DNA of 64,000 nt, from NCBI GenBank assembly GCA_040755995.1, contig JBFMAF010000009.1, forward strand, positions 1 through 64,000. Direction: 5' to 3'. A model generated the notes under the pieces. That model saw only the letters and a program-made list of their open reading frames with translations. It was not told the DNA's origin and searched no databases. Position numbers and translations under genes: made by a program. Of the stretch, positions 1-64,000 are shown piece after piece. Positions within the stretch are counted from its first letter, which is position 1, and every line of letters begins with the position of its first letter. This DNA is from Acidobacteriota bacterium (GTDB lineage: Bacteria; Acidobacteriota; CAIWXX01).

Positions 1-173
1 CGTTCGACGTCGGTGGTCACTACACTTTTCGAGAAGTGCTCTACGTCTGTCGTAAATTCCACACTCACCTCATCCAGCTTCTCATCGTTTCAGCCCAGTT
101 TTCGCACTCGCCTGCAAACATGCGCTAACTGCGGCTCAGACCGATGAAATCCAGACGAGCAAGGGAAACGGAA

Positions 174-202
174 TTGACATGCCGCATCATACTGCGTATT
201 GT
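174..202 (+). promoter_or_regulatory. sigma70-like promoter for the TA operon
   Basis: TTGACA (174-179), 17-nt spacer, TATTGT (197-202); short CGCA...TGCG dyad in the spacer may be an autorepression operator. Confidence 0.6.
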
Positions 203-229
203 CCTGGTGGAAAGGGGAAGCGGTGCATC

Positions 230-541
230 TTGGCATTCCGCGTCACAATTACGCAGGAGGCTGAATCGCATCTACGCTCCCTGACTGCAAGGGAACGCGG
301 GGTATTGCGGGCCGCGGTTGACGCGCGACTGCGGGATCAGCCGACGACGCCGACCAATGCTATCAAGCGACTGCGCCCAAACCCCTGCGCCGAGTTCGAG
401 CTACGCGTCGGAAACCTACGAATCCTATATAATGTAGAAGGTGACGAGGTGATCCTTCTGCTCGTCGGGCGAAAGGTCGGAAACACACTCGTCGTCGGTG
501 GAGAAGAGTACCATGGGCACAAAGATGATCGCTCTAAGTGA
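230..541 (+). CDS. RelE/ParE-family type II toxin
   Basis: TTG start at 230 after a purine-rich RBS; RelE-like pattern FRVTITQEAESHL...ELRVGNLRILYNVEGDEVILLLVGRK. Confidence 0.8.
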   Translation: MAFRVTITQEAESHLRSLTARERGVLRAAVDARLRDQPTTPTNAIKRLRPNPCAEFELRVGNLRILYNVEGDEVILLLVGRKVGNTLVVGGEEYHGHKDDRSK

Positions 542-767
542 TCTAGTCGCGGATCCGGTGGGCACCCTGACTGAGTGTGCATCCACTGGCGATGCAGTTC
601 TCGTTGCGCTGCCGGACGATCGGCTTGTTTCGATCCAGGGTATCGAGCCCGGCGAAGACGATTCTCTGATTGATGACCTCCTACAGTCCAATCCATCGTT
701 TCGGGCCTTACTTGACCGGTCCAAGCAGAGCCGGCGCAAGGAATTCCCTGGGGAGACGCTCACCTAA
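513..767 (+). CDS. putative Phd/YefM-like antitoxin
   Basis: Overlaps toxin 3' end; small acidic protein with Phd-like N-terminus MKxIxLSDL...GDAVLV. Confidence 0.65.
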   Translation: MGTKMIALSDLVADPVGTLTECASTGDAVLVALPDDRLVSIQGIEPGEDDSLIDDLLQSNPSFRALLDRSKQSRRKEFPGETLT

Positions 768-834
768 CCCAGCGGCTCGCCCGATTGTAGCATCGCGCTC
801 GCGCGCGATCACCTGCATCAGGTATCACGGCGCC

Positions 835-3800
835 ATGGGCACCGGCTTTGAGGACGTCGACTACCACGATGCTTTCGCATTCGAGTGGGACGGGTTCGCG
901 GACTGGGACTGGGACTGGGTTGTAGTTGACTTGGGACAGGTGAGAGAGATACATACGCTGGGTCTCTCCTTTCACACGATTGAACCCGGGCGGAACCCGG
1001 ACCTGGGAGGGCCTGTGATCGAGATCTATGTTTCACCGGACAATGTCGACTGGACTCTCTGGTCTCAAGCGTCGGAGGACGTAATCGATGGGATGACAGC
1101 CGCGAAGCTGACATCTCCGTACCTGGCTAGCAAGACCGCGGATCAGCCAGTCCGCTTCATCAAGTACATGATCTATGTGCCGGTGAGGCCGATCGGTGGG
1201 GGCGAGCTGTATCGCCTCTATGCATTTGGCTCATCTGATGGGTACGGCACGGGCGAGAATGGGCAGGACGAGGACTACCCGAGATTGAAGCGGCTGGAAG
1301 CAGGTGGGTGGGAGCAGACCGAGCGCGACGGAACGCGCTACGTGTATGACAGCAAGGGGCTGCTGCAGTCCGTAACTGATATCCACGGGGTCGCGACAAC
1401 CTACAGCTGGACGGCCGATGACCTGTTGACGGAGATCAGAGACGCAGCGGGCGGTGTCACAAGACTCGACTACGCCAACGGCAAGCTGCGCGAGATCACG
1501 GATGTCGCGGGGCGGCGGACGTCCTTCACGGTAGACTCCAACGGCGACCTCACCCAGGTGATCATGCCCGATGGGAGCACCACACGGCTCAGCTACGACG
1601 GCCGACACCTGATCCAGTCGCAGACTGACGCGCGCGGGCAGCAGACCGCCTACACGTGGGATCCAGTCTACCCGAACCTCAAGAAGACCAGCGCCCCTGG
1701 TGGTCGAGAGATCATCACCGAGGCCGGCTACTTCGACCATCTGATCAATGGGATCGCAGGAACCGCGGAGAGTCCGGCTCCTTCGCCGGGCTTCGACATG
1801 CAAAGCACTCGGACCGACGAGCTTGGGCGCACGACCACCTACAAGTGGGAAGCCCGTGGTCCGGCGCCTGATTTCGCTCCGCTCTATCGATCGACCGTGA
1901 CCGATTCTGCCGGCCGATCGATCCAGCGGCATATGCACCCGCGCATGCGTGGCCTCGAGGTGCTTCGAATTGAATCAGATGGCACCAAGATCCGGAACAC
2001 ATACGATGCCGAAGAGGGACGATTCGTGCTGAAGGTCGAAGACCTGAGCGAGGCCGGAGGATCTCGCACCAAGACGCAGTACACGTACGACCCCGTCTTC
2101 AAGAAAGTCGCAACGAGCACGGATCTCGGCGGGCATACGACTAGCTACTCCTACAGCGAGAAGGGTGATCTGATCTCGATTGCGGACCCGCTGGGAAACG
2201 CCACAAACATGAGTTACGATGAGAAAGGCCGGGTGGCCTCGATCACCGACGCCGAAGGGGCGATCACGAGATTCGAATACGATGAACGTGGTAATCGAAC
2301 GAAGGTCATCGATGCGCTCGGACGAATTACGACCATGACGTTTGATGCGGCAGGCAAGATGACATCGCTGACGGATCCAGGCGGGAAGATCACTCGCTGG
2401 GAATACGACCCGATTGGCCGCGTGACCAAGGTCACCGACCCGGCGGGAGGGCGGACTGTATACGAATACGAGCCTGGGTGCACGAGTGGCTGCGGCGACG
2501 GCGGGGGCAGTGGTTTGCTCATATCGATCACTGACCCGGCGGGCAACAAGACCAGGTTCGAGTATGACGCTGCAGGCCGCATGACGGCCGTAGTGAATCC
2601 GCTGGGTGGCCGGCGGGAATACGTGTACGATCAAGCGGGACGCCTGGTGAAGTCCAAGAACGCTCGTGGACAAGAGACCACGTACCAGTACGACGCCTCG
2701 AACAATCTTGTTAGAAAGACGCTGCCGGACGAAGGGGACGTGGATTACGTGTATGACAGCCTCAACCGGCTCACGCAGATGACCGACGCGGACTCGATTC
2801 TCAGGTACGAGTACGCGGCGTTCACCGGCGCGGGCCCATACTGGTCGGAGGTGGGCTCGCAGCTCAAGGGATCCAAGATCATGGAATCATTCGGTCTGAA
2901 GGACGACCCGCGCTACTCGGTGCAGGCATCCGGTGTCGCCAAGTACGGGCAGCAGACGGACTTCCAGGACCAGTCCGGCAACTGGCAGACAAGAATCGAG
3001 TTACCAGCCAAGATCCTCATGTTGGTGGATGCGGACGCAGCGCCGGGCGGTGTCGTTGGGATGGATTCTCAGGCGGAGTACGACAGTGCCCACAGGATCC
3101 TCCGTTCGGGCAGCACGTGCCCGAACGCCTCGTTCACGTATGACAAAGTCGGTCGCCGGAAGACGATGGAAGTGAGGGCAAGCTTCATGTGCGACCCATG
3201 CCCGCTGGGTTGCCGGGCCATGGGAGCAACACCATCCCCATCGAGGTCAGCCGCACGCTCGATGTTCTGGTGCACGGGAAACGAGGGGAACGCGACCACG
3301 TACGACTACGACGCCGCCGGACAGTTACAGACAATCGCTCAGACCTTCACGTCAGACGACGGATCGGCCGTACCCCTCGCGACCTATAGCTATGGCTATG
3401 ATCCCGCGGGAAACCGCACGACGATGACGGATGCGCTCGGGACGCATTCGTACGGTTATGATGCGCGCTACCAGCTTACCTCAGCCACGCACCCGACAGA
3501 GCCGACGGAATCCTTCAATTACGACCCGACAGGTAACCGCACTGCGTCGCACATCTCGCCGTTCTACACGTACAACAGGGCGAACCAGCTTCTAGAGGAC
3601 GCGGAGTTCACGTACTCCTATGATCTCGACGGGAACTGCATCGGCAAGGTGAGCAAGCTCAACGGCGAGCGCCACGAGTACATCTTCAACTCAGAGAACT
3701 GGATGACAGGCTACCGCAAGCATGACATCAACAACGTGCTGGTCACCTCCGCGAGCTACTTCTACGACCCCCTCGGCCGTCGCATCGCCAAAGAGGTTGA

Positions 3801-4374
3801 CGGACTGCTGACGCGATACGTCTACCAGGACGAGGACATCTGGATGGTGATCGATCCGTACGATGCTTTCACGAGGATTGTGCACGGCCCAGGCATAGAC
3901 GAGCCCCTCATTCAAGTGGCTGGTGGTCAGGATACCCCGCCGCGCACCGAGGCGGAACTCACGTACTACTTCGCCGATGGCCTAGGCACGATCCGCAACA
4001 CGGTCACGAGACGCTGCTACCAACCCACCCAGCCCACCGCCTACGCCTACGACTCCTTCGGCCGGCCCACCGCGAGCACGACGCTCCCCACTGCCGCCCC
4101 CGCCTACGCCTTCACCGCCCGCGAGTGGGATGCACAGAGTGGCCTCTACTGGGTGAGAGCACGCTCGTATGACCCGCAGGTAGGACGCTTCACGAACGAG
4201 GATCCCCTCGGTTTCGGTAGTGGCAGCGACAACTTCTACGCGTATGTTGAGAATGACCCGGGTAATCGCATCGATCCCTATGGTCTAGCGGGTGACATCC
4301 AACTGTATTCGTGGTCGGCCGGCGTGCGTAGGGGTGTTCGCTCGAAATCACATCGCCCGGCATGCAGCGGTTGA
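835..4374 (+). CDS. RHS/YD-repeat protein with N-terminal discoidin (F5/8 type C)-like domain, probably truncated
   Basis: Many YDxxGR/TDPxG repeats; RHS core end RSYDPQVGRFTNEDPLG...YAYVENDPGNRIDPYGL; WVVVDLGQ...IYVSPDNVDWT discoidin pattern; start uncertain (frame open from 670). Confidence 0.85.
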   Translation: MGTGFEDVDYHDAFAFEWDGFADWDWDWVVVDLGQVREIHTLGLSFHTIEPGRNPDLGGPVIEIYVSPDNVDWTLWSQASEDVIDGMTAAKLTSPYLASKTADQPVRFIKYMIYVPVRPIGGGELYRLYAFGSSDGYGTGENGQDEDYPRLKRLEAGGWEQTERDGTRYVYDSKGLLQSVTDIHGVATTYSWTADDLLTEIRDAAGGVTRLDYANGKLREITDVAGRRTSFTVDSNGDLTQVIMPDGSTTRLSYDGRHLIQSQTDARGQQTAYTWDPVYPNLKKTSAPGGREIITEAGYFDHLINGIAGTAESPAPSPGFDMQSTRTDELGRTTTYKWEARGPAPDFAPLYRSTVTDSAGRSIQRHMHPRMRGLEVLRIESDGTKIRNTYDAEEGRFVLKVEDLSEAGGSRTKTQYTYDPVFKKVATSTDLGGHTTSYSYSEKGDLISIADPLGNATNMSYDEKGRVASITDAEGAITRFEYDERGNRTKVIDALGRITTMTFDAAGKMTSLTDPGGKITRWEYDPIGRVTKVTDPAGGRTVYEYEPGCTSGCGDGGGSGLLISITDPAGNKTRFEYDAAGRMTAVVNPLGGRREYVYDQAGRLVKSKNARGQETTYQYDASNNLVRKTLPDEGDVDYVYDSLNRLTQMTDADSILRYEYAAFTGAGPYWSEVGSQLKGSKIMESFGLKDDPRYSVQASGVAKYGQQTDFQDQSGNWQTRIELPAKILMLVDADAAPGGVVGMDSQAEYDSAHRILRSGSTCPNASFTYDKVGRRKTMEVRASFMCDPCPLGCRAMGATPSPSRSAARSMFWCTGNEGNATTYDYDAAGQLQTIAQTFTSDDGSAVPLATYSYGYDPAGNRTTMTDALGTHSYGYDARYQLTSATHPTEPTESFNYDPTGNRTASHISPFYTYNRANQLLEDAEFTYSYDLDGNCIGKVSKLNGERHEYIFNSENWMTGYRKHDINNVLVTSASYFYDPLGRRIAKEVDGLLTRYVYQDEDIWMVIDPYDAFTRIVHGPGIDEPLIQVAGGQDTPPRTEAELTYYFADGLGTIRNTVTRRCYQPTQPTAYAYDSFGRPTASTTLPTAAPAYAFTAREWDAQSGLYWVRARSYDPQVGRFTNEDPLGFGSGSDNFYAYVENDPGNRIDPYGLAGDIQLYSWSAGVRRGVRSKSHRPACSG

Positions 4375-4426
4375 CAAAGCAAGAGGACCGCAGTAGCGTC
4401 CAGGGAGGCGGGGAGATGCTGGCCCG

Positions 4427-5452
4427 ATGAATGTCAACGCACTCGGTTATCTTGTGTGCCCGCGTTGTGAAGGCGGATTGCGAGTCGATGGATCGCCTTC
4501 AGAGGAGATCCAGATCGGCGTGCTCGGGTGCACCGGCTGCGAGAATCGATACCAGGTCCAGAATGGCGTGCCGCTGCTTCTGGACGATCCAGACTTGGCA
4601 GACGGCGCTACCAGCAAGCTTTACAGCGACATCTGGAAGCAGTACTCGAAGCCGTCACAGCAGGCTCGAAAAAGCCGAGGATATCGGGCCGCGGCAACCT
4701 CACACCTGGAACTGCTTCAGAAGGCATCCGGGTGGGAACTGGCGCAAGGCGCCATTGGAATCGACGCAGGTTGCGGCAGCGGTTCGACAACGATCGAGAT
4801 CGCTGGCCGGTATCCGGCGATCCAATTTGTAGGGATCGACCTCAGTGACGGCATCATGCGTTGGGCGGGCGAGGCTTCAACGCGTGCCAATGTCCAACTT
4901 GTACGGGGCGATCTGCTCGCTCCACCACTGGCGCGGAACGCTTTCGACTTCGCATTCAGCTTCGGTGTCCTGCATCATACACCTGACCCCGAATCCACCT
5001 TCCGCCGACTGCTCGATCGCCTCCGGCCAGGCGGTCGTATCACCATTTTTCTATACAAGGACTTTTCCGACATTCCGGTGAAGCGATGGCTGCTGCTTCA
5101 GGTCAACAGGCTGCGTTCGATCACCACTCGACTGTCGCCGCGAACCCTGAGAGCGATCGCGCGATGCGGCGCGCCATTCGTATTCATCGGACTCACAATG
5201 CCAGCGCGCGCGCTGCACCGTTTGGGTGCCGAACGGCTCGGGCGGCATATTCCCTATGGAACCTTCCCTGGCATGTCCTCCATTGCCAGTTCGCTCGAGG
5301 ACCGCTTCGGTGCGCCTTATGAGCATCGATTCAACATTGGCGCGCTCCAAGGCTGGGCCGATCGAGCCGGACTGGTCAACTCCCGCGTGATCGACTGCCT
5401 TCCCTACGGTTTCTCAGGCCTCGTGTTGGCCGGCGAGAAGGCCCGCCGCTGA
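4427..5452 (+). CDS. class I SAM methyltransferase with N-terminal Trm112-like zinc ribbon
   Basis: LVCPRC...LGCTGC...YQVQNGVPLL N-terminus; DAGCGSG motif I; FDFAFSFGVLHHT; LRPGG. Confidence 0.85.
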   Translation: MNVNALGYLVCPRCEGGLRVDGSPSEEIQIGVLGCTGCENRYQVQNGVPLLLDDPDLADGATSKLYSDIWKQYSKPSQQARKSRGYRAAATSHLELLQKASGWELAQGAIGIDAGCGSGSTTIEIAGRYPAIQFVGIDLSDGIMRWAGEASTRANVQLVRGDLLAPPLARNAFDFAFSFGVLHHTPDPESTFRRLLDRLRPGGRITIFLYKDFSDIPVKRWLLLQVNRLRSITTRLSPRTLRAIARCGAPFVFIGLTMPARALHRLGAERLGRHIPYGTFPGMSSIASSLEDRFGAPYEHRFNIGALQGWADRAGLVNSRVIDCLPYGFSGLVLAGEKARR

Positions 5453-5456
5453 GTCC

Positions 5457-5609
5457 ATCATCGGGCCGACTGGCGTCGGAAAAGCCGGACTCGCTTCAGG
5501 GCTCTTGCTGAAGGCAGTGCAGGATGGCTCCCGCGGCCTCTTCATTCGCGCCCAGGACCTCCTCGACGAGATGTACGCCTCGCTCGCCGATCGCTCCACT
5601 CGCCGACTC
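5457..5609 (+). pseudogene. istB: IS21-family IstB ATPase fragment
   Basis: Translates IIGPTGVGKAGLASGLLLKAVQDGSRGLFIRAQDLLDEMYASLADRSTRRL (degenerate Walker A plus IstB-like helix); no start, no IstA nearby. Confidence 0.7.
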
Positions 5610-5834
5610 CCTGCGCTACCTTTCAGAGTCGCTGTTCGATTTCATGCCCGACAGGCCGTTCCTCGTCCGGCCCTATTCTGCAGAGCAGGACTGGCCCACT
5701 CTTGCTGAGCAGCGAAGTCTGCGCATGCATGATTCACCCCTGTGTGCTTCGTCCTGAGCTCACGGTGTCTCCTCGGAGCCCCTCGAGCCCTTCGGAGAAC
5801 TCGTGTCTGAATGGACTGGTCTTCACCCAAACGA

Positions 5835-8177
5835 TCAGAAATGAGAATCATGCAACGTGCCGCCTGCGATCCTTGGCTTGTTGGCGAGGGAAATAGCAAA
5901 GGCAACTAAGTAGATAAGCGGTATGAGAAGGGCGAGCGATCTGTATCCGTAAATCATCGCAGCGTATTCAGCGCATCCGCCACACATGGATCCCAGAAGA
6001 TTGATGCCGAGTGCCTGGTCAATCTGGGGATGATCCCGAATGAACAAACTAAACAGGATGCTCGAAAAGACAACCGGCAAGGACAGAAGCACCAGATAGA
6101 GGCAGACGACGCCAACACCATAACCCCAGAGTGAACCGAAACGACGGGCATCGATGGCCCAGCAGAGAACAAGAGAGCCGAGCAATCCACCGACAACGAC
6201 CCCGATTTTCCGGATGATGACATCCCGCGCAACGAGACAGTTACCGACATAAGCCATAGCTAGTATGGCCACGATCACATATCCGGTCACCCGCCATGTA
6301 TTGCCCATCAGCAGAGCGACCCGCATGATAATCGTGGTTTCCATCAACATGAAGGCGAATCCGAAAAGAAAGAAGACAAGAAGGTTGGTCTCCCTTGCCC
6401 GGGCAAACACAGCGCCATCCGTGTTCAAGTAGATAGAAATCACAGAAACAGAGAGAACCATCAACAGGAAGAGCACCAATCTCAGAACCCCTCGGGAATC
6501 CCCTGCCAAATAGAGAAATGGCCAGTCATCAGTCAAGATTCGCAATGAACCACCCTCAGAGGCATTGACGTCCCACGGTACGACAAACTGGGAACCCTCG
6601 TTGCCCACCGGGTCCGGGGAGACGACGTACAAGCCTTGATAGCCATAGGGCATGACCTTGAAACAGTAGATATGCGTTGAGAAGACTTCCCTCAGGGTCA
6701 GGAAGATACGCCTGGCAGAGAGGTCGTTCATCCACGCATAGACCAGCACCCGGCCACCCGGGTTCAAGCGACGTTCGACCTGCTCGAAACATTCTCGAGT
6801 GTAAACAAAACTGTCGACACGAAATCCGGTGGAGCTGGTGACATAGGGGTTGCTGTCGATCCACAGGAAGAGAATGTAGTCGAACATCTCACTGGATACG
6901 TTCATGAAGGCGCGGGCATCGTCAACAACGACTCTCACCCTGGGATCCCAATAAGGATAGTTCGCATTGAGCATTTTTCCCAAGTGGACGATGGTTGGAT
7001 CGATGTCAACAGCGACGACCGAGCTTACGCCTGCAGCCAACAAAGATGGGATATTGGCCCCGGCCCCCGATCCGAGGGCCAAGACCTTCTTTCCCTTCAG
7101 GTCTCTCAAGACAGGGGTGAGGTCTGCATTCGGAATTCTATGTTGCACGTCCAAATCGGAGATAAGCTTGTTCGTGTCGACCATGCTGAAGGATTGATAG
7201 TAGAGGTCATTGGAGAAGATCGCTATCCGTCCGTCCCCCAACCGATGTCCGAGACCACTTGACCTCAGACTTATCCGTTGATAGGGGGAGTAGATCTCCA
7301 GAACCGAAGGCGGGCCAAGGAGATAGGCAAGCCCGACAAGGGTTAGGAATATGGACAATCCGTGAATGAATCCTTTGAGGCGGTGAAAGATGAACAGATA
7401 CGTGAACGCCATTTCGAGCAGCCAGGCCCACGGAGGCAACCAGAGGGCCGCAGACAGGTTGAAGGCCACCACTCCTAGTATGCTCCCCAGCAGGTTGGCG
7501 CCATACGCACGCAAAGCCCGCGACCTGCTCAATAGGCGCCCCACCAGCTCCCCGGGCGCAATGGTGACAACAATGATGAGTACAAGTTGCCACAGCGGAG
7601 CGCGGGCCAGGATCCAGAGGAGGTTTCTCGGAGGATGCATCGCGGGGTAGAAAAGGGAAATCATTGAAAGCTGCAGAAACTGCAGCCCCACAAGGGGCAA
7701 CAAGAACGGCAGAAAGGTCGGCTTCTTCCCTCCCCTCATGTAACCAAGACCGATTCCCAAGAAGCACCCCATGAGGGCGAAGTTCCTGTATGCGCTCAGT
7801 TCTGGTACCAGCGAGGCCACCCATCGAATGATACAAAGTTCGATGAACATGATTTGACCGGAAGTGACAATGATCCACAGATTGGCGGAACTCGGGGAAT
7901 GCTGGTCCAGTGCCTGTGTGAACTCCCCCAGCGACGATCGATACCACGCTCGTATCTCGGCATTCTTGCGGTACACCAGGGGCAGGAGAAGGCTGCATGT
8001 GCCCAGAACGAAGCTCGAGAAGAGAATGAGAACCCTGCCGTGCGACCGGAGAATGCTGTCGTAGAAGGAGCCCATGGAAGCGAGCTGGAAGAAGATCCCA
8101 TAGAAGAAAAGTGCGTTGAAAATGCAGAAAACAACGAACAGTGCGACCTTCAAGCGATCCTTCGCCGTCGTGAACAT
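5835..8177 (-). CDS. multi-pass membrane protein with spermidine synthase-like methyltransferase domain
   Basis: Hydrophobic N- and C-terminal blocks; YSPYQRI, VLALGSGAG, VAVDIDP, VVVDDARAF, LTDDWPFLYL; visibly lower GC than flanks. Confidence 0.8.
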   Translation of the reverse strand: MFTTAKDRLKVALFVVFCIFNALFFYGIFFQLASMGSFYDSILRSHGRVLILFSSFVLGTCSLLLPLVYRKNAEIRAWYRSSLGEFTQALDQHSPSSANLWIIVTSGQIMFIELCIIRWVASLVPELSAYRNFALMGCFLGIGLGYMRGGKKPTFLPFLLPLVGLQFLQLSMISLFYPAMHPPRNLLWILARAPLWQLVLIIVVTIAPGELVGRLLSRSRALRAYGANLLGSILGVVAFNLSAALWLPPWAWLLEMAFTYLFIFHRLKGFIHGLSIFLTLVGLAYLLGPPSVLEIYSPYQRISLRSSGLGHRLGDGRIAIFSNDLYYQSFSMVDTNKLISDLDVQHRIPNADLTPVLRDLKGKKVLALGSGAGANIPSLLAAGVSSVVAVDIDPTIVHLGKMLNANYPYWDPRVRVVVDDARAFMNVSSEMFDYILFLWIDSNPYVTSSTGFRVDSFVYTRECFEQVERRLNPGGRVLVYAWMNDLSARRIFLTLREVFSTHIYCFKVMPYGYQGLYVVSPDPVGNEGSQFVVPWDVNASEGGSLRILTDDWPFLYLAGDSRGVLRLVLFLLMVLSVSVISIYLNTDGAVFARARETNLLVFFLFGFAFMLMETTIIMRVALLMGNTWRVTGYVIVAILAMAYVGNCLVARDVIIRKIGVVVGGLLGSLVLCWAIDARRFGSLWGYGVGVVCLYLVLLSLPVVFSSILFSLFIRDHPQIDQALGINLLGSMCGGCAEYAAMIYGYRSLALLIPLIYLVAFAISLANKPRIAGGTLHDSHF

Positions 8178-8536
8178 GCTTCTCTAACCTATCGGCCGGG
8201 CGAAGCCTGCGTCATCTCATCAAGAGCGAGCGAGAGGACGCGCGGCTGTCCGTGAAGCCGTGAATTACCACGTGTGTAGTAACCACCGGGAGACCGCACG
8301 ACCTACGAGCACCCCGCGGCGGCTCCACAGCCTGCGCGTCTCTGACACCTGGCGGTGCAGATGAGCGTGAATTGGCCGTATTCGCCGCAGGCATTACCTT
8401 CGACTGTCAGGGAATTCCTCTTGCCTGCACGGGCCATCGAGCATCGCCACCGAGCAGAGGCGCCCTCTTCGTGGTGCGCCGGTTCACGACGGTGGCACGC
8501 ACCTTTCCGGTGCATCGTGAACCTCACGCGTGCATT

Positions 8537-8692
8537 CTACGGGTTGGCCGGGGCAGTGTCAAAGCGTGCGGCCGGGGCGACGAGTTGGTGGAGGCGAGGA
8601 TCGGGCGCCTCGTAAACCTCGCCCATGCCACCCGCCCCCAGACCGGCGACGATTTCGTACGGGCCGATCCTGGCGCCCGGGATGAGCATCAT
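8537..8692 (-). pseudogene. N-terminal fragment of a Hanks-type Ser/Thr kinase
   Basis: Minus strand reads MMLIPGARIGPYEIVAGLGAGGMGEVYEAPDPRLHQLVA (subdomain I), then diverges and stops after 51 aa. Confidence 0.75.
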
Positions 8693-8826
8693 TTCGGTCT
8701 CGCCACGGAGTAGAGGCCGCAGGAGCGCCTGTGAAAGCGATAGCCGTACGCCCTCGCGTCACGTACTGGAGAGAGGGTGAGGATCACGCCCGCTTGGTCA
8801 GACGGCGCGGCATGGACGAGCGTGAG

Positions 8827-9183
8827 TCACCTTCCGGCCATGATGTCGAGGCCAGAGGGTTGAACCTGGACGCCCTGAAGGTACGTGAACGTGCCGACCG
8901 TCGCGCTGGTGACGCTGCTCGTTACCTTGACATCGACCGTGCCCGAGCCGGGCGGGCTGAGGCAGGAAGCGCAGCCGTTCGTGCTCTTGAAGACGCCACG
9001 ATCGTGAGTTCCCGCGTACGTGGTTGCTGGCTTTGTTGGATCGATTGCCAGAGCAAGCATTTCCAGATCCTTCAATCCGGTGTTGACGGCCATCCAGGAA
9101 GCGTCGCTGTCGGTGCTCCTGAAGACACCGCCCCCATCGGTCCCGGCGCAGATGGTCGACGGATTCGTCGGATCGATTGCCAT
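8827..9183 (-). pseudogene. fragment of a BNR/sortilin-like beta-propeller repeat protein with IPT/TIG-like remnant
   Basis: Two repeats AIDPxxPxTxxAGTxxxGVFxSTxx followed by GTVDVKVT...FTY. Confidence 0.65.
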
Positions 9184-9293
9184 GTCCTTCCCTGACGATC
9201 CAGGTGTGTGAACTCAGGCATCAAGGATCTCCGGCAGGACTTCACTCAACATGGGCCTCGGCGGGCGGAGACGAAACGCAACCGTCATGTCCG

Positions 9294-9530
9294 CTACCCG
9301 CCGACTGAGCTCATCGTCGCTACACCCTTGCGCACGAGCGGCTCGCCTCCCGTGATCCGCACCTTTCGCAGAGGGCGCACCATGTTGAGGATCCGCGCGG
9401 CCTGCACCATCGTCTCGTATCGGAGTATGAACTTGTGATCCACGTACGGAACGCCCTCGGGCGGCATGCAGTAGACGCAGCGCAGATTGCATCGGTCCGT
9501 GATCGAAAGGCGCAGCGGGATGTCATTCAT
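9294..9530 (-). pseudogene. moaA: truncated GTP 3',8-cyclase MoaA
   Basis: LRLSITDRCNLRCVYCMP...KVRITGGEPLVRKG is the MoaA N-terminus; only 78 aa. Confidence 0.8.
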
Positions 9531-9712
9531 GGTCGAAGGAGTTCATCATAATGGAAGCCTCCTTCGTTGCAAGCAGGCCTCCCCATCATATCGGGATTCG
9601 CGCCCATGTGTCGGGACTCGGAAGGAAGAAGCGGGAAGTGAGAAGGCAGTGCTGTGCATGGCCTCGGATCCCGGTCGCTCGCTCGTATTGTCTAGGCGAC
9701 AGCGGGTCCTTG

Positions 9713-9721
9713 TGCTATGAT
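9713..9721 (+). promoter_or_regulatory. extended -10 promoter
   Basis: TGcTATGAT placed about 7 nt before the start of the Moco-type RNA motif. Confidence 0.45.
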
Positions 9722-9727
9722 GCCGGC

Positions 9728-9826
9728 CGTTCTCCGAACCTGATCGGCTAAATCCGCAGGACATGCCGGCAGGTCGATAGGGTAAGGTTGGAAACGGCTT
9801 TGCCTCCCGCGCTCGGAAAGGAGGAT
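9728..9826 (+). ncRNA. Moco/Tuco RNA motif (molybdenum or tungsten cofactor riboswitch candidate)
   Basis: CTCCGA...CTAA...ATG...AGGG...GAAA...GCCTCCCG...GGAAAGGAG layout; 5' CTCC can pair with the GGAG Shine-Dalgarno of the next ATG (9830); adjacent to a moaA fragment. Confidence 0.8.
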
Positions 9827-9829
9827 ATC

Positions 9830-10150
9830 ATGGCACGTTCATCCAACAGAAGGATTCCCATCTCACTCATCGGTACGATGTTCTTCGCCTCGTTCATCAC
9901 GTCTGGTTTTGCCCAGGAGAACCAGCCGGAGGAGACGAAGGCGGAGGAAGAGAAGGCCGAAGCGCAGAAGGACGAAAAGGCGACCGAGGTAATTCCTGTC
10001 ACCGAGGAGATCACGGTGGCGGCAACGGCGCCCAGGGAGCTTCCCTATTCGTCGACATCGGTCGTCGAAGAGACGAATCTCGTCGCGACGCGTCCGACGA
10101 ATGTCGCGGATGTGTTGAACCTGACCACCGGTACGCTCGTGACGGTTCTG
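9830..10150 (+). pseudogene. N-terminal fragment (signal peptide and plug start) of a TonB-dependent receptor
   Basis: Signal peptide then EEITVAATAPRE...STSVV...TNVADVLNLTTG; sequence after about 10150 does not resemble a receptor and no barrel follows. Confidence 0.6.
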
Positions 10151-10253
10151 CCGACTCCGCTTCACGCCTGCGGCCACGGCTGTTTGGCCCGGACGACATG
10201 CGGCAGGGCCGGAAGGAAGGCCGGTTCTCTGCAAGCTCCAAGGAGGATTCAAA

Positions 10254-11378
10254 ATGATCCGCAAGGTTGTTTCATGCAGCGCCGTCGCCGCACTGCTGCT
10301 CTCCGGCTCGCACCTCCAGGCCTCGGTCCGTGTCACGGGGTGTGTGACAACCCCGCTCGAACTGAACGGCGCAAGCATCGCCGCAATGCCGCAGCATCCG
10401 CGCACGGTGAAGGTGTTTGGGCCGCAGGGGGACTATAGGTGCAGTGTCGATGTCACCGGAGCCAGCCTCCGCGAGATCCTGGAAAAGGCCGTCGTGTCGA
10501 AGGCGACGGATGACGGCTTCGGCCGCACCATCGACACGTATGTCATGGTGAAGGGAAGCGCGGGCGAACGGGCGCTGTTCTCGTACGGCGAGATCTTCAT
10601 GACCGGCGATCCGGCCATGTTCCTGCTGGTGGACCGCATGCGGCTTCGCATTTCGGGTCATCACGAGAGCCTTGCAGGAACCGGGTGGGAACCATCGCCC
10701 TGGCTGGATGCCCCCGGACGCGAGAAGCCCAGATTCGACGGGTGCGCGGGCTGCCATGATGGAACGAACCAGCTGAAGCTCTCGATGCCCAACGGCATCT
10801 GTCTGGTGCCGACTCGAGACCGAGTCGGGAGACGCTTCATCCGGGATGTGACCGAGGTGATGGTGTGCCAGTCTGGAGTCAAGGTCGCGGGGGCGAGGCC
10901 GAAGGGCGAGGAGATGTGGGTGGACCGCGCCAACCTCATTCTTCCGGACAACCGCAGCGTGACGATCGGAGAAGACGCCACGTCTGAAGCATCTCCAGTG
11001 GAATGGCAGGACGCGACGGTTGGCATGGGAAGGGGTTATCACGGGGATCACACGTGGTCCGGTGTGAGCGTCCGGTCGCTGCTGGAACGCGCGATGGGAA
11101 GCGCACCGGACTACGGCACGTTGGCCGTGCTGGTCACCGCCTCCGACGGGTACCGCAGTCTCTACTCAGGCGGCGAAATCGCCTACTCGCCGCTCGGGGA
11201 AACCCTCATGCTGGCGAGCACGGAAGACGCGAAGCCGCTGGCCCGCGACTCAGGCCGTTTCCGGACGGTCGTCAAGGGCGACTTCTTCGTGGACCGCAGC
11301 GTGCGCTCGGTCCAGGACATCCGGGTGATTGTCGCGCCCGCGACGTGTGAAGCCGCCGGCCAGTCAGAGAAGCACTGA
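10254..11378 (+). CDS. secreted protein with tandem molybdopterin-oxidoreductase-like domains and one CxxCH motif
   Basis: AGGAGG RBS, signal peptide; TGASLREIL...FSYGEI and WSGVSVRSLL...TASDGYRSLYSGGEI...RSVRSV units; CAGCH at 10743-10757. Confidence 0.7.
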   Translation: MIRKVVSCSAVAALLLSGSHLQASVRVTGCVTTPLELNGASIAAMPQHPRTVKVFGPQGDYRCSVDVTGASLREILEKAVVSKATDDGFGRTIDTYVMVKGSAGERALFSYGEIFMTGDPAMFLLVDRMRLRISGHHESLAGTGWEPSPWLDAPGREKPRFDGCAGCHDGTNQLKLSMPNGICLVPTRDRVGRRFIRDVTEVMVCQSGVKVAGARPKGEEMWVDRANLILPDNRSVTIGEDATSEASPVEWQDATVGMGRGYHGDHTWSGVSVRSLLERAMGSAPDYGTLAVLVTASDGYRSLYSGGEIAYSPLGETLMLASTEDAKPLARDSGRFRTVVKGDFFVDRSVRSVQDIRVIVAPATCEAAGQSEKH

Positions 11379-11576
11379 GGGAGATCGTCCGCTCAATCGA
11401 TGAGCCGGTCAGCGGCGGTCGCCGCCGTTCGTGGCGACAGGGTGGCGGAAGTGTACCTGAGAGCCGTCGACCGGATCACGAGCCGAATAGATGCGGGCAT
11501 CGATGCCGTAGGTGTGCATGAGCGTTTCCTCGGTGATCAGGGAGGACTCTTGTCGCGTTGGATAGACTCGCACCAC

Positions 11577-13886
11577 CTATTTCTTTTCTGACGCCAACTC
11601 CTCCAGGACCTGAACTCCACGTTCGAGAACCTCGTCCTTGCCCGCGAGGAGTCCCGCGCGGGTGGGGGCCACCTCGACCTCCGGGATCAAGCCGACGCGC
11701 TGGAGCCGCCGGCCGTCGGCGTGACGCACCTCGTGCCCGGTCATGGTGACGAAGATCCCTCCTGGCAGAGTGAAGGCGGTGACGTCGCCGTTGGCGCCCG
11801 CCGTTGCGGTGCCGACCAGCTTGACGCCAGCGGCCGCCTCGAAGAACAACCCAGTATGCTCGGCCTGGCTGATGGCCCGGTCATCGATCAGCATGACGAT
11901 GGGTTGCGTGTAGAGAGGCAGCTCCTGCTCGCTTGCCGGAAGCGGCTGGGAGAAGTAGTAGCCGGAGTCGGTCTCTTCTTCAGAGAGTGCGGAGACGGCA
12001 CGACGGCGGAACTGGGCGCCAATCTTCGCGCCGCGGACGTTGATGTGCCGCACGATGGACCAGGCCGTCCCTTTCGGGTAGCCGCGCATGTCGAGGATCA
12101 TACCGCGGGTCTCCTTGACCTTCTCGAACATCGACTCCACATCCGCAGGCATGAGTCGTGTCAGGTCTACATACCCGATGTCTTTCGAGAGGATGCGGAC
12201 GATGTCTCCGGTCTTGGGAACCCTGAACGACAGAGCCTTTGGATCGCGAAGGAGGCGGACCACCTTGTACTGGCCGTCAACACTTTGGACCGAAAGGACG
12301 GCCGTCGAGCCGGAGGCGCCACGCAGGAGCGCCCGCGCGCAGAGGCGGTCGAGGAGGGCCTGGCGAGTGGAGGAGGGAACATACGGCTCCATGCGGGCCA
12401 TGCGCGCCGCCACGGGCTCGCCGTCAACGGCCAGGATCGCATCGCCGACGGCAAGGCCCGCCTGCCGCGCCTTGTCGTCTCCGACATAGGTCACCACAGG
12501 TGCCCCTTCCAGCCACCGGACTTCGATTGGGAGCGCAGCCTCGCCGAAGAGCTTCGTGAGCTCCGGATGGCCGTAAACAAAGGTGTGACCGTCCGCCACG
12601 TGTGCCATCATTTCGAGGATAGTGGCCGCATAGTCTCGCCCGGTCTCGGCCGTCTCCATCTTCGAGAGGTACTCTGGGAGGATGGCGTCCCAATCGCCGA
12701 TCAGGTGGAGGTATGGATAGAAGTAGTGGATGACGGTCCAGCCGCGGATCACGGCCAGCTGCCGCGAGGCAAGGTCAGGCGCCAGCATCTCCGGGTAGGT
12801 CTTGTCCGGTCGGAAGACGGCGTCCGGCAGGCGTATGTAGGGGACATCTGCGGCTGAGGTCTGGGGAGCCGCGGCCCAACCCTTGCGAGCCAGATCGAGG
12901 GCCGATGCAAACGCTGCATCGTGCCCGCCTGGGACGGTATCGGGAAGCTGGATGTCGGCGTGGAAGCCATGCCAGGAGGCCTCCGGCAAGATCTCACTCA
13001 CTCGCACCTGTGCCGTGAGCCCCTCGCCGATGGGAACCGTCTGCGTCGCGACGACCGCCGACTCGTCCAGTTCTCCGGCGACCACGATGCGACCGTCGCC
13101 TGCGGCCTGTAGGGCCAGGGCAATCGGGGGAACCTCAGAACTGCGATCCAGCACGAAGACCACCCGCTTCGCAACGACTCCGCCGGATGGGCTGAAGCTC
13201 TGGGCGAACATCGTGAGGAACGCGGAGAAGTAGCCGCCGGAGGTCGTGCCGTCCTGGGGCGCGTATCCGGAATGCATCAGGTAGCGCTGGGCAGGGCTAT
13301 GGCAGGGGTGGCTCACGAGGTGGCTGGCAAGGTGCTCCAAGATATAGCCCCCCATGTACGATTCGTCAGTTGGCTCTTGTCCAAGCCGCAGGTCGACGAT
13401 CAGCGCCTTCGCCTTGTCAATCTCCTCGACCTTCCCGAGGACGGCGTTGTAAGCGCTCATGGGTTCCAGCCTCTGGAGGGAAGCGCCAAGGTCAATTGCG
13501 ATGATTCCCTCTTCGACCTGGCGCAACGGCGGCCGTACCTCTGTCGGCGGCCTCACCTCTGGCTCCTGCTGGCTCTGAGGTGCCGGGATGATCTTCGTCA
13601 TCGGGTCAGCGAGAGCGTCGAGCATCCCCTGCACCGCCGCGGCATACTCCTGCGCGCTCCTGGCATCGCGAATCCGCGGAATCGCCGCAATCAGTGCAGC
13701 GTCCCAGTCGATGTCTCTGTAGGCCAGGTACGGGTGTAGATATCGAACGAACCCCCAGAGCTTGCCAACGGCCGCGAGCCGCGCGATGTGCGGCCCGGGA
13801 GCCGATGCCGGCACCTCGCAGATGGCCGGGGTGGCGAGTGCGAGCAGCAGAATCGATGTCGCGAAATCCAGAGCGCGGCGCTTCAT
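11577..13886 (-). CDS. secreted S41-family (tail-specific-like) peptidase with PDZ domain
   Basis: GGAGG RBS, signal peptide; LWGFVRYLHPY, DGHT, GLAVGDAILAVDG (PDZ), LDMRGYP, AISQAEH, TAGANGDV, QRVGLIPEV. Confidence 0.9.
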   Translation of the reverse strand: MKRRALDFATSILLLALATPAICEVPASAPGPHIARLAAVGKLWGFVRYLHPYLAYRDIDWDAALIAAIPRIRDARSAQEYAAAVQGMLDALADPMTKIIPAPQSQQEPEVRPPTEVRPPLRQVEEGIIAIDLGASLQRLEPMSAYNAVLGKVEEIDKAKALIVDLRLGQEPTDESYMGGYILEHLASHLVSHPCHSPAQRYLMHSGYAPQDGTTSGGYFSAFLTMFAQSFSPSGGVVAKRVVFVLDRSSEVPPIALALQAAGDGRIVVAGELDESAVVATQTVPIGEGLTAQVRVSEILPEASWHGFHADIQLPDTVPGGHDAAFASALDLARKGWAAAPQTSAADVPYIRLPDAVFRPDKTYPEMLAPDLASRQLAVIRGWTVIHYFYPYLHLIGDWDAILPEYLSKMETAETGRDYAATILEMMAHVADGHTFVYGHPELTKLFGEAALPIEVRWLEGAPVVTYVGDDKARQAGLAVGDAILAVDGEPVAARMARMEPYVPSSTRQALLDRLCARALLRGASGSTAVLSVQSVDGQYKVVRLLRDPKALSFRVPKTGDIVRILSKDIGYVDLTRLMPADVESMFEKVKETRGMILDMRGYPKGTAWSIVRHINVRGAKIGAQFRRRAVSALSEEETDSGYYFSQPLPASEQELPLYTQPIVMLIDDRAISQAEHTGLFFEAAAGVKLVGTATAGANGDVTAFTLPGGIFVTMTGHEVRHADGRRLQRVGLIPEVEVAPTRAGLLAGKDEVLERGVQVLEELASEKK

Positions 13887-14128
13887 GAAGCCTCCTTGGT
13901 GCAACCTCGAGAGACGACCATGCTATCCCACCAAGAGGGCCTGTACAAAGGTCGTCGCTGTTGCGGTGTTGCGGCGGATGGACGGCCCGTGCAGCGAGGG
14001 AAGCGGCGCGTGAAGACGAACAGCCCTGTGGGATGGATCGAAGCCACACGCACGCGGTAGGATGGACCGCGGACCCCGCTCAGGAATAGACCCGTTTCCG
14101 GCTGACCCAAGGACCCAAGGACTGGTCC

Positions 14129-14157
14129 TTGACAGGCCAGGCGTCTCGCCCTAGATT
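14129..14157 (+). promoter_or_regulatory. sigma70-like promoter
   Basis: TTGACA-17 nt-TAGATT upstream of the 14248 ORF. Confidence 0.55.
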
Positions 14158-14247
14158 CTCGACGTGACTCTTGAAAGCCTGGAGCAGAAGAAAGATCCTC
14201 GGCTCTTGTGCTGCGAACCTGCCTGAACCTGCGACGGAAGAGCTTGC

Positions 14248-14721
14248 ATGGAGCCTGACGATCAATACGCGGTGAACACGGGTGTCGGCAACTCGGTGAT
14301 CGCGATGATCGCCGGCGCCCTTTTCGCCGGGTTCGGATTCTACTTCGCACCCGCGTTCTGGAAGGATCGGGAGCACATCGTCGCTATCTTCACGTTCATG
14401 CTTGGAGGCCAGGGCCTGTACTGGTTCTGCAATGGCTTCTACAATCTCATTCTCGGCGGCAACAAGAGGGCTCGGCAGAGGGCTGCGGCCGCCGAGAAGG
14501 GCTACTTCCGGAAGACGCCGTCAGGACAATACGTTCCGGTCAGAGCCAGGCGCGCGGGACGCCTTGGAGAGAAGAGGAGCAACGCTGGGGCCGTCGCCGG
14601 TTTCCTCATCGGCGCATTTCTCGGATTCCTGTGGGTCGGCTTCGACGGCGCGTTCGTCGGCATCGTCTTCGGGACAGGTCTCGGAGCTCTCATCGACAGC
14701 ACTCGCAAGCGCAACAAGTGA
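14248..14721 (+). CDS. small membrane protein, unknown function
   Basis: Four hydrophobic segments, Gly-zipper-like C-terminus, preceded by a promoter. Confidence 0.65.
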   Translation: MEPDDQYAVNTGVGNSVIAMIAGALFAGFGFYFAPAFWKDREHIVAIFTFMLGGQGLYWFCNGFYNLILGGNKRARQRAAAAEKGYFRKTPSGQYVPVRARRAGRLGEKRSNAGAVAGFLIGAFLGFLWVGFDGAFVGIVFGTGLGALIDSTRKRNK

Positions 14722-14903
14722 GCGAGGCATCAGGCGACTCTGGTCTCAGTCCCCCACGCTGACCAAACGCCAGGGCAGGCCCTATGGGATCAGGTGGAAG
14801 TGCTTCCTCGCGAACAGACGAAACACCGAGAACCCGCGCCGGACCAGGGTGAAAACCGAATTCGTGCACATCTGGCGTTGCGCCCGGATCATCGCTATCA
14901 CGG

Positions 14904-15024
14904 CAGCCCGGCGCGCGCGCACTTCAACCGTCAGATCACCCGAGCGAAGGTTCTCGATCGATGGTTCATGGCTCGGCCTCGAATCGGACCATCTTGTGCG
15001 CATCGGATCGAGCCGGGGTCTGGT
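14904..15024. repeat. degenerate about 120-bp direct copy of 20066-20185 (Y_Y_Y region of the hybrid kinase)
   Basis: Shared CACTTCAACCGTCAGATCACCCG...AAGGTTCTCGATCGAT...TCGGACCAT...TTGTGCGCATCGGATCGAG; encodes SIENLRSGDLTVEVRARRA versus SIENLPAGDLTVEVSARRA. Confidence 0.85.
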
Positions 15025-15051
15025 CCCCGAACGGCTCGCAGCCTGGCCGAA

Positions 15052-17592
15052 TCATGATTCCCTGCATCGCGAGGTGACATCGTGGCTGATTCGTTCGGCG
15101 GGCTCAACCCCCGCCTGTGTGGGATCGAGCTCGGCATCGAGGTAGCGGCGCAGCTCGGGTCGCACAGCGGTGAACCGCAGCTGAATTTCGCCATGCCGCG
15201 AATCGACCACTTTCGCGTAGGCATCCACCTCTGCACCGGGGAGGGCGTCAGCAGCGATCCTCACGCGCAGATCCACCAGCGAAGCGGGGCGCGAGTCTGA
15301 CCGTAGCAGCGCGCCACGAGGAGACACCCCCACGATCGAGCCCGAGAACGATTCCGTGTCGATCAGCTTCCCCGAGAGGACCCAGCACTCGACCGGGACT
15401 TCGGCGTGAAGGCGACGAAACACGTCTTGAACCGGCTCCAAGGAGATCCGGTCCGGCCCGCCGATGCCGACGAGCTCGTGCGCCACGACCGGATCCCGGA
15501 AGCCCTTGGCGTTGAGGGCAAACGTGCGCCCGATCACCACGTCGGGGCCGGCGGCCAGCCGCGTGCTCTCAGTCATCAGGATTTGACCCCCCACGGTGAA
15601 CGATTCGATCCGTCCCGCGAGATTAACGTGCGTGCCCACGACCCCGTACTTCGCACGCATCTCGGACCCGTTATTGCCCGCCACGACCGGACCGGTATTG
15701 AGTGCGATACCCATCTCGATGCGCGGCAGCCCGGCGGCCGCATTGCGGTTCGTGACGGACTCCATCGCGCGTTGCATTTCCAGCGCGCAGTGGACGGCGC
15801 GCCGAGCGTCGTCCTCGGCGGTCATCGGCGTGCCGAAGAGCGCGAGGATCGCGTCTCCGATGAATTCGTCGATCGTCCCTCGATGCCGGATGATAATGTC
15901 AGACATCGTCCCGAGGTAGTTGTTGAGCCCGGTCATCACTACTTCCGGATTCAATTCATGAGTCAGCAATGTGAACCCCCGAAGGTCGGCCATGAGGATC
16001 GTGACTACACGCATTTCGCCGCCGAGCCGCAATCCTTCCGGGGTGTCGAGAAGGCTGGAGACCACGTCCTGACTGAGATAGCGTCCGAACGTCGTGCGGA
16101 TGAACCGATTGCGCAGGTCCAGCTCTCCCATCAGCCGTTGCACGCACTCGTTCGCGCGCTTCAGGGCCAGTTGTGCCCGGAGACGAGCCAGCACCACGGG
16201 CAGGTCGAGCGGCTTCGTCACGTAGTCATTCGCCCCGAGGCTCAGTGCCTCCACGATGTCGGTGCTCGCGTTACACGCTGTGGCCATGATGATCGGAAGC
16301 TCCGTCGCCGAGTGCATCCGGCGTAGCTCGCGCAGGACGCCGATGCCGTTCAAACCCGGCATGACGACGTCCAGGATGACGGCGTCGAAACGCGACGTCT
16401 CAGCCATCGCAATAGCGATCTGGCCTTCCAAGGCCGACGACACCACATACCCGTGCGATTCGAGCCAGCTCGACAACAATCCGATGTTGATATCGTCGTC
16501 ATCGACCACTAGCACTCGATCGGTGTCGGTGTCCTCGCACGGCGCTCTTCCCTGAGGCGCGCGCCCGGTGGAGCGAGGCCGTCTCATCATCCTCGCGTGA
16601 TCCGTACCGCCGACCGATGTGACGACGTCTCCGGGAGAACCGGCCGGCGCCTCGCTGGATACGCTCGAGTCGGCTCCGACCGACCCGGCGAAGAACCGGT
16701 TTCTCCCGTGCTCCTTCGCCAGGTACAGCTGTCGATCAGCCGCATCGATGAGGATCGAGGGAGATGAGTGCAGCTCCGGAACGACGCATGACACTCCGAT
16801 CGAAATCGTCACGACGTCTGCAACCGAAGAGCGTTCGTGTCGAATCCCAAGCTCCCGCACGCGACTCAGCATCGTCTCCGCCACCGCACTGGCTCCGGCC
16901 GTGTCTACCTGCGGAAGGACGGCTGCAAACTCCTCGCCGCCATATCGCGCCACGAGGTCCGATGCGCGCAATACCGAGGACCCCAGCACCTGCGCCACTC
17001 TGCGGAGGCAACAATCTCCGGCGAGGTGCCCGTAGCGATCGTTGAACGCCTTGAAGTGATCGATATCCACCATCGCAAGCGCCAACCAGTACTGCCCCCG
17101 CACCGCACGCTGCCACTCCACATTCAGAGACTCGTCGAATTGCCTCCGGTTGGGTATGCCGGTGAGCCCGTCCCGCGCGGACAGCATGGCAAGGATGTCG
17201 GACTTGCGCTTCAGGTCCAGGTGCGTTCGAACCCGCGCCCGTACCAGCGGCAGGCTGAACGGCTTGCTGATATAGTCAACGGCGCCGGATTCCAGCCCCC
17301 TCAGCTCATCTTCCTCGGCATCCTGCGCTGTGATGAACACAATCGGTATGTGCTGCGTGCGGGGATTGGCCTTGAGCCGCCGGCATGTCTCATAGCCGTC
17401 CATGCCCGGCATCAGGATGTCCAACAGAATCAGGTCCGGCAGGACGTCAGCAGACGCCCGGTCGAGCGCGGTCTCGCCGCCGGTCGCAACCAACACCTCG
17501 CACGTCTCCCGAAACTCCTCGGCGAGAATACGAATGCTCTCGGGTGAATCATCTACGATGAGGAGGCGGTGCTTCGGCAAAGCGTCACTCAT
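15052..17592 (-). CDS. response regulator REC-GGDEF-REC-class III nucleotide cyclase with PilZ-like C-terminus
   Basis: ATG at 17592 overlaps kinase stop; two REC domains (LIVDD...LLDILMPGMDG...SKP; LVVDD...LDVVMPGLNG...TKP); RASD...YGGEEF; MADLRGFT...DEFIGDA...VNLAGRIE. Confidence 0.9.
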   Translation of the reverse strand: MSDALPKHRLLIVDDSPESIRILAEEFRETCEVLVATGGETALDRASADVLPDLILLDILMPGMDGYETCRRLKANPRTQHIPIVFITAQDAEEDELRGLESGAVDYISKPFSLPLVRARVRTHLDLKRKSDILAMLSARDGLTGIPNRRQFDESLNVEWQRAVRGQYWLALAMVDIDHFKAFNDRYGHLAGDCCLRRVAQVLGSSVLRASDLVARYGGEEFAAVLPQVDTAGASAVAETMLSRVRELGIRHERSSVADVVTISIGVSCVVPELHSSPSILIDAADRQLYLAKEHGRNRFFAGSVGADSSVSSEAPAGSPGDVVTSVGGTDHARMMRRPRSTGRAPQGRAPCEDTDTDRVLVVDDDDINIGLLSSWLESHGYVVSSALEGQIAIAMAETSRFDAVILDVVMPGLNGIGVLRELRRMHSATELPIIMATACNASTDIVEALSLGANDYVTKPLDLPVVLARLRAQLALKRANECVQRLMGELDLRNRFIRTTFGRYLSQDVVSSLLDTPEGLRLGGEMRVVTILMADLRGFTLLTHELNPEVVMTGLNNYLGTMSDIIIRHRGTIDEFIGDAILALFGTPMTAEDDARRAVHCALEMQRAMESVTNRNAAAGLPRIEMGIALNTGPVVAGNNGSEMRAKYGVVGTHVNLAGRIESFTVGGQILMTESTRLAAGPDVVIGRTFALNAKGFRDPVVAHELVGIGGPDRISLEPVQDVFRRLHAEVPVECWVLSGKLIDTESFSGSIVGVSPRGALLRSDSRPASLVDLRVRIAADALPGAEVDAYAKVVDSRHGEIQLRFTAVRPELRRYLDAELDPTQAGVEPAERISHDVTSRCRES

Positions 17593-20500
17593 GGTCGCAA
17601 TCCTTCGATCGGGATCTGCAACCGCCTCGCGATGCCGGCAAGAACGGCGCGGGCGTTCTCCAGCTCGAACCGCCTGATGAGATCGTCCAAACGTCCGAGG
17701 TCCTCGGCGTATGCCGGATCCAGCAGGCGCGCCTTGAGCGATCTCAGGCACTCCTCGGCCCTGATGTTTCCCTCCTTCAGCTGTGAATCCATCGACAAGA
17801 TCAGAGAAGGCAAATCGGATCCGGGTTCGGAGGCTACGCCTCCCGCTCCGATCTCCGCCGCTTCGGTGGAGTTCTCGGTGAGCCAAGCCGACGCCGATTC
17901 AATCGTGCGAGTCAGGGCGGCGGCGAAGCCGCCCATGATCAATTCCGGTGGTGTGTCGCCGGCCGCGATAGACGTCTCGAGCTCGCCGGCTGCTTCCTGG
18001 AGGCTGGCCGATCCGATGCTGCCGGAGAGTCCCTTCACGGTGTGCGCCAGCCGGCGAGCACCCTCACGATCTCCTCCTGCCAATAGCTCGCGTATGCGCT
18101 CGCCGGCCCCCTGTTGCTTCGTGACGAACTGGCGGAGGAGATGAATGAGGAGGTCTCGCCGGCCACCCAGTCGGCGGAGTGCGCCGGTGATGTCGAGCAC
18201 CGCGCCGGCAGCGACAAGCTGGGCTGATGTCGGACGATCTTCGCCCACCTCAGGCGCGGCCGCGCCACTGCCGACGGCCGACCCGCCGCGAATCCACTTG
18301 CGGAGCACGGCATAGAGATGCTCAGCGTCAATGGGCTTCGGCACATGATCGTCCATTCCACTTTCGAGAAATCTCTCGCGAGCTCCCTTCATGGCATGAG
18401 CCGTCATGGCGATGATAGGCAGGGTACGGTGGTCAGGATTCCCTCGGATCCGCGCCGTGGCTTCCCATCCATCCATCTCGGGCATCTCCACGTCCATGAG
18501 GACAGCATCATATTCGTGCATGTTTACCATGTTCACCGCCTCTAGACCGTTGTTTGCTATGTCGACTCGTAATCCCGTTTCCTCCAGGATACCCAGAGCC
18601 ACCTGCTGGTTGATGGGATTGTCCTCCACCAACAGCACGAGCGCACCTCGGAGTCCGTGAAGCTCCGCCGCCTCGACCGGAGGATTCGAAGAGGCGGCCG
18701 TCGTCATTCCTTGGAGTCCCATGGCAGACAGAATCGTGTTCAGTAGTACCGACGGGCTGACGGGTTTCATGAGAAAGGCGCAGATGCCGGCCTTCTCTGC
18801 GGCCTTGACGATTTCTTCCCGCCCGAACGCCGATATCATCACGAGTTTCGGAATCTTCGAGAGCTTCGGATTTGCTCGGATGCGCCGAGCTGTCTCGATT
18901 CCGTTGAGGTCGGGCATCTTCCAGTCAAGGAGGACAAGGTCGAACGGGATCCGGTCCAGATACGCCAAAGCCTCTTTCCCCGAGGTCGCCTGCGTTACCT
19001 GGAGGCCGAAACTGCTGAGCATTTCACCAATAGCTTCAAGGGCAGCCTCACAGTCGTCCACGATCAGGGCTTTCAGCCCCACTAATGCAGGAGGAGGAAC
19101 GGGTTTGAAATCCTCCGTGGGACATGAGAATTCAAGCTCAAACGTGAAAATGCTGCCGCGGTCCGGCGCGCTTTCCAGTCGAATCTCACCCCCCATGGCC
19201 TCTACGAGGCGTTTGGTGATGGCCAGCCCCAGACCGGTTCCTCCGAACCTGCGAGTGGTGCTTGCGTCCGCTTGAGAAAATGACTCGAAGATCCGCGTCT
19301 GCTGCTCGGGCGTAATACCTATCCCGGTATCCTCCACCTTGAAGCGAAGGCGGAGCCGGTTTTCCCGTCTGTCCCCTCTGTCCACGCGTAGGCGGATGTA
19401 GCCTGCCTCGGTGAACTTGACCGCGTTCCCGATCAGGTTCACGAGGATCTGGCGGAGACGCAGGGGATCTCCTAACAGCTTCAGCGGAAGGGGGGGAGCT
19501 ATCAGGATCAACTCAATATCTTTTTCCGTTGCCCGCTGGGAGAACAGATCCACGATCTGATCCATTATTTCGTGGAGATCGAAAGGGGAAACCTCGATTT
19601 CCAGCTTGCCTGCCTCGATCTTCGAGAAGTCCAGAATGTCATCGATAATGCCCAGCAGGTGGTGACCGGAAGTGCCGATCCTACGAAAGTAGTCGTGTGC
19701 CTTGTTGGTCAGAAGAAGCTTCTCACCCAGGGCGGCGAAGCCCATGATGGCGTTCATGGGTGTACGGATTTCATGGCTCATGCGGGCCAGAAACTCGCTC
19801 CTCGCTTTGGCCGCCCCCTCGGCCCGGTCCCGTGCGATGGCCAGGGCCTCATTGGCATCCCTGAGCTCGGCGGTCCGATCCGCCACGATCCGCTCCAACC
19901 TCCCCGCGCGTCCAGCCAGTTGCCATGTTCGTACGCGGACGATGGCCACAATGAGGGTCAGCAGCAACAGACCTGCTAAGAGTTTTGCCCAGTAAGTCTC
20001 TATGAAACGAGGTTGCACTCGAATGCGATACGTGATCGGTTCCGTCCACTTAGCGTACTTGATTCCAGCCCGGCGCGCGGACACTTCAACCGTCAGATCA
20101 CCCGCGGGAAGGTTCTCGATCGATAGCTCATTGCTCAGCCTCGGTTCGGACCATGTTGTGCGCATCGGATCGAGTCGGGTCCGGTACTGGATGATTTCGG
20201 GGCGCAGCCACGGTGCCGTCCAACCGACATGCAATGTGCGCGTGTTGTTGTCCAGGTATGCGATTCCATCAGGTCCGGCCGGCGGGGTGACGCTCCAAAA
20301 GACCTTCAAGCTCGGCAGGGGCGGAACGGGAATTCGCGGATTGAAGCGCGCGAGGGACGCCATGGTTCCGACATAGATACATCCGTCGGATGATATGCAG
20401 AGGCCGTTGAGATTGCACTCGTTTTCGATGAGGCCGTTCTGAGAATCGTATTGCGTCCATTGGAGGTCTTTGAAGTGGGCGACACCCGCCGATCCGGTGG

Positions 20501-22298
20501 CCCAGATACTGCCATCCGGGGCTTTTTCCAAAGCGTAGATGGTGTTCCCGGGAATTCCATCTGATGGTGACAGGATCATCCACCGGTCTCCGCGGTAGAT
20601 TCCAATCCCGCCGAATCCGCCGACCCAGGTCTCGCCGGGGGCAACATCGAGTGCCACATTCGCCTGTGATGGGAATCCCGTCACCGGGTCGAGTGGCAAA
20701 GTCCGGCCTTGGTTCTCTCCGTGAAGAACCGTCACCCCACGCATGGTGGATATCCATACATCCCCATTGCTCATGAACTCCATTCCTCGCACGTTCAGTT
20801 CAGGCAGGAATCGGTTCCAACTCATGTGCGGCGTCCATGATCCGTTCGTGAGGCTGTAAACCCCGTTCCGGGATGTTGCCAGATGCCACCCGCCGCTCCG
20901 GTCACGATGGATCCCGTTGACGAAGCCATCGGGGAGGGCGAGAATTTTTTTGAAGCTCTGTCCTGGAAGAGCTTCGAACAAGCCGTACCGCGTGCCAGCC
21001 CAAATCGTGCCGGGGCGCGGTTCGACCGCGCACCGGACATCTTCCATCAGTCCGCGCTCTCGCCCATACGTCCGCATATGACCGCCGGTCCAGTGCCAGA
21101 GTCCGCGGCTAAATGCCGCAATCAGCAATCCTCCGTCGGATGTTTCAGAAATGCCGAAAACTTGGACGCGCAATGACAGCTGAGCATCGGATGACCAGAA
21201 GGCTCGATGCAACCACTGCTCGGAGACGCATTGCTGCAATCCGCCTCCGTTGAAGCCAAACCACATCGTCCCCTCGCGATCGGCGAAAATGGACATGACG
21301 CCATTCGGCTTCAGCCCGTTACTGGGGTCCCACTGCGTCCATTGGCCTTCCTCGCGGCCATAGCCCACGCACCCGTCTCCGCCTCCCGCCCAGATCTGCC
21401 CATACAGGTCTTCGGCGAGACAGCGTATTCGGCCGCCGTTCCAGCCTGCGAAACCGGCCCGCGACCACCTGGTGGATCCTCGGCGGCAAGAATAGATCTC
21501 TCCCCGTTGCGTTCCCACCCAACACGTGCCGCTTTTCGATACAAGAATCGTGCTGATGGGATCTGGCGGGGACGTTGAGTTGGCGATTGTGCTCATCGCG
21601 TGACGCGACATGACGGTGACGAGATTGCTATAGGCGACCCAGGTATTCCCATCTGTATCGATGGCCAGGTCAGCAGCGTGGTTGCTCCGCCCTGACGGTG
21701 CTTTCTTGATCCATGTCAGATCTTGAGCTGGATTCAGATACCACAGGTCACCGTGTATATCGATGATCCACAGCGACCCCTCACCGTCTTCGACCATATC
21801 CCCCACGCCACGTGGGGTTTGAATCATCGTCCAGTTCAGTCCATCCCAGACGTGGATTCCGCGGCTGCCCCCCACAAAAATCCCGCCCTTCTTCCGGCGG
21901 ACCAGGGTCGTGTACGCTCCGAACCACGGCGAATCGCGCCGCGACGGGACTCTCTCAATCTTGGTGCCGTCGTATGTTGCCACACCGTCGAAAGTCGCAA
22001 TCCAGAGGAACCCTCGCTCATCTTGCGTGATCGCGTTGATCGTGCTTTGAGGTAATCCACTTGCCGTGGATTGATCGAAGCTTCGGAATGCACGCAGCGG
22101 CGTCATCTCCTCATCGACGCCCTGTCCGTGTGCACGCGAGGGGACATGGATCAGCAAGCAGGTCATGAAACAGAGACAGGGCCATCGTGATCGCCGTAAG
22201 GATCGGAGGCGGTGGCTTTGAGGGGGCATCGACGTTTGAGCGCCGGTCTTACGCGGGAGTGCTGTCTTCGGACGCGGATTCCCGCGACGCCGATTCAA
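17589..22298 (-). CDS. hybrid sensor histidine kinase (beta-propeller sensor, Y_Y_Y, HisKA, HATPase, 2 REC, Hpt)
   Basis: DxxGxLWxGT propeller repeats; FLARMSHEIRTPMNAI; NLIGNAVKFT; GGTGLGLAI; two REC; AHTVKGLSGSIG Hpt; true start may be 22229 or 22166. Confidence 0.92.
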   Translation of the reverse strand: MNRRRGNPRPKTALPRKTGAQTSMPPQSHRLRSLRRSRWPCLCFMTCLLIHVPSRAHGQGVDEEMTPLRAFRSFDQSTASGLPQSTINAITQDERGFLWIATFDGVATYDGTKIERVPSRRDSPWFGAYTTLVRRKKGGIFVGGSRGIHVWDGLNWTMIQTPRGVGDMVEDGEGSLWIIDIHGDLWYLNPAQDLTWIKKAPSGRSNHAADLAIDTDGNTWVAYSNLVTVMSRHAMSTIANSTSPPDPISTILVSKSGTCWVGTQRGEIYSCRRGSTRWSRAGFAGWNGGRIRCLAEDLYGQIWAGGGDGCVGYGREEGQWTQWDPSNGLKPNGVMSIFADREGTMWFGFNGGGLQQCVSEQWLHRAFWSSDAQLSLRVQVFGISETSDGGLLIAAFSRGLWHWTGGHMRTYGRERGLMEDVRCAVEPRPGTIWAGTRYGLFEALPGQSFKKILALPDGFVNGIHRDRSGGWHLATSRNGVYSLTNGSWTPHMSWNRFLPELNVRGMEFMSNGDVWISTMRGVTVLHGENQGRTLPLDPVTGFPSQANVALDVAPGETWVGGFGGIGIYRGDRWMILSPSDGIPGNTIYALEKAPDGSIWATGSAGVAHFKDLQWTQYDSQNGLIENECNLNGLCISSDGCIYVGTMASLARFNPRIPVPPLPSLKVFWSVTPPAGPDGIAYLDNNTRTLHVGWTAPWLRPEIIQYRTRLDPMRTTWSEPRLSNELSIENLPAGDLTVEVSARRAGIKYAKWTEPITYRIRVQPRFIETYWAKLLAGLLLLTLIVAIVRVRTWQLAGRAGRLERIVADRTAELRDANEALAIARDRAEGAAKARSEFLARMSHEIRTPMNAIMGFAALGEKLLLTNKAHDYFRRIGTSGHHLLGIIDDILDFSKIEAGKLEIEVSPFDLHEIMDQIVDLFSQRATEKDIELILIAPPLPLKLLGDPLRLRQILVNLIGNAVKFTEAGYIRLRVDRGDRRENRLRLRFKVEDTGIGITPEQQTRIFESFSQADASTTRRFGGTGLGLAITKRLVEAMGGEIRLESAPDRGSIFTFELEFSCPTEDFKPVPPPALVGLKALIVDDCEAALEAIGEMLSSFGLQVTQATSGKEALAYLDRIPFDLVLLDWKMPDLNGIETARRIRANPKLSKIPKLVMISAFGREEIVKAAEKAGICAFLMKPVSPSVLLNTILSAMGLQGMTTAASSNPPVEAAELHGLRGALVLLVEDNPINQQVALGILEETGLRVDIANNGLEAVNMVNMHEYDAVLMDVEMPEMDGWEATARIRGNPDHRTLPIIAMTAHAMKGARERFLESGMDDHVPKPIDAEHLYAVLRKWIRGGSAVGSGAAAPEVGEDRPTSAQLVAAGAVLDITGALRRLGGRRDLLIHLLRQFVTKQQGAGERIRELLAGGDREGARRLAHTVKGLSGSIGSASLQEAAGELETSIAAGDTPPELIMGGFAAALTRTIESASAWLTENSTEAAEIGAGGVASEPGSDLPSLILSMDSQLKEGNIRAEECLRSLKARLLDPAYAEDLGRLDDLIRRFELENARAVLAGIARRLQIPIEGLRP

Positions 22299-22407
22299 TT
22301 GGCGCTGCGCTCGACGGCTTGCCGAGGAACTGCTCGCATGCCGGGCGGATCGAAGCCTCGTCGCCTTTGACCTTCACCTGCGCGACGCCCTCGACGATGA
22401 CGGACAC

Positions 22408-22632
22408 TGGGATCGTCGACAGAGCCGCAAACCGGAGTACTTCGTCCCACTCGATCCCCAGACCCAGCATGCCGGGTTTGATCATCTCCGCTACCTCCCC
22501 GTCCTGATCGGAGTACACGGGGACCTATTTTTCGAGAGTGTCGATGGCATCGGCGAGGAAGATGCCGAGTGCCACGTCGGGGCCGTAAAGAAGGCCCGCC
22601 ACCGCGATCGCCGCATCATCCGACTGGCCCCG
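22408..22632 (-). pseudogene. degenerate paralogous fragment of the 28552-29844 gene
   Basis: GQSDDAAIAVAGLLYGPDVALGIFLADAIDTLEK*VPVYSDQD...WDEVLRFAALSTIP aligns with GQSDDSAIVVAGLLYGRDVALGVFLADAVDTLEKYVPKYSDQD...WDEVLQFARLSAIP; TAG at 22525-22527. Confidence 0.85.
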
Positions 22633-22920
22633 GGGATGGAGGATGGGCTATTTCGGCTATGAAGTCGCGGCGATCGGCAGTTGATCACGGCTGGAGAGTA
22701 GCCCTGAGGCGAGTTGATGTCAAGGATTACTGAGAAGCAGGCAGAGCTCTCCCCCAGGAGCCTGCGAGTGGGGCTACAGGCAGTAGGAATCTGAGAGGCC
22801 CGGCTGGGGTTCTGGGGAGAACGATGAGGGAGGCGGGGCGCGTGCCGGGAGCACGAAATGGTACTTGATCTGTTTCAAGATTCTGCCGACGAGATCCGGC
22901 CGCGATTCGAAGTGACTTGG

Positions 22921-23475
22921 TTATTTCTTTTCCGTATCTGTGGACGGCCTTAGAGCGACTGAAAAACTATTGCTGGCCGAGCGGCGAGGGTCTTCTCCAG
23001 ACCCGTTTCCCAGAACATCGTCAAGAAGCTCGCTCTCGTGTTGTTCGAAATCGGTTGCATAGGGGTAATCACCGGAATCCAGGCTGTAGAACATTGGTTC
23101 GGCGGATTGAGTTGTCCTGAGAGGTCCTATGTCGGAAGCGCCGGCACCGTCCTGTCGGGGGGGCGAGATCGAATCCTGGTCGATGGGAATGGCACCGTCG
23201 GTACTGCCGGATTTGGATGAGGGCTTGTCCTGAGCTCCTACCTCTTCGGCCTGGAAACGGGTCTCCAATTGTTGTCTCATCAATTGGCCCTGGAGGGCGG
23301 CTTCCCACGTTCGTGTCGAAGCCTTGCCGCCTGTGGAGGCCTTTGCCTCCTCCTCCGCCGGGGTCTCGTCACTACTAGTTGACGGCCTGGGAATCGCCTT
23401 GGCAGCCGCAGCCTCGCGGCTCCGACTACTTTCCAGATCGGGCGGTTGGAACGAACCAACGCGTCTGATGTTCAT
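22921..23475 (-). CDS. hypothetical, low-complexity hydrophilic protein
   Basis: ATG with GAGG upstream, 184 aa; no recognisable motif. Confidence 0.4.
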   Translation of the reverse strand: MNIRRVGSFQPPDLESSRSREAAAAKAIPRPSTSSDETPAEEEAKASTGGKASTRTWEAALQGQLMRQQLETRFQAEEVGAQDKPSSKSGSTDGAIPIDQDSISPPRQDGAGASDIGPLRTTQSAEPMFYSLDSGDYPYATDFEQHESELLDDVLGNGSGEDPRRSASNSFSVALRPSTDTEKK

Positions 23476-23663
23476 ACCGCTACCTCTTCCGAGAAGCGTA
23501 CCATCTCAGCCTGCGCGACTCAAGCCGCAACAGGCGGCAGGGTGCTTAACGGAAATCGTGGTGCAGTGACGCTCTCTGGGACCTATCTACAAATGTAGTA
23601 TTGCATCGCACTGGTATTCGACATCCGCTTCTGGAAGAATCAGGCGGTGGAGAAGGCTGACGG

Positions 23664-24362
23664 ATGAAGACGAGGATCCGAGTCGCCGGACGGGAGCTCA
23701 AGAGGCCTGGTTCGGGGTTGATCGTTGCCTGGCTCCTTCTGTGCGTCTCTATCACGGCCGCGGCTTCGGCGGAGGCGCAGGAGAGGCAGTTCCAGCCGGA
23801 GTACTTCGAGAAACCCGAGCGGGCTGCCTGGCAGAAGCCTGACGAAGTCGTGAGCAAGCTGAATTTGAAGGCGGGCGACGCCGTGGCCGACATCGGCGCG
23901 GGTTCGGGGTATTTCAGCCGCAGATTCGCCGGTGCGGTCGGCGGGGGCGGAGTCGTATACGCCGCCGACATCGACCCGTCCATGCTTCGCTATATCCAGA
24001 AGGGCGCGGAGCGCGAGGGTATTCGCAACATCGTGACCGTACTCTGCGCTCCCAACGACCCGATGCTGGCCCCGGGCACCGTCGACCTCGTCTTCATCTG
24101 CGACACGATCCATCACATCACGAACCGCGGCGACTACTACGGCCGGCTGCGACGATGTTTGAAGCCCGGCGGTCGAATCGCCATCGTAGACTTCGAGAAG
24201 AAACCGCTGCCCGTCAACGCACCTCCTATGAACACGCGGATCTCCAAGGAGGAGCTGACGAAGGAGCTGGCGGCAGCCGGTTTCGCGCTCTCGGAAGACT
24301 TGCACCTACTCCCCTATCAGTACTTCCTCGTGTTCATCCCTGCCTCGGCCCCGGAGAAGTAG
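23664..24362 (+). CDS. exported class I SAM-dependent methyltransferase
   Basis: Signal-like N-terminus; RAAWQKPDEV, VADIGAGSGYF, YAADID, LKPGGRIAIVDF, LPYQYFLVF. Confidence 0.85.
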   Translation: MKTRIRVAGRELKRPGSGLIVAWLLLCVSITAAASAEAQERQFQPEYFEKPERAAWQKPDEVVSKLNLKAGDAVADIGAGSGYFSRRFAGAVGGGGVVYAADIDPSMLRYIQKGAEREGIRNIVTVLCAPNDPMLAPGTVDLVFICDTIHHITNRGDYYGRLRRCLKPGGRIAIVDFEKKPLPVNAPPMNTRISKEELTKELAAAGFALSEDLHLLPYQYFLVFIPASAPEK

Positions 24363-24413
24363 CCGCGACTACGCCGGATTGTGGCCGAGGCACTCAATGA
24401 GATGGAGAACAGC

Positions 24414-25688
24414 ATGAAACGAAAAGCTACAGACATCATCCTTCTGTGCATGGCGGTCCTCACCATCACCTCGCCCGCCGCCGCCCACGATTACTGGCTC
24501 GAGCCGGAGACATCACAGGCTCAGCCCAATTCACAGCTGCCAGTGAGGCTTTTCGTCGGCATGGACCTGACGCCCGAGAAGGAGCATCCGTATGAGACTC
24601 AGCGGACGGAAAGTTTCACAGTCATGGGTCCGGGAGCGCTGGAGACGAAGCCGGTCGAGGGCGGGAAACCCTTTTGTACCGTGCCGACCGCCGAGTCGGG
24701 CGACATTATTGTCGGGTTGGTTCGAAAGTTGGCGCATATCGAATTGACGGCCGAGCAGTTCAACGACTATGTCACACACGAAGGGCTCAGGTACATTTAC
24801 GACATAAGGACGAAGAACGGGACTCTGAACAGGCCGGCACGCGAGAACTACACGCGATACATCAAGGCGATCGCGCGCACTCGCACCGGCGACGGGAGGA
24901 TCTTCACCGAGCCGCTCGGGTATCGACTCGAAATCGTCCCGATGTCGGACCCGCTCGGCCTGGCCGCAGGCGCTCCTCTCCCGATCAAGGTGCTCTTCGA
25001 AGGGCGGCCGCTCGCGGGTGCGACCGTCTTCTGTTATGGCAAGAACGGGACCTCCGTCAGCAAGAGCAGCGTCACGACCGGCAGAGACGGTACTGCTGAT
25101 GCAGCGATCTCAGGCCCGGGCCTCTGGAGCCTGCGGCTCATCCACATGCGCGAGTGCGCGGGATGCAAGGACGCAGATTGGGAGAGCTTCTGGGCGAGCC
25201 TCACGTTTCATGTAGCAGCACGAGGCGCTTCGCAGCATGCCGGAGAGCAGTCCATCCCGTTCGGGAACGTGACTCTCGAACAGCTTCTCGAGACGAGCCC
25301 GGAATGGCAGGATGCGGCCGATGCGTATCAACCGGATCCAGCGTCTGTCGCCTATCTCAGGCGCATCGTCTCACCCGTAACCGTGCAGGTCTACTACGGC
25401 CATTGGTGCTCGGACAGCAAGGCCCACGTTCCGGCTCTCGTCAAGACCCTCATGAACGCCGGGAACCCGTCGATCATGGCGGACTACTGGAGCGTTCCAC
25501 GCAGGAAGGAAGGTGAAGAGCGACCGCCGGTCAACGGGCGGACGCTTACCGCGGTCCCGACGTTTGTCGTTTTCGTGAACGGTGTCGAAGCGGGATCGAT
25601 TATCGAGACACCCGCGGCCAGTGTCGAGAAGGATCTGGTGGCCATCATCGAAAAGGCCCAGCCGGAACTGGAGCCGGAAGCGAAGTGA
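24414..25688 (+). CDS. DUF4198-family periplasmic protein fused to a thioredoxin-like domain
   Basis: AAAHDYWLEP after signal peptide, RENYTRYIK, LEIVPMSDP, WESFWASLTF; C-terminal GHWCSDS...VPTFVV thioredoxin fold. Confidence 0.8.
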   Translation: MKRKATDIILLCMAVLTITSPAAAHDYWLEPETSQAQPNSQLPVRLFVGMDLTPEKEHPYETQRTESFTVMGPGALETKPVEGGKPFCTVPTAESGDIIVGLVRKLAHIELTAEQFNDYVTHEGLRYIYDIRTKNGTLNRPARENYTRYIKAIARTRTGDGRIFTEPLGYRLEIVPMSDPLGLAAGAPLPIKVLFEGRPLAGATVFCYGKNGTSVSKSSVTTGRDGTADAAISGPGLWSLRLIHMRECAGCKDADWESFWASLTFHVAARGASQHAGEQSIPFGNVTLEQLLETSPEWQDAADAYQPDPASVAYLRRIVSPVTVQVYYGHWCSDSKAHVPALVKTLMNAGNPSIMADYWSVPRRKEGEERPPVNGRTLTAVPTFVVFVNGVEAGSIIETPAASVEKDLVAIIEKAQPELEPEAK

Positions 25689-25744
25689 TTCAGCACCCGG
25701 CAGTGTGGTGGCTTGATCTTGCGGTTGCTCAGGATACATAACCT

Positions 25745-26134
25745 GTGCATATAGGCGACGATGTGACCAGCGCAGGGCCGCCGGCGCACCCCTTCAGGTT
25801 CGATTGCGTCTTCTATTACGTGAGCGACCTTGATCGCGCGATCGACTTCTATTCCAACGTCTTTGGCTTCCGGCTTTCCTCTCGGGATGCGGTGGCGCGC
25901 TTCTACGTCGACGGCGTTCTGTTCGAGCTCGTACCGACCAAAGATCCAGCGGCCCTCTCTGGAAGCGGGAATGCACGGCTGACGCTGTCGGTAGAGGACA
26001 TCGAAGCGGTGGTCGCCGAGTTGCGCGCGAAGGGTCTGGACGTTTCCGGCGTGCAAAGGGTCAGCAATGGATTCCTCGCGTCGCTCAGGGATCCGGACGG
26101 CAACGAGATCGTGATATGGCAGTACGCGAAGTAG
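25745..26134 (+). CDS. VOC/glyoxalase family protein
   Basis: VSDLDRAIDFYSNVFG...VEDIEAVVAEL...LRDPDGNEI. Confidence 0.88.
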   Translation: MHIGDDVTSAGPPAHPFRFDCVFYYVSDLDRAIDFYSNVFGFRLSSRDAVARFYVDGVLFELVPTKDPAALSGSGNARLTLSVEDIEAVVAELRAKGLDVSGVQRVSNGFLASLRDPDGNEIVIWQYAK

Positions 26135-26259
26135 CGGGACGCGGGTTCAGACCGCCCTGTTCCTCGCATGCCTGCACCGGCTAGCCCGAAGGCCGGCGCC
26201 CGTCGCCGCACACGCCGATGGGTTATCTGCTACGATCTGCATCGAGGCAGGAGGTCGGA

Positions 26260-26541
26260 ATGGAATGGTCTGAGATACGCAAGGCATATCCATCCGAGTG
26301 GCTAGTCATCGAGGCTCTTGAAGCCCATACGACGGTGGAGAATCGGCGTCAGCTTGACAAGATCGCCGTCGTTGAACGGTGCGTCGATGGCAACAGTGCC
26401 ATGCGGTGCTACCGCCGCTTTCACAGACAACATCCAGGTCGCGAGTTTTACTTCGTACATACCAGCCGGGAGGCGCTCGAAATCCGCGAACAATACTGGC
26501 TGGGCATTCGGAGGACAGATGCGGTTGCGGCTGAAGGATAG
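26260..26541 (+). CDS. small hypothetical protein coupled to a retropepsin gene
   Basis: AGGAGG RBS; MEWSEIRKAYPSEWLVIE; overlaps the next gene by 23 nt. Confidence 0.7.
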   Translation: MEWSEIRKAYPSEWLVIEALEAHTTVENRRQLDKIAVVERCVDGNSAMRCYRRFHRQHPGREFYFVHTSREALEIREQYWLGIRRTDAVAAEG

Positions 26542-26905
26542 CCTCCCTTTTGTGAGCCTCACCGTGACCTACAGGGGGCTGCCTGTTGAGGTACCCGAGG
26601 TCTTGGTGGACACAGGATCGGCCACAACGATCTTGGCGGCCGATATTGTTGAGGCAGTTCGAATTGCACCCTCTCCGGAGGACGCTCTCTGCACCCTGCG
26701 CGGTGTCGGCGGGAACGAAGTTGTCTTCACTCGCCGAGTCGACAGCCTGAGGTTGGGCCACTTTGAAATGGCCCACTTCGAAATCGAAATCGGTGGCATG
26801 GACTACGGCTTCGACATCAATGGCATCCTCGGAATGGATTGCCTGACAAGGGCCGGGGCAGTCATCAATTTGCGCGACATGGAGATCGATCTCCCCAAGC
26901 CGTAG
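26519..26905 (+). CDS. retropepsin-like (clan AA) aspartic protease
   Basis: GGAGG RBS; LVDTGSATTIL catalytic motif and INGILGMDCL. Confidence 0.85.
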   Translation: MRLRLKDSLPFVSLTVTYRGLPVEVPEVLVDTGSATTILAADIVEAVRIAPSPEDALCTLRGVGGNEVVFTRRVDSLRLGHFEMAHFEIEIGGMDYGFDINGILGMDCLTRAGAVINLRDMEIDLPKP

Positions 26906-27093
26906 CCACCATTCACACCGGGCCGGGTCCGCGCCCAAGAGCCCGGAACGTTCGTCCGCACTCGCCGCTTAGCCTCGGCCCCCGCACTTTCGCCGCGTCT
27001 CCGCGTCTACTCCCCACATGGACCACACCATATTGCGGTCACAGCTCTGATACTAGCGAGGCCCCGCCTCAAACCGACGAGGCGTGGCCTCGC

Positions 27094-27203
27094 GTTGAAA
27101 GTTGAATGTCGAAGGTCGAAATGTTGAGTCCGCCAAATCGGTTCCTAGACTTCTCGACTTCTCGCTGTCAACCGCTTTCAACATTTGACCTTCAACCTTT
27201 GAC
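27094..27203. repeat. inverted arrays of degenerate 7-mers
   Basis: GTTGAAA GTTGAAT GTCGAAG GTCGAAA facing TTTCAAC ATTTGAC CTTCAAC CTTTGAC. Confidence 0.7.
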
Positions 27204-27266
27204 GTTGCCTTGTCCGCGCCGGAAAAACTCGTCACATTCGTTCATATCCGCCGCGGACAAGGCAAC
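27204..27266 (-). terminator. strong hairpin directly after the DUF1015 stop
   Basis: GTTGCCTTGTCCGCG (27204-27218) is the exact reverse complement of 27252-27266; no clear U-tract. Confidence 0.5.
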
Positions 27267-28495
27267 TAGATCAGGTGGCTGAGGAATCCGTCTCTCAGCT
27301 TCGGCTCGAACCAGGTCGACTTTGGAGGCATGATCTCGCCTGCATCCGCGACGGCGAAAAGGTCGTCCATCGTCACCGGGTAGAGTGAGAAGGCCACGGC
27401 CATCTCGCCCGAGTTCACGCGCCGCTCCAGCTCGGCCGTTCCGCGAATCCCGCCGACGAAATCGATCCGCTTGTCGGTGCGGGGATCCTGGATTCCGAGC
27501 AGTGGGCTCAGAAGCTCGTCTTGCAGGACGCTCACGTCGAGGGTATCGATCGGGCCCTTGCGCGCAGGCGCGCTCGGGAGACGCCTCAGCAGATACCACT
27601 TGCCTTGAAGGTACATGGCGAAGTCACCCTTGGCGCGCGGGGATGCCGGCCCGTCGGGCTGCACCACAAAGTGTGCCCTCACACGATCGAGAAACTCGGC
27701 CGGACTGCACCGAAGATCTCGCGCGACGCGGTTGTACGGCATGATGCGGAGCTGCTCGGCCGGGAACACCACCGCGAGGAAGTAGTTGTACTCTTCTTCG
27801 CCGGTGTGGCTCGGGTTGGCCGTGCGCATCGTCGTGCGCGCGCGTGCGGCGCTGGCCGCGCGGTGGTGCCCATCCGCGATGTAGAGCTGCGGCACCTGCT
27901 CGAAGGCCTGGATCAAGGCACCGGTCAGCTCGCCCGGCACTCGCCAGATCGTGTGGGCGATTCCGTCCGGTGCCGTCACGTCGAAGAGGGGCGCGCCCGC
28001 GGTGACGCGGTCCACGATCGAGTTGATGGCCGCTACACCTCGATATGCCAGGAACACCGGGCCGGTCTGCGCGCGGAGGGTCGTGATGTGGCGAGTGCGA
28101 TCGTCCTCCTTGTCACGGCGCGTCTTCTCGTGCTTCAGTATCTTGTTCGCTTCGTACTCGTCAACCGAGAAGGCCGCGCAGATGCCGGTCTGCGAGTGGT
28201 CGCCCATCTTCAAGCGATAGACGTACAGGCTCGGCTCGGCCTCCTTCACCAGCGGCGCGTCCTTTCTCAGCTTCTCGAAATTGGCCCGCGCCCGCTCGTA
28301 GACCTGGTCGGCGTACGGGTTGACGCCGTCGGCGAGCTCGAGCTCCGCGCGCGACACCCGCAGGAAGCTCCACGGGTTCCCCTCCGAGAACTGCCGTGCC
28401 TCCGCCACATTCACCACGTCATACGGCACTGCGGACACCTGGGCCGCCATCGCCGGCTCCGGGCGCAACGCCGGAAAGGCATGTATCTTCGACAT
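27266..28495 (-). CDS. DUF1015 family protein (ParB/sulfiredoxin-like motif)
   Basis: VPYDVV, HEKTRRDKEDDR, LYIADGHHR, RIDFVGGIRG, IMPPKSTWFEPKLRDG. Confidence 0.9.
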   Translation of the reverse strand: MSKIHAFPALRPEPAMAAQVSAVPYDVVNVAEARQFSEGNPWSFLRVSRAELELADGVNPYADQVYERARANFEKLRKDAPLVKEAEPSLYVYRLKMGDHSQTGICAAFSVDEYEANKILKHEKTRRDKEDDRTRHITTLRAQTGPVFLAYRGVAAINSIVDRVTAGAPLFDVTAPDGIAHTIWRVPGELTGALIQAFEQVPQLYIADGHHRAASAARARTTMRTANPSHTGEEEYNYFLAVVFPAEQLRIMPYNRVARDLRCSPAEFLDRVRAHFVVQPDGPASPRAKGDFAMYLQGKWYLLRRLPSAPARKGPIDTLDVSVLQDELLSPLLGIQDPRTDKRIDFVGGIRGTAELERRVNSGEMAVAFSLYPVTMDDLFAVADAGEIMPPKSTWFEPKLRDGFLSHLI

Positions 28496-28551
28496 CAGTT
28501 CCTCCTCACACGAATCTGGGCCGCTTGATGCCAGGGCCCCGATGATTCACA

Positions 28552-29844
28552 CTACAACCTGAGTATGCGCAGCAGATCGCTGCTCCGTACGGCCCCGCGC
28601 ACCTTGCCCTTCCGATCCAGGACGACGGCGAAATCCTTGTTCTCGCTCAGCATCCGGGCAATGAGGTCTTCGACTCGAGTGTCGGCGGAGACCGTCAGCA
28701 CGTCGGGATTCATGAATTCCTTGACACGCATGGCGCGAGCCGCCGCAGGGGCGACGGGTACCGCAACCGGGCGAGCTGGTGGGCGCGTCTCCAGAATGCG
28801 GCGGTTGATATACGAGTAGAAGTCGTAGGACGGCACGCGGCTCAATCCGAGGGGCATCGGGAGGAGCGGCTCTTTCTCGACCGCCTTCAGGTGGCTCTCG
28901 AGGGCAGTCATGCGAGTCTGCCTGTCGACGAGCAGCAGGTAGCGGAGCGAGCTGTCCGGCACTGAGTGCTCGTGCCCTTCCGGGATTGCCGACAACCTCG
29001 CAAACTGCAGCACCTCGTCCCAGCCTATCCCCAGGTCCTTGATGCCGCCGGCAATGATGCCGGCGATGTCCTCGTCCTGGTCGGAATACTTCGGGACGTA
29101 TTTCTCCAACGTGTCGACGGCATCGGCGAGGAAGACGCCGAGAGCCACGTCGCGCCCATAGAGCAGCCCGGCAACCACGATGGCGGAGTCGTCTGACTGG
29201 CCCGGGCCGACCCGGTGCCGGATATACACGTGGCGGTAGTTGCCGTTGGCGCTTCCGTGATAGCGATCTTCCCCGACGATCAGGCCCTTGGCGCGATACT
29301 CCCCTATGCTGTCAGCGTGAGGCCCGTGGGCGAGCTTCTCGCAGTCGAGCCCCATCCGGCGCAGCACCTGCATGTCGACGAAGTAGTGCTCGCCTCCACC
29401 GATCTTGACTCCGTACTTCTCCTCGGCCTCCCGCCGTACCTCACTGTTGTCACGCTTGCCGCCGAGATAGAGCCCACGACACACATCCACCGCGTCGACG
29501 GTCAGGTCCTTCAGGAAAGGGATCCGGAGAAAAGGCTCGCCCTGGTCGTTCACCAACCGTTCCGGGCGGTCGCCGGCGACGCTCTTCTCGGCGAACTGTC
29601 GGATCTCGTCGATCAGCCGCTGCCTGGCTGCGCGGATCGCCGCCGTGTCCTTGCCCAGAAGTTTCACGATGTCATCGATCGTCAGATCCACATACCGGTT
29701 CTTCTGGAAGGTGCCTGCGCCGTTGTGGGCGTGCCCCTCAATCGACTGCATGAAGATCAGCTCCTCGGTCTGATGATCCGTGCGAAGGCGCTCCGAATTC
29801 AGCAGGTTCTCGAAATCGCGACGGACAAGATCCTTGAGGTGCAT
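28552..29844 (-). CDS. uncharacterised protein with C-terminal CBS domain
   Basis: GAGGAGG RBS; C-terminal MRVKEFMNPDVLTVSAD...VVLDRKGKVRGAVRSSDLLR; conserved-looking core with a paralogous remnant at 22.4 kb. Confidence 0.8.
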   Translation of the reverse strand: MHLKDLVRRDFENLLNSERLRTDHQTEELIFMQSIEGHAHNGAGTFQKNRYVDLTIDDIVKLLGKDTAAIRAARQRLIDEIRQFAEKSVAGDRPERLVNDQGEPFLRIPFLKDLTVDAVDVCRGLYLGGKRDNSEVRREAEEKYGVKIGGGEHYFVDMQVLRRMGLDCEKLAHGPHADSIGEYRAKGLIVGEDRYHGSANGNYRHVYIRHRVGPGQSDDSAIVVAGLLYGRDVALGVFLADAVDTLEKYVPKYSDQDEDIAGIIAGGIKDLGIGWDEVLQFARLSAIPEGHEHSVPDSSLRYLLLVDRQTRMTALESHLKAVEKEPLLPMPLGLSRVPSYDFYSYINRRILETRPPARPVAVPVAPAAARAMRVKEFMNPDVLTVSADTRVEDLIARMLSENKDFAVVLDRKGKVRGAVRSSDLLRILRL

Positions 29845-30010
29845 ACCGTTCCTCCTCGGCTGCCCATTCTATACAGCGTGTGGTGAGTCCACAATAGGTC
29901 CGGTAAGGTTCGGCAGCCCAGCGCGATAGTCGTCGCGATCGTGAACGCCGGCGTCGGCGTGAAAGGAGCGCCGTGGTGCCCCAAGCCAGGGCGAGCGCCG
30001 CTCGCCCCTA

Positions 30011-30820
30011 TCAGCTCACCTGACCGGGTTGGTATGAGGCTACGAGGAGGATCTCGTCCCGCGCTTCTTCCTGGGCCGAGAGGTCGATGAAGTAGCCGAA
30101 CATGAGCGGCACGGCCTCGACGCTCAGCAGCGGTCTGAGCCGGGAGAGCACTGCGCGGAACTGTGACACCTCTCTCCTGTAGATCCTGGACTTCGCCTCG
30201 CCGATCAGAGCGATAGGGCCATCGCCTCGTGTACCGTCGCCGTAGAGATCGACTTCGATCGTCTCGCTGCCCACACGGAACTGCCGTCTCTCCAAACGAG
30301 GCACATTCAGCCCGAAACGCTTCGACAAGTATGCCGGAAGGATGGTGCGCCCAATGTCTTCCAGCCCAAAGCCGATCACATCGCTCAGCGCGCCAACCTG
30401 CCTGCTCAGCTGGGTCATCTGGAATGCCAGCTCCTTGACGGATGCATCGGTGCGCGCCTGCGCCTCGCCCAGGCGCTCGATGGCGGCCTCGACTCGTGTA
30501 AGGCGCTCCTCGCTCCGAGCCTGGGCCTCTGTCAGGCGCTCGACTGCGGCCTCGACTCGTGTAAGGCGCTCCTCGCTCCGAGCCTGCGCCTCGGTCAGGC
30601 GCTCGACGGCAGCCTCGACGCGCGTAAGGCGCTCTTCGCCCCGCGCCTGCGCGTCGGCCAGGCGCTCGATGGCGGCCTCGACCCGGTCCATCCGGTTCGT
30701 CGTCTCGCGCCGAAATGCATCGAATGTCTCGCGGTCGGGGCGCAGGTCCTTCAGCTTGTCATCTATCACAGCGGCGACGAACTTGTAGAGCTCCGGCGCC
30801 AACACCCCCTCGGTTGCCAT
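30011..30820 (-). CDS. coiled-coil repeat protein with C-terminal PD-(D/E)xK nuclease-like domain
   Basis: AGGAGG RBS; 21-aa repeats RVEAAVERLTEAQARSEERLT; GFGLED...EVDLYG...IGEAKSR. Confidence 0.8.
   Translation of the reverse strand: MATEGVLAPELYKFVAAVIDDKLKDLRPDRETFDAFRRETTNRMDRVEAAIERLADAQARGEERLTRVEAAVERLTEAQARSEERLTRVEAAVERLTEAQARSEERLTRVEAAIERLGEAQARTDASVKELAFQMTQLSRQVGALSDVIGFGLEDIGRTILPAYLSKRFGLNVPRLERRQFRVGSETIEVDLYGDGTRGDGPIALIGEAKSRIYRREVSQFRAVLSRLRPLLSVEAVPLMFGYFIDLSAQEEARDEILLVASYQPGQVS
30471..30685. repeat. 63-bp intragenic tandem repeat, about 3.4 copies
   Basis: Units starting AGGCGCTCGA at 30471, 30534, 30597, 30660. Confidence 0.9.
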
Positions 30821-30967
30821 CTCGCCTCCTGAGACCCATGGTACCACACCGATCCCCACCCAGCAATGCCCAGTCCGACCTCCCGACCTCGCCGCCCCAC
30901 GTCTACCTTCACGGACAGGAACGGACGCACCAACGTCGGTGCCCGAACGGGCGACCGCCGCTCGACC

Positions 30968-31588
30968 CTACGGGCGAATCACGGTGCGTCGCCCGTCGAT
31001 TGCGACCTTGCCTCGCAGCACCAGGTCGATTGCGCGCCAGTAGGTGTCGTGCTCCTTCTTGAGTATCCGGGCGGAGAGAGTCTCCTCCGTGTCCTCATTC
31101 AGAACGTTCACGGCTTGCTGTATGACGATCGGCCCCGTGTCCACACCCTCGTCGACGAAGTGTACCGTGCAGCCGGAGATCTTGACGCCGTAGTCCAGCG
31201 CCTGCTTCTGGGCGTGAAGTCCGGGGAATGACGGCAGGAGTGCCGGATGGATGTTCAGCATTCTGCCGCGGAACATTCGGACGAACTCGGGGCTCAATAT
31301 TCTCATCCATCCCGCCAGGCAGATCAGGTCAACGCCGCGCTCCTGGATCTCGCGCGCCACGGCCACGTCATACGCGACGCGGTCTGGATGCGCCTTGGGA
31401 TCGAGGAACACTGTGTGCAGCCCGCGCTCGGCCGCCGCCGCCAGTCCTCGAGCGTCCGCCTTGTTGCTGATCACCACCTCGATACGCGCCTGCAGATCGC
31501 CCGACCGAATTCGATCGGCGATGGCGACGAAGTTGGAGCCGCGGCCGGACAGCAGGATGGCCAGGGCGCGCCCGTCGGAGCTCATCAC
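30968..31588 (-). CDS. purN: phosphoribosylglycinamide formyltransferase
   Basis: LSGRGSNF, LAGWMRILS, NIHPALLPSFPG, GCTVHFVDEGVDTGPI. Confidence 0.97.
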   Translation of the reverse strand: MMSSDGRALAILLSGRGSNFVAIADRIRSGDLQARIEVVISNKADARGLAAAAERGLHTVFLDPKAHPDRVAYDVAVAREIQERGVDLICLAGWMRILSPEFVRMFRGRMLNIHPALLPSFPGLHAQKQALDYGVKISGCTVHFVDEGVDTGPIVIQQAVNVLNEDTEETLSARILKKEHDTYWRAIDLVLRGKVAIDGRRTVIRP

Positions 31589-32664
31589 GCGTCCACCAGC
31601 ATCACGCGCCTAGGGCCTCGAACGATCTCGCCGATGTCATAGTACGTCTCGCCGCGCCTTGAAAGGAACGAGGTGACACGGCCGAGGTCGCCTTCTCCTA
31701 CGATCAGAACCATCCCGACGCCCATGTTGAAGGTGCGGTGCATCTCGGCCTCGTCCAGCCCGGCGGCTTCCTGCATGAGCTTGAAGACCGGCAGCACCTC
31801 GAACGACCCTCGCCTGATCCGCGCCCGGCAGCCGCGGGGCAGAATCCGCTTGATGTTCTCGTAGAAGCCGCCGCCGGTGATGTGGGCAAGGCCGTGCAAT
31901 AGCCGTCTCGAAAGGAGCGGCTGGAGCAGTGGGTGGTAGGCACGGTGGACGGCCATCAGCGCCTCGGCCACCGTAGCCCCGAGCTCGGGCATGAAGCTCT
32001 CGGGGCGCAGCCGAAGCAGCTCGAAGAAGATCTTCCGCGCCAGCGTGAAGCCGTTGGTGTGGAGCCCGGTCGAGGGGAGGCCGAGCAGACGATCGCCCGG
32101 GCGGATTCTTGTTCCATCGATCAGCTTCCGGCGGTCCACGAGGCCGACGATGAACCCGGCGAGGTCATACTCCCCGCTCGGGTAGAACTCAGGCATCTCC
32201 GCCGTCTCGCCGCCGATCAGAGCCGTGCCGGTCTCGCGGCATGCGACGGCCATTCCCGCCACGATCTGTTCCACCACCTTCGGGTCGAGCCGGCCCATCG
32301 CGAGATAATCGAGGAAGAAGAGAGGCCTTGCGCCCTGCACCAGGATGTCATTCACGCAGTGGTTCACGAGATCCTGGCCGACAGTGCCGTGGATGCCCGT
32401 CATGAACGCAAGCTTGAGCTTGGTCCCGACTCCGTCGCAGCTGCTCACGAGCACCCGGGAGCCATCCCCTGCGCCAAGCCTGTACAGCCCTCCGAAAAGC
32501 CCGATGTCCGCCAGAACACTCCGGTTGAACGTGCTCCGCGTGCGCGCCTTGATCCGCGCAACCGCCTCGTTGCCGCGATCAATGTCGACACCAGCCGACG
32601 CGTAGGTGACTGGGCCCCTCTCCGTGTCTCCGCGTCCCCGCGTCACCGCGTCTACTTCCGCCAA
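31585..32664 (-). CDS. purM: phosphoribosylformylglycinamidine cyclo-ligase
   Basis: YASAGVDI, DGVGTK, GGETAEMP, HITGGG, TFNMGVG. Confidence 0.97.
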   Translation of the reverse strand: MAEVDAVTRGRGDTERGPVTYASAGVDIDRGNEAVARIKARTRSTFNRSVLADIGLFGGLYRLGAGDGSRVLVSSCDGVGTKLKLAFMTGIHGTVGQDLVNHCVNDILVQGARPLFFLDYLAMGRLDPKVVEQIVAGMAVACRETGTALIGGETAEMPEFYPSGEYDLAGFIVGLVDRRKLIDGTRIRPGDRLLGLPSTGLHTNGFTLARKIFFELLRLRPESFMPELGATVAEALMAVHRAYHPLLQPLLSRRLLHGLAHITGGGFYENIKRILPRGCRARIRRGSFEVLPVFKLMQEAAGLDEAEMHRTFNMGVGMVLIVGEGDLGRVTSFLSRRGETYYDIGEIVRGPRRVMLVDA

Positions 32665-32670
32665 GCCACG

Positions 32671-34128
32671 CTACTCACGGCGGACAAGCTGGGGGGACTC
32701 GACCAGCCGCAGCGTCGGCTCCTCGGGCTCCTCCGCATGGAACAGCCGAAGCTGTGACAGGTTCTCACGCGGAAACTCGACCGGGTAGTTCAGCGTGTAG
32801 CACGCCGTACAGTATGAGGCACCGTTGCCTACGGCCGCCAGCAGTCCTTCCAGGCTGAGGTAGCCGAGCGAATCCGCATCCAGATACTCTCGAATCTCCT
32901 CGACCGAATGGTTGGAAGCGATCAGATCGCGCCGGAACGGCGTGTCGATGCCGTAGTAGCACGAGCCGATCGTGGGAGGGCAGCTGACGCGGAAATGCAC
33001 CTCACGCGCCCCTCCCATTCTGAGCATCCGCACGATCTTCCGGCTGGTTGTGCCGCGGACAATCGAATCGTCGGTGACAACGACCCGCTTCCCTTCAAGA
33101 AGGCTGCGCACCGGGTTCAGCTTCACCCGGACGCTGAAGTTGCGGATCGATTGCCTCGGCTCGATAAAGCTTCGCCCCACATAGTGGTTCCGTATCAGCG
33201 CGAACTCGAACGGAATGCCGGATTCCTGCGAGTACCCGATCGCAGCGCAGACACCCGAGTCTGGAACGGGCACTACGATATCCGCCTCCGCCGGGTGCTC
33301 GCGCGCGAGGTAGCGACCGAGCAGGTTGCGAGACTGATTGACACTGCGACCGAAAACGACACTGTCCGGGCGCGAGAAGTAGACGTGCTCGAATATGCAG
33401 TGCGCCGGCTTCTCCTCGGGGAACGGCTTCAGCGATTTGACCCCTTCGTTCGAGATCACCACGACCTCGCCCGGCTCCACATCCCTGATCCATGTTGCAT
33501 CGACGATGTCGAACGCACAGGTTTCGGACCCCACCAGCATCGAGTTCCCGAGCCGCCCGATCGAAAGCGGACGGAAGCCGTGGGGATCACGCGCCGCGAA
33601 CAGCCGGTCGGCCGTCAGGAAAACGAGCGAAAACGCCCCCTTGATCTGCATCAGCGCCTCGCACATCGCATCTTCGATCGACGCGGCACGCGAGCGCGCG
33701 ATGAGATGGAGGATCACCTCGCTGTCGGATGTCGACTGGAAGATCGCCCCTTCCTTCTCGAGCTCGCTCCGTATCTGAAACGCATTCACCAGGTTGCCGT
33801 TGTGGGCGAGAGCGATCTGGCCGCGATGGCTGTCGATCAAGATCGGCTGGGCATTCACGAGCTGACTCTCGCCGGCCGTCGAGTAGCGCACGTGCCCGAT
33901 GGCGTGAGGGCCGCGCATGGCGGCGAGGTCGTGCTCGCGGAAGATGTCGACCACGTGCCCCATCCCGCGCGCGGCCCGCAGCCTGCGGCCGTTCCGGTAC
34001 ACGATTCCGCCGCTCTCCTGGCCGCGGTGCTGGAGGGCATAGAGACCGAGAAACGTCACGCGCGCCGCCTCGGGGTGAGCGAAGGCGCCGAACACACCGC
34101 ACTCTTCTCTGAACTTGTCCTTCACCAT
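32671..34128 (-). CDS. purF: amidophosphoribosyltransferase
   Basis: Propeptide MVKDKFREE/CGVFG; LQHRGQES; GHVRYST; DDSIVRGTT; YYGID; C-terminal CTAC. Confidence 0.97.
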   Translation of the reverse strand: MVKDKFREECGVFGAFAHPEAARVTFLGLYALQHRGQESGGIVYRNGRRLRAARGMGHVVDIFREHDLAAMRGPHAIGHVRYSTAGESQLVNAQPILIDSHRGQIALAHNGNLVNAFQIRSELEKEGAIFQSTSDSEVILHLIARSRAASIEDAMCEALMQIKGAFSLVFLTADRLFAARDPHGFRPLSIGRLGNSMLVGSETCAFDIVDATWIRDVEPGEVVVISNEGVKSLKPFPEEKPAHCIFEHVYFSRPDSVVFGRSVNQSRNLLGRYLAREHPAEADIVVPVPDSGVCAAIGYSQESGIPFEFALIRNHYVGRSFIEPRQSIRNFSVRVKLNPVRSLLEGKRVVVTDDSIVRGTTSRKIVRMLRMGGAREVHFRVSCPPTIGSCYYGIDTPFRRDLIASNHSVEEIREYLDADSLGYLSLEGLLAAVGNGASYCTACYTLNYPVEFPRENLSQLRLFHAEEPEEPTLRLVESPQLVRRE

Positions 34129-34220
34129 CCCACCCTCCAGCGGAAGGCAACCGGCACGGCGTGGCCGGCGGGCGCGGCGAGGCACGGCCCGGCCGGTCAT
34201 GACACGTGTCTGACGTGGTC

Positions 34221-36431
34221 TCACCCGAGGCACTCTCCCAAGGCGTTGAAGTATGCCGAACTGAGCTTGTGCATCGGCACCTCAACCACCTTCCTACCCG
34301 CCCACTTCAATCTTAGCGCATTCGGGGCTACAATTCCCAATCTTTTTAGCGGGCAGCCGAGGGAACCAGCCAGGCCCAGGAGGTTGTTCTCCTCGTCGCC
34401 CGGACGCACACTCAGGACCACTCGGCTGCTCCCCTCGCCGAACAGCGCCGCGTCGATCGTGGCTGCGCCGGCGGATTCTGCGTCGAGATCGAGCGTCATC
34501 CCGTTGAGCGCTTCCGGAGCCAGGCCGCACTCCACGAGCGCGACGAGCAGGCCGCCGTCCGAGCAGTCGTGTGCCGACCGCACCAGACCTGATGCGGCGG
34601 CCCGAATGCAGAGCTCCTGCACCGCCTTCTCCGCCTGCAAGTCGCAAGCAGCCGGCCAGCCGGCCGTGAGCCGGTGGATCGTTTTCAGGAACTCGCTGGC
34701 CCCGAGCGAGACGCGCCCGGCACCGGCGAGGTAGATAACGTCTCCGTCATCCTTGAACCACGGCGTGACGGCCCTGGCTGCCTGCTCGATCAGACCCAGT
34801 ACCCCGATCACAGGGGTCGGGGGGATTGCTCGACCGGACGTCTCGTTGTAAAAGCTCACATTCCCGCCGGTGATCGGGATGCCGAGCACGCGGCAGGCGT
34901 CGGCCATCCCATCTATGACCTCGCAGAACTGTCCCATGATCTCGGGCTTTTCCGGGTTGCCGAAATTCAGGCAGTCGGTGGCTCCTATCGGGCGCGCTCC
35001 GGCGCACGCCACATTCCGCGCGGCCTCGGCCACCGCCGCTCGCGCGCCCCGTCCCGGATGAGCCGCGCAGTAACGCCCGTTGCCGTCGACGCTGATCGCG
35101 ACGGCCTTCGCTGTGCCCTTGATCCTGAGCACGCTGGCGTCGCCTCCCGGCAGGATCAGCGTGTTGGTGCGCACAGTGTGATCGTACTGCTCGTAGACCC
35201 ATCGCTTGCTGGCGACGGACGGGGCGCGGAGGACCTTGATGAGCGCCTCCTCGACATTCGTCTTGGGCAGATCGGGCAGCGGGTCCTCGTGATAAGCCGG
35301 AGCCTTCATCGGGCGCTCGTAGACCGGCGCCTCGTCCATGAGGAAACGATTGGGGATCGTGGCCAGCACCTTCTCGCCATGGCGGACGCGCAGGACCGGC
35401 TCGGCGATGACCCTCCCCACGACCACCGAGTCCAATCCCCACTTGTGGAATACCCTCTGGAGGTCAGCCTCGCGCCCGTGCTCGGTCACCAGTAGCATTC
35501 TCTCTTGCGACTCCGACAGCATGATCTCCTTCGGCGTCATGCCGTCTTCGCGCAGCGGCACCTTCGAGATGTCCAGATCTACGCCCGTGTGCGCGCGGGC
35601 CCCCATCTCGGTGCTGGAACAGGTGAGTCCCGCGGCTCCCATGTCCTGGATGCCCACGATCAGGCCCTTCTTCATGGCTTCGAGACACGCTTCCAGCAGG
35701 AGCTTCTCCATGAAGGGGTCGCCCACCTGCACATTCGGACGCTTCGCCTGGGCGTCTTCGTTGAACTCCGCGGAGGCCATCGTCGCGCCATGGATGCCGT
35801 CGCGGCCCGTCCCGGCGCCGACGTAGATCACCGGATTCCCGATGCCCTTCGCCTTGGCATAGACGATGGCCTTGTGCCGGAGGATGCCGAGGCAGAGCAC
35901 GTTGACAAGAGGATTGGCCGTGTAGCCCTCGTCGAATTGGATCTCCCCACCGGTTGTCGGGATGCCCATGCAGTTGCCGTAGCTGGAAATGCCCGAGACC
36001 ACCCCCCTGAGCAGGCGCCGGTTCTGCGCCTGCGAGAGCTCGCCGAAGCGGAGGCTGTTGAGAAGAGCGATCGGGCGAGCCCCCATCGTGAAAACGTCGC
36101 GGATTATGCCGCCGACTCCGGTGGCCGCGCCCTGGAACGGCTCTATGAACGACGGGTGGTTGTGCGATTCGATCTTGAAGACCACCGCCAGCGCGTCGCC
36201 GATATCGACGATGCCCGCGTTCTCGCCCGGGCCCTGCATCACCCGCTCGCCGCGCGTCGGCAGCCGCCGCAGATGCACCCGGCTGCTCTTGTAGCTGCAG
36301 TGCTCGGACCACATGACGGCGTATATCTGCAGCTCCAGCGCATTCGGCTGCCGCCCCAACTGCCGGCAGACGGTGTCGTACTCCTCCTGGGTGAGATTCA
36401 CATCCCGCAGAACCTTCTGATCGACACTCAC
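34221..36431 (-). CDS. purL: phosphoribosylformylglycinamidine synthase subunit PurL (small type)
   Basis: [33 protein letters not shown] start at 36431 overlaps purQ stop. Confidence 0.96.
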
Positions 36432-37150
36432 GAGTGTCCCCCTGCGATGACCTCTTCGAAGGTCGATATTACCGACTTGAACACGTCGAGACCGTCCTCG
36501 CTGCCCACCTCCGGCTCGCTTGCGCGCTCCGGATGCGGCATCAGCGCGACCACATTGCGCGCCCGGTTGCAAATTCCGGCGATGGACCCCATCGATCCGT
36601 TCGGATTCCAGTCCGGATCGACCTCGCCCTTGGGCGAGCAGTACCTGAAGATGATCCGGCCGTCGCCTTCCAGTTTCTTGAGCGTCTCGGCGTCCGCGTA
36701 GTAGTTGCCGACCATGTGGGCAATCGGAATCTTCAGCACCTGCCCCGGCTTCATCAGGCCGGTGAACGGCGTATCCGTCTTCTCGACGCGGATGTGCACC
36801 TGCTTGCAGATGAACCTCAGGCTGGCGTTCCGAAGCAGGGCGCCGTCGAGCGTCCCGGCCTCGGTAAGCACCTGGAATCCGTTGCAGATGCCCAAAACCG
36901 GCCCGCCTTTCTTCGCGAAAGCCGCGACCTCCTGCATGATCGGAGAGAACCTGGCCAGCGCGCCGCAGCGCAGGTAATCACCGTGCGCGAAGCCGCCGGG
37001 GAGAATTACGCAGTCGCTCTTGCGCAGGTCCCGCTCGCCATGCCACAAGAACTCAGCGTCCTGGCCCAGCACGTGTTTCACCACGTGGTAGGTGTCATGA
37101 TCGCAATTGCTGCCCGGAAAAACGACGATTCCGAATCTCATTTGTTCCAC
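36428..37150 (-). CDS. purQ: FGAM synthase glutaminase subunit PurQ
   Basis: [35 protein letters not shown]. Confidence 0.97.
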
Positions 37151-37423
37151 CTAACGAGGCGCAGCCTCTGACCAATCGGCACTTGACGTACCCGTACCCA
37201 GGCCGAATGCCGGTGCGCACACCCGTGCCCGGCCGGAGCCGCAATCGCGAACGGGTACGCACCGCGGTTGGGCATGGCGATGCCGCGCAGCCCCGAGAAC
37301 TAGACTAGGTTGCAACATGTCCTTCGCATCGAGCCGCCTGGCGAGGCACTGCCTACGCTCGATCCGCCGGCGCTGCGATGCCCGCGGCCGGTCCGATCGA
37401 GCGGGCCAGGCCCGCCGCGGCCG

Positions 37424-37675
37424 TCACTTCTCCATGATGCATTCGAAGGTCTCCAGAAGCGGATTGGAGAGCACCTCGCCGGCGACCTCCTTGGCCGCCG
37501 CCAGAGCGCTCGGCGCACTCTTGGCGCTGATGACGAGGTCGAACACCTTTCCCTGGCGCACGTCTTCGAATCCCTTCTTCTCCATGCCATCAATCACGTG
37601 CTTGATGGCGAGCCCCTGCGGGTCCAAGACCCCTTCCTTGAGGGTGACGATGACCCTCACCTTGTGCTTTTTCAT
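37424..37675 (-). CDS. purS: FGAM synthase subunit PurS
   Basis: VTLKEGVLDPQG...VRQGK...LSNPLLE. Confidence 0.93.
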   Translation of the reverse strand: MKKHKVRVIVTLKEGVLDPQGLAIKHVIDGMEKKGFEDVRQGKVFDLVISAKSAPSALAAAKEVAGEVLSNPLLETFECIMEK

Positions 37676-38988
37676 CACTTCTCCTTCAGAACGCGTCGCA
37701 CCACCGCATCGGCGTATTTGAGCTGCGGAGCGAGATCGAAGCACGCCTCGATCTCCTTGCGTTTCAGAGCCTTTGTAATCCGCCGGTCGCGCAGAATCCG
37801 GCGTTTGAAGCTCGCGGGCTGTCCGTTCGACATCGCCGCCCAGGCGTCCATTGCGTGGCCCTGCACTATCGCATACGCCTCCTCCCGTGACATCCCGGCG
37901 CGCGCAAGCGCCAGCAGGACTTCCTGCGAATAGATCAACCCGCCGGTCAGCTCGAGGTTTCGCGCCATGGTCCGCGGGTAGACCAGCAACCGATCTACGA
38001 CTGTAGTAAATTTCTCCACCAGGTAGTGCGCGAGGATGAACGAATCGGGCAGTATCACGCGTTCCACCGACGAGTGCGAGATGTCGCGTTCGTGCCAGAG
38101 CGGGATGTTCTCGAGCGCGGCCAGGAGATTCGACCTCAGCAGCCGCGCCAATCCGGAGAGCTGTTCGCACTGGATCGGATTCCGCTTGTGGGGCATGGCG
38201 GATGAGCCTTTCTGGCCCGGCTGGAAGTACTCCTCCGCCTCTCGCACCTCGGTCCTCTGCAGGTGGCGGATCTCGGTGGAGAACTTGTCGATGGAGCTTC
38301 CTAGGATCGCCAACGCGGCGAGGACCTCCGCGTGGCGGTCGCGTTGGAGGATCTGGGTGGAGATCGGAGCCGGCTCGAGGCCCAACAGGCGGCACGCATG
38401 TCTCTCGACCTGCGGCGGCACATGGGCGAACGTGCCGACGGCGCCGGAGATCTTCCCGAAGCTTATGTTCTTCCGGGCGTGCTCGAGACGTTCGATGTCG
38501 CGGCCGATCTCCGCGTACCAGACGGCCAGCTTCAACCCGAAGGTGGTGGGCTCGGCGTGGATCCCGTGAGTGCGCCCTATCATCGGCGTGTCGCGGAACT
38601 CCTGCGTGCGGCCCCTCAGAACACGCCGCAGCCTCTGGATGCTCTCCAGAAGCAGGTCGATCGAGTCGCGGATCTGAAGAGCCAGGGCAGTGTCGAGGAC
38701 GTCCGAGCTGGTCATGCCGACGTGGATGTAGCGCGAGTCCGGGCCCACGTTCTCAGCCACAGCCTGCAGGAAGGCGATCACGTCATGCCGGGTCACAGCC
38801 TCGATCTCCGCTATCCGCTCAAGCTCGAACGATGCCTTCCTTCGGATCGTCTCCAGGGCGCTCTTCGGGATTCTGCCGACTACCGTCCAGGCCTCGCATG
38901 CGGCGATCTCCACCTTGAGCCACAGATCGAACCTGGCCTTGTCGGTCCACTTGTCGCCCATCGCGGGCAGCGTGTATCGCGGGATCAT
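37675..38988 (-). CDS. purB: adenylosuccinate lyase
   Basis: MIPRY, RHDV, GRTHGIHAEP, GSSAMPHKRNP, WHERDISHSS. Confidence 0.97.
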   Translation of the reverse strand: MIPRYTLPAMGDKWTDKARFDLWLKVEIAACEAWTVVGRIPKSALETIRRKASFELERIAEIEAVTRHDVIAFLQAVAENVGPDSRYIHVGMTSSDVLDTALALQIRDSIDLLLESIQRLRRVLRGRTQEFRDTPMIGRTHGIHAEPTTFGLKLAVWYAEIGRDIERLEHARKNISFGKISGAVGTFAHVPPQVERHACRLLGLEPAPISTQILQRDRHAEVLAALAILGSSIDKFSTEIRHLQRTEVREAEEYFQPGQKGSSAMPHKRNPIQCEQLSGLARLLRSNLLAALENIPLWHERDISHSSVERVILPDSFILAHYLVEKFTTVVDRLLVYPRTMARNLELTGGLIYSQEVLLALARAGMSREEAYAIVQGHAMDAWAAMSNGQPASFKRRILRDRRITKALKRKEIEACFDLAPQLKYADAVVRRVLKEK

Positions 38989-39021
38989 TGGTCTGCACCC
39001 CCTGAGTTCATTGAGGCCGGA

Positions 39022-40332
39022 TCATGGAGCGAGGTGGAGGTCCAGGGCCTCCAGGTCGATGTCGTTCTTGCCGCCAAGGATGACCAGCGACGTGTCCTCC
39101 GTGCGGAACAGCCGCCGGGCCAGGTCCACCATCTGGTCGAGCGTGACACGCTCAATCGACTCGAGTACCTCCTCCGGCGTGAACTGCCGTCCGAAGTAGA
39201 GCTCGTTGAGCGCGAGGCTGGCCATGCGGGCCGAGGAACTCTCCAGCCCCAGCATGAGCCCGCCTTTGAGGTGCGCCTTGGAGTCATCCAGCTCCTCCTG
39301 GTCGATCTCCCTTCTCAGCAGCTTCCCGATCTCGTCCATGGTCAAACGGACCACGCGTGAGACCTCGCTCGGATCGACCGCCGTGTAGATGGTCACGGTG
39401 CCGACGTCGTGGAAGCTGGTGACGTAGGAGAAGATCGAGTAGGCAAGGCCCCACTTTTCCCGGATGTTCTGAAACAGGCGGCTGCTCATGCTGCCGCCGA
39501 GCATGTTGTTCAGCAGGAACAGAGCGAAGCGGTCTTCGTGCGAGCGGTGCAGCCCCGGGAACCCGATGTTGATGTGAGTCTGCTCGAGGTCGTTCTTGCG
39601 CACGAACAGCCTGCCGGGATGAGGCGTCGGCCGAGCGCCGTTGGAAGGAGCCGGGGAGCTCTGCGACGGGAATTGCCTACTGAAGTATTCGACCAGGAAA
39701 TTGTGCTCGACGTTGCCGGCGGCTGAGACGACCAGATTCGCCGGCACGTAGCTGTCCCGGAAGAACTCGCTGATGCGCCGCCGTCCCAACGCGGCAACGC
39801 TCGCGTTGGTGCCGAGTATCGACCGTCCCAGCGGGTGATCCTGGAAGTAGGTCTGGTAGTAGACCTCGCCTATGTAGTCATCGGGGTTGTCCTGCGTCGA
39901 CTTGATCTCCTCGAATATGACCCGGCGCTCGTTCTCGATCTCGCCGGGATCGAACGCGGGACGCGTGAGGATGTCTGTCAGCAGATCGAGAGCCACCGGC
40001 AGGTGCTCGTCCATCACCTTCACCGAGAAAGTGGCGAACTCCTTCGAGGTCGACGCGTCCGTCATGCCGCCCGTGCGGTCGATCGTGCGCGCGATGTCCT
40101 TGTATGACCGCCTCTCCGTCCCCTTGAAGACCAGGTGCTCGATGAAATGCGAGATCCCCGCCTCCTCATCCGACTCGTGCCGCGAGCCCTTCTTCAGCCA
40201 GATGCCGACCGTCGCCGACCGAAGGTGCTCCATCTTCTCGCTCACCACGGTGAGCCCCGCGGGCAGCACAGTCTTCTTGTAGCGGAAGCTCTTCGTGTCG
40301 GAGGACGGGCTGTCCATCAGCCCAACAGACAT
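39022..40332 (-). CDS. M16 family (pitrilysin-like) zinc peptidase
   Basis: HFIEH inverted zinc motif; LGGSMSSRLFQNIREKWGLAYSI. Confidence 0.93.
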   Translation of the reverse strand: MSVGLMDSPSSDTKSFRYKKTVLPAGLTVVSEKMEHLRSATVGIWLKKGSRHESDEEAGISHFIEHLVFKGTERRSYKDIARTIDRTGGMTDASTSKEFATFSVKVMDEHLPVALDLLTDILTRPAFDPGEIENERRVIFEEIKSTQDNPDDYIGEVYYQTYFQDHPLGRSILGTNASVAALGRRRISEFFRDSYVPANLVVSAAGNVEHNFLVEYFSRQFPSQSSPAPSNGARPTPHPGRLFVRKNDLEQTHINIGFPGLHRSHEDRFALFLLNNMLGGSMSSRLFQNIREKWGLAYSIFSYVTSFHDVGTVTIYTAVDPSEVSRVVRLTMDEIGKLLRREIDQEELDDSKAHLKGGLMLGLESSSARMASLALNELYFGRQFTPEEVLESIERVTLDQMVDLARRLFRTEDTSLVILGGKNDIDLEALDLHLAP

Positions 40333-40454
40333 CCCGCCGGCCGGGCCCGGCCCAAGGCTCCGATCCCCCGGCGCCCTCTATCCATACCCTTGAACTTCGA
40401 AACTTAGCACAGCACTGCCGGTGGTTTCAACATGAGCATGAGCAAGCAGCTTTC

Positions 40455-40642
40455 TTTCTCCCCACGCCCGCGTGCTCAACGTCGGGGACGGAGCCATCAG
40501 GAGCTGAGAGACAAGGGGACCTGTGCGCCATCCGGAAGCCACACGGGTAACTGGAGTGCCTGAGGAAACCGGGAGGCAATCGACGGTCACCACCTTGAAG
40601 CCGGCTTCTGCGCCAAGTATCATCTGGAAGGAGGGGGAAGAG
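40455..40642 (+). ncRNA. possible 6S RNA
   Basis: About 185-nt intergenic stretch; termini TCTCCCC/GGGGGAAGA can pair; GGAGCC...GGCTTC pairing and CACCACCTTGAA resemble the 6S central bubble. Confidence 0.45.
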
Positions 40643-40778
40643 ACCGGGACTAGCTGGAAATCAGTCGAAGATTGGTCAACCTTCCATATTCGATCGTATC
40701 AACGCGGGAGAAAGGAGTGCGGGAATCTTGCGCTCCGAGTGTTGGACCGATCGTCAACAAATCAAAAGGAGAACACAG

Positions 40779-41183
40779 ATGCTAGGCGAGAATCTTGGTA
40801 CGGAAACGGGCAAGGTGACGTCGCAAAGAGTGCTGCCGAATCCTGGTGGTGGTCCCAAGATGGAAACCTCGTTCCAGGGCACTGGGACAATACTCGGCGT
40901 GCCCACGACGGATGTCGGCACATACTGGTCCGTTCTTCGCCCAGATGGGACGTTATACGGGGAAGGACAAGGCGTCCTGATGGGCAAAGGCGGCGAGGTG
41001 GCCACGTGGGTGGGCCAAGGAGTCGGCACGTTCAAGAAGGACGGTGCGATCAGCTATCGAGGTGCCATCTACTATCAGACTGCCTCTTCCAGATTGTCCC
41101 GTCTGAACGGCGTCGCCGTCGTCTTCGAGTACGAGATAGACGGCCAGGGCAACACGCGATCAGAGGTGTGGGAATGGAAGTAG
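40779..41183 (+). CDS. hypothetical beta-rich protein
   Basis: AAGGAG RBS; Gly/aromatic beta-strand pattern; ends VWEWK. Confidence 0.75.
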   Translation: MLGENLGTETGKVTSQRVLPNPGGGPKMETSFQGTGTILGVPTTDVGTYWSVLRPDGTLYGEGQGVLMGKGGEVATWVGQGVGTFKKDGAISYRGAIYYQTASSRLSRLNGVAVVFEYEIDGQGNTRSEVWEWK

Positions 41184-41227
41184 CGGTAACGCGCTGACGC
41201 CCCAACTATAGACACGACGCACGGGCG

Positions 41228-41300
41228 GCCTGACATCCGAATGGAGCCGTCGCGCCGACTGCCGAGGGATGTCGCAGCGGCGCGCGGCCCGTTCGGAGGC
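41228..41300 (+). other. degenerate attC-like hairpin
   Basis: CCGAATGGAGCCGTCGCGCCG pairs with CGGCGCGCGGCCCGTTCGG leaving two unpaired bases on one arm; preceded by GCCTGAC (near RYYYAAC). Confidence 0.4.
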
Positions 41301-41392
41301 ACGCGCGGAACCTCGAATACAACTTCACTACCCTCGCCGGCACCAGCAAATGGGTGTCGCACGATTCGTACCAGCGTATCGGCCCAGCTCCT

Positions 41393-41806
41393 CTATTGCG
41401 ACTCCATCGGCATCATTCGGACTCTGCCGGCGTCAGCAGCAATCTCGATCGCGATGATCTTCTGCGATGATTTCTCCGGAGGCCAACCCACGACTTCGGC
41501 GTGGTTCGCGTTTCGATCGACGGGGGCGGGGATCACTCGCAGCCGGTGCCTTTCGAAGCTGGACGCTTGAAGGTCCGCGCGGGCCAGCACAGGTTTCCCG
41601 CGCTGCCGGGCGATATCCTGCCCTATGTTCCAGAGGTCGGCCTCGGTCAATCGGAGGTGCCGTGTCACGGACAGGCCGGTATGAGGGAATGGTACAAACT
41701 CGTCGGCCTTTAGCGTACCGTCATGTCGGATTCGGTTTCGAAAGAAGACGAACCGGGCCAGCCACTCGCCGGATGCCACGGGCGGCATCGACACGGATTC
41801 GCTCAT
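41393..41806 (-). CDS. putative ADP-ribosyltransferase-fold toxin
   Basis: EWLARF (strand-1 Arg), FVP, LSVTR (strand-2 Ser), NANHAEVVGWP; coupled to upstream gene. Confidence 0.6.
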   Translation of the reverse strand: MSESVSMPPVASGEWLARFVFFRNRIRHDGTLKADEFVPFPHTGLSVTRHLRLTEADLWNIGQDIARQRGKPVLARADLQASSFERHRLRVIPAPVDRNANHAEVVGWPPEKSSQKIIAIEIAADAGRVRMMPMESQ

Positions 41807-42300
41807 TTCGTCGTGACGCGACGGATCAGGTCCAGCACAATTGCGGGTGACTCACCGAGGAAGGGCTCAGAGCCGAAGCTCTTGCTGGCTCCAAGCAGGG
41901 CCGCATAGTGGATCTCTCCGTCAGGCGTTATGCTCACAGACAGCGTCCGTCTTGGGCCACCGTACCACTCCATCGTGATGTGGCCGTCGGCCTCGGCCCC
42001 AAAGGATGGGCCCGGAGCGCCCAGAGGCAGTGCCTCAAGGAACTCACGCGCCTGTTCGTAAGTCGCCTCTGATACCGGCGCTGCTCCATGTCCGTCCCAA
42101 CCTGCGTTCTGACATTCCTCGTACACGCGAAACAGCTCATGAAAGCCCATAGCGCCGCGCGAATCAAGGGCCAGCGACTCGAGGAGGTGAGACCATCCTA
42201 GTCGCATCTCCTTGCCAACCAATATGGCCACGTCGCTCATTGCTCGCGAGTGTACCGCGCGGTGAGAGCTCGGACTCGATTCGGACGCCCCAACTATCAT
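41803..42300 (-). CDS. hypothetical protein (WDGxxAxP motif), candidate antitoxin
   Basis: GWDGHGAAPVS...DGHITMEW; 4-nt overlaps with both neighbours. Confidence 0.7.
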   Translation of the reverse strand: MIVGASESSPSSHRAVHSRAMSDVAILVGKEMRLGWSHLLESLALDSRGAMGFHELFRVYEECQNAGWDGHGAAPVSEATYEQAREFLEALPLGAPGPSFGAEADGHITMEWYGGPRRTLSVSITPDGEIHYAALLGASKSFGSEPFLGESPAIVLDLIRRVTTK

Positions 42301-43085
42301 TGATATGCCTCCAGCGCACGATCGGTCAGGCTCCCGAAGAAGACCTTGTTCTTGACCCAGCGCATCTCCTGCAGTCGCGCCAGCAACACGGAATCGTCGA
42401 GCGCGGACTCTTGAGTCGTAAATACGTCAATATCGATGATCAACGAAATCCCCAGGACATCCCCGCCGACCGGCCGCTGGACCGTGCGAACTACAGAGAC
42501 CGCATAGGGGTGCCCAGGTACTGCCAACAAATCACGATGCAGAAAACTCGCGAAGGGCAGATGCAGGTCATGTGGCGGCGCTGGCGCCGGCTGAATGTAT
42601 TCTTCAAATCGCAATTCGCCCTGCGGTAGCTTGATGCGATTGACGAAACGCACCCCGACCCTCTGTATGCTGAGCGGATCGGCGATTCCTACGAAAATCC
42701 TCCAAAGACGGAGCGCCTCCCCCTCGAGTTGAGCCCAATTGACGTACGGCTCCAATCGGCTCATGACGAACCCATCCCGATTGAACCGGGCGACCTGCCT
42801 GGCGTCGCCAGATCGGAACCGCAGTCCCTTCCATCCGAGATCTCTCGCCGCCTGACGAGGCAGCGTCCCTCGCTCCATGGTCGTCTCGTGCTCCAACTCT
42901 CTCTGAGAATCCAGGAGCTCGTATTGTCCCTGGAGCTGAGGCTGGAGTTGGGAACGCACGGCGCTTTCCTCCCACGCACGGGAGGCACGCGCTCTGATGT
43001 CGATCACGGCTTCTACGATCGGTGCTTGCGACAGATGCGGAAAAGCCTCGTTGATATCGATCGAGACCAGCTTGGCGACGGACAT
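42297..43085 (-). CDS. TIGR04255 family protein
   Basis: AGGAGG RBS; LSQAPIVEAVIDIR, RLEPYVNW, RVGVRFVNRI, IIDIDVF, KNKVFFGSLT. Confidence 0.8.
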   Translation of the reverse strand: MSVAKLVSIDINEAFPHLSQAPIVEAVIDIRARASRAWEESAVRSQLQPQLQGQYELLDSQRELEHETTMERGTLPRQAARDLGWKGLRFRSGDARQVARFNRDGFVMSRLEPYVNWAQLEGEALRLWRIFVGIADPLSIQRVGVRFVNRIKLPQGELRFEEYIQPAPAPPHDLHLPFASFLHRDLLAVPGHPYAVSVVRTVQRPVGGDVLGISLIIDIDVFTTQESALDDSVLLARLQEMRWVKNKVFFGSLTDRALEAYQ

Positions 43086-43408
43086 CCGGAGTATCCTCCT
43101 TCTTGATCCTATCACAGCACAAGCACCAATCGTGACCTGCCGCATGGCACATTGGCACGTGCGGCCGATGTGGCGGGCAGGCCGTCAGATAACAAGCCGC
43201 GCTCCCGGGGTTGGAGTGGCTGACCCCAAGATGTGGTGGTTGACGTGGGCATGGTGGTCAGTCGGAGGAGGGCCAAGCCATGGGGTAGAGGTCGAGCGCA
43301 GCGCAGTAGCTCACGGCTCCGAAGAGCGGCCACACTCCTGGCATTCTTCGCAATCCTCAGCCTACTCATGTGGAGACCTACCTGGTAAGACATCAAGGGG
43401 CACGCAAC

Positions 43409-44707
43409 CTAGCCGGCGCCTGCCGCAATCAGCTTCGCTGCGCCGACCAGGTAGAGTGAGCCGCTGATCATGATCAGGCCGCCGGGTGGCACGGCGATCT
43501 GCTGGTAGCGCCATGTGGGTCCCGGACCGATGATGCGCGGCAGGTCGGGCTCGATTGAGCAGGGGACGGCCAGGTCTCTCGTGATCTCCTCGATCATCTC
43601 TGGCGGCGCGGCCCGCGGGTTCCTTACGGCCGTGAGCACGACGGCATCGAATGCGGGAAACAGCGCCTCGGCGATCATGCGGATCTTCTTGTCCTTCATG
43701 CATCCGAAGACCAGCACCCGCGGGCTCCGATCGAGACTCTTAGTGAAGGTTGCAGCTGTGGCGGCTCCCGCCGGGTTGTGGCAGCCATCCAGGTAGATGT
43801 CAGGGGCACGCGCAACGAGCTCGAGCCTGCCGGGCCACGAGCATGACTCGATGCCAGCTCGGACCGTAGACGAATTGATCCCGAACGCCCCCAGCCTCCG
43901 GCACGCATCCAACACCAGCGCGGCGTTCGAGACCTGATGGGCCCCGGCCAGCGGCAGGCCAATCCATGGCGCGCTCGCATCTGCGCGCACGCTGTAGCGG
44001 CCGTCTGGTCCGCAGGCACACTCGGGCAAAGGGGGCGGAAACTCCAGAGGTGCGCCGATCGCGGCGGCCTGCCTCCGCAGCTCCCCGGCGACCTCTGCGC
44101 TCTGCTCAGCGCTAATGGCGGGAATGCCGGCTCGCATGATTCCGGCCTTCTCAGATGCGATCTCGGCGAGCGAGCTGCCCAGATAGTCCTCGTGGTCATG
44201 GCTGATGGAGGTGATCACCGAGAGGATTGGATCAACTACGTTGGTGGCGTCGAACCGCCCACCCATGCCCACTTCGAGGACGGCAATGTCACAGCGGCTC
44301 CTCTTGAAGTACAGGAAGGCGGCTATCGTAACAGCCTCGAAGTACGTCGGCTGCCGTTCGATCTCACCAGCCCGCAGCAACGCCTCCGATGCATCTTCGA
44401 TCTCGTCGAGGAGCGCCGAGAGAGCGGCGTGATCGATGTCGGAGTTCTTCATTCGAATCCTCTCGGTCACGTCCACGAGATGCGGCGATGTATAGAGTCC
44501 CGCATTCAATCCGGTGGAGGTGAGCACGCTATGGAGCATAGCCGAGCAGGATCCCTTGCCATTGGTACCGGCGACGAGGACCGCCGGTGTCGTCTGCGGA
44601 TGGCCGAAGTGCCGGCACAGGCGTCGAGTCGTCTCCAGACCGGGCCGGATGCCGAATCTGTCGAGCCGGTCCAGGTAGCGCTGAGCGCTCGTCGAGAGGC
44701 TGCTGAT
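43409..44707 (-). CDS. folC: folylpolyglutamate synthase/dihydrofolate synthase
   Basis: FGIRPGL, VAGTNGKGS, YTSPHL, LEVGMGGRFDATN, WPGRLE, DGCHNP, GSLYLVG; no canonical start upstream of the conserved N-terminus, ATC at 44707 proposed. Confidence 0.9.
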   Translation of the reverse strand: MSSLSTSAQRYLDRLDRFGIRPGLETTRRLCRHFGHPQTTPAVLVAGTNGKGSCSAMLHSVLTSTGLNAGLYTSPHLVDVTERIRMKNSDIDHAALSALLDEIEDASEALLRAGEIERQPTYFEAVTIAAFLYFKRSRCDIAVLEVGMGGRFDATNVVDPILSVITSISHDHEDYLGSSLAEIASEKAGIMRAGIPAISAEQSAEVAGELRRQAAAIGAPLEFPPPLPECACGPDGRYSVRADASAPWIGLPLAGAHQVSNAALVLDACRRLGAFGINSSTVRAGIESCSWPGRLELVARAPDIYLDGCHNPAGAATAATFTKSLDRSPRVLVFGCMKDKKIRMIAEALFPAFDAVVLTAVRNPRAAPPEMIEEITRDLAVPCSIEPDLPRIIGPGPTWRYQQIAVPPGGLIMISGSLYLVGAAKLIAAGAG

Positions 44708-44725
44708 CGCCGACCTGCCGGTGCG

Positions 44726-45562
44726 CTAGCTGAGCCAGCGCAATGTTTCGATGAGGTAGTCGCGCATCTGTGGGCGCGACACGATCGCATCCAGCATGCC
44801 GTGCTCCAGCAGAAACTCCGCGCGCTGGAACCCTTCCGGCAGCTTCCGTCGTATCGTCTGCTCGATGACGCGCGGCCCCGCGAACCCGATCAGCGCCTTC
44901 GGCTCCGCGATGTTCAGATCGCCCAGCATCGAGAAGCTCGCCGTGACACCACCCGTGGTCGGATCCGTCAGGATCGAGATATACGGGATGCGGGCTTCGT
45001 CCAGTCGAGCCAGGCTTGATGATATCTTCGCAAGCTGCATGAGCGACAGCACACCCTCCATCATCCGCGCCCCGCCGCTCTGCGAGATCAGAATCAGCGG
45101 CTTCTTCTCTGCGAGCGACAACTCGATCGCACGCGTCACCTTCTCCCCGACAACCGACCCCATGCTCCCGCCGATGAAATCGTACTCCATGCACCCGACG
45201 ATGACCGGGATCTGCCCGATCGAACCGCGAGCGGTGACGAACGCCTCGAGATGTCCGGTGGCCTCGAACGCGGCCTTCAGCCGGGCCTTGTAGGGTTTCA
45301 AGTCGACGAAGTCCAGAGGGTCGGCCGGCGCGATGTTCGCATCCACCTCCTCATACTTCGCCCCGTCCAGGAGAAGCATCAAGCGTTCCTTCGCGTCGAT
45401 GCGGAAGTGGTACTGGCACTTGGGGCAGACGTTCAGGTTCCGCTCCATGTCCTTCTTGAAGATCACCTCCCGGCAATTGTTGCAGCGTACCCATAGCCCT
45501 TCGGGCACCCGCTTCTCACGCGCAGAGTCAGCCGGTATGCGCGGCCGCTTGTCCTGGTCCAT
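44726..45562 (-). CDS. accD: acetyl-CoA carboxylase carboxyltransferase beta subunit
   Basis: GLWVRCNNC...VCPKC zinc finger; FIGGSMG; SGGARMMEG; PTTGGVTASF; FAGPRVI. Confidence 0.96.
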   Translation of the reverse strand: MDQDKRPRIPADSAREKRVPEGLWVRCNNCREVIFKKDMERNLNVCPKCQYHFRIDAKERLMLLLDGAKYEEVDANIAPADPLDFVDLKPYKARLKAAFEATGHLEAFVTARGSIGQIPVIVGCMEYDFIGGSMGSVVGEKVTRAIELSLAEKKPLILISQSGGARMMEGVLSLMQLAKISSSLARLDEARIPYISILTDPTTGGVTASFSMLGDLNIAEPKALIGFAGPRVIEQTIRRKLPEGFQRAEFLLEHGMLDAIVSRPQMRDYLIETLRWLS

Positions 45563-45599
45563 CGGTTTCCTTTCGCAATGCTCACAATTACCATAGCCA

Positions 45600-45682
45600 G
45601 GGCAAAATGCAAAATGAAAAAGGCAAAGTGCAAAGTGCGGAGAGACCCGCGCCGGTGCAGAATGCAGAAGGCAGAACGACAG
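45600..45682. repeat. degenerate 7-mer tandem arrays in the accD/oppD divergent region
   Basis: GCAAAAT GCAAAAT GAAAAAG GCAAAGT GCAAAGT ... GCAGAAT GCAGAAG GCAGAAC. Confidence 0.7.
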
Positions 45683-45792
45683 AGGCGGCGAGCCGCCGAG
45701 TGGAGCGATTCGGCTGCTCCATGGTACCATGCCCTGTCGACGCGATGGGCAGGAGGCCGTCTTCGCGCGCCGTCGCGCGTGGTATAGCGATC

Positions 45793-46728
45793 TTGAGCCA
45801 CAAAGAGGAGCTGCTTGCAGTGCGCGACCTCACGGTCTCCGTGCGGACACCCCGCGGCATCGCGAGGCCGATTCGAGGCGTCAACCTGGAGATTCATGTG
45901 GGCGAGGCGGTAGGCCTCGTCGGTGAGAGCGGATGCGGAAAGTCCACACTCGCAGCCGCAGCCGTGCGGCTGCTGCCGTCGGAGTGGGCGATCGGAGGCG
46001 AGATCCGGTGGCGCGGGACGAATGTAATGGAGTTGGAGGCGGAAGAGTTACGCCGCATCCGCGGCGGCGACATCGGGATGGTCTTCCAGGACCCGCTCGG
46101 CGCGCTGGATCCGCTCATGAAGGTCGGCGCCCAGATCTCGGAAGCGCTTCGAGCTCACGCGGTCGATGATCACGGACGCAGACGGACCAGGGAGCTGCTC
46201 AGCATGGTCTCGCTCGGTGAGGGCGTCGAATCGTTGTACCCGCATCAGCTGAGCGGGGGGATGCGGCAGCGGGTCATGATCGCGATCGCTCTTGCCGCCG
46301 GGCCGTCGCTGCTGTTGGCCGACGAGCCCGTTTCGGCGCTTGACGCTCCACTTCAGTCTCAGCTTGTGGATCTCCTCGCCGATCTCCAACGAAGGCTCTC
46401 GCTCTCACTCCTCCTCATCTCCCACGACCTCGCACTCGTCGGCCGCGCGTGCTCCCGGATCGTGGTCATGTACGCCGGACAGGTCGTCGAGGTGGGTCCG
46501 AGCGAGAAGCTTCTGGCTGCGCCTCTGCACCCATATACTTCCATGCTTCTGCGGGCCGGCTGCATGGAGGGGCCGGCCGGTCGCGAATCTCCGCACCACC
46601 TCGTCGATGAAGAGGAACTTTGCGCGTTCCATCCGAGGTGTACGAGCCCGCTACCCTGCTGTGTGGACCAGTCTCCCCGCCTCGTGGAATCCGACGGAAG
46701 ACTCTGCCGCTGTCATCTCAATGCTTGA
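45793..46728 (+). CDS. oligopeptide/dipeptide ABC transporter ATPase (OppD/DppD-like)
   Basis: GESGCGKST, FQDP, YPHQLSGGMRQR, ADEP, HPYT, C-terminal Cys motif; TTG start inferred. Confidence 0.9.
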   Translation: MSHKEELLAVRDLTVSVRTPRGIARPIRGVNLEIHVGEAVGLVGESGCGKSTLAAAAVRLLPSEWAIGGEIRWRGTNVMELEAEELRRIRGGDIGMVFQDPLGALDPLMKVGAQISEALRAHAVDDHGRRRTRELLSMVSLGEGVESLYPHQLSGGMRQRVMIAIALAAGPSLLLADEPVSALDAPLQSQLVDLLADLQRRLSLSLLLISHDLALVGRACSRIVVMYAGQVVEVGPSEKLLAAPLHPYTSMLLRAGCMEGPAGRESPHHLVDEEELCAFHPRCTSPLPCCVDQSPRLVESDGRLCRCHLNA

Positions 46729-47542
46729 GAAGCCGCTCGTCGTTGCCACGGCGCTGGCCAAGACATTCCGCCGCGGGCGCGGGTTGGGCGCAGGCGTTCC
46801 AGCCGTGGACGGTGTGGACATCCAGATCGGCGCGGGAGAAATCGTCGCCCTGGTGGGGGAATCGGGAAGCGGCAAATCGACGCTCGGACGCCTCCTACTG
46901 CGGCTCCTGGAGCCGACTCGCGGCCAGGTCTTCTTCGACGGAATCGACCTGGCAGGCCTGTCCGACCGCGCGATGCGCCAGTTGCGCCGCCGAATGCAGA
47001 TCATCTTCCAGGACGCTTCGTCGTCCCTGGATCCCCTCTGGAGAGTGCGAGACCAGGTGGCCGAACCGCTCAGGATCCATCACTCTGAGCTGGGCGCGGG
47101 GGAAATCGAGAGGCGGGTCACGGCGCTAATGGATGAAGTCCGTCTCGGTGCGAACCTTATGCCCTGCTACCCGCACGAGCTCTCGGGCGGGCAGCGGCAG
47201 CGAGTCGTGATCGCTCGGGCGCTCGCGCTGTCCCCCGAGTTCCTCGTGGCCGACGAACCCGTATCCGCGCTTGACGCCAGCGTCAGGCAGCAGGTGATCG
47301 AGCTGCTGCTGGAGCTGCAGGCGAGGCGCCGTCTCGCAATGCTTTTCATCACGCACGACTTGCGCGTCGCACGACGCGTCAGCCAGCGCACCCTCGTGAT
47401 GTACGGCGGGAGGATCGTGGAGGCTGGATCGTCCGAATCGCTCTTCGCGACGCCTGCGCACCCGTACACGCGCTACCTGCTGGGGGCCGCGGCGGAGACA
47501 CGGAGAGACGGCGAGGGGACTCGCGTGGGAAAGCCGGTCTGA
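46721..47542 (+). CDS. oligopeptide/dipeptide ABC transporter ATPase (OppF/DppF-like)
   Basis: GESGSGKST, YPHELSGGQRQR, ADEPVSALD, HPYT. Confidence 0.9.
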   Translation: MLEKPLVVATALAKTFRRGRGLGAGVPAVDGVDIQIGAGEIVALVGESGSGKSTLGRLLLRLLEPTRGQVFFDGIDLAGLSDRAMRQLRRRMQIIFQDASSSLDPLWRVRDQVAEPLRIHHSELGAGEIERRVTALMDEVRLGANLMPCYPHELSGGQRQRVVIARALALSPEFLVADEPVSALDASVRQQVIELLLELQARRRLAMLFITHDLRVARRVSQRTLVMYGGRIVEAGSSESLFATPAHPYTRYLLGAAAETRRDGEGTRVGKPV

Positions 47543-47556
47543 AACATGAGGCGTCT

Positions 47557-48444
47557 ATGAAGATCGCTGCGGTCATCGTCAACTACAACGCGAAGGCGTT
47601 CATCCAGGACTGCGTGGCCTCGATCCAGAAGCAGACGCGGCCGCTCGACAGGATCATCGTCGTCGACAACGCGAGCACCGACGGGTCGCTCGATGCGTTG
47701 CGCGCTGTTGCCGGGATAGAGCTGATCCTGAACACCACGAACATCGGATTCGCCCCCGCGAACAATCAAGCCGTAGACCTTGTGAGGGATTCGCACGTTC
47801 TTTGCTGCAATGCCGACCTCGTGCTGGAACCGACCTTCCTCGAGAGATGCCTTAGGGCCATTGACGGAGACCAGGCTACCGGCATGATCACGGGGAAGAT
47901 CCTGCGCTTCGACCGGCGCACGATCGACTCGACCGGGCAGTTCCTGTCTGCCTCGCGCTGGCCGAAGGAACGCGGCTACGGGGAGATCAATCGCGGGCAG
48001 TACGATCGCGATGGGCCGGTGTTCTCGGTGTGCGCCGCCTGCGCGTTGTACAGACGCGAGATGATCGATCAGATCAGCGACGAGCGGGGGTTCTTCGACC
48101 GGCGCTACTTCGCGTTCTACGAGGACCTGGACGTCGGCTGGAGGGCGCAGAGGGCCGGGTGGGGAGGCGCCTACGTGCACGACGCCGTAGCGTACCACTT
48201 CCGGGGAGGCGTTTCAGGAGCCGGCCGGTTCTCATTCACACGGAAGAGCCCGGAAATACGCTTCCATGTGCTCAAGAACCGCTACCTGACCATTTCGAAG
48301 AACGACCGGCCGCTTTCGTTCATCCTGCACCTCCCGGCGATCATCGCCAGGGACGCCGTCCTGCTCGGGTACACCGCGCTCACAACCCCTGCGGTTCTCT
48401 GGCGCCTGGCGCGCTACTTCGGCGGCGGCCAGCACAGAACCTAG
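47557..48444 (+). CDS. glycosyltransferase family 2
   Basis: VIVNYN, VVDNASTDGS, NIGFAPANN, YEDLDVGWR. Confidence 0.92.
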   Translation: MKIAAVIVNYNAKAFIQDCVASIQKQTRPLDRIIVVDNASTDGSLDALRAVAGIELILNTTNIGFAPANNQAVDLVRDSHVLCCNADLVLEPTFLERCLRAIDGDQATGMITGKILRFDRRTIDSTGQFLSASRWPKERGYGEINRGQYDRDGPVFSVCAACALYRREMIDQISDERGFFDRRYFAFYEDLDVGWRAQRAGWGGAYVHDAVAYHFRGGVSGAGRFSFTRKSPEIRFHVLKNRYLTISKNDRPLSFILHLPAIIARDAVLLGYTALTTPAVLWRLARYFGGGQHRT

Positions 48445-48536
48445 CCGGCGTGAGCGCAGGATGCTGCGCATCAGTTGGCGACAGACGCGGTGACACGGAG
48501 ACGCGGTGCGCAACGTACGTGCCTGCGCCGCACCCC

Positions 48537-48580
48537 TTGACAAAACGTCGGACCCGGCCTATATTAGTTGCATGGTGCAA
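48537..48580 (+). promoter_or_regulatory. sigma70 promoter (probably leaderless) with MarR operator palindrome
   Basis: TTGACA-17-TATATT ending 6 nt before ATG 48572; TTGCA-tgg-TGCAA over the start codon. Confidence 0.7.
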
Positions 48581-49063
48581 GGATTGAACGCATCGAGGCT
48601 CTACCGGGCCCTGACCGATTTCGCGAGGCGGTATCAGTTCCGGAATCGCGACGAGGTATGCTGCTACGGGCTGACCATCTCGCAGTGCTATGCTCTGGAG
48701 CTGCTCGCCTGGGAGGGGGTCCTGGCGTCCTCGGCTCTGGCCTCGAGGTTGGGGCTGGATATCTCGTCGACGACACGACTCGTGGACCAGCTCGTACGCA
48801 AGAAGCTCGCCGTCCGGCGTCGAATGGCGCGCGATGCGCGGGTCAGAGAGATCGAGATCACCGATCCGGGACGGCGCCTGGTCGCACGCATCGAGGAGGA
48901 CTTTTCCACAATGCTGGCAGACGCCCTCAGGGATATGCCGCCCGCAGTCCTGAAAGCGCTGCCGGAGATCATCCGTCGTCTGACGGCGACGCTCGGCGGG
49001 AGCGATGCGGAGGCCTGCCGGTGCGGTCCCGCTTCCGCACAGGCAGAAGATGGGCGGGCGTAA
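48572..49063 (+). CDS. MarR family regulator, Cys-rich
   Basis: VCCYGLTISQCYAL...LGLDISSTTRLVDQL...DARVREIEITDPG; C-terminal CRC. Confidence 0.9.
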   Translation: MVQGLNASRLYRALTDFARRYQFRNRDEVCCYGLTISQCYALELLAWEGVLASSALASRLGLDISSTTRLVDQLVRKKLAVRRRMARDARVREIEITDPGRRLVARIEEDFSTMLADALRDMPPAVLKALPEIIRRLTATLGGSDAEACRCGPASAQAEDGRA

Positions 49064-49078
49064 GACTGACATTTGTTT

Positions 49079-49102
49079 TGCGATAATGATTGCACGGTAC
49101 AA
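49079..49102 (+). promoter_or_regulatory. second operator copy with extended -10-like element before arsM
   Basis: TGcGATAAT then TTGCA-cgg-TACAA, nearly identical to the 48568 palindrome. Confidence 0.55.
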
Positions 49103-49117
49103 CAATAGGAGGAAACC

Positions 49118-49957
49118 ATGGCAACGACCGAGGAACGAATCAAGCAGAACGTGCGGGAGCACTACACGAAGGCAGTGACGCGCGGGAGTTGCTGCGCAAG
49201 CACCCCGGCTCAATCGAGCTGCTGCGTCCCCGCTGACCAGGTCGGGTTCCATGCCGGCTACGGGGAGGAGGTCAAGACACTCCCGCAGGATGCCGTCATC
49301 AACAGCTTCGGCTGTGGAAACCCTCTGGCCTTCGCCGGTGTGGAGCCCGGGCATGTCGTGGTCGATATCGGGAGCGGCGCGGGGATCGACTGCTTGCTGG
49401 CGGCCCAGAAAGTGGGCCCGGCCGGGCGGGTCATCGGCATCGACATGACGCCGATGATGATCCAGAAGGCTCGGGAGAACGCCAGGCGCGCGGGCGCGGC
49501 CAACATCGAGTTCCGCCTGGGCGACGCCGAGTCGATGCCTGTGGAAGACGGCGTTGCCGACTGGATCATCTCGAACTGCGTCATCAACCTCTCACCCGAC
49601 AAGCCGCGCGTATTCCGCGAAGCCTATCGAGTGCTGCGGCCCGGCGGCCGCCTTTCGATCTCGGACATAATGGTCGAGGAGCTCCCCGACACCTTGAGAC
49701 AGTCGGCCGCGCTCTATTCATCCTGCGTCGCCGGTGCGATCCCTGAGGCGCAGTACCTGGATGGGATCCGCCAGGCGGGATTCAGCGACGTGAAGGTGAC
49801 CGAGCGTGTCATGTACGATCGAGACCAGATGCTGGCTCTCTTGGAGGACACTGATCTGACCAGGCGCATCGGCGGGCTGGCCGAATCGCCGGAGGCCCTG
49901 GTGGATCGATACCTGGTGGGCAAGATCTGGAGCGCCAAGGTGACGGCCCGGAAGTAG
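49118..49957 (+). CDS. arsM: arsenite S-adenosylmethionine methyltransferase
   Basis: N-terminal CC pairs, FGCGNP, DIGSGAGIDC, IISNCVINL, SSCVAGA. Confidence 0.9.
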   Translation: MATTEERIKQNVREHYTKAVTRGSCCASTPAQSSCCVPADQVGFHAGYGEEVKTLPQDAVINSFGCGNPLAFAGVEPGHVVVDIGSGAGIDCLLAAQKVGPAGRVIGIDMTPMMIQKARENARRAGAANIEFRLGDAESMPVEDGVADWIISNCVINLSPDKPRVFREAYRVLRPGGRLSISDIMVEELPDTLRQSAALYSSCVAGAIPEAQYLDGIRQAGFSDVKVTERVMYDRDQMLALLEDTDLTRRIGGLAESPEALVDRYLVGKIWSAKVTARK

Positions 49958-50102
49958 CAGGGGACGCTCTGGCGGCAGAAGGCTTCGTGGGGAGAGGCAG
50001 TGGCGCGGAGAACCGGCGAACCGGGGAAACGGAGACGGGGGGAGGGCGGGTCGCGCTCACACCGCGCGCCCTGCCGGCCGAATAGAGCCAGAGGAAGAGG
50101 CA

Positions 50103-50570
50103 ATGGAGGATGTGGAATTCACGCGGGCGGTGCCGGGCGATCTGGCGGAGATTCGGGCGCTTCTGGTGTCTGCAGAACTGCCGGCCGCCGACATCGAGCC
50201 GCATATCAGCAACTTCATCGTGGCAAGGGCTGGGCAGGAGCTGATCGGGTCCATCGGCATCGAGGTGGCAGGCGATGCCGGGCTGCTCCGATCGCTTGCC
50301 GTTCGGCCGCCGTACCGCGGTCGCGGTATCGCTGAGACACTATGCAGCCGTCTCGAGGGCTACGCGCGGGCGCTCGGCGTACGCCGGCTCTACTTGCTCA
50401 CCACCACCGCCGAGGGCTATTTCCGCAAGCGAGGGTATCAGCGCGTCCCGCGATCCGAAGCACCGGCAGGAGTGCAGTCCACCCACGAATTCCGATCGGC
50501 CTGCCCGTCGACTGCCGCGTGCATGCGGAAGGATCTTGTCGAGGCCGGGGCAGAAGCGGCGCGCACATAG
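50103..50570 (+). CDS. arsN2: arsenic-resistance GNAT acetyltransferase, ArsN2-like
   Basis: LLRSLAV..YRGRGIA, LYLLTTTAEGYF, EFRSACPSTA; follows arsM. Confidence 0.8.
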   Translation: MEDVEFTRAVPGDLAEIRALLVSAELPAADIEPHISNFIVARAGQELIGSIGIEVAGDAGLLRSLAVRPPYRGRGIAETLCSRLEGYARALGVRRLYLLTTTAEGYFRKRGYQRVPRSEAPAGVQSTHEFRSACPSTAACMRKDLVEAGAEAART

Positions 50571-50610
50571 CAAGCACGGAAACACCGCCGTCGTCTACGC
50601 CGAAGCGTTC

Positions 50611-51045
50611 TCAATTTCCAGGGAGGACGACTTCACGGATGACCGGAGCGCCGCGCCAGAGCCACATCATCGGCCGAATGGCGGTGACACGGATGACTGC
50701 GCCCCTGCGTAGGTTCGACGGTAGCGTGACTTCGTAGTGACGGTGCATTGGCAGAGGGTTGATCGAAGCCCATGGGTTGGACGGAACCGTATCCCGCCAG
50801 AACTGCGATCGACGGCCCCCCTCCACGATCTCCATCACCATCTCCGTCTGCCCGCGGCCCGGTGTTGTGACGTCGATATCCACCACCGGGGGGGTGCCGG
50901 GACAGAGCCTAAGTGTGACTTTCGGGGGCAGGGCCGCGCGAATTCCAGACAGAACGGCGAAGGGGACGTTCAGGAGCACGAACGCCAACAGAATTGCGCG
51001 GAGGATTCGATGGAACCGGGGCGGGCTTGGTTGCTCAACAAACAC
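50611..51045 (-). CDS. hypothetical membrane-anchored protein
   Basis: Hydrophobic N-terminal helix then beta-rich region; start uncertain. Confidence 0.4.
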   Translation of the reverse strand: MFVEQPSPPRFHRILRAILLAFVLLNVPFAVLSGIRAALPPKVTLRLCPGTPPVVDIDVTTPGRGQTEMVMEIVEGGRRSQFWRDTVPSNPWASINPLPMHRHYEVTLPSNLRRGAVIRVTAIRPMMWLWRGAPVIREVVLPGN

Positions 51046-51578
51046 GATAGCGAACTCCAGCGTGTCCCGCTAACTACACCCGGCCGCCACAGCGACAAGT
51101 CTATCACCTGATGCTGCCACACTCCACGGGACAGCGACCGCTCGTGCGCTCGCCCGCCTGTGCCTTCGCTTCGGAGGCGAACCGAGGGCGCGGCCGGCCG
51201 CTTCGGGGAAAATTGTCGTCAGTGGGTACGATAGGCCTCACGAGCTGCGAACGCTCGTACACGCCTCTGGCTCATTGGCCTGAGCGGGTTTGAAGGTTCT
51301 GCGCCTCCGTACTGCCGCAGAGATGGTGTACAGGTGGGCCCACGTGCTTATCACCCCACAGCCACGAGTCCCAGACAGACAGCCCGAATGAGGCGCCGCG
51401 GGAATTGGCACACATTGTGCAATTCCTACGGACATGGGAGCAGGCTCGGCGTCATGCACGGAGGAGGGAACATGACAACCCCGGATATGCCCAACGGGCG
51501 GACGCATACCCGGTGCATGACCCGGCTGCCCTCGGTGAGGGAAGTTCTCTTCTCGGCAACTCGAAAGGAGTCATCAAC

Positions 51579-53684
51579 ATGATCAGAACGACGATCGCCA
51601 TGATTCTGCTTGTGGCGGCGCTGGGGTGGCGGGCCCAGGCGGCTGCGACGGACGAGGGGGGCGCCGTGGTGCTCCAGTACACGTCGCCATCGGGACACGT
51701 CATCGGGTTCGAGGCCGGATCGATGTACGTGGCCTCGGCGGATCACGCGCTGAAGGTGGAGCTGGTGGGCGCTGATGCGGCCGTGACGCCAGTGGCCCGC
51801 GAGGCCTGTGTCGGCAGTGCCAAGCAAACGACCCAATCCCTCGCACACGTCACTTATCCCGGAGCATGGGAAGGTGTCACGGCAAGCTACGAAAGCGACC
51901 CGGGAGCCATCCTGAAGAGCTCCTACGTCATCGCCGCGGGATCGCGTGCGAATGCCGTGGACCAGATTCGACTGCGCTACAACCGCCCGGTGCACATCGA
52001 CGAGACTGGCCGATTGGTGATCGGGTTCGAGACAGGGCAAATGGTGGAAGAAGCCCCGGTCGCGTGGCAGGAGAAGGACGGCAAGAGGACGCCGGTCGCA
52101 GCGGAGTTTCGGAAGCTGGGCGAGTCGGAGGTCGGGTTCTGTGTCGGAAGCTACGATCGCTCGCTTCCTTTGCTCATCGATCCGGCGTTGACCTGGAACA
52201 CGTTTCTTGGCGGCGACGGCTCGGACTACGGATACGGAATCGCGTTGGACAGCGCGGGGAATATCTACTTGGTAGGCAAGAGCTCCATGACATGGGGCAC
52301 CCCCGTGAGGGGCTTTTCCGGTTCCAGCGGCGATGCGTTCGTCGCCAAGCTTGACGTCAACGGCACCCTGATCTGGAACACGTTCCTCGGGGGCAACCTC
52401 GATGATGTTGGGAATGGTATTGCGGTGGATGGGATCGGGAACGTCTATGTCGTCGGCCACAGCCGGGAAACTTGGGGCGCGCCCGTGCGCGCCTTCACGG
52501 CAGTATACGATGTTCTTGTCGCCAAGCTCGCCAACAACGGGGTGCTCCTGTGGAACACCTTCCTGGGGGGCAACGACTCCGATGTTGGCAATGGGATAGC
52601 GGTGGATGGCAGTGGAAGCGCCTACGTAACCGGCGAAAGCCGCATGACGTGGGGCACTCCCTCGAATCCGTATTCGGCAGGGTCGGATGCCTTTGCCGCA
52701 CAGGTCGCGGGCAACGGTGTCCTCACATGGAACACTTTCCTGGGCGGCACCGGCACCGACGCGGGGCGCGGCATCGCAACGGATGGCGTGGGTAGCTTAT
52801 ACCTCGTGGGCAACAGCGGGACCACATGGGGGTCACCCGTAAGACCCTATACCCAGTCCTATGACATCTTCGTCTGCAAGCTCCTCGCGGCCGACGGCTT
52901 CGCTATCTGGAACACCTTTCTCGGCGGAACGAGTGTCGACTTCGGAGAGGATATCGCGCTGGACGGGAGCGGGAACGCGTACGTCACCGGCGTCAGCTAT
53001 GCCACGTGGGGCGCTCCTGCGAGAGCCTTCACTGCCCTCATAGACGGGACCGTCGCGAAGCTCTCCTGCGCCGACGGCGCACTTGGCTGGAATACATTCC
53101 TGGGCGGAAGCGGCAGTGATTATGGGAACAGCATCGCAGTCGATAGTGCCGGAAACGTTTACGCAACGGGCAGTAGTCCTTCATCGTGGGGTTCTCCCAC
53201 GAGGCCTTACGCTGGAGGCCTTGATGCCTATATCGCCGGGTTGGCCGTCACCGATGGATCCCTGAAGTGGAACGAATTCCTGGGGAGCGATTCGAATGAC
53301 CACGGTTTCGGCGTCGCAGCCGGCGGCAGTGGTAAGAGGTATGTCGCAGGTTACAGCGCCCTCACGTGGGGGTCACCACTGGTCCCGCACGCTCTCTGGG
53401 GGGACGCGTTCGTGGCGTTGTTGACTGCGAACGACCCGGTTGTCACCAAGATCACGTCGAAGACCAGCAGGCCGGACAGCCCCGCAACCATAAAGGGAAC
53501 AGGTTTCTCAGCTGACAAGACGAAGAACGTCGTCTACTTCGGCACGAAGAAGGCCACCATCAACAACGCAACGACGACCAGGTTGAAAGTCACCATTCCA
53601 CGCCGGGTCAAGAAGGGCCTGGTGGACGTGTATGTCATGGTCAACGGCCAGAAGAGCAACGTGGTGAAGTTCCAGGTGAAATAA
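51579..53684 (+). CDS. secreted SBBP beta-propeller repeat protein with C-terminal IPT/TIG domain
   Basis: AAGGAG RBS, signal peptide; PLLIDP then seven WN(T/E)FLG(G/S) repeats with GIAxDxxGNxY; ATIKGTGFS...VYFG. Confidence 0.88.
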   Translation: MIRTTIAMILLVAALGWRAQAAATDEGGAVVLQYTSPSGHVIGFEAGSMYVASADHALKVELVGADAAVTPVAREACVGSAKQTTQSLAHVTYPGAWEGVTASYESDPGAILKSSYVIAAGSRANAVDQIRLRYNRPVHIDETGRLVIGFETGQMVEEAPVAWQEKDGKRTPVAAEFRKLGESEVGFCVGSYDRSLPLLIDPALTWNTFLGGDGSDYGYGIALDSAGNIYLVGKSSMTWGTPVRGFSGSSGDAFVAKLDVNGTLIWNTFLGGNLDDVGNGIAVDGIGNVYVVGHSRETWGAPVRAFTAVYDVLVAKLANNGVLLWNTFLGGNDSDVGNGIAVDGSGSAYVTGESRMTWGTPSNPYSAGSDAFAAQVAGNGVLTWNTFLGGTGTDAGRGIATDGVGSLYLVGNSGTTWGSPVRPYTQSYDIFVCKLLAADGFAIWNTFLGGTSVDFGEDIALDGSGNAYVTGVSYATWGAPARAFTALIDGTVAKLSCADGALGWNTFLGGSGSDYGNSIAVDSAGNVYATGSSPSSWGSPTRPYAGGLDAYIAGLAVTDGSLKWNEFLGSDSNDHGFGVAAGGSGKRYVAGYSALTWGSPLVPHALWGDAFVALLTANDPVVTKITSKTSRPDSPATIKGTGFSADKTKNVVYFGTKKATINNATTTRLKVTIPRRVKKGLVDVYVMVNGQKSNVVKFQVK

Positions 53685-53912
53685 CGGCGGCAGCACTGGG
53701 CGCCTGAGAGGAGTCGCGGGCGGCATTGGAAATCGCTTCGTTCACTGTTGGTGCGACGAGCGGGTGAAGGGGATCGCTGCGTTCAGCGCGACAGGCGGAG
53801 GAAAGGGGCAACGCCGGAGCGTGCCCGTTCCCGATTCCGGCCGGGTACGGGCATCAGCTTTCGGCCTGTGTAGGGGTACGGGACGGTCTGGTCGGTTGGC
53901 GATACTGCCCCG

Positions 53913-56900
53913 CTACAGTTTCCGGAAGGACTCGATGGAGGACATCAACTTGGGGAGGCGTCCCTGGCAGGAGGTCTCCTCGGTCTTCCACTCGGTGCAT
54001 TCGTTGTTCGTGGCGGTGGCACAGTAGCGGTCCTGTAGACTTGACTTGAATTCTCCTTCAAGGTGGTGGCCGAACCACTGATCCATTAAGAACTTGCCTT
54101 CTCCGGTGAAGCTCCCGGTCTCCTTCGTTGACAGCTCGTGCTCGTTCATGCGCCAGTCTGCATCGGACGAGAATGTACCGTCGATCCGGAGCTGGTCCGC
54201 AACGAATGTGCCTTCGCCGGAAATCACGTGCCGCACCTTGCCATCTCCGATGTAGGGCTCGCTCCATTCCTTCGAGAATCGGAATCTGCCGTCGACCCCG
54301 ACCTGTACCTGCAGCGTGACCGTGAATCTCAAGAAGCTCCAGTAGTGGTTCATGGCGGCGCATTCGGAACCTGCATCCGGGGTCTCCGCGGTGATGTCCA
54401 GGCTCAACTCGTAGTTGCCGACCGGCTCACCGCCGACAGTGTCCGACGGCCTGCTCTCGAGGTAGACTGGATCGCCATTCTCATTCCTGCCGATCTCCAC
54501 GGCACTGCTCACGGCCACTCTCGGTATCCCGTGCCCCGCCCAGCTCGGGATCTCTTCGGCCTTCATTTCGATGCGGCAGTTGACCCGGTCGACCGCCGGT
54601 TCCATCGCCCTGCTCTTGAGCTCGTTCACATAGATGAAATAGCGGAACTCAGGCGCCCCCGCGCACGCGCCCTCCTGCGCGGCGGGAGGCGCTTTCCATG
54701 TCAGCACCAACTTGCCCCTGTCCACTTCCGCCGCAAGCTCCGCAGGCGGTTCCAGCGCGAACACCTTCGCCGGCTTGAAGCCGCGGACGTAGCCTGATCC
54801 AGTCTGCCCGGTGTCCACCACGTAGATGAAGGCGTCCTCGGCGAAGTCCATCTTGGTTGCGGCGTAGTCAGAGCTGAGCGGCGCCTGGTCCAGATCCCGG
54901 AGCTCCTGCACTTCCTCTTCCGATGCCTTCTCGCGGAAGAATACGCCTCTCTGGTTCCTGTCCTTCGGGAACCACTCCCGCGGAACTATCGCCGCGAGCT
55001 CGACGTTCTTCCGCTTCGGGCTCCTGAATTTCAAGAACTGGATCGACCACGACTTGATCAGGTTGTCGTCGATCTCGGTGCAGGCCGTCTGGCTGAAGTC
55101 GTAGAGCGCCGGCGTGAGACCGAACTCGGAGGTAGCATCCTTACTGTACGGGGAGTCCTGAAAAGGCCCGGATGTGTTCCCCGATTTCACATACTTGACC
55201 CAGTACGGCGCACTCTTGCCAAACTGCGCAGTTTCCTGGTCGCCCTTGAGGATCCTGGTCCTGGCGAAATCCAAGAAATACTCCCCGAGTTTCCTCTCAT
55301 CGTCCCCCGCAGCCCACAAGAGCGCCTTGAAATTCGCGTTGTACCGGTTGCTTGCCCACGCACCGAGAATGTCACGCTGAAAAGAAAGGGGATCGCCTGC
55401 CTCGAGTGGAACGCGCAGCGAGCCGGCGTCGGCGGAGCACAGAGGCGAGGCGCCTCCGATTTCAAATCGCCGGTCCCTGAGGTACTCGAGAAACCAGCTC
55501 AGCGAGTAGCCGAACTTGCGCACAGGGACTTCCTGCCAGAACCATGCATCAGGTCCGCTCTTGAGGCTGTTGCGGAAGCCCAGGTACTGGGCCAACATCA
55601 GCCCATCCTGGCATGAGTACGGGCGTCCCGCGGCCGTGTAGCAAGCCTCTGCCTCTCGTTCCATCAGCAGTGCGGAGGCCTCCACGAACGGCAAATGTCC
55701 GTTCCGGTCGATCCAGACGTAGCCCGTCTGGTAGTGGTGAAAGAGCTCGTGCAGTGTCGCCGAGCTAAGCACTTCCGGCTTCAGATCCGCGGGCAGTACG
55801 AGATAGCGCCGGCCGGACCAGGGATTGTGCAGGTAGCCGTCATAACCCCGGAATGACGGTATGATGTAGACAGGCAGATTGCAGAAGGGGCGGCGGAACT
55901 TGCGCTTGTCCTCCAGGTACCGCCGCGCGAAATCGAGCGCCTTTTCGACGGCCACGGCCTGCTCGGGCATGATGAGGCTGCGCTTCAGGCGCGCCTCCTC
56001 GATGCGAAAATCCCACGCCAGATCGGGCGGCCAGCTGCCCGGGTCCGCATTCATCAGCCGATTGTTCGCCATCGTGCGGCGCCTGATGGCTTCGCGTCCC
56101 GCTTCGAAGGCCGACACGTCGTAGGGCATCAGGCCCGTACCCGGGTCAAGGCCCGGCATCTTCAGACTGTAGTAGATCTCGAGTCCCACCGGGTCGAGCT
56201 TGCTATTTCCCAGAAAGCCGATCCGCTTGAACGGCGCATACTCCTGGAACTGGCTCGGGAACTCGTCGGGGAAGATGACCAGGCTGACCAGCGCGACCCC
56301 TGTCGCGACACCCGTGATCACGGCGCCGATGATCGAGAAGTGCCGCGTGGTGAAAACCAGGTTGTCGCCCTCCATGGTGTACGGAAGGCTGTCCCAGGTC
56401 TTGCCGTCGAGGCTGATGACAGGCTGCACAATCTGCCGGCCCGCGGCCCGGACCTGCGTGGTGTCGACCGCGATGCGCACATCCTCGGAGTAGAGACCCG
56501 CTTCGCTGCCAGCGTCTACTTCGAAAGCCAGGCCCAGTTCGGCCGGTTTCGCGCTCTCGCCCTCTGCGAGTGAAACTGAGAGGTTGGCAGGAGGCGGCAC
56601 GCGCACCTCGTACAGGGAGATCTCGCGGTCCTCGGGCAGGCATTTCGCGGGAAACCGGACGCTGATGCCCGGAGCCTGAAGGCTGCCGCCGGCTGTCGTG
56701 GAGATCTTCCCGCTCGCGAGCTTTCTGACGCGCTCGACAGGGATCGGGGTTCCAGGTCTGATGCCGTAGTCCAGGCCCGTCAACGGCTTTTCCACAGCGG
56801 CCTCCGCGCCGCCCTGACCTTCCTGCGGCGATGCGCCCCTTCCTCTGACCAGGTGAATCCCCAGCCACACCAAACCGGCTGCAGCAAGGCTCGCGAAGAC

Positions 56901-57296
56901 GGTGCCGGCGGCGATCCATAGTGCCACCCTGCTGCCGCTGGCGCGCAGTGGTGCGGGAGGCGGCGGAGGCGGCGGCGTGGGCTCGGGCTGAGGCGCGCCG
57001 ATGGCGTCATCGAAGGCGAAGATGACCCCTCCAATCTCTATCCGATCGCCGTGCTGCAGCCACGCCTTATCTATGCGGGCCCCGTTGAGCACCGTGCCGT
57101 TGGCGCTTCTCATGTCCTCCAGCCACCAGCCTTCCGTGCCGCGGTGAATAGCCGCATGGCGCCTGCTCACCTGGTTGTCGGACAGTCGCAGCGTGTTCTC
57201 AGGCGTGCGGCCAATCGCGAAGTGATCGTCCTCCAGCGGGATCACCCGATTGAGAAGCGCAGGGTCATCGGCCTGCACGACGATCAGGCTTGGCAC
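53913..57296 (-). CDS. FHA-domain membrane protein with ZU5-like region and zincin HExxH domain
   Basis: IGR...VSRRHA...SANGTVLNG (FHA), Pro linker, TM helix, ZU5-like GGSL...VRFP...TRHFS, HELFHHYQ, Fn3-like PPAELAAE...LVLTW. Confidence 0.8.
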   Translation of the reverse strand: MPSLIVVQADDPALLNRVIPLEDDHFAIGRTPENTLRLSDNQVSRRHAAIHRGTEGWWLEDMRSANGTVLNGARIDKAWLQHGDRIEIGGVIFAFDDAIGAPQPEPTPPPPPPPAPLRASGSRVALWIAAGTVFASLAAAGLVWLGIHLVRGRGASPQEGQGGAEAAVEKPLTGLDYGIRPGTPIPVERVRKLASGKISTTAGGSLQAPGISVRFPAKCLPEDREISLYEVRVPPPANLSVSLAEGESAKPAELGLAFEVDAGSEAGLYSEDVRIAVDTTQVRAAGRQIVQPVISLDGKTWDSLPYTMEGDNLVFTTRHFSIIGAVITGVATGVALVSLVIFPDEFPSQFQEYAPFKRIGFLGNSKLDPVGLEIYYSLKMPGLDPGTGLMPYDVSAFEAGREAIRRRTMANNRLMNADPGSWPPDLAWDFRIEEARLKRSLIMPEQAVAVEKALDFARRYLEDKRKFRRPFCNLPVYIIPSFRGYDGYLHNPWSGRRYLVLPADLKPEVLSSATLHELFHHYQTGYVWIDRNGHLPFVEASALLMEREAEACYTAAGRPYSCQDGLMLAQYLGFRNSLKSGPDAWFWQEVPVRKFGYSLSWFLEYLRDRRFEIGGASPLCSADAGSLRVPLEAGDPLSFQRDILGAWASNRYNANFKALLWAAGDDERKLGEYFLDFARTRILKGDQETAQFGKSAPYWVKYVKSGNTSGPFQDSPYSKDATSEFGLTPALYDFSQTACTEIDDNLIKSWSIQFLKFRSPKRKNVELAAIVPREWFPKDRNQRGVFFREKASEEEVQELRDLDQAPLSSDYAATKMDFAEDAFIYVVDTGQTGSGYVRGFKPAKVFALEPPAELAAEVDRGKLVLTWKAPPAAQEGACAGAPEFRYFIYVNELKSRAMEPAVDRVNCRIEMKAEEIPSWAGHGIPRVAVSSAVEIGRNENGDPVYLESRPSDTVGGEPVGNYELSLDITAETPDAGSECAAMNHYWSFLRFTVTLQVQVGVDGRFRFSKEWSEPYIGDGKVRHVISGEGTFVADQLRIDGTFSSDADWRMNEHELSTKETGSFTGEGKFLMDQWFGHHLEGEFKSSLQDRYCATATNNECTEWKTEETSCQGRLPKLMSSIESFRKL

Positions 57297-57497
57297 TCGG
57301 CCCTCTCACTCCTCGCGCCGGCGGATCATGAAGCCACTGTAGGCCGCAACCAGCGGGATGTCAAGGCCCGTGCGGAGCCATCTGCAGTGTGTTGGATGAG
57401 TGAAGGACTGTAAACAGCCCGTCACAGGTTGCGTCCACTCGTTCAATCTGTCGTGGACTTGCGACGCGCTGTTTAGTCGATTGGGGCCGGGACGCTT

Positions 57498-58946
57498 TCA
57501 GAACAGGCTCTGGAGGTGCCTGGAGACGACGAGGCGTTCGAACTTGGCCACTGAGCTGCAGATGAGGCATTCGAGTGCCTCGGTCATGGGGCCGAGCGGC
57601 TCGCCCGAAAAATGGTTCAGCATGAAGAAGGTGTGTCGATCGTCCACCGCATGATCGTTGTCCCGCAGGTAGTTCCTGGGATGCTGAAGGAATTCGTCCT
57701 TCTCCTGGTCGTCGCCGGCCAGGGTCGCGAAGATCCGGCGCAGGTCTTCGTCATCGAGGAAGTCGAGGACCACCTGCTTGTCCACCATGACGAACTTCGA
57801 GGCGAAGAAGTCATACTCCTCCTGGTAGCTCGTCGAGAGCGGCGGGCCCGGCCGGATCTTGCCGGCCTCGTCCGTGGTCCGATCGATCTGATGGCGGAAG
57901 CATGATGGGACCTTGGAGAACGGATCTCCGGTCAGCCCATAGGCGTTGGCTGGGCAACCGCGACACACCTGGTAGAAGTCGCAGCGCCCGCAGGCCTCAT
58001 AGGATTCGGGGCGGCGGAACTTCTTCAGCAGCTCGGATCCCAGCCAGATCTCTTCAAACGACTGCTCCGGCATCTTCCCAACCGGGATAGGCAATCGGCG
58101 GCACGCGAGCAGCGTGCCATCGCTCAGAAGTGCGAATGAGTTCCAGGCGTTGAGGCACCCCGAGATCACGGGCGTATTCTCCAGGCCCATGGGATAGTAC
58201 GTCTTGTTCTCGAACTGGGTGAGCTTGAGGAGATTGGGCTTCTCACGCATGGCGATGGGATTCCCGGAGGTCCGCAGCTGGTGCTTCTCCGCGAGGTACC
58301 GCGAGAACAGCTCTCGCATGCGCTCCGGCGAGAAAGCATACTTGTCCATCGTCGCTGCGTTTCCGACGAATGAGCCTACATCAAAGCTGAACGAATTCGA
58401 GGCCGTGCTCTCGGCGACGTACCGCATGAGCGGAATGAGCTCATGGGCGTTGCCGGGGAAAAGCGTGAACATGATATTGCTCTGGATGCCATGGCGCGCC
58501 AGCCGGTCCAGGGCTTCCACCGTGCGACCGAAGCTGCCCTCGGAACGGAAGTAGTCGTGTGTGGGCTCGAGGCCGTCCAGGCTCATTTGAAAGGCTTGCA
58601 CCCGGAGGTTCTCCAGAAGCTCGATGTTCTCATCCGTGAGGGTCTCCGGATTACCCATAAGCCGAAAGTGCTTCCCGCGCCTGTTCAGCTCCGTCAGAAA
58701 CCTCCTCAGGTCCGGCCGCAAGAACGGATCGCCGCCGGTGATCGAGAAATTCACGATCCGCGCGCCGTACCTGTCCTCGAACGCCTCGAAGCTGTCGAGA
58801 ACCCGCATCATGCCCTCGTAGGACAACGTGTTCTTGCGCTCGCTCTCGAACGTAGCTTCGTCGTACATGTAGCAGTGCTTGCAGCGGTTCTCGCAGTCGG
58901 TCGTGATGTGCCACTGCACTGAAATCGCCGGAGGATAGGACTTCAT
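57498..58946 (-). CDS. radical SAM/SPASM peptide maturase
   Basis: CENRCKHC; ITGGDP; QMSLDG; SPASM cysteines GC...AC...CGRC...CRGC...C. Confidence 0.9.
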   Translation of the reverse strand: MKSYPPAISVQWHITTDCENRCKHCYMYDEATFESERKNTLSYEGMMRVLDSFEAFEDRYGARIVNFSITGGDPFLRPDLRRFLTELNRRGKHFRLMGNPETLTDENIELLENLRVQAFQMSLDGLEPTHDYFRSEGSFGRTVEALDRLARHGIQSNIMFTLFPGNAHELIPLMRYVAESTASNSFSFDVGSFVGNAATMDKYAFSPERMRELFSRYLAEKHQLRTSGNPIAMREKPNLLKLTQFENKTYYPMGLENTPVISGCLNAWNSFALLSDGTLLACRRLPIPVGKMPEQSFEEIWLGSELLKKFRRPESYEACGRCDFYQVCRGCPANAYGLTGDPFSKVPSCFRHQIDRTTDEAGKIRPGPPLSTSYQEEYDFFASKFVMVDKQVVLDFLDDEDLRRIFATLAGDDQEKDEFLQHPRNYLRDNDHAVDDRHTFFMLNHFSGEPLGPMTEALECLICSSVAKFERLVVSRHLQSLF

Positions 58947-59012
58947 GGCTGGTCTCCTGTCGGCCGCCGGTGTGCCGTCATTGGCCGATCATAGTGTTTG
59001 GGCCATCGCGCA

Positions 59013-61001
59013 TCAAGGCCTTTCCGCAATCGTCCGCTGGACGACGCCCGCATCGCTGAAGCGGTCTCCGCCGCCCCTCAGCAGAACCGCGCCGCCCGGA
59101 TATTCGCTTCTCTCAGGCAGCGCGGTAGCCGGCTCGCAGAGGGCCAGGGCGAGCAGACGACCGCCTACCTCGATCATGAGCTTGCGGTCCAGTAGGGAAT
59201 GAGCTGCCGCTTCGACCTCGGCCCTACTATGACCGCGCGCCACCATCTGGTTCAGAAGCCTCCTCCATCCCACCGCAGCGTCACAAGCGAGGTGGATCTC
59301 GCGCTCGACCCCCTCCAACACGAACGACGACGCCACTGCCACCGGACGCGTGTCGCGGATCCGGACGGCCGAGTCAGTAACGGTCATGATGAGGCAAGGA
59401 GCGCTCTCAGACCAGAATGCGATCTTCCACTGTGCCGCGGCCTTGCTGGCGGCCAGTATGCCCGGGCGCGTGAGCAGCGTCTCGAAACGGGGATCAATTG
59501 CACGTTCCTCGTCCTCAAAGAAGCACACCAGACTTGCAAGGGCGTCGGGGCTGATGGGGTAGATGTAAGAGAAGAGCTCTGCCGGCTGCAGCTTCAGACC
59601 GAACTCTTGGGGACGCCCGTGGTACTGGCTGTAGCGATCGAGCCGCACACGAGCAAACGCCCACGGCGGCTGCAGGTGGCTGAGAAGCGGGAGCATCCGC
59701 GCCATCTCCCAATACCACTCATCGGCCTCGCCGGGGAAGTCACACATGATGTACCAACCCACGTAGACTCCGTATTGCCGGCACCACTTCAGGAACTGAA
59801 CATTCTGCCAGGACTTGCAGCCCTTGTTCATGTGCGCAAGGACCTTGTCGCTCAGACTTTCGATCCCACACCAGACCCAGGTCAACCCCGCATCCCGCAT
59901 CGTCCTCACCTGCTCGCGGCTCAGGTTCGACATGATCTGGTAGTAGATGCGGTACGGCGAACGCTTGCGCGCCAGATCCGGGAACAGCGTTCGGAAATAG
60001 CGCATCTCGAGGGAGTTGTCGGCGGCCAAAAACCGGGTCACACCGTGTCGATGATAGAGCGAATCAAGATCGCGCACCACCTGAGACGCGAGCTTGCTCC
60101 GAAAACGCCTGCCGCAGCCGTTCAGACTGCAGTACACGCATCCGCTCTTCTCCCCCCACCAGCAACCGCGGGATGTCTCGATGGGCAGAGACACCGCGAT
60201 CTTGTCGCGGAAGGATGACTCCTTCAGTGTCCGGAAGTAGTCGTCGTAGTCGGGCACAGGCAGATCATCGAGAGACTCCACCGTCGCGCGCGGCGCGCCA
60301 TCGGCCGGCCCGCGCGGATAACCGATGCGGCGATGCACCGGCGCGAATACGCCTTCTGGAAGCATCTCCGGCGCCACCTCGGTCCCCTTCTCCCGAATGG
60401 CCCGGACGAGCGGCGTGATCAGAGCGTCTGCTTCTCCGGAAACCACATAGTCAACCCAAGGAAAGAACGAGTGTGTGCTGCGGCCCATGATGGTCTCGCA
60501 GTTGGCACCTCCCATGACCGTGACGACATCCGGGGAAAACTCGCGCACGCGCTTCAACAGCGCAATTGACGACAGGTGCTGCATGTAGGTCGTTCCGCAC
60601 CCGACCATGAAAGGCTTCCGCTCCAGAATACGCCCGGCGAGATCATCCACAAACCGGCCCGCCTTCTCACGGACCGAGAGCATTATGTCCTTCAACTCAC
60701 CGGCGTCGCAGCCGCGATACATGCGGTTGCGATCGATCAGCCGCCGGATGAAACGGTCGTGGTCGGATTCGAATCCTGGGAAGACGAGGTGGGAGAATGT
60801 CCAATCACCCAGAGCGTCTTGCGGGCGCGTCCCTGTGATGAGCATGTGACGGTGCAGCCCGATCTCACGCGCGAACAAGAGATCGGCATAGACAGTCTCC
60901 ACGGCCCAGCCGTCGCGGATCAACACCGCCTGAAGCAGCCCCAGCGCGACCGACGGGCGCTCGATCGGCGTATAGGGCATGTTCACAAGGCATATGTCCA
61001 T
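59013..61001 (-). CDS. cobalamin-dependent RiPP maturation radical SAM C-methyltransferase (TIGR03975-like), copy 3
   Basis: LVNMPY...LGLLQA, MGGANCE, SGEAD, ETSRGCWWGEKSGCVYC (Cx7Cx2C), GIESL, HLQPP; alternative start 61037. Confidence 0.9.
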   Translation of the reverse strand: MDICLVNMPYTPIERPSVALGLLQAVLIRDGWAVETVYADLLFAREIGLHRHMLITGTRPQDALGDWTFSHLVFPGFESDHDRFIRRLIDRNRMYRGCDAGELKDIMLSVREKAGRFVDDLAGRILERKPFMVGCGTTYMQHLSSIALLKRVREFSPDVVTVMGGANCETIMGRSTHSFFPWVDYVVSGEADALITPLVRAIREKGTEVAPEMLPEGVFAPVHRRIGYPRGPADGAPRATVESLDDLPVPDYDDYFRTLKESSFRDKIAVSLPIETSRGCWWGEKSGCVYCSLNGCGRRFRSKLASQVVRDLDSLYHRHGVTRFLAADNSLEMRYFRTLFPDLARKRSPYRIYYQIMSNLSREQVRTMRDAGLTWVWCGIESLSDKVLAHMNKGCKSWQNVQFLKWCRQYGVYVGWYIMCDFPGEADEWYWEMARMLPLLSHLQPPWAFARVRLDRYSQYHGRPQEFGLKLQPAELFSYIYPISPDALASLVCFFEDEERAIDPRFETLLTRPGILAASKAAAQWKIAFWSESAPCLIMTVTDSAVRIRDTRPVAVASSFVLEGVEREIHLACDAAVGWRRLLNQMVARGHSRAEVEAAAHSLLDRKLMIEVGGRLLALALCEPATALPERSEYPGGAVLLRGGGDRFSDAGVVQRTIAERP

Positions 61002-61002
61002 T

Positions 61003-63006
61003 CTACGCACCTGATCCTGTGTGGCGGTCCCTTCCATCGAGCCGCGCTCGTGCGGCCTCCGATACCAGCCCTCCACCGGGGTAGTCGCTCAAGCCCGGCA
61101 TCTCTGCGCACGGTTCACGGACGGCGAGCGAGATCAGATGCCCATCCGAAGAGAGCAGCAACTTGCGGTCGACGAGGTCCCGTGCGGCGCGCTCGACTTC
61201 CGATTTCGCGAACCCCCGCTCAGCGAGGGCCCGCTGGACGTTCTCTCCTGAGGGTGCATCGTCGCAGGCAAGGTAGAGGCTGCGCGACAGCCCGGTAAGC
61301 TCGAACTCCGGCTGCGAGGCCGCCGGACGTGTGTCCCGGATCCTGATGCGCGAGCGTGTGACGGTCATCGACAGGACGGGCCGCATGGCCGAGTAGAACC
61401 GCCGCGTCCAGTCGTCCACGGCCCGCCGCACGGCCCGGATGCCCGGCCTTCTCATCAGGGGGCTGAAGAGCGGGTTGCGCGCCCGCGCGGGGTCCTCGAA
61501 GAAGTAGACCTGATTCTGGAGGTCTTCGCGACTCAGAGGGTAGATGTATGCGTAGAGTCTCGCCGGCATCAACCTCAGGCCGTACTGCTTGGCTCGAAAA
61601 TGGTAGTCACTGTAGCGATCGAACCGGACGCGGGTGACCTCAGCCGGCGGCTGCAGATGCGAGAGCAGCGGCAGATCACGGGCCAATTCCACGTACCAGC
61701 CGTCGTCCTCGCCCGGCAGGTCGCACATCAAGTTCCAGCCCACGTAGATACCGTGTTGCCGGCACCACTTGAGAAGCTGCACATTCTGCCTGGCAGTCAC
61801 ACCTTTGTTCATTAGCTTCAGTGCCCGCTCATGAAGATGTTCGATGCCGGCCCAGACCCAGGTGAGGCCCGCATCGCGCATCAGCCCGACCTGCCGCTTG
61901 CTCAGGTTGGGCCTGACATCGAAGAAAAGTCGGACAGGCATGCGCCGGCGCGCCAGCTCGGGCAGTAGTGAACGGAAGAAATCGAGGTTCATGACATTGT
62001 CGACGGTCTGGATACGATCCGCCTGATAGCGCTCGAGCAGTGTGTCGATTTCTCTCAGAACCTGGCCGGCAGGTTTGGAGCGAAAGCGCTTACTCTGCGG
62101 CAGGATCCCACAGAATGTGCACGATCGCTTCTGTCCCCACCAGCAACCGCGCGAAGTCTCCAGCGGAAGCGCTGGAAGGATCATGCGCCGCAGCCATGCC
62201 GGCAGGTCGTTCAGCGTGTCGAAGTAGTCGTGAAAGTCCGGCACCGGGAGGGACTGGAGCGACCAGTACACGGCGCGCGGCGCGTCATCGCCGCCGCTCA
62301 CGGAGGCGCGGGGATATCCGAGAGTGCGATGAATCGGGGCGAACACGCCGTCGGCCAGGCCGTCGCCATACGCCTCGCGGCCATTCTGCAGAATCGCGCG
62401 CACGAGCGGAGCGATCAGGCCGTCGGCCTCGCCGGAGACGACGAAGTCGACCCACGGAGACGACTTGTGCGTGGTGCGGCCCATCACGGTCTCGCAGTTC
62501 GCTCCGCCCATCAACGTCACCACATCCGGCGCCAGCTTCCGAATGCGTTTGAGCAGGGCAAGCGAGGGCACATGTTGATTGAAGGACGACGTGCAACCCA
62601 CTATGCGCGGTCTGCGCTCGAGAACGCGAGTCGCAAGGCGATCCACGAACTCGGCGGCGGCGCCGCGCACCGCGAAGACTGCCTCCTTGAACCGGTCCGG
62701 TTCACAGCCCTCAGGCAGCCGGTTTCGCCGGATGACATGATCGAGATACTCGTCGTGATCGGGGGCGAAGTCCGGGAATGCGATGTGGGCGAATGTCCAA
62801 TCACGGAGCGCGTCGGATGACATGGTCTTGATGACGAGCCGGTATGGACGTATCCCGATCGCCTCCAGGAAGAGCAGGTTCGCGTACACGCTCGCGACCG
62901 AGAATCCGTCGCGTTCGAGAATCGCCTGCAGAAGGCCCAGGGCCATCGAAGGCTGGATCGGTGGCGCGTACGGCATGTTGACGAAGCACACGTCCATGCT
63001 CGCCAC
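61003..63006 (-). CDS. cobalamin-dependent RiPP maturation radical SAM C-methyltransferase (TIGR03975-like), copy 2
   Basis: FVNMPY, MGGANCE, ETSRGCWWGQKRSCTFC, HLQPP, RFDRYS. Confidence 0.9.
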   Translation of the reverse strand: MASMDVCFVNMPYAPPIQPSMALGLLQAILERDGFSVASVYANLLFLEAIGIRPYRLVIKTMSSDALRDWTFAHIAFPDFAPDHDEYLDHVIRRNRLPEGCEPDRFKEAVFAVRGAAAEFVDRLATRVLERRPRIVGCTSSFNQHVPSLALLKRIRKLAPDVVTLMGGANCETVMGRTTHKSSPWVDFVVSGEADGLIAPLVRAILQNGREAYGDGLADGVFAPIHRTLGYPRASVSGGDDAPRAVYWSLQSLPVPDFHDYFDTLNDLPAWLRRMILPALPLETSRGCWWGQKRSCTFCGILPQSKRFRSKPAGQVLREIDTLLERYQADRIQTVDNVMNLDFFRSLLPELARRRMPVRLFFDVRPNLSKRQVGLMRDAGLTWVWAGIEHLHERALKLMNKGVTARQNVQLLKWCRQHGIYVGWNLMCDLPGEDDGWYVELARDLPLLSHLQPPAEVTRVRFDRYSDYHFRAKQYGLRLMPARLYAYIYPLSREDLQNQVYFFEDPARARNPLFSPLMRRPGIRAVRRAVDDWTRRFYSAMRPVLSMTVTRSRIRIRDTRPAASQPEFELTGLSRSLYLACDDAPSGENVQRALAERGFAKSEVERAARDLVDRKLLLSSDGHLISLAVREPCAEMPGLSDYPGGGLVSEAARARLDGRDRHTGSGA

Positions 63007-63033
63007 CGCCGCCCTACATCGGCACTGGCCGGG

Positions 63034-64000
63034 TCAGGTCAGCCATGCCAGGAGCTCGCCGCCGGGGTAGTCGATCTTCTTGGGCAGCTCGGGGAGCGGC
63101 TCTTCGACGGCGAGCGCGAGCAGCCGCCCGTCGAGCTCGACCATCAGCTTCTGCTCCAACAAGCGCTCAACGGCTGCCTCAACCTCGTCCTTGTCATACC
63201 CCTGCTTCTCCAGAAAGGTCTTCAGCGTGGCCTTGCGGCACGCTTCGTCGCACCGGAGGTAAATCTCGCGCTCGATCCCGTGGAGGGTGAAGGTGGAGCT
63301 CACGGCGACCGGACGCGTGTCACGGATCCGTATTTCGGAGTCAGACTGCGACATCGCGAGGACAGGGAGGTTGTTGGACCAGAACGCTTTCTTCCACCAG
63401 CCCATCTCGCCGGCGGCCGCTCTCATACCGGGGCGGGTGAACAACGACGAGACCAGTGGATGCAGAGTGCGCGCCTCGTCCTCGAAGAAATACGTGAACC
63501 CGCGCATCTGTTCTTCGTCGAGCGGGTAGACGTATGGCGCGAGCTCCGACGGGCGCAGCTCCAGGCCGTATTCCTTGGCCTTATCGTGGTAGTGGCTGAA
63601 GCGGTCCAGGCGCAGTCGAACGAAGCCGCGCGGCGGCTGCAGATGCGTGAGCAGCGGGAGGAGCTCGGCCATCTCGCCGTACCACTCGTCTTCCTCACCC
63701 GGGAAATCGCACATCACGTTCCAGGCGACGAAGATGCCATACTGGCGGCACCATTTCACGAACTGAACATTCTGGTACGCTTTGCATCCCTTGTTGATCA
63801 GCTTCAGCAGCTTGCTGTGCAGGCTCTCGACGCCACACCAGATCCAGGTCACGCCCGCCTCACGCATGAGCCTGACCTGATCCTTCCTCAGGTTCGACAT
63901 GAGCTCGTAGTAGAGTCGATAGGGCTTCTGCGCGCGCACAAGTTCTGGGAAGAGCGTGTCGAACCAACGCATGTCGATCGAGTTGTCGCAGGCATAGAAA
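63034..64000 (-). CDS. cobalamin-dependent RiPP maturation radical SAM C-methyltransferase, copy 1 (5' end outside window)
   Basis: C-terminal half colinear with copies 2 and 3: GVESL, NVQFVKWCRQYG, HLQPP, RLDRFS, IRDTRP, DYPGG. Confidence 0.88.
   Translation of the reverse strand, partial: FYACDNSIDMRWFDTLFPELVRAQKPYRLYYELMSNLRKDQVRLMREAGVTWIWCGVESLHSKLLKLINKGCKAYQNVQFVKWCRQYGIFVAWNVMCDFPGEEDEWYGEMAELLPLLTHLQPPRGFVRLRLDRFSHYHDKAKEYGLELRPSELAPYVYPLDEEQMRGFTYFFEDEARTLHPLVSSLFTRPGMRAAAGEMGWWKKAFWSNNLPVLAMSQSDSEIRIRDTRPVAVSSTFTLHGIEREIYLRCDEACRKATLKTFLEKQGYDKDEVEAAVERLLEQKLMVELDGRLLALAVEEPLPELPKKIDYPGGELLAWLT

Follow-up and report, generated by a model that had tools for sequence, protein, structure and literature searches.

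Tandem TIGR03975 enzymes and a SPASM maturase in a candidate ribosomal-peptide pathway with a 14-residue core from an Acidobacteriota bacterium

The window analysed here, bases 1-64000 of the 77,530-base contig C9 (genome G000), ends on the minus strand in three co-oriented TIGR03975 paralogues and, next to them, a radical SAM/SPASM gene, an arrangement that had been noted from the sequence and is indeed present. Which peptide do these enzymes act on, and what do they make of it? We propose that the genes belong to a ribosomal-peptide pathway, with methylation by the TIGR03975 enzymes, attack of the SPASM enzyme on Cys, and cleavage and export by a C39 protein. We consider this assignment probable.

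Gene layout on two contigs

The SPASM maturase gene (57498..58946, minus strand) encodes 482 aa, with PF04055 and PF13186 above cut-off. Beside it lie MT1 (59013..61001, 662 aa) and MT2 (61003..63006, 667 aa), both on the minus strand; the most likely start of MT1 is the ATG at 61001, one base past the preceding stop. The window holds the 3' part of MT3 (63034..64000, minus strand). Since the contig runs past base 64000, this third paralogue could be completed (63034-65034, 666 aa), with a GTG at 65034 or an ATG at 65013 as its start. The proposed TIGR03975-like identity is well borne out, with scores of 633.4 (MT1), 640.9 (MT2) and 638.8 bits (MT3) against a cut-off of 281.85 and pairwise identities of 51-56%. 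The Cx7Cx2C motif described for the two complete paralogues is found in MT1 and MT2, and MT3 has a Cx9Cx2C variant. The cobalamin-binding N-terminus that had been claimed corresponds to a real PF02310 match (E 1e-5 to 3e-3), yet its 17.9-25.4 bits lie under the Pfam gathering score of 32.1.

The original prediction spoke of at least three tandem genes and called the tandem unusual. The run in contig C9 ends at exactly three, and the rarity holds: of the phylum's 401 genomes, 30 have a TIGR03975 gene, and adjoining copies occur in two of these 30 (this genome and G002), among the best three candidates per genome. Bottromycin is reported to have three Cx7Cx2C methyltransferases, BotRMT1-3, in its cluster (PMC5682303, PMC11285071), and the count of three in one cluster is therefore not new by itself.

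As predicted, the precursor lies beyond position 64000. It is encoded on the plus strand at 65232-65519 of C9 (95 aa), and its nitrile-hydratase-like leader is a divergent NHLP sequence with a Gly-Gly end (TIGR03793, 66 bits; cut-off 50.9). Extending the contig rightwards, the check proposed for a C39 transporter, revealed further plus-strand genes. These are a B12-binding, CxxxCxxC-containing protein of 894 aa (65699-68383; TIGR04190, 112 bits, cut-off 500), which is an unclassified B12 radical SAM enzyme; a TolC-like protein (68394-70082); an HlyD-type adaptor (70321-71571; TIGR03794, 341.5 bits, cut-off 156.2); a C39 peptidase-ABC exporter (71677-73872; TIGR03796, 1115.8 bits, cut-off 853.3); and a second ABC subunit (73971-76880), whose first 676 aa were scanned and reach 413.8 bits for TIGR03797, under its cut-off of 709.4. 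No sigma-70 promoter or terminator consensus was seen in the 0.9-kb divergent region, and no RNA is listed for positions 57400-64000 of the window. No conserved metal, immunity, uptake or copper genes were seen flanking the cluster. Neither the arsenic genes nor the FHA gene downstream (53913-57296) were accepted as cluster members, because their synteny is absent in G002.

G002 belongs to another genus of the same family, and its core peptide is identical. Its contiguous cluster holds five TIGR03975 genes, which are all that this genome has, together with the SPASM gene, the 894-aa gene and two further radical SAM genes. The extra block matches contig C40 of our genome at 54839-58480 and 73319-76983, with 76-77% DNA identity. 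Four genes there are likely part of the same system: the unclassified radical SAM gene rS1 (54852-56402, plus strand) with the TIGR03975 gene MTa (56410-58479, plus strand), and the unclassified radical SAM gene rS2 (73320-74783, minus strand) with the TIGR03975 gene MTb (74954-77017, plus strand). Synteny makes it likely that these four act in trans on the same peptide. Alternatively, only the five C9 enzymes would act on it and the C40 genes would serve another substrate. The C40 gene pairs do lie mid-contig, split by 14.8 kb of other genes, and contig C44 encodes a further precursor of this genome, of Nif11 type. However, the G002 cluster contains the C40 orthologues, as does that of G061 for one pair; the precursor at locus L064 adjoins the same unclassified radical SAM enzyme as seen on C40; no leader-like ORF was found near the C40 genes; and G002 has no TIGR03975 genes apart from the five in question. 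The C40 genes also show dN/dS of 0.16-0.23, within the 0.08-0.26 found across all 13 genes compared. A separate substrate is thus improbable. In total, up to nine radical enzymes are present, all under purifying selection.

A short invariant core and its methylases

The precursor leader ends in EAVAGG and is followed by the core RVGAWSCACGPSIG, which has 14 residues and an unmodified mass of 1362.617 Da. The core contains SCACG with one Ala-Cys-Gly and no Tyr, and the gene stops at TAG, with no selenocysteine. It is the sole TIGR03793 precursor in a 99.8% complete genome, and a local leader profile detected no second one among 54,129 small ORFs. Nine of the 11 homologue matches end in WSC[A/S]CGPSIG; one is truncated and one unrelated. 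This ending is constant, and the core 14 residues long, in every complete homologue found, the other eight of which are 46-67% identical to the precursor of this genome. Core codons vary at silent sites over six loci. At the 1.9-kb metagenome locus L063 the precursor is present, but no cluster genes can be recognised. That different bacteria retain an invariant core which takes ~14-27 kb of genes implies a defined target or ligand. As to its role, our guess is a secreted antagonist or a metal-binding peptide of an anaerobe.

The original prediction envisaged a hypermodified proteusin-like peptide with region-specific methylases. The NHLP-leader RiPP cluster stands; a long polytheonamide-like chain does not. 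Such a peptide, with region-specific methylases and epimerisation, would share its leader class and methyltransferase family with the present system, but the precursor sequence contradicts it, with a 14-residue core in all complete homologues. The PoyD model TIGR04517 was also not among the matches listed for the cluster enzymes (best 25 of 60 for the SPASM enzyme). A PoyD-type epimerase is instead part of a different cluster, on C44, which the polytheonamide-like description fits. For the locus studied here we regard it as highly improbable. Region-specific methylases likewise find no support; by analogy with bottromycin, one enzyme per site would fit better.

Judged by their family, the TIGR03975 enzymes would carry out cobalamin-dependent radical methylation of sp3 carbons, and each would likely C-methylate its own core residue. 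Bottromycin and polytheonamide suggest, by analogy, Val2, Trp5, Pro11 and Ile13 as candidate sites, and small residues may also be modified. This site list is a guess, because the five methylases exceed the four classical beta-branched, aromatic or Pro sites and six of nine homologues have Leu at position 2.

A tree resolves MT1, MT2, MT3, MTa and MTb as five orthologue pairs between G000 and G002 (each 100/99-100), with identities of 77% (MT1), 78% (MT2) and 83% (MT3). Such one-to-one retention across genera under purifying selection fits distinct jobs, as does bottromycin, whose three enzymes are reported to be residue-specific (PMC5682303, PMC11285071). Conversely, some paralogues might methylate one carbon repeatedly, giving tert-butyl or isopropyl groups, or perform other cobalamin radical chemistry. 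Five enzymes for 14 residues would suit this idea, as would the separate clade of MTa and MTb (36-40% identity to MT1-3) and the reported ability of PoyC to make a tert-butyl group, with several residues modified (PMC11285071). Moreover, three enzymes suffice in G061, whose core is RLGAWSCACGPSIG. The G061 cluster, found on two contigs and broken within the C39 gene (residues 18-375 on one, 375-731 on the other), has five radical enzymes (three TIGR03975, one unclassified radical SAM and the SPASM enzyme) and the exporter. We consider such alternatives rather unlikely and favour one enzyme per site. In a profile of 15 methyltransferase C-termini examined for a RiPP recognition element, the best PDB match was TfuB1, a protein labelled RRE, at E 0.12; Pfam gave no support for such an element there.

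The SPASM enzyme and its possible product

The SPASM enzyme carries the QWHITTDCENRCKHC motif, seven SPASM cysteines (264, 282, 319, 322, 328, 331 and 349), which likely leave an open site, and a C-terminal tail of ~130 aa. The idea of this tail as a built-in leader mimic was rejected here (E 1.5); it holds for five longer homologues. The best HMM match is the ACGX family TIGR04340 (235.1 bits, under the cut-off of 400), and the other nearest family is SbtM, TIGR04082 (180.7 bits, under 350), where the match begins at profile position 199; the ~195-residue N-terminal part of SbtM is absent. The thioether-forming families score far lower (PapB 50.6/340, StsB 49/625, AlbA 45.6/850). Epimerisation or splicing, which had been considered for this enzyme, finds no support; the enzyme groups with Cys-directed families and scores 47.3 against a cut-off of 725 for TIGR04103, the family of PlpX-type splicing SPASM enzymes, which act on a Tyr-Gly motif in the core.

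In a tree of 43 rows, from which the misaligned O_L062 was left out, a single branch (99/96) unites the SPASM clade with SbtM and ACGX. The branch is recovered (98/95) under a mixture model with 27 chosen rows and anSME, MftC-, AhbC/D- and GeoRSP-type outgroups, the outgroup branches being long in these trees. Within it the three groups meet in a three-way fork, with the clade no nearer to SbtM than to ACGX. The motif QWHxTxxCxxxCxHC occurs in 26/26 rows of the branch and in 0/10 outgroup rows. ACGX is the best match for 71 of 73 relatives scanned, and members above its cut-off include L043 (470.2 bits) and P0236 (429.6 bits). The wider group counts 861 representatives at E <=1e-30 for the profile, neighbouring families included. 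These sequence relationships place the enzyme, in our reading, with the Cys-directed families.

The neighbours of these enzymes also point to Cys. Of 20 SPASM-clade loci, 15 have a neighbouring precursor candidate and five have none; several of these candidates were picked by eye and score weakly as leaders. All 15 have C-terminal Cys, and CxC occurs in nine of them, compared with 19 of 253 background small ORFs; at 9/15, CxC as a universal substrate motif of the clade is weakened. In a neighbourhood survey that covered 14 of 21 loci, ACGX members above the cut-off, such as L043, lie beside long Cys/Ser-rich peptides without an NHLP leader. L117 gave no ORF.

From this phylogeny, the enzyme would abstract a Cys beta-hydrogen, likely attacking Cys7 and Cys9. 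SbtM is described as making a thiooxazole from Gly-Cys, with a loss of 4 Da and absorption at 304 nm (PMC9204691). We tentatively favour an SbtM-type 5-thiooxazole at Ser6-Cys7 and/or Ala8-Cys9 as the single likeliest product. Thioether rings (sactionine or ranthionine) formed from Cys7 and Cys9, giving a small bicyclic methylated peptide, are only slightly less probable, neither product reaching even odds. They would fit the Cys in all 15 precursor candidates, the likely open site, the strict conservation of residues 5-14, which would suit a fixed ring spacing, and the Cys/Ser-rich ACGX neighbours; enzymes that form thioethers just as typically hold the Cys of their substrate at an auxiliary cluster (PMC9204691). 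Apart from the low thioether-family scores, two points speak against such rings: the Cys spacing of the neighbouring candidates varies widely, some having a single Cys, and SbtM, the sole characterised branch member found, reportedly oxidises Cys instead of cross-linking.

The C39 exporter, by its family, would cut at Gly-Gly, removing the leader, and secrete the peptide. Three of the enzymes stand outside any named family. For the 894-aa protein, a profile gave no PDB match at E <=1; for the two unclassified radical SAM enzymes, the atlas matches are unnamed radical SAM clusters only. Of these three, the 894-aa enzyme and one of the unclassified pair seem accessory. Taken together, the system could represent a new, wholly radical-built RiPP class of anaerobes, in which nine radical SAM enzymes yield a densely C-methylated 14-mer with two adjacent 5-thiooxazoles, an equivalent of the copper-binding captophorins that needs no oxygen, and in which these three enzymes add undescribed reactions; this full picture is speculative and, as a whole, unlikely.

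Significance and comparison with known systems

The system exceeds the four enzymes of the window and forms a rare, conserved gene set with a likely undescribed secreted product. In the openly accessible articles searched, we found no paper on the cluster, precursor family, product or ACGX enzymes, although supplements of genome-mining studies could list the cluster. A single short substrate, together with five cobalamin methylases defined by orthology, makes a full testable set, which could show how TIGR03975 enzymes choose residues and supply catalysts for site-specific C-methylation. In turn, the SPASM enzyme stands for a wide group; with SbtM as the only characterised neighbour found, the 14-mer would inform on the whole ACGX branch.

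The polytheonamide system (PoyA-D), like proteusins generally, shares the nitrile-hydratase-like leader and Cx7Cx2C cobalamin radical SAM methyltransferases (PMC5682303, PMC8326336, PMC11285071). It differs in its core (~49 residues versus a 14-residue Cys/Trp core), in its methylases (two versus three to five here), and in lacking the SPASM and further unclassified radical SAM enzymes found here, where no PoyD epimerase is among the matches listed. Bottromycin clusters have YcaO enzymes, and a family HMM scan of the present cluster proteins found neither YcaO nor MNIO matches. Common to bottromycin are three Cx7Cx2C methyltransferases and a short core; BotRMT1-3 are reported to target Phe, Val and Pro (PMC5682303, PMC11285071). 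There, an N-terminal core precedes a follower (PMC11285071); here, an N-terminal NHLP leader precedes a C-terminal core with C39 export.

The SbtM/SbtA thio(seleno)oxazole system shares the SPASM branch, the QWH motif and a substrate Cys among small residues. Its substrate is reported to carry a GGUG selenocysteine motif (PMC9204691), whereas our enzyme falls below the SbtM cut-off, lacks the N-terminal extension and is combined with methylases, and its precursor has an NHLP leader and no selenocysteine. The ACGX system provides the best HMM match, and the present core has one Ala-Cys-Gly; our enzyme differs in its sub-threshold score and its C-terminal tail. Finally, captophorins and bufferins are described as copper-binding 5-thiooxazole peptides made by MNIO iron enzymes (PMC12668002). 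If the SPASM enzyme acts like SbtM, they may share a product class with the present peptide, made by radical SAM chemistry here and by MNIO enzymes there.

A complete NHLP cluster at the end of contig C9

The original prediction, that a precursor should lie beyond position 64000 and that the product is a proteusin-like RiPP, is borne out. A 95-aa precursor of the nitrile-hydratase-like leader peptide (NHLP) class (TIGR03793, 66 bits against a cut-off of 50.9) is encoded at 65232-65519 on the plus strand, with a strong ribosome site, and its core, RVGAWSCACGPSIG, begins after Gly-Gly. It diverges from the last of three TIGR03975 (B12-dependent radical SAM C-methyltransferase) genes on the minus strand, MT1 (59013-61001), MT2 (61003-63006) and MT3 (63034-65034, running past the window edge at 64000), all above cut-off with 633-641 bits. 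These are followed by the radical SAM/SPASM gene (57498-58946, minus strand, 482 aa). The three paralogues and the SPASM gene noted at first are present, but the tandem holds exactly three methylases and no more. The Cx7Cx2C motif noted there occurs in both genes complete in the window (two of the three), whereas MT3, completed beyond it, carries Cx9Cx2C. Beyond the precursor comes a gene for an 894-aa B12/radical SAM protein, followed by TolC and HlyD genes and by those for a C39-ABC exporter and an additional ABC subunit.

Contig C9 spans 77,530 bases of a 7.7 Mb genome (G000) that is 99.8% complete. No second NHLP precursor was found across this genome, and the one Nif11 precursor detected there is part of a different cluster. 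The genome has dsrA above cut-off, which points to a probably anaerobic, sulfite-reducing host, likely one of the Acidobacteria. In G002, a genome of the same family but another genus, the entire cluster is syntenic and the core identical. The FHA-domain gene directly downstream of the SPASM gene (1127 aa, 53913-57296, minus strand) and an SBBP beta-propeller/TIG gene (51405-53684, plus strand) have no synteny to the cluster in G002. Arsenic-handling genes (48506-50570, plus strand) are not linked to it there either; they encode an arsenite methyltransferase (302.2 bits, cut-off 263), an ArsN2 acetyltransferase (158.2, cut-off 125) and, judged by eye, a MarR/ArsR-like regulator.

The ending R-[VL]-[GA]-[ATC]-W-S-C-[AS]-C-G-P-S-I-G forms the C-terminus in nine of 11 protein matches, the G000 precursor counted; one of the others is truncated and one unrelated. 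Overall identity to the G000 precursor is 46-67% for the eight other homologues with this ending. A DNA pattern search located the same core ending at three metagenome loci, and the core codons differ between loci at silent sites. Among 401 genomes from the phylum, the SPASM gene was found in three, including a 43% relative with a different core. The system is rare, and the locus is a real, complete and conserved RiPP pathway.

The SPASM enzyme and its relatives

Among the best 25 of 60 family matches, the SPASM enzyme stays under every cut-off. Its top scores are to ACGX (TIGR04340; 235.1, cut-off 400) and to the thio(seleno)oxazole enzyme SbtM (TIGR04082; 180.7, cut-off 350). In a 43-row tree, its clade, SbtM (reference set above cut-off in 21 of 301 genomes) and ACGX (reference rows being members above cut-off) form one branch (support 99/96). 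When classified outgroups (anSME, MftC-like, AhbC/D-like, GeoRSP) are included under a mixture model, this branch persists (98/95), with a three-way fork inside and long outgroup branches. The motif QWHxTxxCxxxCxHC is found in 26/26 ingroup rows of the 43-row tree, 6/7 unassigned near rows and 0/10 outgroup rows; among 29 further SPASM proteins, QWH is confined to four SbtM loci. By cut-off the enzyme qualifies neither as SbtM nor as ACGX, yet it lies in their branch.

Precursor candidates, several picked by eye, were found at 15 of 20 loci of the clade; their leaders are NHLP, Nif11-like or of other types. C-terminal Cys is common to all 15, and nine contain CxC (background 19/253). SbtM removes a Cys beta-hydrogen to give a 5-thiooxazole (PMC9204691, PMC13638132). 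The shared branch, the Cys-bearing neighbouring precursors and the SbtM chemistry together make Cys-directed chemistry likely. A thiooxazole product is a tentative assignment; a thioether is a close rival, slightly less probable still, and thioether-forming families score the enzyme at just 46-51 bits.

Several relatives have distinctive architectures or neighbours. P0031, P0040, P0075, P0081 and P0085 carry a C-terminal NHLP-leader-like domain without a core (E 2e-21 to 1.5e-10), possibly a built-in leader activation; P0026 and P0039 are joined to prenyltransferase/squalene-cyclase-type repeats (PF00432). Precursor-like small Cys-ending ORFs adjoin clade genes at three Chlamydiae-titled loci (L027:9704-9922, L032:2661-2861, L039:6790-7221). 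Beside another relative and a C39 exporter, L036:3278-4603 encodes a tandem array of four NHLP precursors whose Cys-containing cores vary. At L138 (G392:C228), an NHLP-like precursor ending AAWECWF adjoins a relative, near which a membrane protein resembles, by eye, an M50-type peptidase. L146 (G002:C168) holds a second NHLP precursor of G002, with a three-Cys core; an ORF nearby resembles, by eye, a radical SAM gene.

Extended enzyme sets

The G002 cluster continues directly into two extra TIGR03975 genes and a pair of radical SAM genes, each of 514 aa, that fall in no named family. The G000 orthologues of these four (MTa, MTb, rS1, rS2) lie on contig C40 at 54852-58479 and 73320-77017; their order and orientation match those in G002, but the two blocks stand 14.8 kb apart. 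They would act in trans on the C9 peptide. A compact version in G061, flanked by transposase-like sequence (judged by eye), has three TIGR03975 genes, rS1 (radical SAM/SPASM-like, without family assignment), the SPASM enzyme, exporter genes and the core RLGAWSCACGPSIG; searches of G061 with the 894-aa and rS2 queries found neither gene. At locus L064, the precursor sits between rS1 and an MT3-like gene. The 894-aa protein has four full-length matches, itself counted, among 5.8 billion proteins, all four retaining CxxxCxxC; a longest-contig value of 121,163 is common to one of its matches, a precursor match and a SPASM match.

For each of the five methylase types, the orthologues pair off one to one (71-83% identity); MT1-3 are mutually 51-56% identical, and 36-40% identical to MTa/b. 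Across all 13 genes compared, dN/dS is 0.08-0.26. The 14-residue core would thus be served by five radical enzymes in the smallest set seen and nine in the full set, an unusually high enzyme-to-residue ratio, with four enzymes outside named families.

G000 holds 12 TIGR03975 genes above cut-off, the next highest number listed among 61 genomes being five (G002). Five stand in tandem in its second RiPP cluster (L080, G000:C44:78760-98945), with a Nif11-type precursor (Thr/Val/Glu-rich core of 40 residues), an epimerase of the PoyD type (TIGR04517, 488.4, cut-off 325) and a separate TolC/HlyD/C39/ABC-like exporter. The polytheonamide-like description fits this cluster. No such set of five genes was seen in G002. 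Divergent members at G000:C47:15407-17314 and G000:C6:24121-26046 (307 and 297 bits) carry Cx14Cx2C, and no precursor was seen in their surroundings.

Proposed pathway and comparison with known systems

Beside the observed gene content and conservation, we infer every chemical step as follows. The precursor would be modified in the cytoplasm while still leader-bound. The SPASM enzyme would act on Cys7 and Cys9 of the core, and each TIGR03975 enzyme would methylate an sp3 carbon using a 5'-deoxyadenosyl radical and methylcobalamin, a mechanism described in PMC11285071 and PMC5682303. rS1, rS2 and the 894-aa enzyme may contribute further steps. The C39 domain, in which the Cys, His and Asp motifs are all present, would cleave after Gly-Gly, and the ABC/HlyD/TolC set would carry the product out of the cell. 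Such export argues against an internal cofactor role; no uptake, immunity or metal genes were seen conserved beside the cluster. That the whole all-radical pathway yields a methylated bis-thiooxazole peptide seems rather unlikely.

No description of the C9 cluster was found in searches of the openly available literature. By its NHLP precursor, the system belongs to the proteusin class, and its methylases to TIGR03975. Unlike polytheonamide, it has a short core, and the family matches listed for its enzymes include no epimerase; a long, hypermodified polytheonamide-like peptide is contradicted by the 14 residues of the core. Three or more tandem methylases had been called unusual: the system is indeed rare, but three such methylases per cluster are not new by themselves, because bottromycin does likewise (PMC11285071, PMC5682303). 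The C9 system is no bottromycin, though by analogy the two likely have in common the use of one methylase per residue.
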